From Wallemia ichthyophaga EXF-994 (lineage: Eukaryota; Fungi; Basidiomycota), in assembly GCF_000400465.1 (NCBI RefSeq), contig NW_008806274.1, positions 690,244 through 722,243 on the forward strand: a DNA stretch of 32,000 bases, read 5' to 3'. Both the position numbers and the translations under genes were made by a program. A model generated the notes under the pieces. The model did not search any database and was not told the origin of the DNA. It saw only the letters and a list, made by a program, of their open reading frames with translations. Below, piece after piece: positions 1 to 32,000 of this stretch (positions within the stretch are counted from its first letter, which is position 1; every line of letters begins with the position of its first letter).

Positions 1-164
1 GAGATGAATTCGATGCTGCTGTGCAATGGCCGATGCCAGGCATCGAAAATCTCAGCGAAAGAGAGAAGATAGTGAGAGATGCACTCTACGGGACAGACAG
101 CAGCAACGCGCCAGGACTGGAGATTGTCGAGGAGGCTGAGAGGCAGCTGGAGGAGGAGAAATAG
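1..164 (+). CDS. 3' end of an unidentified protein-coding gene (partial, starts before window)
   Basis: Open frame from nt 3: DEFDAAVQWPMPGIENLSEREKIVRDALYGTDSSNAPGLEIVEEAERQLEEEK, stop TAG at 162-164, followed by AT-rich 3' sequence. Family not recognised. Confidence 0.7.
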   Translation, partial: DEFDAAVQWPMPGIENLSEREKIVRDALYGTDSSNAPGLEIVEEAERQLEEEK

Positions 165-222
165 ATATATTTGTGTACTTGTATTTTACAATTCTTAATT
201 CCTCGTTTAGCACTTGACTACG

Positions 223-1296
223 ATGATTGCTGGTATTTCGAAGCAGTCAATTCTGACTTGTACGACGCGTTCTTATACACGTACCTGCCCTCTAACTTTC
301 TTATCAAGTCGCTGTCCTCGTTCTTCCCGCACTCGCGCCCAAGCTGATGGCAGCGTGCAGGAGACTATCAGAATTCCACAGCATAGAGACTTTTAAAGTG
401 AGTTTTAATGGCTTTCAAATGCCTCACCACCTAACACCCCTGAAGCGTCTTGAAACTAACAAAAAATCCCTCAAGTCACTCGCAATAGTCGCGTCGATAA
501 TCCTATTCAACCTCTTGAAGGCTATCAAATCAGCTCTCACATCCGACAACATCTTCGCAAAGCTTCCTATAAACGTATCACAGCCACTCCTCGAAAATGT
601 TTACAACCCGAACAATGACGTTAGTTTATCGACTTTCTTTTCCCGTCTAAATAGCTTCGATTTGCGTTTGCAGTATGTCAGATGGGGCGATAGGGCAGCG
701 CGACAATGCACGTGGTGCTCTCCTCAAAGTGGTCTTGATTTTGCCTTGGAATCATTTAGTGGTACTTTTGCACCATACGTGATCACATTCACTGCCCTTT
801 TATTCTACATAGAGCTTCAACACAAGCTGCACCTTGGTAAACCACTTTTCATGCTGCTTTCGGGGGCCTTCCTTGCTCATTTCATCGCTTTGGTGGCGTA
901 CGACACCCGTCCAAACCCCAATTTTCCTCCGACTATAGTGGGTTGACGGGTAAATCTCAAAAACGCTCTATCTGACACTAACCCCAGTTAGCTGACGTGT
1001 TGAAAGTACTCAGCTATGTTTTCTTGACTGCTATGTCCTCTTACACGCTATCAGTCAAGCCCAACAAGTACTACTCGTCTCCTCCAGATGCAATAAATCT
1101 CCTCAAACCAATAGTAGTTCCCCAAAAAGCTCTCCTCACATCCATCAAAGCACTCAATATAACCAATGAAGCCAGAAGAACACTCAACCTGAACCGCAAA
1201 GTACCCACTGAGAGGATCAAGAAGAGCTCAGATGTAGCGACATACCAAGTCATTGAAAATGAGGCTGATCGGCTTATTGATGCATTTGGTTTGTGA
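223..1296 (+). CDS. Uncharacterised fungal multi-pass membrane protein (4 exons)
   Basis: ATG 223; introns 260-308 (GTACGA..CTAAC..AAG), 398-445 (GTGAGT..CTAAC..AAG) and 938-987 (GTGGGT..CTAAC..CAG) join the ORF-track pieces in one frame. Protein MIAGISKQSILTFAVLVLPALAPKL...; several hydrophobic segments and the motif RLQYVRWGDRAARQCTWCS, which I recall from a conserved fungal hypothetical family. Confidence 0.75.
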
Positions 1297-1370
1297 GTAA
1301 AGTAGTAGTCGAAATCTGTAATATATTGTACTTAGAATTACACACTAAAAATACATCTTGTATAACACTA

Positions 1371-2577
1371 TCAATGGTCATCCTCGTCAAATCCAGGACA
1401 GTTTTCATTCATGTCTTGTTTTGACTGATATTTGCAGCCGCTGTGAGATGTTATTGTGAAGTATGATCCGAAAAATTACCTACTCACCACCAAAAGCAGT
1501 AGGAGTGCACTTCTCTGGCGTATTCTTGGGTGAATCTCAATCTGACAATAGGCTGAGTTTGTTAGCTTGATTGATGTGGACAATTTCACCTCACATCCAG
1601 CTTTATAAAGTCTTTGCATTGCTGAACCACCTCCGGATCTACGTCGCTAATGTTTTCGACACTGTTATCGTTCACGTCTTCATCAATGTCCTCATTGCGC
1701 AGTTTATCATGCTGCATCTGCTCCTTCAGTTGTTTGGCTAGTGACTCGTTGTTGTAGGTATGCTGGACCGGCTGTACATCTTCCGAGAGAATGAAAGGTG
1801 GATAGGTGTCTACGTCGTATGGATTGATCCAAAACACGTTGAACTAGTGAGCATGAGCGTGAGAGGTGAGATGTGAGTATAACAATCGTACAATCACACA
1901 CACCTTAATCTCTAAATCCTCGTCTGCATTCTTGATTGTAGTTCTCAGTTGTCTCAGCACGCCTTCTGATTTACGTGCGTTAGCTTCGAATGTCTTGCGG
2001 ACTCTGAAATCCTGCTGGTTCTCCATAAGCGCGCTGCTAGCTGCAGCTGCCTCGGAAATCTGCTTTGATGACACCACCCTCTGCACCCCAATACCCGATC
2101 TGCCGTCCAAGAAGTAAGGTTTAACGGGTTCTACGTGAGCTTTTTTCTGTGGGTGAGTGTGTTCTCCCGCGTGCTCAGGCCCATTCTCAGACTCATTCCC
2201 AACCTCATCAACGACATCATGCTCCCGTTTACCCAGTGATTGACCAGGCTTAAAGCCCATTTTGATCATCATGTTTAGCGCCTTGTTCGAACTATCCCCT
2301 TCTTCACCCGCCTCTTTGATTATATTCCGTTCGAGACCTTCCTCTATGGTTTCACGCTCGCGTTGCTTTTTCGACACGATGCGCCCGGCCATGTTCTTAT
2401 CCTCGCTCTGCTTGAGCGCCTGTAGACGCATTTCGCCATACGTTTGGTCCTTGCCCTTTCCATCCTTCTTCTCGAGCTCTGCTGCCTGGGTGAGGAAAGC
2501 GTCATCCATGAAATCGACCTCGTCGTCACCTGCAAGCTGGTTAGGGTGGGTGGAGTGAATAGAGAACACCTGCTCAT
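1371..2577 (-). CDS. G-patch domain protein with C-terminal DUF4187 (GPATCH11-like), 5 exons
   Basis: G-patch SNKALNMMIKMGFKPGQSLGK; C-terminal YCFWCGCKYQS...CPGFDEDDH* after splicing introns 1903-1844, 1594-1553 and 1487-1441. Start ATG 2577 needs a GC-AG intron 2573-2530, giving MSDDEVDFMDDAFL. Confidence 0.85.
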
Positions 2578-2621
2578 GGTCGTTGTCGTCGTCGTTGTGG
2601 TGAAGAAAGCCGACTTACTCT

Positions 2622-2642
2622 CAACTCCCAACTCCCAACTCC
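2622..2642. repeat. (CAACTCC)x3 tandem repeat in the 72-bp divergent intergenic region
   Basis: Three exact 7-nt copies at 2622-2628, 2629-2635 and 2636-2642, read directly from the sequence. Confidence 0.9.
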
Positions 2643-2649
2643 TACGGCT

Positions 2650-3747
2650 ATGTCAGATGACGAGGACTATCAGCAGGCGGCTCTGAAAGCCCTAGAAGCT
2701 CACCAGAAAGCTTTCGAGAATCAGTTCGCTCCTCCTCCCTCCAAGTCTGCGAGGGAAGACCAATCCAGCGACGATAGCCACGATAGCGACAATAGCGATG
2801 ATGGCAAGAGCAGCGACGACAACAACGACAACGACGATGGCAGCATACAGAGTTTCGACAGTGACGACGATATCATCGGCTCGGATACCGCCGCTCAAGT
2901 CGACGATCTGTTTAATGTCGGAAAGCGTAAGTCAGCACTATGCCCACAGTCACACTCACTCACACCTGCCAGTGAAAGGAAAAGGCAAGCAGAAAGAGGA
3001 TAGCGCACCACGCAACGCTCCAAATGAGCCGCAGGTCGTGGTTTTCGGTGAGCAGGCTGGCGCGTCTGCACCTTCCACCCGAGACAGGGACAGCAAGAGG
3101 GCGCAGAAAGCATTCATGGTGAGCGTGTCTGTCTGCACTCTCGAGTACTCCCCCCTGACCCTCCAACGCAGTCTTCGAAGGTTAACAAAGTCCAGCAAGG
3201 TCCTTCCGAAGGCACAAAAAGCAAGCAGCGCAAACCATCTCAAATGAGCGACGCAGATAGATCCAATATAGAGAATGATAAAGAATTAGAACAGCTCCTG
3301 CACTCGCAACTCTTCACTGCGCGTGAAAACACAAAAAACATGAAAGCTGGCGATAAGATGAGGATGTATGAAGGCCGTTTGCTTGAAATAGCAGGTAAAG
3401 CAGATGTCGGACGTGGCGCTGCCAAGTTGAAGAAAGCGGAGCATAAGAAAGCATCTGGTGTCGTGCGTACCGGCTTAGAGAAACATGATAAGGAGATGAA
3501 GGTGAATGAACTCCAGCACGCTAAGGATCTAGGCGTCTACGACAAATCTCTCAAGCATCTCTACGAAGGCGCTGAAGGAAAATCCAAAGCTACGAAACGG
3601 TCTTTCGGTAGTCTCAACGCTGATCGCGATAATAAGAGACAAAAGGGTCTGAGTATGGGTGTTGGTAAATTCAAGAATGGCATGCTGTCTATATCTAAAG
3701 CTGAGATCGATTCCGTCAATTCCCAACCGAAAAGGAGGGGTAAGTAG
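2650..3747 (+). CDS. FAF1: Faf1-like small-subunit processome / 18S rRNA processing factor (3 exons)
   Basis: Introns 2927-2972 and 3119-3171 join three ORF pieces. Acidic N-terminus, EPQVVVF, KAFMSSK, NDKELEQLLHSQL and C-terminal KGLSMGVGKFKNGMLSISKAEID match the fungal Faf1 family as I recall it. Confidence 0.75.
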
Positions 3748-4037
3748 TGTGATATTACGGATTTTTATATTGTATTGACTTATTAATCGTAATTTTTATT
3801 ATAAGGTGTTTCTGGGGCGTTCTGACGGGGATCTTGAGGTGTTTTGAGAAGCGACGATATACATTACGTTGTAACTCAGTATTTATGGAGCGCTATATAG
3901 AGTGAAAAAACAGAGCCATAAGTAGAGATAAATTAGACTCAAATACGTCCCACATATACATTTATCTTTGTTAAATTTGAATTGTTTGATAGACGTTACA
4001 ACAAAACATAGAAGAATCATCGAGCAATAGCCCAACG

Positions 4038-4129
4038 GCACGCATCGGATAGTGGTATTCCGTCACGTTCAGGCTTCTAAGTACATCGTGATGCCTCAGG
4101 CGTCCTGGGTTCGAATCCCAGTGCGTGCA
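4038..4129 (+). tRNA. tRNA with CAG anticodon, most likely tRNA-Leu(CAG), 12-nt intron 4074-4085
   Basis: Acceptor GCACGCA/TGCGTGC (7/7 pairs), A73; D arm GGATAGTGGTATTCC; anticodon stem TCACG/CGTGA with loop TT-CAG-G-[intron]-T; intron A at 4083 can pair with T32 (A-I pair); 13-nt variable region TGCCTCAGGCGTC; T arm CTGGG-TTCGAAT-CCCAG; T-tracts downstream. Confidence 0.88.
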
Positions 4130-4134
4130 AAAAC

Positions 4135-4144
4135 TTTTGTTTTT
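4135..4144 (+). terminator. Pol III terminator (T4-G-T5) of the CAG tRNA gene
   Basis: TTTT at 4135-4138 and TTTTT at 4140-4144, just 3' of the discriminator base. Confidence 0.75.
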
Positions 4145-4691
4145 GACGACTCTGATATTAACCCTAATAATCTCATCTTTTGTCGGACTTATTTGTTGTT
4201 GTCTTTACATGAATCATTTTAATCATTATGTATAAACAGACCGATGTAGGGAGGAATGCTGCTTCTGATTCGTGTCTTAGTTGATGTCATTCGAATATTG
4301 AAAGATGTTTATGAAACGTAAATGCAACGACGACTGGTTTATTTATTTTTAAGTGTAAATTTTGAGTGATGTTATGTTTATTATTTTGAGTGGCAACTTA
4401 GCTTTCATTTACTCCTGGTACATCATATAGCAGTTAGCTAGAGTGATTAAGCAGCAGAAGCAACCATAAATCCATTCTAAATCACTTTTGAATTGCACTC
4501 AAACTGTTTATAAAGAATATTCGATAAAAATATATTGTTTTCTTTTCCTAAAAGGGAAGGTTTTTCGAAAATCAAGACCAACATTTCCTATCCCAAATTC
4601 GGGCTATGGATGCTTTAAAGTAGATTCTAGGTTGATCCCTAACCGTGAACATATCTCGAATCTAACCATAAACCACTACATCAGTGCAATA

Positions 4692-5702
4692 ATGGTTCAA
4701 ACAAGATCTAAGGGTAAATCTGCAGCCAAAAAAAGCAGCTCAGTCAGGACCAGAGCAGTCTCAAGGAAACCAAACGCCTCAATTCCGTCAAAGCGCAATT
4801 GCCCACCCCAATTCAGGCGTTTGGTTGATCCTCAATTCGCAGGCCCATCAACGCCCACGTATAAACAGTCAAATACAAGTGACATGGCACCAGAGGAAAT
4901 TGACATGCTACTTTATGACATAAAGCCGAACTTCGATCACATTCGCAAAACTATGGGTTTAGTGAGTGGTGAAGTAAAATCTTGACTCCTGACTGAACCC
5001 CCATCCCAGCACAAAGCGAACTTCACCCTCAAAGTATTAATGTGAGAGGTTAACATATATCTCGAACATAAATCCTAACACCATCACAGGCTTACCACCA
5101 TTCCTGACTCGGGTATTCGATTCTGTTGCCATGAGAAACACGGTTTCGTAATTTACGACAAGAAGCTAGTGAGAAACCTTAGATGACTTTGAATGTTCTA
5201 ACTTCAACCAGCTCGTCCCGATGCTGGAAATATATGCCCGTCTGAGCTCAAAAATTTCAGCATGCCTAAACTCATTTATGAGAAGTAGTCAGAGTAACTT
5301 CACTGTCAAATGTCAGTGTCCGAACATGGTTGATCAGAATTCTTTGTGCCTAAGTAAACGCATGCTGTTTTACAAGTTCCGCCAACCCTTCAATGGCAAT
5401 TACAATGTAAGATTTTATGGCGCTTTTGCAGGTGTGAGTCAGCTGACATCTAGATTTAGGACTTCTTCGAACAGGACCTAGTAAGAAGTGCTGTTGAGGA
5501 AAGAAATAGCATAAAGCCGGCATCATGGATTTTTAAGGAAGCGTATAAGGACATTGCGAAGAAGCAAGGTTTTGTCTTTGAAATGAAAAGTGAAGACGAG
5601 ACTAGTAGTACTAGCAGCGACGAAATTATTCCAAAGCGTAAGATATCCGCAAACTTTCCAATTGGAACATCGCAGATAATGTTGAAGTTATACAAGGTTT
5701 AG
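4692..5702 (+). CDS. Orphan multi-exon gene; basic N-terminus and a possible divergent HSF-type winged-helix domain
   Basis: ATG 4692 (MVQTRSKGK...). Four canonical introns (4962-5009, 5042-5089, 5169-5211, 5407-5459) keep one frame to TAG 5700-5702. Segment NFTLKVLMLTTIPDSGIRFCCHEKHGFVIYDKKLLVPMLEIY...KRMLFYKFRQ loosely follows the HSF pattern. Extra introns in exon 4 are possible. Confidence 0.6.
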
Positions 5703-6320
5703 TGCAAATTGGTGAAAAGAATCAGCAGCGAATTTTGTGAGGCTTAGCAAGACCTCATCGAGGTAGTGTGAAGGTTGGTGAATGCGTTGAAACGGCGCTC
5801 AAAGAGCAATTTATTACATATGGCTATATAATATATAATATATTACTTCTGTAACATTTCTTATTCTTATTCCATGTTAAATACGTGCTTTTTATTTAGT
5901 AATGTTGATTGTAGCAGCGATTAAGGACAAATCTCGAAAGAAACTTTTGCTTGAAGTGAGCTTCAGTGTAATCCATCAAAATGGAAGTTGTGAATTCTCT
6001 AGTTCTTACATGCAAGTTCGAGGACAGCTGGCAAAATATCGTCCTAAACGTCACATATTGATCCCGAATTTGATTGAAAAAGTCAAGTCGTAGGTTAAGA
6101 AAGTGAAGCATTCTGCATCTTTTTTGAACCAATAGTTTACGAGCAATTATAGAACTTACTAGGCGGGAAATATCGCAGGCCTGGCAATAACCTTAATATA
6201 TCTGATGCGTAACGCAAAACCATTTGATGTCCTTTAAACAGCAGAGTCTGATGCGAACAGAGAATACGCTCTGAACAACGTTAAAAACTATCACTTCGAT
6301 TTGTTGGAGGAAAAAAGTAA

Positions 6321-6394
6321 CTCTCCGAGGTGGGCTCGAACCACCAACCTCCCGATTAACAGTCGGACGCGCTAGCCAATTGCGCCATCGGAGA
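6321..6394 (-). tRNA. tRNA-Asn(GTT), intronless
   Basis: Reverse complement TCTCCGA TG GCGC AATTGGCT AGCGC G TCCGA CT GTT AA TCGGG AGGTT GGTGG TTCGAGC CCACC TCGGAGA G: full cloverleaf, G73, T6 terminator at 6316-6311. Confidence 0.96.
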
Positions 6395-7026
6395 TGTTTT
6401 TGAATGATTCTGGCTAAATATAATATTAAGAAATTCTAGATGAAATCTTAATAAAAAGTAAAAACTCATTTTCGTCCCACGACTAAATATTACCGTTACC
6501 GCTTCCGACTGATTGATTTACCTTAATGCAGTGCGTGTGGCTCAGAGGACACCATCTCACATAGAATCTTCCTCTGCAAAAGACATATAATGTCCAGAAT
6601 CACATTGAGAAGAAAGATTACCAACATCAATATTCAGTTCGAATTAGGTCCAATACTCAGAAACGCACACTCTCTACAAGTCCTTTGCGAGTTCTTCAAA
6701 CCGCAATTGACTACATACTAAAGATACTCCGCTGGTACAAAATAATTAAGAACCACTAACAATATATAATTTACGACGCTAGTCAAGAAACGCTTCCAGT
6801 AAGTTCAGCACTCCCTTTGACTCCTCATGCTTTAAGAAGTATTATTGGTAAACGCAGTTTAAACAATTTATCGTCTAAACAATGTATTCAGATTTCATCA
6901 TCATCATCATAAAATTATTTTTGAGGATGCAATAAAAGAAAATCTTTACACTGATGGTCTTCAAGAGCTCTTCATCAGACAACGTAAATACAAAACACGT
7001 GCATACTGTGGAAAGAGTCCTCCTAG

Positions 7027-7034
7027 TGACGTCA
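7027..7034. promoter_or_regulatory. Perfect CRE (ATF/CREB-type bZIP site) upstream of the aldo-keto reductase
   Basis: TGACGTCA about 85-92 nt before ATG 7119, inside an extended near-palindrome CCTAGTGACGTCATAGG. Function is inferred from the consensus only. Confidence 0.4.
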
Positions 7035-7118
7035 TAGGTGAAATTCATTCATGATGCAATTTGAAAGCCATTGGAGTGAGAAACCTAGCTCTCTACAACT
7101 CACACAATCACCAACATT

Positions 7119-7949
7119 ATGGCAAAACTAACTCCTTCATCAACTATCAAGCTGAATAATGGTGCTCAGCATCCCGTTATCGGACTAGGGACATATTTAC
7201 TCAAAGACAGTGCATCTATAGCACAAGCGATAAACACAGGCTACAAGGCACTAGATACGGCCTGCTTTTACCACAATCACAAGGAATTTGGCAAAGGAGT
7301 GCGTGATTCTGGAGTACCACGTGAGAGTCTATACCTCATTTCCAAAGTAGATCCATGGACTGGGACAGTGCGCAATGCACGACAATCTATCCTGCAGTCG
7401 CTACAAGATGCGCAGGTCGGCTATTGGGACCTAGTTTTGGTCCACTCGCCAAGCGGCGGGAAGAGTGTGAGAATGGGTGCGTATCAGGAGCTTTCGACAT
7501 TAGTGGAAGAGGGCAAAATACGCTCATTGGGAGTGTCAAATTATGGAGTTAAACACATCGAGGAGTTGCTCAACTCGAAACCTAAATACACACCGGTGGT
7601 TAATCAGGTAGAGGTCCACACTATGCATTCTAACAGTGAGGTCGTGGAGTGGTGTAAGAAGCAGGGTATCCTCGTACAGGCTTACTGTCCACTAGCGAGA
7701 TGTAGGTCGTTGAAAGATGAGAGGATTGGGAGCGTCGCTGAGAAGCACGGCGCTACGAATGCACAAGTGATGCTGGCGTGGTTGATCGGTAGGGGTTTGG
7801 TGCCCCTGCCAAAATCAGGCAACAAAGAAAGACAACAAGACAATTTACAGAGCTTAAAAGTGGAATTAAGCGATGAGGATAATGCGCTACTAAACGGCTT
7901 AGACATGGAAATGGACGTAGATGGGCAATTTATGATACAAAGTATGTGA
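7119..7949 (+). CDS. Aldo-keto reductase (AKR superfamily, Gcy1/2,5-DKG reductase-like), single exon
   Basis: 276 aa; PVIGLGTY, catalytic tetrad in DTACFY / YLISK / LVLVHSP, GKIRSLGVSNYG, PVVNQVEVH, QAYCPL, PLPKS. Confidence 0.95.
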   Translation: MAKLTPSSTIKLNNGAQHPVIGLGTYLLKDSASIAQAINTGYKALDTACFYHNHKEFGKGVRDSGVPRESLYLISKVDPWTGTVRNARQSILQSLQDAQVGYWDLVLVHSPSGGKSVRMGAYQELSTLVEEGKIRSLGVSNYGVKHIEELLNSKPKYTPVVNQVEVHTMHSNSEVVEWCKKQGILVQAYCPLARCRSLKDERIGSVAEKHGATNAQVMLAWLIGRGLVPLPKSGNKERQQDNLQSLKVELSDEDNALLNGLDMEMDVDGQFMIQSM

Positions 7950-7987
7950 CAAACGATGCAAATAGGTATAAAGTAAAATTATCAGAG

Positions 7988-8672
7988 TCAGTCTATAGAT
8001 GTCTCAAGTAGCTTTTTCGTGTAAGAGTCTAATTCGGATTGATTGATGACGAGATTAAAGTCGTTGAGGAGGAGGAAGTGTAGTTCTAGTTGATTGAGTT
8101 CAGAGAGCGGGAGACCACCGACCTGTGTTATGAGTGAGTGAGTGTATGATCAAGAGAAGGATACCCACCTTTGCATACCTCGAGTTGGTGTAAAATATGT
8201 CAGAGAAGAATTTGGAGGACACGGTGATCCCAGCAATAATCAGCCTGTGGATATTGTAGCTGTTGATTGTGAAAAGAGAAGACAGCAATTTCATTCTATC
8301 AAAGTATATGATGAGGCTGATAAATACTTCATTCGTAGAAGGGCAGTACCTGAGTATTCTAACGAGGTAATTATGTATGCTGATCGAAGGAATGGATTTT
8401 GCTTGGAAGAGTTGGAGAGTGGACGGATTGTTGAGTGAGGAAGAGCATGCTTGGGTGTGTGGGTGGTGGTGTTGTGTTTGTGTTTGTACTGGTGGCTGTG
8501 GTTGCTCCTGCTGAGCCTGCCCCCGCTGTCCCCGCTGTTGTCCCCGCTGAGGCTGAAATTGAGAGTGAAAACCCCGCTCATCTTCCTGTTCCTCATCCAG
8601 TACCTGATCGCCAATGCCATTTAAAATGAATTTCGAAATGAATAAAATCAAATTATTGGTGTCCATATCCAT
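7988..8672 (-). CDS. Pho80/Pcl-family cyclin (Pcl6/Pcl7-like), 2 exons
   Basis: PSISIHNYLVRILRYCP, YNIHRLIIAGITVSSKFFSDIFYTNSRYAK, then intron 8168-8123, then VGGLPLSELNQLELHFLLLNDFNL...SID*. Q/H-rich insert near the N-terminus. First ATG 8672. Confidence 0.9.
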
Positions 8673-8754
8673 CGTAACGACGTTGAGTGAGGGACTCAAA
8701 GGGAGCAAACTCGCAAACTCGAATACGCGGTGAAATAGGAAATCGAGTAAATGA

Positions 8755-10242
8755 ATGAATTTTAAAAATTTATTCTATTTGAAGGGTGAGATATTATTGG
8801 AGATATGCGTACCCAGCTCTAATCAAATCCAACTAGACAAATCTCCATCGGCGTTGCAGACTAAATTATATTTCTATAGCGTGATTAATAATCTTAGCAA
8901 TATCAGGACACCCTTACACGCGTTACAAGCCATAAATCACAATCATCTCAACAACTTTGAACGAAGAAGACTGTTCAAGGCGTCTACCAAGCTTAGACCT
9001 ATAAACTCGCACTGTATTCAACTAAGTACAAAGCTATATAACAATTTAGAGAACCCCAATAGAAAGGATTTAAACGATTTGATTACTCAGAGAAGCTTTG
9101 GGTGTGTTGATCACCCTGTTGACCTCTTTGATAACTCTTCACCGAGTAATTTGATTGAATTGCTTAAATTGGCTGAAAAGTTACCCAATAAGACACTCTA
9201 CAATCAAGTATACGCAAAGTTACAACACTTGGGCTTGGAATTTGATTATAACGTCGTCGTCATACACTTGTTTCACTCTTCAAACAAGTTTGGCTACTTA
9301 AATAGGTTATTTAAGCATATAAACTATGCTCACTACGATGATGGTCAACTACGGCACATATTGTTCAAGCTTATTTCCTTATTACTTGATGGTCAGTTGT
9401 CTTCTCACGGCAACAACCTCTATGACGCTATAGCTTTACTTGATGAGTGGAATAGAGCTTTCTTTGGCTTATTAGGTGTGACGAAGAACACTACCCATCC
9501 CATTTTCTCTCTTTCCAATTACAACGGCCTCCCTCAACTCAACAGACCACTCGCCCCTGCTTACCTCGTTATTATGCAAAGAGCAGCTCAATTAGGTTAT
9601 CTTTCCTTATGTTTCGAAATGTTGCACCATCTAGTAGACCAGAACGCCCTAATAGACAAGTTGGCTAGTGAGGAGAGTGAAAGATCGCGAATGCGAGCCC
9701 GCCTGTCCACGTTCCAACCGCTCGCTGTACCCCTCAATACCTACATCACCCTCTATCAAGCATGCAAGACTACGACTGACCAAACTATTGACCAGCGGCG
9801 GCATCTTCTCCAGCAGTTGCACACATACTTCATCGCCCAGCCCTCGTTCGCAGTCATAAAAGGGCGCGATACCGTGCTCCTCCACACCAAGTCGGCTGCG
9901 GCACCGTCTCCAAATCAAGTCCTACTCATTTTGTCCACCTTTCTCACCGTCACTGAGGACATCGGCAAAGTGCTGCGCGTGTGGCAGGAGCTGCGCGTCA
10001 AGTTCCGCAAGTGCAGTGGGTGGAATAGAGTGGAGCGATTCAGTGCCATCAGGAAGGTCATTTTCGACTGCAGGGATGAGCTACAGAAGGAGAGTAAGAA
10101 AAGCAAAGATGGAATAGACAGTAAGGACAGCAAGGATAATGCTTGGAGTGATATTGATCACGAGCAGGCTATACAAAGACGGAAACACCCGGAAATACCC
10201 AAAACACACCCACAACACATCACACCCAACCAACCAATATAA
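8755..10242 (+). CDS. Helical-repeat protein, possibly degenerate PPR type
   Basis: 495-codon ORF with a probable in-frame intron 8786-8836. Segments such as PAYLVIMQRAAQLGYLSLCFEMLHHL and PLNTYITLYQACK resemble PPR helices; no specific family recognised. Confidence 0.5.
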   Translation: MNFKNLFYLKGEILLEICVPSSNQIQLDKSPSALQTKLYFYSVINNLSNIRTPLHALQAINHNHLNNFERRRLFKASTKLRPINSHCIQLSTKLYNNLENPNRKDLNDLITQRSFGCVDHPVDLFDNSSPSNLIELLKLAEKLPNKTLYNQVYAKLQHLGLEFDYNVVVIHLFHSSNKFGYLNRLFKHINYAHYDDGQLRHILFKLISLLLDGQLSSHGNNLYDAIALLDEWNRAFFGLLGVTKNTTHPIFSLSNYNGLPQLNRPLAPAYLVIMQRAAQLGYLSLCFEMLHHLVDQNALIDKLASEESERSRMRARLSTFQPLAVPLNTYITLYQACKTTTDQTIDQRRHLLQQLHTYFIAQPSFAVIKGRDTVLLHTKSAAAPSPNQVLLILSTFLTVTEDIGKVLRVWQELRVKFRKCSGWNRVERFSAIRKVIFDCRDELQKESKKSKDGIDSKDSKDNAWSDIDHEQAIQRRKHPEIPKTHPQHITPNQPI

Positions 10243-10390
10243 AAAGCAGCATTTACTAGACCATCCAAGTTAACTCCACCACGTGTATTTATACATGCTG
10301 TACCACTAATTTATATATTTTGCATCCATCCACAAAGCCCATAAGCGCGTATGTTATCTCCGCTCCAACCACCACCACCCAAAAACGGAA

Positions 10391-11341
10391 AATGAGCACG
10401 TATCTCAGCGTAAGGTCGCCCATGAAGAATCCCGCACATACATTCAAGCCGCGTCGGGCGGTAGAAGGCACGAAGCAGTTCCAGGTGTGTCTGGAGTAAT
10501 AGTGAGGCAATAGCGACGACACTCACACCGACACGCAACAGCTCAAGAAATACGCAGAGGCTACGCTCGGTTCCGGAAATCTCCGAGAGGCCGTCAAGCT
10601 CCCTTCTGGCGAAGACAGCGATGAGTGGATAGCAGTGCACTCTGTCGATTTCTTCAACCACCTCAACATGCTGTATGGCTGTGTGAGCGATTTCTGCACA
10701 GTCAAGAATGTGAGGCATCTTTTTCTAGTCGTGGCGTTTTGCTCACTGCCCTACTCTACACTTCAGTGTCCTATCATGTCCGCGGGTCCGCGCTACGAAT
10801 ACCAGTGGGCTCAGCCTAGCTATGGCGCTGGAGCTCAGACAGGCGCACCTAAACGCCTCACTCGTCTCTCTGCTCCGGAGTACGTCGATAATTTGCTCGG
10901 TTGGATCCAGAGCATCATCGATCACGAAGCCTACTTCCCTTCGAAGCTCGGCGTGCCTTTCCCTCGTAACTTCTCGAGCGTTGCGAAGGATGTTTTCAGG
11001 AGGCTTTTCAGAGTCTATGCGCATATATACAACTCTCACTTTGAAATTATGGTCGCTCTGGGGATTGAAGGTGTGTTTGAGTATCCTAGATAGAGGGAGC
11101 GCTGACGCGTGGTATATACTAGCCCACCTCAATACCAACTATAGACATTTTCTGCTATTCATTAATGAGGTAAGCGCGTGGTTTCGCATGTGTCTCACTT
11201 AAACTCACTCCCACTCCAGTTCAGACTCGTAGACGCAAAAGAGCTCGCCCCGCTGGCTGACTTTAACCAGTCTATTCTTAAGTAGGTTAGGTGCTTTGAG
11301 CCGCTCCCTGTCCAAGTTGACCATTATATTGCAGCGATTGA
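10391..11341 (+). CDS. MOB1: MOB kinase activator MOB1
   Basis: TFKP...LKKYAEATLGSGNLREAVKLPSGED..EWIAVHSVDFFNHLNMLYG..CPIMSAGPRYEYQW..FPSKLGVPFPRNF..FRRLFRVYAHIY..HLNTNYRHF..ELAPL. Introns 10485-10541, 10710-10766, 11071-11122, 11170-11219 and probably 11282-11334 (ending ILND*); without the last intron it ends ILK* at 11285. Confidence 0.93.
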
Positions 11342-11651
11342 TCATAGCAACCTTGTTCGTATATCACACTATCTCACATGGATCATATCGCACGCTCTAG
11401 CTCACACAGTCCTGGCTTAATATTCACTCTCATTCTCCTACATTAACTCAGCGCTATTTATTTGTTCATATATACACCATTCATCTGTAATCAACACTGA
11501 AAATGCAATACAAGAAAGAACTTGTAGTCTCTAGCAAGAAAAAGTGGAGCTGTCACAATTTCTTCAACATATGTGATAAATCAATCTATTAACTTAAAGA
11601 AAATCACAAATACTGAGACATTAAAATTAGTCTTTCACCCGTGATATCATT

Positions 11652-12355
11652 TCATACCATGGTATCATAGTCCTTGAAAACGTCATGAGAAGGCTGTGCT
11701 GTGGAGTGTAGCCGTTGTCTTCGTTTGTTATCGTTTTCGTCGTAACCATAGTTGAGGGTGGTGTCTTCAAGTGTGGAGAGTATGAGATTGTTGATGTGTT
11801 TGTGAATTTCCCAAAGCCCTAATACCTGCTATAGTCTAGTGCGTTGAATAGAACGTTAGGGGGCTTGCTTTGCGTGTCGTCGTGGGCCCTGTTTCGGGGT
11901 CAAAAATGAAAGTCTATTGGAGAAATGTTGGCAGGGGCAGATGTAAATCTATGTGAGATAGAGATGCTATTGTAGATACTGTAGGTGAAAGAGCCGTTTC
12001 GTATGGATTGAAGTTGCTGAGTTGAAAGTCTATGAGATCCGAGGCAGTGGCAGTGGCAGTAGCAGTAGTTTCAGTAGTATTTGTAGAGGCGAACGAGGCT
12101 TGTTAATTTGAAAGCTTTTATGAGCGCTGGCATAGTTTTGAAACCACGGATGCAATTAGCCAAGTTAGTTACGGTGTAAAAGCCTATTCACCACGCTTAT
12201 TAAAGGCATTGACAAGCAAGAGTCCGGCAATAATAGTGAATAGCGTTGTCTATACAAAAAGATTGGAGATGTGAGGTCTAGAGGAGATCGAGCCAAGTTA
12301 CATAAAAAGAAAGATATGATGGGATATGTTGTGACGAGGTCTCTCCTACTTCCAT
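11652..12355 (-). CDS. Putative orphan single-pass membrane protein with Thr/Ala-rich stalk (multi-exon, absent from ORF track)
   Basis: Manual exons: MEVGETSSQHIPSYLSFY / TTLFTIIAGLLLVNAFNK / SFASTNTTETTATATATASDLIDFQLSNFNPYETALSPT / TFIFDPETGPTTTRK / VLGLWEIHKHINNL...DYDTMV*. Needs a GC-AG intron 11868-11826; some junctions are uncertain. Confidence 0.45.
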
Positions 12356-13900
12356 CCTCAAATTTGCGCTAAGATGAAGATCAAGCGCGCGGATAGATAA
12401 GGAGATTGGCGCGGGTAATGTTCGACATTTGTAACCTGCGAAGTGTGAGATGGGTTGAGAGGGCACAAGCTGTGGTAATAAATAAGCTGGAATCATTGGG
12501 CACGTATTTAGCTATTTTAAGACTGAGTACTTTCCAGCTGCTTGAAAATTTACATTTAAAGCGGCATCAAAGGATCACAACTCATCAAACTTTACCCCAA
12601 ATGTATTCTAAAAAGTATAACCGCATTTCATTGTAACTGGTGGTGCAGGTTTGGTTGGGTTGGGTTTCATGTCTGAGGCATTTTACAGACGCCAACAAAT
12701 ACTCGGACGCGGCAGCCTTGACGAAGAGAATCAGTTAATACGCTTAAAAAAAGCCTGCGTGATTCATGCAGAATCACACAAATCCCTTTGTAAACATTCC
12801 TCCTGATTCTTATTTTCACACATGATACACGCCACTATCACCTACATATTGAACTATTTCCAGCATAAAATTTCAAATCAAAGGCGTCTCGCTGCTTTTT
12901 GCTGCTTTAGCAGGTGTTTGAACTACACGGTAAACGATATGGACGGATGGCGAATGGCAATTTAGAACCCACAAACGCCGCAGAGTCCGAATAAGATACA
13001 TTGTAATTAAATCCCTCAATTTGTCTTAATATCGATGCATTATGTAGTATACAACGAGAGCTCTTTGAGTCAGTATGACAGGCCAATTTTTCTCTAGTGG
13101 TGCGGAATAAAAGGCAATCAGTGTTATTACGGGTACATAATAGTAATTAATACCACTTTTCCAGCCATTGAATTGAACAAACGCATATCATGGTGATAGC
13201 TTGGTGAAACCGTCCGATGCGCGGCTATACAGTCATCGTAGTTCTTCGACTCATTGGACCTATAATAAGTCACGTAGTCTTGATGGCATTACTAAAATAC
13301 CCCGCCAATTGCTACCGTTGAAAGTTACAGTCTTTTTGAAAGAAGAGTGCCTCATTGATTACCAATCCCTCTTCAAAGCAATTGTTATATGGTCAGTGAG
13401 TAAAATACATGATGGCAAATGATATCTGCTTCGACCCTGGCATCGATTGTGTAATGTAGGTCAGTATGGTGAGGTATATATGTCCAAAGAACGCTGATCG
13501 AAGAGTGTGGGGAATGACATTTGAGGCCGCAGCTACCCACATCAAACGGGTCCAATGAAGCACCAACAATCTCCAACAAATTTTTGCCGAAAAATTCCGG
13601 TTTTAGTAAGCGAGGCCAAAACGAGGGTGCTACTGAGTGAAAATGGGGTGCTGCACGAAATTACTGCGCGAATGAGCTTTATTCCTTTCAAACCAACGCT
13701 GACAATCTAATGTACAAATATCTCAAATCTTAATGAAACCAACAAGTTCAAAACACAGGCTAGACATGTAAAAACAGCGGACTATCTTGATTTGAAAAGA
13801 CTTGATAGGCTTCCTGACAGAAAAGCGGGATTTGAATCGGAATTTTACATAATTCTTTCATACACATCGGCACTAGAATCTTTCTTAGCCTTCAACTTTC

Positions 13901-14511
13901 ATGATTCCAACGACTGTGAACCCGTCGGGAACCTATCTCTTTCATCCGCATGGCGACGATGATTATGAGATATTCGTTATTAAGCCCGGTGAGGAGAGCA
14001 GTGCTAGTTTGGTAGACAGGTTTCCCGTCATCCGCACCAACATCGGTTTCGTTAGTAGCAAGATAGAGGTGTATTCCAACGTAGAGGGCAAAGTGATCAG
14101 CTCGACTAAAAGGGGAAAGCGCTTCACTGGCAAATCCTCAGTTGAAATCACTGTTCAGGGACTTACAAGTTCTCTTGACAGAGAGAGCAGATGGGGCACA
14201 GCTAACCGTTTATTTGTCCTCTACAATGGCACTTGCTGTCGCGCTATCACAGAAGGGAAGAACGTAAGCATTGTCAGCATGGCCACGGGCAGAGTGTTGG
14301 CTGCGTATCGTAACAGCAGCAGGTCTTCAAAGAAAGACGGTATACTGACAATGCACGCGCTCGGTGTTGACAACAAATCCTGCAATCTGATTATCACAGT
14401 CGTCCTGCTGGTAAGTCGTAGCTCTTTATACTGAACGCTGCTAACTCAATACAGATGGTTAAGTTCATCCGCGATGCCGGGGACTATGAAGAGGATTATA
14501 GGAGCGATTAA
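13901..14511 (+). CDS. DUF6593 / tubby-C-like small beta-barrel protein, 2 exons
   Basis: 177-codon ORF plus intron 14411-14454 (GTAAGT..CTAAC..CAG) and last exon MVKFIRDAGDYEEDYRSD*. The end VLAAYRNSSRSSKKDGILTM...NLIITVVLLM resembles basidiomycete DUF6593/tubby-C-like proteins (pattern recall). Confidence 0.55.
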
Positions 14512-14652
14512 AAGCCGCAGAGAGGCAAAATCTCAGCGATTTCAAAACGGAATCTGTATCATATTGTATTTGAGAATCCGAATAAACTAGAGCCCAATTA
14601 ATAATTCTATTCCCTGCTTTAAATACTCTTGTTCCAACACCGCCAACATTGA

Positions 14653-17600
14653 ATGGCAAGCGTTGTACCTCAAAGCGGTACAGAGAAGGCAGTTTTAGAT
14701 GCCAACACGGAGCCCGGCAACGCCACAGAATCTAGCAAACCGGAGAATACTGATGATGATATCATTATATCACAGGACTGCAACGCTCCGACTGGCGTCT
14801 CCATTTTACAGCTCTGGAAATACTCGACAAAACTCGAGGCTTTTCTTATCATAATTGGGTTGATCAGCGCTGCTGGTGCCGGCGCCATCCAGCCATCCCT
14901 CGCGATCATGTTTGGAAATTTAGTGGATGTTATGAACGACTTTTATTCTTACGTGCCAACGTATCAGTCAGATCCCACGAACCCCGTCCTTAGATTGGAG
15001 TTTGAGAGTAGAAAAACTACCTTCAAGGATGGCGTGGACTACAACTGCTTAATGCTTCTCGTTATCACTATCTGCATGTTTATAGCCGTCTATGGCTTCT
15101 TTTACATCAGCCAGTATACTTCTGAAACCATCTCTCGTCGACTTCGCCTCTTATATCTTCGCTCAGTCTTGCGTCAGGACATTGCTTTCTTCGATAGGAT
15201 AGGAGCCGGCGAGATAGCCACCAGGATTGAGACGGACATGGCCTTGATCCAGAGCGCCATTTCTGAAAAATCAAACTTGGCAGTTATGTTCCTGTCTAGT
15301 TTCGTAGTGGCTTTCATCATAGCATTCAGTATACAAGCGCGTCTGGCTGGTATCTTATTCATCGTAGTCCCGTGCATTGCGATTGCTATGGTGGTTATTA
15401 TAATTTTCATTACAAAGTATGAAGAGAAAGGTCTCCAGAACATCGCTGATTCAGGTACACTAGCCGAGGAAGTTATTTCTACAATACGCACAGCGAAGGC
15501 TTTCAGTATACAGACTGCATTGGGTTTATTGTATGATGATCATCTCAAGGCAGCTCGCAGAGAAGGGTTCAAGCTGGCCACCGTCACGGCTGTTGGATTC
15601 TCGTCCTTCGATTTCATGGCTTACTCAGCATATGCTCTGGCTTTTGTGGTATTCGCGCATTTACTTCTGAATGGTGGGCTGTCAGACTCGCTATCAGCTC
15701 CTCTAACACAGCTCAATAGGCACGTCCGTCGGCCAATTGATATCAGTAGTTGAGGCAATCATAGTTGGTGCGTTTGGACTAGGCATGGTTGCCCCACAAT
15801 TACAGATCATCGCTAAAGGACAAGCTGCCGCGGCCAAGATCTACGAAACGATTGATAGGGTGCCGTCGATCGACAGTGAATCGGAAGATGGCATCAAACC
15901 TGCGTCTGTGAACGGAAGTATTACATTTCACCATATTAATTTCGCGTATCCTTCACGACCAGGTGTACAAGTGATGAAGGATTTTAACGCTACTTTTCCT
16001 CCGGGACAGTTTACAGCACTTGTTGGTGCGTCTGGAAGTGGAAAAAGTACATCAGTAAACCTCATTGAGCGCTTCTACGATCCCCTTTCCGGCACCGTCA
16101 AGCTCGATGGTCACGATTTAAAGGACCTCAATGTCAAGTGGCTTCGCAGCAAGATCGGTCTGGTTGGCCAGGAGCCTGTTCTTTTCAACGATACCGTACG
16201 CGCTAATGTTGAACATGGCCTGATCGGTACAGATATGGAGTACTTCTCGGATCAACAGCGACTGGAATTGGTTGTTAGAGCCTGTCAAACAGCTAATGCA
16301 GACAACTTTATTCAAACTCTACCCTCCAAGTACAATAACACGGTCGGTGAGCGCGGTATGCTCTTGTCGGGAGGACAAAAGCAGCGACTTGCCATTGCTC
16401 GTGCTATCGTATCAAATCCCCCTATTCTACTGCTGGATGAGGCTACTGCTGCTCTTGATTCGGCTTCTGAATCCATCGTCCAAAAGGCACTCGATCAGGC
16501 TTCCCAGAACCGTACGACGGTGGCCATTGCACACCGTCTCTCGACTATCAAGAATGCGCATCAGATTATCGTGATGGGTAGTGGCAAAATCCTGGAAGTT
16601 GGCAATCACTATTCCCTCACTTCTAATCCGCAAAGTGCATACCTGCAGCTTGTCAACGCTCAGCAACTCGCAGAGAGCACTGAGGATAGTGAAGCAGGGG
16701 TAGCTGAGCATGTAGAGGTGCCTACAAAAGATGAAAATAGGAGTGTTAAATCCAAACAACTTTCGATCGCCTCGGAAATTTTACGCGATGGCGAAAGCGT
16801 CCCTGAGAAGGTAATCAATAAGTACTCATGGACGCACGTCCTCAGTTCCCTTGTTAAGATAAATCGGAGTGCTTGGCCGCTATATGTGATTGGCACATCA
16901 GCTGCGATCTGCAGTGGCGCTGCCTTTCCTTGCTTCGGTATAATATTTGGTAAAACCCTACAAGAGATTAGTGAAAGAACACCTGGCGACCCGGACTATC
17001 AATCCTACATCAAGTCCCATTTAGATCGTGATGCTCTATGGTTCTTTGTAAGTTATATCGAGTGTGTAAACCACCTTCTAACATCCAATCAGGTCATCGC
17101 TCTGGGTGCTGGTGTTGCTCTCGTAATTCAGACTTACTGCATGCAAAGGTCCGGAGAAATGCTCACTTTCATCCTGCGACATGAGTCGTTCAAGAAGCTT
17201 CTGCACATCGATGTTGATTATTTTGATCGTAAAGAAAATAACACGGGTGTGTTGTGTTCTGGTTTAGCAAGTAACGCTAAGTCAGTGAATGGTTTGGCTG
17301 GTATTTCAAGTGGTAGTATTCTTCAATGTCTCGCAACAGTTATAATAGGCGCTGCTGTCGGCATCGGTTACTCATACAAAATTGGGTTGGTGGGCGTAGC
17401 TTGCCTGCCTCTCACATTTGCCGCCGGTCTCACCGAGCTGAAAATAGTCACTCTGAAAGATAAGCATTCAAGAGAGAGCTACGAAGAGTCTTCGAATATG
17501 GCTTGCGAGTCTGCTGGTGCAATAAGAACCGTAGCCGCACTCACAAGAGAGGATCAGATTGTGAGCCACTACGGTAATCTCCTCCTCAAGCCATACAATA

Positions 17601-18673
17601 CGGCAATAAGATCTGCGCTATGGAGAAGCGCCGTTTTTGCACTTGGACAGGCATTGAGTTACGGTTCTATCGCACTTATCTTCTATTGCGGCTCGCTTTG
17701 GCTTATGGACCTCACTCTTGATCTTCAATCATTTTACGTAAGTCTGGAAAGTATAATTTTCGCAGCCATTTTGTCTTCACGTATATTCACGTACGTACCG
17801 GATTTAAGTAGTGCTAGAGGAGGTGCGACTCGCATTCTGAGGCTGTTGAAACATCAAGACAAGATAGAAATTGATAGTGCCAATTATAGCGGCAAGCACC
17901 TCGATACTGTTGAAGGTCACGTCACATTTGATGATGTGCATTTCAGGTATCCAACTCGCCCAGATGTACCGGTCTTACGTTCACTCGATCTGGACATCAA
18001 GCCGGGCAGTTATGTGGCATTGGTGGGGCCTAGTGGATGTGGAAAGAGTACTACCATACAGCTCATCGAGCGCTTTTACGATCCAACATACGGCTCTGTC
18101 AAGCTAGATGGACTAGAATTGCGCGACATCAATCTCAACAATCTCAGATCTCACATGGCACTCGTCTCTCAGGAGCCTACGCTCTACGGAGGCACTGTCA
18201 AATACAATATTGCAATGGGAGCAACCAAACCACATGAGGAGGTCACACAAGAGGAGCTGAAAGAAGCCTGTGCAGATGCCAACATTCTCGACTTTGTACA
18301 AGGTTTGCCGGATGGATTCGAGACGCAGGTCGGTGGTAAAGGTACGCAACTATCGGGAGGTCAAAAGCAGCGTATCGCTATCGCCAGAGCTCTCATACGA
18401 AAACCAAAGATCCTCCTGCTCGACGAGGCTACGAGTGCACTCGACCAGAATAGTGAGGCGGTTGTACAGGCCGCGTTGGATAAGGTGGCGTCGGGTAGGA
18501 CTACGATAGCTATCGCTCATCGTCTCTCAACTATCCAGAAGGCGGATAGGATATACGTCTTCAAGGATGGGATGGTCAGTCAAGCTGGAACCCATAAGGA
18601 GCTGATCGAGGAGAGGGGTGGACTTTATGCAGAGCTCGTCGCTCTTCAAACGCTTTCCAAGCGTAGTGAGTAA
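14653..18673 (+). CDS. Full-length ABCB (MDR/P-glycoprotein-like) transporter, 3 exons
   Basis: TMD-NBD-TMD-NBD. NBD1 GASGSGKS, GQEP, LSGGQKQ, ILLLDEATAALD, IAHR; NBD2 GPSGCGKS, SQEP, LSGGQKQ, ILLLDEATSALD, IAHR. Introns 15674-15719 and 17048-17092 (the second is in frame). Confidence 0.96.
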
Positions 18674-18800
18674 ATTGCTGGCATTCAACACACAAATCTG
18701 CATTTTTTCAATCTAAAAGCACTTCTCATTAAGAAAGAAAATCACTTGTAAATCTATGTATTTGGTATTTATTGCATTGCGAAAATAACTATTAAACGTA

Positions 18801-20943
18801 CTACTTTGATTTGGCGGTCTCAAGCTGCGGTGTGTGAGTTGATTATACGGGTTTGGCAATGCTTCACTCACGAAAGACACAACGGCATCAAAGTCACCTT
18901 CTTCACCTACAGCGGGTGTACTACCACCGCTTTCATCACTTCTAGATACAGGCTGCGATTCCTCGCCGGCCTTTTTTGAGGCAGACCAGCCGAATAGCAT
19001 CTCGTCGAGCCATTGAAACGTGGACAGGTTGGATTGCTGTTCTGACGAAATCAATGAGGGTTGCTCTTTTGCGACTACACGCTTGCTTTCGAAGTTCTCT
19101 ATCTGCTTAGGGCCGTACTCCTCGACTAAGGGAAGCGTTAGCATTAGCCAAACCACAACTACACTACACCCACTTATATCGTTCAGCTCCTTCGATAAGC
19201 TTGCCCGTGTGCTCTTTAGCTTCTGAATCTCATTCTCGTTTCCAGGGATCAGCGAGAGGAACAATGGTGGAAGGCTTTTATAAATATCCATACCAACTTC
19301 ACCGAATTTGAGCGCAGACATACCCAAGCACGGCAGCAGGGCGAGGGTCCACAGCGGTGTCCACGTGATAGTACTACTGCTAAGCTGCCAAGACTCTCCA
19401 TAACGCCTCGCAGCCAAAGTGGCGGAAGTGATATAAAAACAGTAGAGAAGCGGTATAAGTGCGAGCGACACAAGTACTTTCCAAGTACCTATTACATCAC
19501 GCGCTTTAACTTTAACTGTGGAGGCTGCCAATGCTTCTTTTGCTTTGGCTTTGGATATTGACTTGGCAACGAAAAAGACAGGTAAATGGAGCACAGCGCC
19601 AGGGAGGGCCAGAGCGCCCCAAACCATGAGTAGCTCAATGCGATAGAATAGTAACGTAGCAGATTTCAATGGCGATCTTGCAGCAGAGTCAACCTGGATT
19701 ACGTGTAAGATAAGTCTAATCATGCGATCGTACCCACCTGATGGTCTCTAATTCCAAGATCCTTTAATCTCCTGTTGTACCTCAAAACCTTTGCCTTAAG
19801 TTGTTGTATCTTAGGCTCATCTTTGTAATCCAAGTAGCCTGCGATAAGCCTTCTGTTTAGCTCTACGACTTCTCCGAGCGGCGGATGATAACCTGGAGGG
19901 CTGTAAAGTCTCCTCCCGGCTTGTATAAGCATCAAAGTTTCATAGTCTGGCGCACGCACGGTGACAGTTTTGAGACCGTCGTAGATAATGTTGAGGAGGC
20001 TTGAACATGCCAACCGCTTGTCGCTTCCACCTTTGCTAAAGAGATGTACAAGATCACGTGGTACGGTTCTTGGAGTACCAAACTCGATCACAGCTCTCGA
20101 GCGGAACTTATGGGCATTGAAGTACGACATGCCAACGGGAACAATTTTGACCTCTAGATTGGGGTTCTTGGACATGGCGCCAAGAGCCATGATGCTGACA
20201 CCAGCCTTTAATGGCAGGAGATCGGTCTTGTCGTGTGAGCCGCCTTCTGGGAATATACCAATGCAACCACCATCTTCCAAACGATCATAAACAGCTTTGT
20301 ACATGGAGTGTTGATCGATGTGGGGCATGACTTTATATTTGATGGCCTGGGTGGTGGTGGTGGGATTGATAGCTTTGAGAGCACTTATGGCTTGTGGTTT
20401 GCTGAGATCCTTTTTCAAGATAAGGTGGGAGTCGTTGAGGATGTCCACCACCTCGGCAGAAGCTCCACCAAGGGAGGAAGGGAGGGCTATAGACATGTTT
20501 GGGGAGAGCTGGCGAGTGAATTGAGTGCCGATGCCGAATATGTGGGTTGTGGGGGCAGAATGAGACATGTAGATAGAGCCAATGCCGGATTTTGCAGCGT
20601 CTGCAGCGCGCTTTACGGGGATAGATTCCATTGCTCTAGCCATGTCACCTATAAAGAATCTGTGCATGCTCTTACTCGCAACCAAGAAGGACAGCTTCCT
20701 GTTGGACGCTCTGAGGACTTCTGAGCAGAGGATAATACCATCTAAGAATTGATTGTGATGTGGGCCAGCGACGAAGATAACAGGCGTTGGCTGTGGAGGA
20801 ATGTTGTAAATGCCTCGGCTGACGACCTCTCTAAAGAATATGTATATGATAGTTCTCCAAAGTTTGGTTGCAAGGTTGTAGCCATCCAGCTGCTTAATGA
20901 GGAATACGATTATTATTATCAATCCCACGACAATACTCATCAT
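18801..20943 (-). CDS. Glycerol-3-phosphate/DHAP sn-1 acyltransferase (Sct1/Gpt2 family), 4 exons
   Basis: VIFVAGPHHNQFLD (HX4D), GIFPEGGSHD, IVPVGMSYFNAHKFRSRAVIEFG, KARDVIGTWKVLV. Introns 19737-19694, 19173-19126 and a 47-nt 3' intron giving LETAKSK* (stop 18803-18801). Confidence 0.92.
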
Positions 20944-21044
20944 ACTGACGCAAGTAGATAAGAACGTCAGCAATATTATTTATAAGAAAATTTTCAAGAT
21001 AAATAATTAATATTCACATTAATTTATTTATTTAAAATTTATGT

Positions 21045-21636
21045 TCACACTTTCCACGTCTTCTTCATCCAAATCAGCTCTTGCCCAGCTAATAGAAATT
21101 TCTCTGAGTCTACTACGTAACCAAAGCGTAAATACATTTTATGGGCTTTGTAGTTCGCTCTAATTCTCATGTACGCCGTGCTGCTATGCTTTCTCACCAT
21201 TTCTGCTGTGTATTCTTCGCAGTACTTGATTAGCCCACCAGCAACCCCTCGTCCTCTGCCCGCAGGACTAACCGCGAGCCACCAAAATCTGCCTCCTTGA
21301 GAATCTTTGAAGAGCTCCCTTGCCGAATTCTCGGTTTGAGGATTGAGTGTTGATGAAGGTGGCAGATTGTCCAAGTCCTGGGGGAGTGGTGTAAATCTGC
21401 AAGATCCAACTGGCGTGCCACTATAATCAGTTGCTAATATCTGTAATGCTTGATTGTCAAGCCTGAGATCACTCTAAGTACCTCATCAAGTGCTCTTACC
21501 CACAAACTCACGGATAAAGGACTAATTCTTCCTTTGAATATCCATACTCTTCCACGAATGCTGATTCCCTCACTTTGATTGCGTCCTGCAATTCCTCCTG
21601 CTTCGTGCAGATTTTTATGTTTAATCGACGAGACAT
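21045..21636 (-). CDS. GNAT-family N-acetyltransferase (ElaA/YjcF-like), 2 exons
   Basis: ATG 21636: MSRRLNIKICTKQEELQDAIKVRESAFVEEYGYSKEE, intron 21511-21463, then LQILATDYSGTPVGSCRF...LAVSPAGRGRGVAGGL (acetyl-CoA motif A)...MYLRFGY...KFLLAGQELIWMKK. Confidence 0.85.
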
Positions 21637-21774
21637 TACAAACACAAGTCTACAATCAACCAAATCTTCTCACTCCTCGGCCCTTCGGCTCCTTGCCGAT
21701 CACAGGTCTCGCAGTCAGGGCAGCACACCTTATGACGCTATTAGTATGTCTTAGATTACATGTCAAAACACCCC

Positions 21775-24700
21775 TCAAAAGGCTTCTTCATTCTCATCGG
21801 GTTGGCGATACCCTTCTGTTTGTGAGAATACTGTTGGCGTTTCCGCTTCCATTTCCACTTCACCTTCTCCTGCTCCTGCTTCTCCTTCTCCTGGTGCATA
21901 CAGTGACTGAGGCTTCGAACCGAACAGCGTGCTTATCCTGTTCAAACTCTTTTCATCTAGCGATGTTCTACGTTCATTCTGCGCCGATGACATTGATGAT
22001 CTTGATCGCGGTGCAGCAGGCGATGGTGATACAGCAGCTGAGTGTGCTGAGACTAGTTAGTATATCCCTCTCAACCACCCATTAATATCACTCACTCGTT
22101 TTAGGTGGTGCAGGTGAAGTCACACTCGCTCGCTCCTCTTCCTCCATGCTAAGCCTCCGCCACACCCTTTTGATGTACGAGTTGAATACATCCCCTAAAT
22201 CTCCCAGCTGCTTGTCAATACGCGCTTGTTTTTCTGGATGCTCCTTTTGAAACACGTAGAGATCAGTAATCCCTTCCTTGTTCGTCGTTGATTCCGATAT
22301 TTTATCGAATATCTTCCGCAGACGCTCATTCACTCCGTAATCTTCTACAGAAATTTGCGAGTCTCTGAAATTGTTTGCAGTGGACGATACCTGCGGAACG
22401 TTCTTAATACCTAATCCCATACCACCCTCGACTGCACTTGGTGGACCTCTATTGAGCAGTCTGTATAGGTAAGTGTATACAATTGAGTCTTCTGGATTAG
22501 ATACCAGATCTAACTTCTCATACACCTTGTCATCGTACACAGCTTGATTTAAGTCAGCTCGATTAGCACTATGTACCACGAAAATTGCACTCACCAACCA
22601 AACTCTGTATAATAGTCTTGACAGTGCGCAGAGGCATGTCTCCAAGAGCAATCTCGTCACTGGCTCTACTACGCCACTCAGCTGGTGGTATCTTCTGCAA
22701 GAACTGTTCGAGTGTGTAAAGTAACACGCTGGGATCAAGACGAGCAGCCTCCAAGTCATCTTTGACATTTCTTGCCGTCTTCCATACACACTTGAGAACC
22801 AATTCAGGCAGCTTCGCTTCGGCACTCTCGTTGCGCACCTTCAAGTTGTGAAGGTTGATCGTGGCAGCTGACAGAAGATCAAATAGAGCGCTGAATATGG
22901 CTGTGAGATCGCCATGAGTGAATAACCTGAGTAAAAGCATGTTGATGAATCTAGATAAGTCTTTCAGTGAAGAGCTTTCCGCTGTTTGCAATAATCTAGT
23001 CGTCAGCTCCTCCAACAGCAGTCTTATCGAATCACTCGAAAGTGTGGCAGCTATCGTGGGCGAGTCAACCGTTGCATTAAGCGTCTGTATAAGGTGTTTT
23101 GCCAATCTGAAGACGTTCGGCACCATCTCCTCTCTAAGCGTTTCAAACGTGTTAAACATCTGTTCAGACTTCATGTCAGCAATCATTCATTTTCACTCCA
23201 AACACTCACCTGTGTTGTGATATTCGTTACCAATCGGTCAGCTTGCCTGACTAGCTCATCGGATGGACTTTCCAACTTGCGCTGAATAACCTTGAGCGAG
23301 TCGACACTCCTCTCTGGTTCATTTGACAATATCCCGGCGATTGGATCGGCTGGAGGCTGGTTACTTGATTGTATTGACTGTGCAGACTTGTTTGAACTGA
23401 GGGATGTAGGCCTTGATGGTGCTTCCTTCCCCACTTGACCGCTCGAACTAGAACTAGAACTAGGCTGAGGTAATCCAAACGAAGGTTGAGGAAGCGCGGA
23501 TGTTCTACCGAGCTGCGAAGGGGGACGAATACCTCTAGTGCCCGCGCCAATTTTGGATGTAGGGATGCTTTTGCGAGGCGACTCAACTGCTGGGGACTGT
23601 GACCGGTTAACGGTGCGGGAGGAAACTCCAGCTGAGCTCCTTGACTCTGGACGACTTGGGGACTCAGAGCGCAGTGTATTTGGTTGAGATATCCTACTAT
23701 GTGCTGAAGATGGACGTTGGGCAATGCGTGACCCAGGAGCAGGTTTGCCTGTAACAGATGTACCCCTCTCAGGCTGTCTTTTAAGTCTTTCCTCAAGCAT
23801 ACTGAACTCCTTCGGTTGCAGTTCGCCAACCATTGACCAGACTTGCTCGCCAACTATTTTGTAAACTTCTACTAGTGTGTTGAGAACCGAATTCCTCACA
23901 GCACTATCTCTGTCACTGAGACTAGCCCCGATCGTCCTCAGTGCTTTGCCAGAGCTCAGCACACCCATGCCGTGTCTATTGATGATACTCCCAAGCTCGT
24001 CAATGGACTCAGATCTTGCGCGCGAGTTCTTACAAGTCGTACCATGGTCGAGAAGATGACCAAAGACTTTGCTTGGTGGGTACGAACGGCCAAGCAGCTT
24101 GAGAATAGCTCTGATGCGCACTCTGACTGGCTCCTTATTGTCACCCGACTAGACGTATTATTAGTTTTTACCATCTGCATCAAACGCACACACCCACCTT
24201 AATGATCAACGACGGCAAAAAAGCATTGGCTTCGTAGTCCGTAAGTTGAGCATTCACCTCATCCAAAACCCTCAAAGTCAGCTCAATCACCTCCAATGTG
24301 CGCAGTATGATACTCGTGTTGTTATCGAACAATCTCAAAGTAACGTACTTGAGGATGATGTCTACGTTGGCCAAGATATACTGGCGGGACTTGTCGACGC
24401 CCAATCCAAACTTGTCAATGTCACCTAAAGCCTCTTGGACGGCGTCATTGATAACAGCCAGACCAGACAGATAGTCGGACTCGGCGTGGCGATCAGTGCT
24501 AAAGAGCAGGCTATGAAGGCGTGCACTTAAAAATGGTTGGGTTTGATGCTCCATGTAGTCAATCTGCTCCGGTCTGACACCACCTTCTCCACCAAGTGTG
24601 AATCTTGAACTACCATCCTTGACTGCTCTTTGGCGTTTGCTCATCAAGTCCGACGAGTTGAAGGGATAGCTAGTATCTGATGATGGAGTTTGTGCAGATG

Positions 24701-27700
24701 AGGTGCTTGCTATCGACCCGCTAGATGGTTTCTTTGATGGAATCCTGGCCTTCATCCCAGAAGCACTTTCTTCCTCATCATAAGCCGGAGCAGCTGTCGA
24801 TTTCGAAAGTGCACCGAAGCGACTACGCAAACCGGTTGGTCTGGCTATAGGTGTACCAGCTGTCGGTGCATGTGGTGCAGTGAATGTTGGCTTGGCCTTA
24901 ACGGGCGTGCCAGATGCTGGTGGCGGACGAACAGCGCTAGGGACCTTTGGACGACTTGATGCAGGTGCTGGCTCCACCTGTGCTGGTTTAGATGGTGCAG
25001 CCGCTGCAGGTGCTGGCTTAGCGGCTCCTCTCGCACCCTGCAGAATGGGCAAAACAGTGTTTTTAGCAGCCGGTTTCAATTTTTCCGTCTTGCTTTCAAC
25101 AAATCCATATCCTGCACTAGCAATAATGTGCGGGAGGAGAGCCTGTGCGTTCTTCCTTACATCTCCATTTCTATCCTCCAAACTACTGACAATTGGCGAT
25201 GCAAGAGGAGCCAAATCCGTGGAACCAGTCGGCGGAATTTTTTCACCCATAAACAAATTCAGCCACTCTAGCACATTCGAACGAAGCGTTGGGTTGGATG
25301 ATTCAAGAGCAATAGCTAATGAGGAAACGAGTGAATCAACACCCTCGCAAGCAGTAGCCATCGCATCAAGCGTAGCAATAGCGGAGGCTCTAACATTCGC
25401 CTTCTGGTCACTAGCTATACCGGCAACACCTGCTACGAAAGCCTTGACGTACTTTTCAAACGGCTTACCCATAGCGAGAGCGATTTTTTGGATAATGTTA
25501 AGCGCCAAGCCCTGCACGATTTTGTTCTGGTCACCAAGTCTGCCTTTCAGAGCGCCTACTAGGTCGGCGTTCATATTCGGTTGTAGTCTGGAATTCTGCT
25601 TCACTTCCAGAACCGCAAATAAACCTTCGAGTGCCTCTTTACGCGTTTTCCATGCGTCACTCTTAGAGCTTGCTACCGTGCCAGATGGAATCAACTTGTC
25701 GAGATTCTGACGGGGTAAGAGATCATCCATCGCATCCCCCCCAGCAGCTGCTCCATCCTTTGGTGCCCCTCCTGCTGGCGGTTTGGCTGCATCAGCGCAA
25801 GACCTAGAGGGTTCTGGCGGCTCCTGCCCTTCGACTTTGGCGAACTCTGAGTCGATCGTCGTTAGCAGTTGAGGGTTGAGATCGTCCAAGAATCCTCTGA
25901 TATCAGATCCGACGAACAATTTCAACGTAACTAGTGTCTTGGTGGCATTTGTTCTTACCATAGCATTAGCAGACTTTAAACCGGTCTTGAGAAACTCGAT
26001 GAGATCTTTCAAAGCCAAACCAGCGATACCAAACTCGTTGAGCAGCTGCTGAACAAACAACATGGCGTCAGCTTGGGCTTTTGGTGCTTTGATCTTGCTT
26101 ATAGCTTCGTAGCCCTGACTTAAGACAAACTGGTGCGACGTCTTCTCAGAGAAAATAATAAGAGTATCTCCAGCTGGTTTCTTAAGCTTCATATCACCAA
26201 TTTTCTCCACCAACGGACCCACAGCCAAGCTTGCGCAAGCTCTGTTGAAAGATTCTGAAGTATCAGCCAACACGCCGAGCAAGGAAAACTGCTTGGCAGA
26301 TACTTGAAAGTTCTTTTCAGCCCATCCTGGTTTCTTGCTGAGGAATCTGAAGAGCACTTCGCATGATAGCTGTTGGTGGTTCTCCTCATCTATGCACCAT
26401 TTGTGAAGATCTTCTATACCCTGCAATCTTTCCTTCCAGTTGCTGTCACTGAGCTGCGAGACTAGCTTTTCTGGTATGAGCTCAGCAGCTTTGGCTTCTG
26501 CATCTTCAGCTGACATTGACAACTTCGGCTGCTCAGATGGCGCAACACCACCAGTCGACTTGGGTTTGCTGGCACTAGCAGCTGGAGCTGACGCGGGTGC
26601 TGCTTTTGCTGCTGCTGGAGCAGGAGCAGAAGCTACAGCAGGTTTTTTGTTGAGCAGACGCGATGGAGGGGCTCTGGTTGGTGGCTTCACTGGTGAGGGT
26701 GGCTTGGGTGGTTGAGCTGACTCATCGAAACCATTTATGGGATCAGATTGTGGCGTTGGTGGTTTGGCTGGAGCTGCTGCTGGTTTCTGAGATGATCAAT
26801 TAGTGTAAAGCGGCTTCGAAGGACGACCTACTCTGGGTGGTGCAGCTGCGGGCTGTTTAGGTGGTGCAGCCTTAAGAGCTGGCGCTGATACTGCCGCCGC
26901 TTTTGGTTTAAACCCGGGCTTAGCCTTCACTTCAGCCTTCTCGTAGAACTCCATCACCTTCCCCTTACGCTGACCATCGAGACTTTCAACGATGGGGTTC
27001 ATGGCACGCTCGCCGACGATCTTCATGAGCGTACCGAGCGACTCTGCAGACGCTGCACGTACTGGCTCGAAACTGTCCTCCAAGGTAGCTGTACACACGG
27101 CGCCGATGTCCTTCTGCTCGGATTGTGTGGGTGGTGCTTTCGTGCTTTTCAAAGCCCGAACGAGGAACTGTAGTGTACCTTGTTTTACCTGTGGATTCTT
27201 GTGCTTGGCGTAGGTTGTAATGTCATCCATAAAGTCACTAAAGCTAGTGGCGGCGAAGATGGCATCCAAGGCGCCACCAAGCGCATCAGCGACAGTTGCT
27301 TTGCGCTCTTTTAGACGTTCGAAGAGGGGTTTGGAAATGGTGTTTTTGAATCCAGCAAAAGTCGAAGACGGCAGACCCCTTCCGAGCTTCTCTAGCGCCT
27401 GAGCAGCGCCAATAACAACATTAATGTTAAGCTCTGATATGCGCCTTGCTAAGGCGTTGATGAGGTCAGAGTAGTCGGATGAGGCTTCAATTTTGGGTGC
27501 CTTGTTGAGAGTTTCTAGGAGCTGATCAATCACTTCTTTCCTCTCCTGCCACTTCTTGCTTTCGATTAAGGTATAAAATTCTGGGTTGAGTGTCTTGATC
27601 AAGTCGACTGGCGGAATATCTTCATTTGGATCGAAGCCTAAATCCATAGCGCCGTCATCTTGGTTTGATTCAGCGACACCTTCTTCTTCACCGCCAGCTT

Positions 27701-28570
27701 GAGCAGCCTCAGCTTCAGCTTGAGCTTGCCTGGTAAGCCGCGATGCTTTGCCAGATCCTGCACCCTTTCCGTCGCTTTCAAGGTTCTCGAAGCTCTCCTT
27801 GAGTTCTTTAACCTGAACAGGCTTAAGTTCTTCTAGTAGCGGGAATAGAGATTGTCCTAGATAGGTATAAATTGATTGAGCGAGCAGCGTACCTTCAGAT
27901 CTGACGTTTTTATCTGAATGAGCGAATATTCTGGTCAGTGATTTGAGGAGTGGCTTGGTGTTTGTGATTGGCTTGAAGCCAAATTGCGACACCAACTCCT
28001 TCAGCGCGGTGACACAAGTTGCGACCAGCTTTGGCTGTTTAGCAGCGAGTGAGTCGATGACGTTTGCGATGACCGTATCTGCTGTGCCATCCACCTCAAC
28101 AAAGGACAAACACAACTCGATTGCCTTAACTTTGGTCGCTGGTCTCGATGCATTGAACGCCTTTTCAATCGTTGGCTTGCACAGCTCGCCTGAAAGACTC
28201 GCTGCATTCTGGCCAGATTGCTTGAGCAACTCAGTCAACGCCTCGATACCCTTGTCTTGGGCGGCAGCGTTGGAGTCTGTGACAAATTTACTTAGTGTGT
28301 CTGGGCTGCTGAGCCATGGCTTCAACACTGGATCGTCATCTGAAGCGCTCTTCTTGAATTGGTCGATGAGTTCCGCGTAGGCGCTCAATCTGGCTTTCCA
28401 GGACTACTGAGCATGTCAATGGGTGTCTACACGGCTGTATTTTTCCCCACCGCATGTTTAACGCGTTCCGTCAGCGCTATTTGGCTGAAATCTTCTTCCG
28501 GCGGCGGCTGGCCGTCCCTGAAGATAAATAAGTCTGGAGATCTCCGTGCATTACTAGTAATCTCCTACAT
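21775..28570 (-). CDS. STU2: XMAP215/Dis1-family microtubule polymerase (Stu2/Alp14/CKAP5-like), long multi-TOG form, 8 exons
   Basis: TOG motifs SWKARLSAY, KKWQERKE, SNWKERLQG and DAWKTRKEALE, plus C-terminal ALGDMPLRTVKTIIQSL. Introns 28568-28518, 28450-28404, 26831-26787, 24197-24149, 23209-23169, 22594-22543 and 22095-22053. The extreme 3' end is slightly uncertain. Confidence 0.93.
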
Positions 28571-28742
28571 TTTCTTCTTTTCTGTGGTTGCGTGAGTGAT
28601 CGTGTCCAAGATGGAACCACGCGGTGGAAATCAAAAGTAAAAACAGTAAGTAAAAAGCGTCATTGGTAAATTATTTAAAGTACAAGAGTACATTGACGAA
28701 CTAAAGCATCTGCTGCGCTTTACGGTATCTCTCCAACACGCC

Positions 28743-30011
28743 TCACGACACCACACCTTCCGACTGCTCGCCACCGTGTATGACTTGATCGTCGAGTGTC
28801 TCTGTATAACCCACGTGCTGCACATACTCCTGGTCATCTGTTTCCCATTCGATATCCGAATTGGTGGATTTAACTGGCTTGATATGTCTGCCTGGTGCGG
28901 CTGGAAACGCATCACTGAACAGCTCATCAACTATCCGCGCAATTGGCTTTGAAATCCAGCGTCGTGGCGGTGGATACGCGTCCGTGTATTTGGGACCTTT
29001 CCTGAAGGTGCTCAGTGGGTGCCCACCGCTAAACCACGCGAGATGTCCGCCGTGTTTTGTATGGTAAATGTGCACGTTTGGGTTGGCTTTGCATTTGTAT
29101 AGATTGGAGGGAGATGATTTACACTCCTCTGCGGGCTCTGGCCAGGCTTCTGGCATTACTATTGGATCATCTTCCGCGTTCACCCCGAGAAGAGGTATTT
29201 TTACGTTATGGAGGAAGGCACTGGATGATGCGTAGGCATAGAAGGCTTCTGCAGATGGGAACGGGAAGTGTGGAGGGTGTCCTCCCAACTTTCTTGTGAT
29301 TGTGTTATCGAAATCCTTCACTGTGGGCCATCTTAGCGCGTCTAAATGAGCCAGCTCCTGGGGATGCGTATTTTTGATAGCGTGACTGTGCTTTCTGAGT
29401 ATATTCTTCAAATTGTTTCCCATTGCGCGGTTATAGAGGTAGTGGCCGAGAAAAGTGCTTTCGAGCTGTTCACTAGACTTGACAAGATCCCAAGGGTTGC
29501 CTAGAGCAATAGCAGCCTTGAATGGACATCTATCGCCTTCTTCACCAACGAATTTTGTCAAAACATTTGCGCCTAAACTGAAACCCACTCCGATAAACTG
29601 CGCTGAGGGGTAAGTGTTGGAGAGGTAGAGCATCGCGCAACGCAGATCATTTGTTTGTCCTCCGCTGTAGAATAACGGGCTATCCACGCTTGTATTCGCG
29701 CATCCTCGGAAATTCATCACGACTGAGGTGGTGTTCGCGGATAACTGTGCAATGAGCGATCTGATATACGACTCGTGTGAGCCACCAGTGAGCCCGTGGC
29801 AGAATACAACCACATTCAGCTTCCCCGGGTTGTGAATATCGAGTGAAAGTGATCCGCCGTCTTTGAGAGATAGAGTATGCCTCCGATATTCGACGGAATC
29901 AATCTGAGTGGTGTCGAGGAGAGTGGCGAATATAGTCTGTAAATGGCCACCAGGCAGCCACGCCGATGGAATAAAATTTTGACTAAACGCGTCTTTAACC
30001 AGTGCGTCCAT
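28743..30011 (-). CDS. Alpha/beta hydrolase, Eht1/Eeb1-ABHD3 (UPF0017) family acyltransferase/esterase
   Basis: GGHLQT, HGLTGGSHESY, VMNFRGC, nucleophile GFSLGAN, acid NAEDDP, His GGHLAW. First in-frame ATG 30011. A terminal intron near 28750 may alter the last few residues. Confidence 0.9.
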   Translation of the reverse strand: MDALVKDAFSQNFIPSAWLPGGHLQTIFATLLDTTQIDSVEYRRHTLSLKDGGSLSLDIHNPGKLNVVVFCHGLTGGSHESYIRSLIAQLSANTTSVVMNFRGCANTSVDSPLFYSGGQTNDLRCAMLYLSNTYPSAQFIGVGFSLGANVLTKFVGEEGDRCPFKAAIALGNPWDLVKSSEQLESTFLGHYLYNRAMGNNLKNILRKHSHAIKNTHPQELAHLDALRWPTVKDFDNTITRKLGGHPPHFPFPSAEAFYAYASSSAFLHNVKIPLLGVNAEDDPIVMPEAWPEPAEECKSSPSNLYKCKANPNVHIYHTKHGGHLAWFSGGHPLSTFRKGPKYTDAYPPPRRWISKPIARIVDELFSDAFPAAPGRHIKPVKSTNSDIEWETDDQEYVQHVGYTETLDDQVIHGGEQSEGVVS

Positions 30012-32000
30012 GATGTCAAGGGACAAAAGCAAATTGCTGTTCGATCCCAAGCGACATGATCCAGTAAAATTCAGTAATAATCATTTAAATAAAAAGAAGT
30101 CAAGCGATGGCCATTCGCTGGGCCAGTCCATCTCCACCACCTCCTCCACCGTCGACGACTCCTTCTCCAGAGATCACTACAAGGATAAAGAAAAGCAGCG
30201 TAAGAAGCGTAGGGATGCTCGTTCGCAGAGCAGCCACGAGTCGAGATCTTCAAACAATTCAAACTCAAATTCAAAGAAATCAAAGGATGAGCCGGCGTCG
30301 GCGTTTTTAGTCCAGTTGAAGCGCGCTTATAGAGACATAATGGATACAGAGAACAAGCTAATCGATGAACGTAGAATGGCGATCACTTCCTCTACCAAAA
30401 TATCCCTTTTCGGCCAAAACCCGGGGAAATCGAACGACGACTTGAATTGGATACGCTTGGTTAACAAGCACAAATCTCTTGCCGACGCTTATCACAGCTT
30501 TCTTGCTACTTCTCTCGCTCCCCACACCCCAACTTCCCTGCACGCCCTGCCCCAGAAGTACAACATCCCCACAAGACTCTGGCAGAATGCTTTCCATGGC
30601 CTGCTCGAGAAAATGAGGAGTGGGCTGAATCCAAAAAACCCCAGCTCTATTCTAGACCATCTCAGCGACTTTGTCTATCACGCGTACGCCTTCTATACCA
30701 ACCTACTAGAAGAACCGGTTCTGTCGCCATTCAAAGCAAGCTGGATTGAGGCTCTCGGAGATCTAGCGAGGTATAGAATGGCTGTAGCATCCATCGAGTC
30801 CACAGTTTCCACCGGTAACGGTAGTAGTAGCAGCCCGTATTCGCTACCTACCACTTTTGCCACTCCAGCGCCACCCACACCTTTCCAGGCACGCGTAGAT
30901 GACTCGCAGCCAGAGATGCCACCTCATGCCGATGTTGCCAGCGTTGGTTTGCCAGCGTTGATGTCTGGTGGTTTTGATGTTGAGGACAGACACCTATGGA
31001 GGCAGGTTGCGCGCGACTGGTATGGCCAAGGGCTTCGAGATATGCCAGGTTGGTTGCTTCTACCACGCTAACACTCGCACTCATTCAACTACAGGCACTG
31101 GTCGACTGCAACACCACCTGGGTGTCCTTTGCAGGAATTCGCAGGACCCCGATGAGGGATTGCGAGCGCTATACCATCTCTGTAAAGCACTCACAACCTC
31201 CCACCCCTACCCCACTGCTCGAGAGACATTGCTTGGTCTGTTCGACCCCGAGCTGCAGAGTGCGCGAAAGAGGGAGGAGAGTGTAACTGAGCTCTTTACA
31301 CACGCACACGGACTGCTCTTCACGCGTGTCGAGCTGGATAGCTTTCCTCAAGCGCACGAGCGTCTCGTTGCACATCTCCAAGCTAAGCGCGCATCATTGC
31401 CCGATTCGGTGTGGATCATGATGGGCGTGGTGAACATAGCAAGTTTGCTGCAATACGGGCAGGATGACAGTGTTCTAAAACGTACCGCGGCTGCGACAGA
31501 TGACGGAGCGAAGCGACAGAAACAGCTTCACACATCGACTTCAAACCCTTCTCTCAACTCGGGCGGCGCTTTCAGTGCGCTTAGCTCCCCAGTCCCACCC
31601 GTGCCAGCATTACCGCAGGCGATCATGATGCATTCGAATAACAGGACAGGCAGTAACCCCAATCTCAATCTCATGTCGAGCAGTCCCAAATCAAGTCACT
31701 CGTTGGAGAATCTCAACAACTTCAATAACAGACCAGCCTCCAGCGCCAGCACGCGATCAGGTGGTGGCGACGACGATGTGCTCCTCGCGCTGAATAAGGA
31801 GGGCGTCAGCGAGGAGTATAGCACATCCAATACGGTTTTCGAGCATGCGCAGGAGATGACGTTCAGTATATTCGCTCTCCTCCTCCAGAAGCCTACTACG
31901 ACTAGAGAGGGAGGTGAAGGAGGGGCACCACTTAACCCATACATCACGATCGTGATGACGTATCTGACGACGATCCTTAAGCAGCCGACTGCGCTTTCGC
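30010..32000 (+). CDS. Est1/Ebs1/SMG5-7-like protein (telomerase/NMD factor family), partial, runs off window
   Basis: PTRLWQNAFH..LDHLSDFVYHAYAFYT..WIEALGDLARYRMA..WRQVARDWY, intron 31049-31094, then GRLQHHLGVL..ALYHLCK..HGLLFT..WIMMGVVNI..LNPYITIVMTYL; frame open to 32000. Confidence 0.88.

What the first reader, a model, noticed from the sequence alone, without database searches (positions are those of the whole stretch)
4038..4129. Chimeric-looking CAG tRNA: class-II variable arm on a class-I-like D arm
Seen: all stems pair perfectly and a Pol III terminator follows, so it looks functional. However, the D arm is GGAT-AGTGGTA-TTCC (U13-U22, minimal loop, C9, G11:C24), not the GCCGAG.GGT..AAGGC arm typical of eukaryotic Leu/Ser tRNAs. 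The acceptor (GCA..., A73) and D arm resemble Gly/Pro/Val-type tRNAs, while the 13-nt GC-rich variable arm (GCC-TCA-GGC) is class II. Established: yeast LeuRS uses A73, A35 and G37 (all present), SerRS reads the variable arm, and CUG is the codon repeatedly reassigned in yeasts. Seen: CTG encodes conserved Leu here (Walker B 16430-16435, MOB1 NMLYG 10671), so CUG is mainly Leu. Inference: this may be a tRNA recruited from another family to replace a lost tRNA-Leu(CAG), or one that is charged ambiguously.
Basis: partly seen in the sequence, partly recalled or inferred. Interest (0 to 1): 0.7.

Follow-up and report, generated by a model that had tools for sequence, protein, structure and literature searches.

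The report
Odd-cored leucine tRNA(CAG) of Wallemia
This is a real, conserved, intron-containing tRNA gene for the leucine codon CUG in the salt-loving fungus Wallemia ichthyophaga, and its D arm is built unlike that of any other long-armed leucine or serine tRNA I could compare; CUG still reads as leucine, so it is a structural oddity, not a change in the genetic code.

Summary
Window 4038-4129 (+) is a tRNA gene (Rfam 45.6 bits). It has anticodon CAG, a 12-nt intron at 4074-4085, a 13-nt variable arm, A73 and a T-run terminator. Its D arm is not class II: C9, U13-U22 and a 7-nt loop.

The window is Wallemia ichthyophaga EXF-994. The 92-nt gene is identical in four more W. ichthyophaga assemblies. 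The mature sequence is identical in W. mellicola, where only the intron differs. W. hederae has compensatory acceptor-stem changes. An uncultured Wallemia-like lineage has a strongly diverged, intron-less form. Across these, 100% of cells pair and 9 of 24 pairs change on both sides.

About 120 metagenomic tRNA-Leu(CAG) genes all have the canonical D arm. Position 9 is a purine in 140 of 144 class II tRNAs, and position 13 in 143 of 143.

CTG codons in two window genes sit at conserved Leu or hydrophobic columns (15 L of 26, no S or A). A Leu covariance model beats a Ser model by 3-7 bits, but scores fall far below canonical Leu.

Best reading: a functional tRNA-Leu(CAG) with a remodelled core, probably diverged from a canonical Leu tRNA and not spliced from two families. 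I could not test whether a canonical copy coexists, nor how the tRNA is charged.

The parts
4038..4129 (+). Whole tRNA(CAG) gene: 80-nt mature sequence plus a 12-nt intron
   Evidence: Rfam RF00005 at 45.6 bits. ARAGORN with the intron option calls Leu(cag). Identical over 92 nt in four other W. ichthyophaga assemblies.
4016..4037 (+). Conserved 5' leader ATCATCGAGCAATAGCCCAACG. The GCAATAG core is also present upstream of the W. mellicola copy.
   Evidence: Read. It is nearly identical in W. hederae and L005, and GCAATAG lies at -16..-10 in W. mellicola. A role as a Pol III start-site element is inferred.
4038..4044 (+). Acceptor stem, 5' strand GCACGCA. It pairs with 4122-4128.
   Evidence: Pairs 4:69 and 5:68 change on both sides, and 6:67 changes on one side, among lineages.
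4045..4062 (+). U8, C9, the atypical D arm GGAT-AGTGGTA-TTCC (U13-U22, 7-nt loop, no 20a/20b, no 11-CCG-13 motif) and G26
   Evidence: Read. All three countable D-stem pairs change on both sides in L006. C9, pyrimidine 13 and the 9-nt 13..22 segment fall outside the range of 144 class II tRNAs.
4063..4073 (+). Anticodon stem, 5' strand TCACG, and loop U32 U33 C34 A35 G36 G37. The anticodon CAG is at 4070-4072.
   Evidence: Three of the five anticodon-stem pairs covary.
4074..4085 (+). Intron CTTCTAAGTACA at the canonical 37/38 position
   Evidence: Its sequence and length differ in W. hederae (12 nt) and W. mellicola (17 nt), and it is absent in L006. The exons are conserved throughout.
4086..4091 (+). 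U38 and the anticodon stem, 3' strand CGTGA
4092..4104 (+). Long variable arm TGCCTCAGGCGTC: U.G plus GCC/GGC stem, TCA loop, 2 nt spacer
   Evidence: The L006 homologue has U:A plus GGC/GCC with a GATT loop, so the stem is kept through changed pairs.
4105..4121 (+). T arm CTGGG-TTCGAAT-CCCAG, with a perfect B box GGTTCGAATCC
   Evidence: Invariant in all lineages.
4122..4129 (+). Acceptor stem, 3' strand TGCGTGC, and discriminator A73 (4129)
   Evidence: A73 is found in 112 of 114 harvested Leu tRNAs and G73 in 29 of 30 Ser tRNAs.
4135..4144 (+). T runs TTTT G TTTTT, a likely Pol III terminator
   Evidence: Read. All homologues have a run of at least 5 T within about 20 nt of the 3' end.

Best explanation
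Window 4038-4129 is a functional nuclear gene for a tRNA-Leu(CAG) of Wallemia ichthyophaga.

Proposed pathway (inferred):
- RNA polymerase III transcribes it, using a perfect B box, a degenerate A box and a T-run terminator.
- The 12-nt intron between positions 37 and 38 is spliced out.
- LeuRS charges the 80-nt tRNA with leucine, using A73, G37 (probably methylated to m1G), A35 and the long variable arm.
- The tRNA reads CUG codons, which make up about 15 per 1000 codons in this window and mean Leu.

The unusual part is the tertiary core. It has C9 where class II tRNAs have a purine. It has a pyrimidine at position 13, which stacks or pairs with 22, where they have G13.A22. The D loop is 7-8 nt without the 20a/20b bulge, and the 11-CCG-13 motif is missing, so no ac4C12 is expected.

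I infer that this core arose in the Wallemia lineage by divergence from a canonical class II tRNA-Leu and has since been held by strong purifying selection.

Shown: the gene's anatomy, its conservation, its covariation, the Leu meaning of CUG, and the non-canonical D arm. Inferred: transcription, splicing, leucylation and the evolutionary route.
For: - Organism: a window protein is encoded exactly in GCA_000400465.1, which is W. ichthyophaga EXF-994 (PMC4987115).
- It is a tRNA: Rfam 45.6 bits.
- Conservation: the 92-nt gene is identical in four more W. ichthyophaga assemblies. The mature sequence is identical in W. mellicola, with a different 17-nt intron. W. hederae and L005 differ by G5:C68 to A5:U68 and C6:G67 to U6:G67. 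An uncultured relative, L006, scores 48.3 bits.
- Covariation: 116 of 116 cells pair, and 9 of 24 pairs change on both sides. None of 500 shuffles reaches this, and slid controls give 0-1.
- CUG means Leu: at conserved columns of XMAP215/Stu2, CTG aligns to 6 L, 2 V and 1 I out of 14. In the ABC transporter it aligns to 9 L, 1 V, 1 F and 1 I out of 12. No Ser or Ala appears.
- Leu marks: A73 and G37 are present. The literature lists methylated G37, the extended variable loop and A73 as elements for leucylation, and G73 and A37 as Ser-side elements (PMC6041473). A73 is conserved in all tRNA-Leu, and G37U is lethal in yeast tRNA-Leu(UAG) (PMC3488233).
- Model scores: a CM built from non-CAG eukaryotic Leu tRNAs beats a Ser CM, 56.2 vs 48.9 for L006 and 43.3 vs 39.2 for the window. 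A profile HMM of non-CAG Leu is the best isotype for all three forms.
- Divergence route: the L006 D arm has canonical class II length.
Against: - The Leu-model scores are far below canonical Leu(CAG) genes. Those score 81-96 bits without an intron and 64-66 bits with one. The window's 43 bits lies inside the range that class I tRNAs reach on the same model, 22-47 bits.
- The Leu-over-Ser margin is only 3-7 bits.
- The A box departs from the consensus at two positions.
- I have no expression, splicing or charging data.
- I could not list the other tRNA genes of any Wallemia genome. A canonical tRNA-Leu(CAG) may coexist, and the other Leu and Ser tRNAs may or may not share this core.
- The 5' third has no clear Leu ancestry in the W. 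ichthyophaga form.
- A W. sebi-complex contig, L131, lacks the gene at the syntenic site.
Confidence: 0.68

Rival explanations
1. It is a divergent isodecoder that coexists with a canonical tRNA-Leu(CAG), or with a wobbling tRNA-Leu(UAG), elsewhere in the genome. On this reading it is functional and conserved but is not the main CUG decoder, and it may have a specialised or regulatory role.
For: I could not scan the rest of the genome. S. cerevisiae reads all CUN codons with tRNA-Leu(UAG) alone (PMC3488233), so a CAG tRNA can be dispensable. A W. sebi-complex contig lacks the gene at the syntenic site.
Against: The mature sequence is identical in W. ichthyophaga and W. mellicola, which implies strong constraint of the kind expected for an essential decoder. 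CTG is a common codon here, at 15 per 1000. The gene's absence from one site does not show absence from that genome.
Confidence: 0.22
2. It has a chimeric or recruited origin. Either a class I tRNA (His, Thr, Val or Ala-like 5' part) recombined with a Leu 3' part, or a class I tRNA gained a variable-arm insertion and a CAG anticodon. Either way it would have replaced a lost canonical tRNA-Leu(CAG).
For: The 5' 26 nt of the W. ichthyophaga form do not align to the Leu profile, whose alignment starts at position 30. The nearest matches to the D arm are class I tRNAs. C9 is otherwise seen almost only in tRNA-His. tRNA-Leu(CAG) was lost at least seven times in budding yeasts (PMC5951914).
Against: No donor stands out; the best scores are 8-12 of 25. 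The L006 form has a D arm of canonical class II length and aligns to the Leu profile from position 13. The anticodon arm ACG-TTCAGGT-CGT, the layout of the variable arm and the T loop match canonical Leu(CAG) genes. The D stem evolves fast within the lineage, with all three countable pairs replaced, so similarity to any donor would be erased either way.
Confidence: 0.13
3. It is charged ambiguously or non-cognately. The rebuilt core would re-orient the variable arm so that SerRS or another synthetase also charges the tRNA, giving low-level mistranslation at CUG, as in Candida.
For: SerRS relies mainly on the long variable arm (PMC6041473). The core that orients that arm is changed here. The Ser CM scores only 3-7 bits below the Leu CM. 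The L006 form has C33, which recalls the non-U33 of Candida tRNA-Ser(CAG); that comparison rests on my own knowledge.
Against: A73 and G37 are on the Leu side, while G73 and A37 are on the Ser side. Harvested Ser tRNAs have G73 in 29 of 30 cases. CTG never aligns to a conserved Ser or Ala column in the 26 informative columns.
Confidence: 0.07
4. It is a pseudogene or a tRNA-derived repeat with no function as a tRNA.
For: The Rfam score is low next to the neighbouring tRNA-Asn, 45.6 vs 63.4 bits. The A box is degenerate. The 13-22 position is a mismatch.
Against: All stems are intact. Nine pairs covary. The exons are invariant while the introns diverge. T-run terminators are kept. There is one copy per locus and no repeat family.
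Confidence: 0.02

Closest known systems
Canonical eukaryotic cytosolic tRNA-Leu(CAG) (class II)
   Same: CAG anticodon; U33; G37; A73; a long variable arm of 13 nt with a 3-4 bp stem; T loop GGTTCGAATCC; a 7/5 acceptor/T architecture; an intron at 37/38 as in many fungal copies; anticodon arm ACG-TTCAGGT-CGT, as in many metagenomic copies.
   Different: C9 instead of G9. U13-U22 (or C13:G22 in L006) instead of G13.A22. A D loop of 7-8 nt with the 13..22 segment at 9-10 nt against 10-14 nt. No 11-CCG-13 motif. It scores 25-50 bits lower on a Leu covariance model.
Candida (CTG-clade) tRNA-Ser(CAG) and Ascoidea/Saccharomycopsis tRNA(CAG) genes
   Same: Unusual CAG-anticodon class II tRNAs in fungi, with G37. 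One lineage here has a non-U33 (C33 in L006).
   Different: Those tRNAs have G73 and a canonical Ser body, and they change the meaning of CUG (PMC5951914; PMC6041473). Here the discriminator is A73, CUG remains Leu, and the oddity is in the D arm.
Type I (short variable arm) tRNA-Leu of Streptomyces coelicolor and of animal mitochondria
   Same: These are precedents for a LeuRS accepting a tRNA-Leu whose architecture departs from the class II norm (PMC6614811 abstract).
   Different: Those tRNAs lack the long variable arm. The Wallemia tRNA keeps that arm and changes the D arm. It is also eukaryotic and cytosolic.
Nematode nev-tRNAs and bacterial allo-tRNAs
   Same: Non-standard tRNAs with long variable arms, found by genome scanning (mentioned in PMC6041473).
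   Different: Those carry anticodons that do not match their identity, or have 8/4 or 9/3 architectures. Here the anticodon matches the likely identity and the architecture is 7/5.
Eukaryotic tRNA-His
   Same: U8-C9, a 4-position D stem ending in U13, and a D loop AGUGGU(U)A. Three of the four class I tRNAs with C9 in my harvest are His.
   Different: The anticodon is CAG, not GUG. There is a long variable arm. The acceptor stem is different. The resemblance is limited to about 12 nt, most of which is the A-box consensus.

Membership tests
tRNA (Rfam RF00005) | Cloverleaf scoring above the family's gathering threshold (29 bits) | tested here: met
   45.6 bits for the window, 44.4-48.3 bits for the homologues.
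tRNA (Rfam RF00005) | Stems maintained by compensatory change among homologues | tested here: met
   100% of cells paired. Nine pairs change on both sides, and 0 of 500 shuffles reach this.
Eukaryotic cytosolic tRNA-Leu | Discriminator A73 | tested here: met
   A at 4129, and A73 in all homologues. A73 in 112 of 114 harvested Leu tRNAs. PMC3488233.
Eukaryotic cytosolic tRNA-Leu | G37 (m1G37) and A35 in the anticodon loop | tested here: met
   The loop is UUCAGG|U. The bases are present, but the methylation cannot be tested here.
Eukaryotic cytosolic tRNA-Leu | Long variable arm | tested here: met
   13 nt, with the stem kept through changed pairs in L006.
Eukaryotic cytosolic tRNA-Leu | Class II D arm: G9, 3-bp stem, G13.A22, 8-11-nt loop with 20a/20b, 11-CCG-13 motif | tested here: not met
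   C9, G11-A12-U13, U13-U22, 7-nt loop. This lies outside the range of 144 class II tRNAs. The CCG motif requirement is from PMC11109946.
Eukaryotic cytosolic tRNA-Leu | Top score on a Leu-specific model, at the canonical level | tested here: inconclusive
   Leu CM beats Ser CM by 2.7-7.3 bits, but the scores are 25-50 bits below canonical Leu(CAG) genes. The models are home-made from metagenomic tRNAs. tRNAscan-SE isotype models were not available.
Eukaryotic cytosolic tRNA-Leu | Charged with leucine by LeuRS | not testable with these tools
   This needs aminoacylation assays or tRNA mass spectrometry.
Eukaryotic cytosolic tRNA-Leu | Its codon is translated as Leu | tested here: met
   CTG aligns to conserved L, V, I or F columns and never to S or A, in 26 informative columns.
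tRNA-Ser (including CTG-clade tRNA-Ser(CAG)) | Discriminator G73; A37 (or the Ser body with G73 in the CAG form) | tested here: not met
   A73 and G37 here. G73 in 29 of 30 harvested Ser tRNAs.
tRNA-Ala (including Pachysolen-type tRNA-Ala(CAG)) | G3:U70 pair | tested here: not met
   The pair is A3:U70 in all forms.
tRNA-Sec / allo-tRNA | 9/4 or 8/5 (8/4, 9/3) acceptor/T architecture with a long D stem | tested here: not met
   7-bp acceptor and 5-bp T stem. A fifth D-stem pair, C9:G26, is possible but unproven.

The most novel reading that the evidence does not exclude
The tertiary core of the CUG decoder has been rebuilt in the Wallemia lineage under a pressure aimed at this one tRNA. On this reading the canonical tRNA-Leu(CAG) is gone from these genomes.

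One candidate pressure is escape from a tRNA-targeting toxin, of the kind proposed to have destabilised tRNA-Leu(CAG) in budding yeasts. Another is a changed relation with LeuRS and SerRS.

The sister form with C33 and about 20 substitutions would then mark an ongoing shift in how CUG is decoded, possibly with a low level of ambiguity.
Probability: 0.07. Interest if true: 0.8.

Novelty: new variant of a known kind. Interest (0 to 1): 0.45.

Why it matters
Class II tRNAs (Leu, Ser) are thought to need a particular D-arm core (G9, G13.A22, extra D-loop bases) to position the long variable arm. That core also carries the CCG motif for ac4C12.

A eukaryotic cytosolic tRNA-Leu that keeps the long arm, drops that core and stays under strong selection would be a natural experiment. 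It would show what LeuRS, SerRS, the acetylation enzymes Kre33/Tan1, the splicing endonuclease and the ribosome really require.

It concerns CUG, the sense codon most often reassigned in fungi, so it also bears on why this tRNA is evolutionarily unstable.

In practice, annotation tools handle the gene badly. ARAGORN misses it without the intron option and calls the W. mellicola copy Met(cat).

If Wallemia's other Leu and Ser tRNAs share this core, or a canonical CAG copy coexists, the finding becomes a lineage quirk of modest interest.

Tried and rejected
- ARAGORN with default settings misses the gene. Rfam and ARAGORN with the intron option were needed.
- Rfam at the gathering threshold over many sources missed the L006 copy. 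It appeared at 48.3 bits when the search was narrower.
- A metagenome pattern scan meant to catch Wallemia-type relatives returned only canonical Leu(CAG) genes and one intron-bearing tRNA-Gly false positive. I reused the hits as a comparison set.
- The first protein search, with the ORF next to the tRNA, found only three short contigs. The G-patch neighbour worked better.
- L130, L131 and L133 hold no tRNA. The contig ends too early, or the locus is rearranged.
- I looked for a class I donor of the 5' third and found no convincing match.
- The isotype HMM for Leu(CAG) failed to build (empty alignment), so that row is void.
- MAFFT put the variable arms out of register. I used a CM-guided alignment instead.
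- Three literature searches found nothing on Wallemia tRNAs.
- I rejected Ala identity (no G3:U70), Sec or allo-tRNA architecture (7/5, not 9/4), and the idea that the extra arm is a second intron (it is conserved and covaries).

Full report
WHAT IS THERE

Rfam's tRNA model matches window 4038-4129 on the + strand at 45.6 bits (E = 8e-7). The match covers the full model, with a 15-nt insert in the anticodon loop and a long variable region. ARAGORN missed the gene in default mode. With introns allowed it called tRNA-Leu(cag).

Read directly from the sequence:
- Acceptor stem GCACGCA/TGCGTGC; U8 C9.
- D stem GGAU/UUCC, with U13 opposite U22; D loop AGUGGUA (7 nt); G26.
- Anticodon stem UCACG/CGUGA; loop U32 U33 C34 A35 G36 G37.
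- A 12-nt intron at 4074-4085, at the canonical 37/38 site, followed by U38.
- A 13-nt variable region UGCCUCAGGCGUC; T arm CUGGG-UUCGAAU-CCCAG; A73.
- T runs at 4135-4144.

WHERE IT COMES FROM

The aldo-keto reductase encoded at 7119-7949 is found exactly in NCBI assembly GCA_000400465.1, scaffold KE007224.1. That assembly is Wallemia ichthyophaga EXF-994 (PMC4987115).

The gene lies between a lysine-rich gene (2650-3747, +) and another gene that starts near 4692. A canonical tRNA-Asn(GUU) lies at 6321-6394 on the - strand (63.4 bits).

IS THE D ARM REALLY ABNORMAL?

I scanned the metagenome collection for AGTGGT-N11-13-TYCAGG-N18-48-GGGTTCGAATCCC. The roughly 120 hits are tRNA-Leu(CAG) genes, apart from one intron-bearing tRNA-Gly false positive. 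All have the class II D arm, mostly UGGCCGAGUGGU(C)UAAGGCG, and they include intron-bearing, fungal-looking copies. None resembles the Wallemia gene.

From those contigs I harvested 144 distinct class II and 206 class I tRNAs:
- Position 9 is a purine in 140 of 144 class II tRNAs. C9 occurs in 4 of 206 class I tRNAs, and three of those are tRNA-His.
- Position 13 is a purine in 143 of 143 class II tRNAs.
- The 13..22 segment is 10-14 nt, against 9 nt in the window gene.

The 11-CCG-13 motif is also absent. Kre33/Tan1 need that motif to make ac4C12 in eukaryotic Leu and Ser tRNAs (PMC11109946).

IS IT A LIVE GENE?

I fetched syntenic loci through the neighbouring proteins.
- The whole 92-nt gene, intron included, is identical in four further W. 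ichthyophaga assemblies.
- W. mellicola (GCA_004918725.1, L128 389-293) has an identical mature sequence but a different, 17-nt intron. The flanking genes are only about 68-73% identical at the DNA level.
- W. hederae (L129 8402-8311) and a metagenomic contig (L005) differ by G5:C68 to A5:U68 and C6:G67 to U6:G67. Their 12-nt introns have a different sequence.
- An uncultured lineage (L006, the same organism as L133) is about as distant from W. ichthyophaga as W. mellicola is. It carries a strongly diverged, intron-less copy on the opposite strand next to the same neighbour gene: GCAAGCA UC CACC AGUGGUUA GGUG G CCAGA UCCAGGU UCUGG UGGCGAUUGCCAUC CUGGG UUCGAAU CCCAG UGCUUGC A. It scores 48.3 bits.

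I aligned the five distinct rows with a covariance model. All 116 cells form standard pairs, and 9 of 24 pairs change on both sides: 2 in the acceptor stem, 3 of 3 in the D stem, 3 of 5 in the anticodon stem and 1 in the variable stem. None of 500 shuffles reaches this, and slid controls give 0-1. The introns diverge freely while the exons are held. T runs follow every copy. A pseudogene or repeat is effectively excluded.

WHAT DOES CUG MEAN HERE?

CTG is a common codon in the window's ORFs, at 15 per 1000.
- In alignments of the XMAP215/Stu2 ORFs with about 110 fungal homologues, CTG falls at conserved columns that are L (6), V (2) or I (1) out of 14. CTT and CTC behave the same way.
- In the ABC transporter, aligned with 80 representatives, the count is L (9), V, F and I (1 each) out of 12.
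- No conserved Ser or Ala column is encoded by CTG.

CUG is therefore Leu. A few percent of ambiguity would not be visible in this test.

WHICH IDENTITY?

A73, A35, G37 and the long variable arm are the features listed as important for leucylation. G73 and A37 mark Ser tRNAs (PMC6041473; PMC3488233). In my harvest Leu tRNAs have A73 in 112 of 114 cases and Ser tRNAs have G73 in 29 of 30. There is no G3:U70, so Ala is out.

As a stand-in for tRNAscan-SE isotype models, I built two covariance models. One used 19 eukaryote-type non-CAG Leu tRNAs and the other 25 Ser tRNAs.

| Sequence | Leu model (bits) | Ser model (bits) |
|---|---|---|
| L006 | 56.2 | 48.9 |
| Window | 43.3 | 39.2 |
| W. mellicola | 42.9 | 38.7 |
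| W. hederae / L005 | 40.0 | 37.3 |

Calibration on other tRNAs:

| Comparison set | Leu model (bits) | Ser model (bits) |
|---|---|---|
| Canonical Leu(CAG), no intron | 81-96 | 63-77 |
| Canonical Leu(CAG), with intron | 64.5-66.2 | 60-66 |
| Ser tRNAs | 60-81 | 95-103 |
| Class I tRNAs | 22-47 | 29-53 |

Leu is therefore preferred, but weakly. The Wallemia tRNAs are far from the canonical Leu consensus. Profile HMMs built per isotype agree. Non-CAG Leu is the best isotype for all three forms. It aligns to the W. ichthyophaga form only from position 30 onward, but to L006 from position 13.

CHIMERA OR DIVERGENCE?

No class I isotype is a convincing donor for the 5' third. The best scores are 8-12 of 25 and are spread over Thr, Val, Ala and His. 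C9 together with AU-AGUGGU recalls tRNA-His, but the shared stretch is mostly A-box consensus.

Three points argue against a splice of two families:
- The anticodon arm (ACG-UUCAGGU-CGU), the layout of the variable arm (U + stem + 3-4-nt loop + 1-2 nt) and the T loop match canonical Leu(CAG) genes.
- The L006 D arm has exactly the length of the canonical fungal class II D arm (19 nt for positions 8-26, loop AGUGGUUA). It differs mainly in having C9 and a Watson-Crick 13:22 pair.
- The D stem turns over quickly within the lineage, so similarity to any ancestor is eroded.

I therefore favour stepwise remodelling of a canonical tRNA-Leu(CAG) in the Wallemia stem lineage, at roughly 60:15 against recruitment.

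HOW IT MOST LIKELY WORKS

This section is inference, except where marked above as shown.
- Pol III transcribes the gene from the internal B box (perfect) and A box (two mismatches).
- The intron is removed at 37/38, and G37 is methylated.
- LeuRS charges the tRNA using A73, the anticodon loop and the extra arm.
- The tRNA reads CUG.
- The core that usually orients the extra arm (G9, G13.A22, 20a/20b) is replaced by a compact D arm. C9 and G26 are conserved in both forms and could pair, as in the minimum-free-energy fold of L006.
- ac4C12 cannot be made.

WHAT REMAINS OPEN

- None of the tools reaches a fungal genome by DNA. I could not establish whether Wallemia genomes also hold a canonical tRNA-Leu(CAG), nor what the D arms of their other Leu and Ser tRNAs look like. 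I also could not check whether non-Wallemia basidiomycetes share this arm; the metagenomic comparison set is of unknown taxonomy.
- A W. sebi-complex contig (L131, 91% identical to W. mellicola) lacks the gene at the syntenic site because the locus is rearranged there.
- The L006 form has C33 in place of the near-universal U33. It has about 20 substitutions, although W. ichthyophaga and W. mellicola are identical to each other. Whether it is an orthologue after a burst of change or a paralogue is unexplained, and it rests on one 1.1-kb contig.

VERDICT

This is a real, conserved, almost certainly functional tRNA-Leu(CAG) with a class II variable arm on a non-class-II D arm. It is a new structural variant of a known kind, specific (as far as I can see) to Wallemia.

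Three full-text searches found no description of it.

Interest is moderate, 0.45. It is a useful natural test of what the class II core is for, on the codon with the most eventful history in fungi, but there is no sign of a code change.

Noticed in passing
window 6321-6394 (-): A canonical tRNA-Asn(GUU) gene (Rfam 63.4 bits) lies 2.2 kb from the odd tRNA. In W. hederae it differs by one compensatory pair, C28:G42 to U28:A42. Other Wallemia tRNAs therefore look ordinary.
   Followed up: partly
L006 973-892 (-), ENA ERZ27248930 k119_25521: The uncultured Wallemia-like homologue has C33 instead of U33 (loop UCCAGGU). It has no intron, lies in the opposite orientation, and has about 20 substitutions. 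Only one short contig supports it.
   Followed up: partly
L128 10969-10870 (-) and L129 19393-19290 (-): tRNA-Met(CAU) genes with long introns (28-34 nt) in W. mellicola and W. hederae. ARAGORN labels one of them Cys(gca). It also labels the W. mellicola copy of the CAG tRNA as Met(cat). Intron-bearing Wallemia tRNAs are easily mis-annotated.
   Followed up: no
window 4016-4037 (+); L129 8424-8403 (-); L128 about 405-399 (-): A conserved 5' leader sits just upstream of the tRNA: ATCATCGAGCAATAGCYCAACG in W. ichthyophaga and W. hederae, with a GCAATAG core also in W. mellicola. It may be a Pol III start-site element.
   Followed up: no
L131 1-1120 versus L128 1-505: A W. sebi-complex metagenomic contig is 91% identical to W. 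mellicola but loses collinearity exactly where the tRNA lies, and it has no tRNA there. The locus is a rearrangement breakpoint.
   Followed up: partly
window 24180-28388 (-): A long XMAP215/Stu2/Alp14-type gene with several TOG domains. Its best named relatives are only about 45% identical (Phlebia, Hermanssonia, Glomeromycota, many Ascomycota). No Wallemia protein was listed for this query.
   Followed up: no
window 14653-18673 (+): A full-size ABC transporter (two ABC_membrane plus ABC_tran halves; 1309 aa in the NCBI gene model). I used it for the CTG codon test.
   Followed up: partly
L001 10881-11074 (-): With the intron option, ARAGORN reports a 194-nt 'tRNA-Leu(cag)' inside a coding region of a related metagenomic contig. 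Rfam finds nothing there, so it is a false positive.
   Followed up: partly

What the first reader, a model, noticed from the sequence alone, without database searches (positions are those of the whole stretch)
29935..30340. Two divergent genes whose start codons overlap in one CATG, leaving no intergenic promoter
Seen: plus-strand CATG at 30009-30012 supplies ATG 30011-30009 for the minus-strand hydrolase and ATG 30010-30012 for the plus-strand Est1/SMG-like gene. The hydrolase needs this ATG, because its conserved GHLQT motif starts only 21 codons downstream and the next Met is about 100 codons later. The Est1-like frame is closed by TGA at 29980 and stays open for 110 codons before its next Met (30340), which lies after a QLKRAYRDI segment I recall as conserved. 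Inference: each promoter and 5' UTR must lie inside the other gene's coding sequence, and the two mRNAs overlap antisense at their 5' ends. Candidate embedded elements are the AT island 30065-30097 (TTTATTTAAA on the minus strand, encoding VKFSNNHLNKKK on the plus strand) and ATAAAATTTT/ACGCGT at 29971-29992. This could force mutual transcriptional interference between an NMD/telomerase factor and a lipid ester enzyme.
Basis: partly seen in the sequence, partly recalled or inferred. Interest (0 to 1): 0.75.

Follow-up and report, generated by a model that had tools for sequence, protein, structure and literature searches.

The report
Two fungal genes with touching starts
In a Wallemia-type fungus with a very compact genome, a hydrolase gene and an SMG6-like RNA-decay gene point away from each other with start codons that touch, and related species keep this layout, so each promoter must lie inside the other gene's coding sequence; it is real, but it is the extreme end of a known pattern and no transcript data exist yet.

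Summary
CATG at 30009-30012 gives ATG 30011..30009 for a 422-aa YheT/ABHD-type hydrolase on the minus strand. It also gives ATG 30010-30012 for an SMG6/Est1-like gene on the plus strand.

Both starts are anchored. Every Wallemia hydrolase homologue begins MDxLVK at this Met. The SMG6-like gene carries a motif conserved across basidiomycetes (LFDPKxxDPVxF) at codons 10-21. Its first 110 codons show pN 0.05-0.08 against a saturated pS of 0.76-0.86.

The head-to-head layout is conserved in five Wallemia-clade taxa. The distance between the start codons is -2, 11, 12, 18 and -2 to +4 nt.

The literal CATG sharing is lineage-specific. The ancestral SMG6 ATG is AGG in the window, and a second in-frame ATG (30013) could be used instead.

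Synonymous sites are saturated, so no long embedded DNA element exists.

Other divergent pairs in the window are only 82 and 140 nt apart, so this pair is the extreme of genus-wide compaction. Promoters inside the partner's coding sequence follow from geometry. Overlap of the two mRNAs and interference between them are untested. Interest is moderate.

The parts
28743..30011 (-). Coding sequence of a 422-aa alpha/beta hydrolase (YheT/ABHD1-3/Eht1-like), single exon, stop codon at 28743-28745
   Evidence: ORF. Pfam Abhydrolase_1, E 1.5e-11. 469 homologues, best from Wallemia at 58-70% identity. GFSLG, DDP and GGH catalytic motifs are present in the translation. The intron that relatives carry at codon 260 is absent here.
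30009..30012 (.). CATG palindrome holding both start codons (minus ATG 30011..30009; plus ATG 30010-30012)
   Evidence: Read directly. The same CATG overlap is possible in the AT-rich taxon L007/L012, but not in L005, L006 or W. mellicola.
30013..30015 (+). Second in-frame ATG of the SMG6-like gene, an alternative start with A at -3
30019..30021 (+). AGG codon that aligns with the start ATG of the SMG6-like gene in L005, L006 and W. mellicola (the lost ancestral start)
   Evidence: DNA alignment A2. W. mellicola model P0174 starts MSKNKLLFDP.
30010..31048 (+). Exon 1 of the SMG6/Est1-like gene (codons 1-346 and the first 2 nt of codon 347)
   Evidence: ORF. Homologues. Alignment A1. pN/pS.
30034..30072 (+). 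Codons 9-21, LLFDPKRHDPVKF: N-terminal peptide motif conserved across basidiomycete SMG6-like proteins
   Evidence: Alignment A1: P13 and D17 nearly invariant, consensus QLFDPRxxDPVxF. The Rhodotorula and Ceratobasidium models carry it too.
31049..31094 (+). 46-nt GT..AG intron with a CTAAC branch site
   Evidence: Read from the sequence. The spliced translation continues into the conserved GTGRLQHHLG and gives an EST1_DNA_bind hit.
31095..32000 (+). Exon 2 of the SMG6-like gene, cut by the end of the window (the orthologue is 1123 aa with a C-terminal PIN domain)
29980..29982 (+). TGA closing the SMG6-like frame 10 codons upstream of ATG 30010
30081..30083 (-). TGA closing the hydrolase frame 24 codons upstream of its ATG, with no ATG in between
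29971..30097 (.). Roughly 125-nt zone straddling the starts with lowered G+C (0.28-0.42 per 40-nt bin).
   Evidence: G+C profile in four taxa and percentiles. The AT islands themselves are not conserved at the DNA level. The leader space free of upstream ATGs is 43 nt (SMG6-like) and 45 nt (hydrolase).

Best explanation
This is a genuine head-to-head pair of two functional protein-coding genes in a Wallemia-clade basidiomycete. All intergenic DNA between the pair has been squeezed out.

Shown: no non-coding DNA separates the start codons (at most 18 nt in relatives).

Inferred from that geometry: the core promoter of each gene lies within the first tens of base pairs of the partner's coding sequence.

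Also inferred, with no transcript data: the two genes share one compact, AT-leaning bidirectional initiation zone of about 100-150 bp centred on the start codons. Each transcription start site would sit roughly 10-45 nt inside the partner's coding sequence, which is the stretch free of upstream ATGs. The mRNAs would therefore have short leaders and overlap antisense by tens of nucleotides at their 5' ends.

The promoter information would be compositional or degenerate rather than made of long conserved motifs, because synonymous sites across the zone are saturated. The arrangement is a stable end-point of the genome compaction typical of Wallemia. It is not a dedicated regulatory switch.
For: Geometry.

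Hydrolase start:
- All Wallemia-clade homologues begin MDxLVK at the same Met. This includes W. hederae, where 92 nt of non-coding DNA precede it.
- The next Met is codon 99, beyond the GHLQT motif.

SMG6-like start:
- The LFDPKxxDPVxF motif at codons 10-21 is conserved across Basidiomycota.
- Codons 1-110 have pN 0.05-0.08 against pS 0.76-0.86.
- The annotated W. mellicola protein starts at the homologous position.

The gap is truly non-coding. L006 and W. mellicola are 90% identical in DNA yet differ by a 1-nt indel within the gap, 12 versus 11 nt.

Conservation of the layout: -2 nt in the window, +18 in L005, +12 in L006, +11 in W. mellicola, and -2 to +4 in L007/L012, from independent assemblies.

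Compaction context:
- Wallemia genomes are 9.6-9.8 Mb and about three quarters coding (PMC3849046).
- Other divergent pairs in the window have 82 and 140 nt between ATGs, and a convergent pair has 39 nt between stop codons.
- W. mellicola annotation shows 42- and 100-nt gaps next door.
- In Rhodotorula the orthologous SMG6-like gene has about 2 kb upstream.

Weaker support:
- G+C dips around the junction in four taxa.
- Codon identity at synonymous sites is modestly higher in the first 100 SMG6-like codons, 25/75 against 76/395, Fisher p = 0.009.
- The stretches free of upstream ATGs are 43-45 nt.
Against: - No transcript, TSS or chromatin data could be reached. All steps about where transcription starts are inference.
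- The G+C dip is weak in L006 and W. mellicola (19th-34th percentile). It is largely explained by Lys/Asn-rich amino-acid content.
- The excess of conserved synonymous codons is small and could reflect codon bias in a low-complexity region.
- In L005, L006 and W. mellicola, an SMG6-like leader longer than 13 nt would carry an out-of-frame upstream ATG. That argues for a very short leader in at least those species.
- Hydrolase homologues of W. ichthyophaga and W. hederae sit in a different context. One Logan sample carries both contexts. The age of the pairing and the orthology are therefore not fully settled.
Confidence: 0.65

Rival explanations
1. Microsporidia-like minimal leaders. Both genes are transcribed from start sites at or within a few nucleotides of their own ATGs (leaderless or under 10-nt 5' UTRs). 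The mRNAs then barely overlap. Only the upstream promoter DNA, not the UTR, lies in the partner's coding sequence.
For: - The 11-18-nt gaps in L005, L006 and W. mellicola are bounded by an out-of-frame upstream ATG 13-14 nt before the SMG6-like ATG. A longer leader would include it.
- Other divergent pairs in the window have only 82-140 nt between ATGs, so leaders in this genome must be short in general.
- 5' UTRs under 7 nt are documented in another compact fungal-related lineage, Encephalitozoon (PMC2803860).
Against: - Wallemia is a free-living basidiomycete with an ordinary scanning-type translation apparatus as far as known. This rests on general knowledge and was not tested here.
- With -2 or +1 nt spacing in the window and in L007, even a 5-nt leader already enters the partner's coding sequence.
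- There is no conserved motif abutting the ATGs like the microsporidian CCC signal.
Confidence: 0.2
2. The zero gap is an artefact of start-codon assignment. The SMG6-like protein would really start at Met111 (30340), or one of the genes would have an upstream spliced exon. Either would leave a normal intergenic promoter.
For: - Many basidiomycete orthologues have 30-200 residues before the LFDP motif.
- An acceptor-like CAG (30000-30002) and a donor-like GTATGC (29876) exist upstream. This is read directly from the sequence and is speculative.
Against: - Codons 1-110 are under strong purifying selection, and the LFDP motif is conserved phylum-wide.
- The ATG just before the motif is present in every Wallemia-clade taxon, and the Rhodotorula model also has only 11 residues before it.
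- A 1-nt indel in the gap between close relatives rules out reading through it.
- Any upstream exon would still lie inside the partner's coding sequence.
- The hydrolase frame has no upstream ATG before its stop.
- The same N-terminus is annotated in W. hederae behind non-coding DNA.
Confidence: 0.04
3. One reading: the overlap is a regulatory device. Transcription of one gene represses the other through polymerase collision, promoter occlusion or 5' antisense pairing, which would couple NMD capacity and lipid-ester metabolism reciprocally.
For: - The geometry forces promoter-in-gene architecture, and the spacing has been conserved for a long time.
- Upstream ATGs or uORFs created by the partner's sequence could make SMG6-like translation depend on which TSS is used.
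Against: - No expression data exist.
- No functional link between the two genes is evident.
- Neighbouring pairs are nearly as tight, which points to general compaction.
- Synonymous sites are not constrained.
- From general knowledge, divergent pairs that share a nucleosome-free region are more often co-expressed than anticorrelated.
Confidence: 0.08
4. One partner is a decaying or silent gene, or the junction is an assembly artefact.
For: Annotation pipelines mishandle the locus. In W. mellicola the hydrolase is either fused to XMAP215 or not called.
Against: - Both ORFs are intact and under purifying selection in all taxa.
- The hydrolase catalytic motifs are intact.
- The junction recurs in seven independent assemblies or contigs.
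Confidence: 0.02

Closest known systems
Bidirectional (head-to-head, divergently paired) gene pairs sharing a promoter, as defined in human, Drosophila, Arabidopsis and yeast (e.g. PMC1853124, PMC2670823, PMC2648788)
   Same: Two genes sit on opposite strands and are transcribed away from each other from one short shared region. The gene order is conserved across species.
   Different: Classical pairs keep tens to hundreds of bp of non-coding DNA between the TSSs and still more between the coding sequences. Here the coding sequences themselves abut (-2 to +18 nt), so the whole promoter must be encoded within protein-coding codons.
Overlapping transcription and minimal 5' UTRs in extremely compacted eukaryotic genomes (Encephalitozoon cuniculi and other microsporidia; PMC2803860, PMC3629993; nucleomorphs, from my own knowledge)
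   Same: Intergenic DNA is nearly eliminated. Promoter signals and transcript ends lie inside neighbouring genes. Gene finders mis-predict starts and fuse genes.
   Different: The host here is a free-living basidiomycete with a 9.6-9.8 Mb genome that still has introns. No CCC- or AAATTT-like signal was seen next to the ATGs. Leader lengths in Wallemia are unknown.
Head-to-head cis-natural antisense transcript pairs (5'-overlapping mRNAs)
   Same: If the leaders exceed a few nt, the two mRNAs are complementary at their 5' ends.
   Different: Known cases usually overlap in UTRs or first exons at annotated TSSs. Here the overlap is only inferred, and it would involve the first codons of both ORFs.
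SMG6 (Est1A) NMD endonuclease family, with N-terminal short linear motifs. Human SMG6 carries EJC-binding motifs at its extreme N-terminus (PMC4132754, citing Kashima et al. 2010).
   Same: Est1-type helical domain plus C-terminal PIN in the W. mellicola orthologue. A conserved short motif lies in a disordered N-terminus.
   Different: Equating the fungal LFDPKxxDPVxF motif with an EJC-binding motif is only my recollection of a Q-L-Y/F-x-P-like core. It was not tested: the PDB search found nothing and the Kashima paper is not held.

Membership tests
YheT / ABHD1-3 / Eht1-type alpha/beta hydrolases | Alpha/beta-hydrolase fold domain detectable by profile | tested here: met
   Pfam Abhydrolase_1, E 1.5e-11, 44.8 bits against a cut-off of 25.8. 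Sources name the homologues 'AB-hydrolase YheT'.
YheT / ABHD1-3 / Eht1-type alpha/beta hydrolases | Catalytic Ser in GxSxG, plus the Asp and His of the triad | tested here: met
   GFSLG, EDDPIV and HGGHLAWF are present in the window protein and conserved in homologues (translations). This was judged by eye from the sequences. No structure was modelled.
YheT / ABHD1-3 / Eht1-type alpha/beta hydrolases | N-terminal WLPxGHLQT motif | tested here: met
   Codons 18-26, WLPGGHLQT.
YheT / ABHD1-3 / Eht1-type alpha/beta hydrolases | Ester-forming or ester-hydrolysing activity on lipids or medium-chain acyl esters | not testable with these tools
   Known only by homology to named yeast relatives (name, P0053).
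SMG6 / Est1 / SMG5-7 family | Est1 DNA/RNA-binding (14-3-3-like/TPR) domain | tested here: met
   PF10373 EST1_DNA_bind, E 2e-11, on the spliced 648-aa product.
SMG6 / Est1 / SMG5-7 family | Pfam EST1 N-terminal domain (PF10374) | tested here: not met
   No hit at E <= 0.01 on exon 1 or on the 648-aa product.
SMG6 / Est1 / SMG5-7 family | C-terminal PIN nuclease domain (what separates SMG6 from Est1/Ebs1/SMG7) | tested here: inconclusive
   The window ends before the C-terminus. The 78%-identical W. mellicola orthologue P0174 (1123 aa) has PF13638, and the downstream exon in L006 hits PIN_4. The catalytic Asp triad was not checked.
Bidirectional gene pair | Adjacent genes on opposite strands, 5' ends facing each other | tested here: met
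Bidirectional gene pair | TSSs less than 1 kb apart, with a shared promoter and co-regulation | not testable with these tools
   No TSS or expression data are available. ATG-ATG distances of -2 to 18 nt imply closely spaced or crossed TSSs.
5'-overlapping antisense mRNA pair | Transcripts of both strands covering the same bases | not testable with these tools
   No transcript-derived contigs were found. All relatives' hydrolase calls stop at the intron, which means genomic DNA. The metagenome scans were empty.

The most novel reading that the evidence does not exclude
The first roughly 15 codons of each gene act as the core promoter and leader of the other, within a single obligate two-way initiation zone. 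The spacing would be held at 18 nt or less over saturating divergence because each promoter needs a fixed distance to the partner's sequence. One or both mRNAs would be translated from near-leaderless 5' ends. That would be unprecedented for a free-living basidiomycete. It would make this locus, and Wallemia in general, a natural model for how Pol II promoters can be written entirely in codons.
Probability: 0.12. Interest if true: 0.7.

Novelty: new member of a known kind. Interest (0 to 1): 0.4.

Why it matters
The pair is a clean, evolutionarily stable example of a eukaryotic Pol II promoter pair with no non-coding DNA at all. It occurs in a culturable, free-living fungus, and W. mellicola has the same layout.

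It gives a simple system for three questions:
- How little DNA does a bidirectional promoter need?
- Can promoter function be carried by degenerate, compositional signals inside codons?
- How short can leaders be in a scanning-type translation system?

There is also a practical side. The locus breaks gene finders. The hydrolase is fused to XMAP215 or missing in W. mellicola annotations, and fused to DUF2462 in W. ichthyophaga. Compact fungal genomes therefore need annotation rules that allow coding sequences to abut or overlap.

Tried and rejected
1. Conserved embedded promoter motifs. The contexts around the ATGs show no shared signal.

2. Synonymous-site constraint as a footprint of embedded elements. 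pS is saturated (0.68-0.86) in the 5' parts of both genes, as it is elsewhere. Only a small excess of identical codons appears in SMG6-like codons 1-100. That is suggestive, not convincing.

3. G+C dip as a signature of a nucleosome-free region. It is present but weak in two of five taxa.

4. Transcript evidence. No spliced (cDNA-like) homologue contigs turned up in the protein collection. Two scans of JGI metagenome contigs with the SMG6-like N-terminus found nothing.

5. Identity of the LFDP motif. phmmer against PDB chains found nothing. The Kashima 2010 paper on EJC-binding motifs is not held. The link to those motifs therefore stays a recollection.

6. Dating the pairing through W. ichthyophaga and W. 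hederae. Their hydrolase homologue sits behind a DUF2462 gene. However, Logan sample SRR25399871 contains both contexts on separate contigs. Orthology versus paralogy could not be resolved, and no SMG6-like protein from those two species appeared in the searches.

7. The bacterial promoter/terminator scanner was not used, because it does not apply to a fungal Pol II locus.
Full report
**1. What is in the sequence**

The window is fungal DNA with about 46% G+C and introns. The best protein matches are to Wallemia, a basidiomycete of the class Wallemiomycetes:
- The hydrolase is 58-59% identical to W. hederae and W. ichthyophaga, and 69-70% identical to two unnamed Logan assemblies.
- The SMG6-like protein is 78% identical to W. 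mellicola.

The window therefore comes from a Wallemia-clade species that is not itself in the protein collection.

At 30009-30012 the plus strand reads CATG.

- **Minus strand.** ATG 30011..30009 opens a 422-codon uninterrupted ORF that ends at 28743. Upstream, this frame has no ATG before a TGA at 30083..30081.
- **Plus strand.** ATG 30010-30012 is the first ATG after a TGA at 29980-29982. It is followed at once by a second ATG (30013-30015). The next Met is codon 111, at 30340.

**2. The two genes**

*Hydrolase.* The minus-strand product is an alpha/beta hydrolase of the YheT/ABHD type.
- Pfam Abhydrolase_1 matches at E 1.5e-11.
- There are hundreds of basidiomycete homologues named 'AB-hydrolase YheT'.
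- WLPGGHLQT lies at codons 18-26, and GFSLG, DDP and GGH motifs are present.

*SMG6-like gene.* The plus-strand gene continues after a 46-nt GT..AG intron (31049-31094, CTAAC branch site) to the end of the window.
- The spliced 648 residues hit Pfam EST1_DNA_bind.
- The W. mellicola orthologue is 1123 aa with EST1_DNA_bind plus a C-terminal PIN domain.
- JGI names relatives 'protein SMG6'.
- It is therefore an SMG6-type NMD factor rather than specifically a telomerase Est1. The Pfam EST1 N-terminal model did not hit.

**3. Are these the true start codons?**

*Hydrolase.*
- Every Wallemia-clade homologue begins MDxLVK at the homologous Met: W. hederae MDQLVKQIF, L005 MDVLVKDIF, L011 MDTLVKEIF and L006/W. 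mellicola MDALVKDTF.
- In W. hederae this Met follows 92 nt of non-coding DNA behind another gene. The short N-terminus is therefore genuine and not forced by the head-to-head context.
- The next Met (codon 99) would remove the GHLQT motif.

*SMG6-like gene.*
- Codons 9-21 (LLFDPKRHDPVKF) match a motif, QLFDPRxxDPVxF, that is conserved in orthologues from Rhodotorula, Ceratobasidium, Cutaneotrichosporon and many unnamed assemblies.
- Among the window, L005 and L006, codons 1-110 have pN 0.05-0.08 while pS is 0.76-0.86, which is saturated.
- A 110-codon stretch of this composition stays open in only 0.2% of shuffles.
- Translation from Met111 is therefore excluded as the only start.
- An upstream coding exon is very unlikely. 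An ATG sits 5-8 codons before the motif in the window, L005, L006 and W. mellicola. The annotated W. mellicola protein starts there, and the Rhodotorula model also has only 11 residues before the motif.
- L006 and W. mellicola are 90.4% identical in DNA yet differ by a 1-nt indel in the short spacer between the two ATGs, 12 versus 11 nt. No reading frame can run through that spacer in either direction.

**4. Is the layout conserved?**

Yes, the layout is conserved. The literal CATG sharing is not.

| Taxon or locus | Source | G+C | nt between the two start codons |
|---|---|---|---|
| Window | this window | 0.46 | -2 (or +1 with ATG 30013) |
| L005 | Logan SRR25399871 | 0.49 | +18 |
| L006 | Logan SRR33769983 | 0.405 | +12 |
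| W. mellicola | NCBI assemblies L008/L009 | 0.40 | +11 |
| L007/L012 (AT-rich taxon) | two ENA assemblies, 99.2% identical | 0.32 | -2 to +4, or 28-34 if its second Met is used |

Sources.

The DNA alignment shows that the start ATG used in L005, L006 and W. mellicola corresponds to AGG (30019-30021) in the window. The window lineage lost the ancestral ATG. It now starts 3 or 4 codons upstream, on ATGs that include the palindromic partner of the hydrolase ATG. ATG 30013 has A at -3 and ATG 30010 has T, so the second ATG may be the one preferred.

For comparison, the orthologous SMG6-like gene of Rhodotorula sp. JG-1b has about 2 kb between it and its divergent neighbour.

**5. Context: how unusual is it here?**

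Published Wallemia genomes are 9.6-9.8 Mb, with almost three quarters coding and 514-538 genes per Mb (PMC3849046).

In this window:
- Two other divergent pairs have only 140 nt (ATGs at 2509 and 2650) and 82 nt (8672 and 8755) between apparent start codons.
- The ABC-transporter and acyltransferase genes converge with 39 nt between their stop codons.

In the W. mellicola annotation next to the pair there are coding-sequence gaps of 42 and 100 nt. The pair is thus the extreme tail of a genus-wide habit of placing promoters and UTRs on top of neighbouring genes. It is not an isolated device.

**6. How it most likely works**

*Shown:* two intact genes under purifying selection whose start codons abut, stable over divergence that saturates synonymous sites.

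*Follows from geometry and general knowledge of Pol II initiation:* the DNA on which each pre-initiation complex assembles lies in the partner's coding sequence.

*Inferred:* one shared, AT-leaning initiation zone straddles the starts. G+C falls to 0.28-0.42 from -40 to +80, against about 0.5 in the flanks. The dip is clear in the window, L005 and L007 and weak in L006 and W. mellicola.

The nearest upstream ATGs lie 44 nt upstream for the SMG6-like gene and 46 nt upstream for the hydrolase. Leaders of roughly 10-45 nt would avoid uORFs, and they would make the two mRNAs overlap antisense by tens of nucleotides.

No long DNA element is embedded. Synonymous sites are as saturated here as elsewhere. 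A modest excess of unchanged synonymous codons in SMG6-like codons 1-100 (25/75 against 76/395, p = 0.009) is compatible with weak dual constraint. It could also reflect codon bias in a Lys/Ser-rich segment.

**7. Rivals**

- **Very short, microsporidia-like leaders.** This rival is serious. In L005, L006 and W. mellicola an out-of-frame ATG lies 13-14 nt upstream of the SMG6-like ATG, which would favour a TSS inside the tiny spacer. Leaders under 7 nt are documented in Encephalitozoon (PMC2803860).
- **Mis-assigned starts, a pseudogene or an assembly artefact.** These are essentially excluded (sections 3-4).
- **A dedicated interference switch.** Nothing found here supports it, and the general compaction argues against a special function.

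**8. Caveats**

There are no transcript data of any kind.

The hydrolase homologues of W. ichthyophaga and W. hederae lie in a different context: Fungal_trans, DUF2462, hydrolase, NmrA. A contig with that context (L011) comes from the same Logan sample as L005. Either that sample holds two species, or there are two paralogues. The age of the pairing within the genus is therefore unresolved.

No SMG6-like protein from those two species appeared in the searches. This may be a limit of the search or of their annotation.

**9. Verdict**

It is a real, conserved, zero-spacer head-to-head pair whose promoters must be written in codons. The shared CATG is a lineage-specific detail, the proposed elements are not conserved, and antisense overlap and interference remain to be shown.

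It is a new and unusually clean member of a known kind: bidirectional pairs and overlapping expression in compacted eukaryotic genomes. Interest is moderate.

Noticed in passing
window 28743-30011 versus L001, L002, L005, L006: The hydrolase gene in the window is intronless. W. hederae, W. ichthyophaga, L005 and L006 all carry a 45-54-nt intron after codon 257-260, so the window lineage has lost it precisely.
   Followed up: partly
L009 1-5989; L008; L002 6001-7730: Public annotations mishandle this hydrolase. In one W. mellicola assembly it is fused to the downstream XMAP215/Stu2 gene (2586-aa model). In another it is not called. In W. ichthyophaga it is fused to the upstream DUF2462 gene (517 aa).
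   Followed up: partly
L005 and L011 (both Logan SRR25399871): The same sequencing run yields two hydrolase loci in different gene contexts. One is next to the SMG6-like and XMAP215 genes. The other is next to DUF2462, Fungal_trans and NmrA, as in W. ichthyophaga. This means either a mixed sample or two paralogues.
   Followed up: partly
window 8672 (-) / 8755 (+) and 2509 (-) / 2650 (+): Two further divergent gene pairs have only 82 nt and 140 nt between apparent start codons: a PHO80-like cyclin versus an unknown 495-aa ORF, and a G-patch protein versus an acidic unknown ORF. The starts were not verified by homology.
   Followed up: partly
window 18673 / 18713: The ABC-transporter gene (plus strand, stop codon ending at 18673) and an acyltransferase-domain gene (minus strand, stop codon at 18713) converge with 39 nt between their stop codons. 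Their 3' UTRs must overlap.
   Followed up: no
window 30034-30072 and orthologues: The N-terminal motif (R/K)QLFDP(R/K)xxDP(V/I)(K/R)F is conserved in SMG6-like proteins across Basidiomycota. It resembles, from memory only, the Q-L-Y-x-P core of EJC-binding motifs at the N-terminus of human SMG6. This was not verified.
   Followed up: partly
L006 about 3957-3963 versus window and L005: The SMG6-like gene of L006 (a close relative of W. mellicola) has an extra short intron near codon 160, within KHKxLADAYH. The window and L005 lack it.
   Followed up: no
window 6321-6394 (-) and 4038-4129 (+): Two tRNA genes lie in the G+C-poor, ORF-poor stretch from 4 to 7 kb. One is tRNA-Asn(GTT). The other is a 92-nt tRNA hit found by Rfam only, probably intron-containing.
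   Followed up: no
window 22088-28388 (-): A large XMAP215/Stu2-type TOG-domain gene lies directly downstream of the hydrolase on the same strand, about 355 nt after the hydrolase stop codon. The same synteny is seen in L005 and W. mellicola.
   Followed up: no
searches: No SMG6-like protein from W. ichthyophaga or W. hederae was returned, although W. mellicola's was. This could be gene loss, missing annotation or a limit of the word-based search.
   Followed up: no
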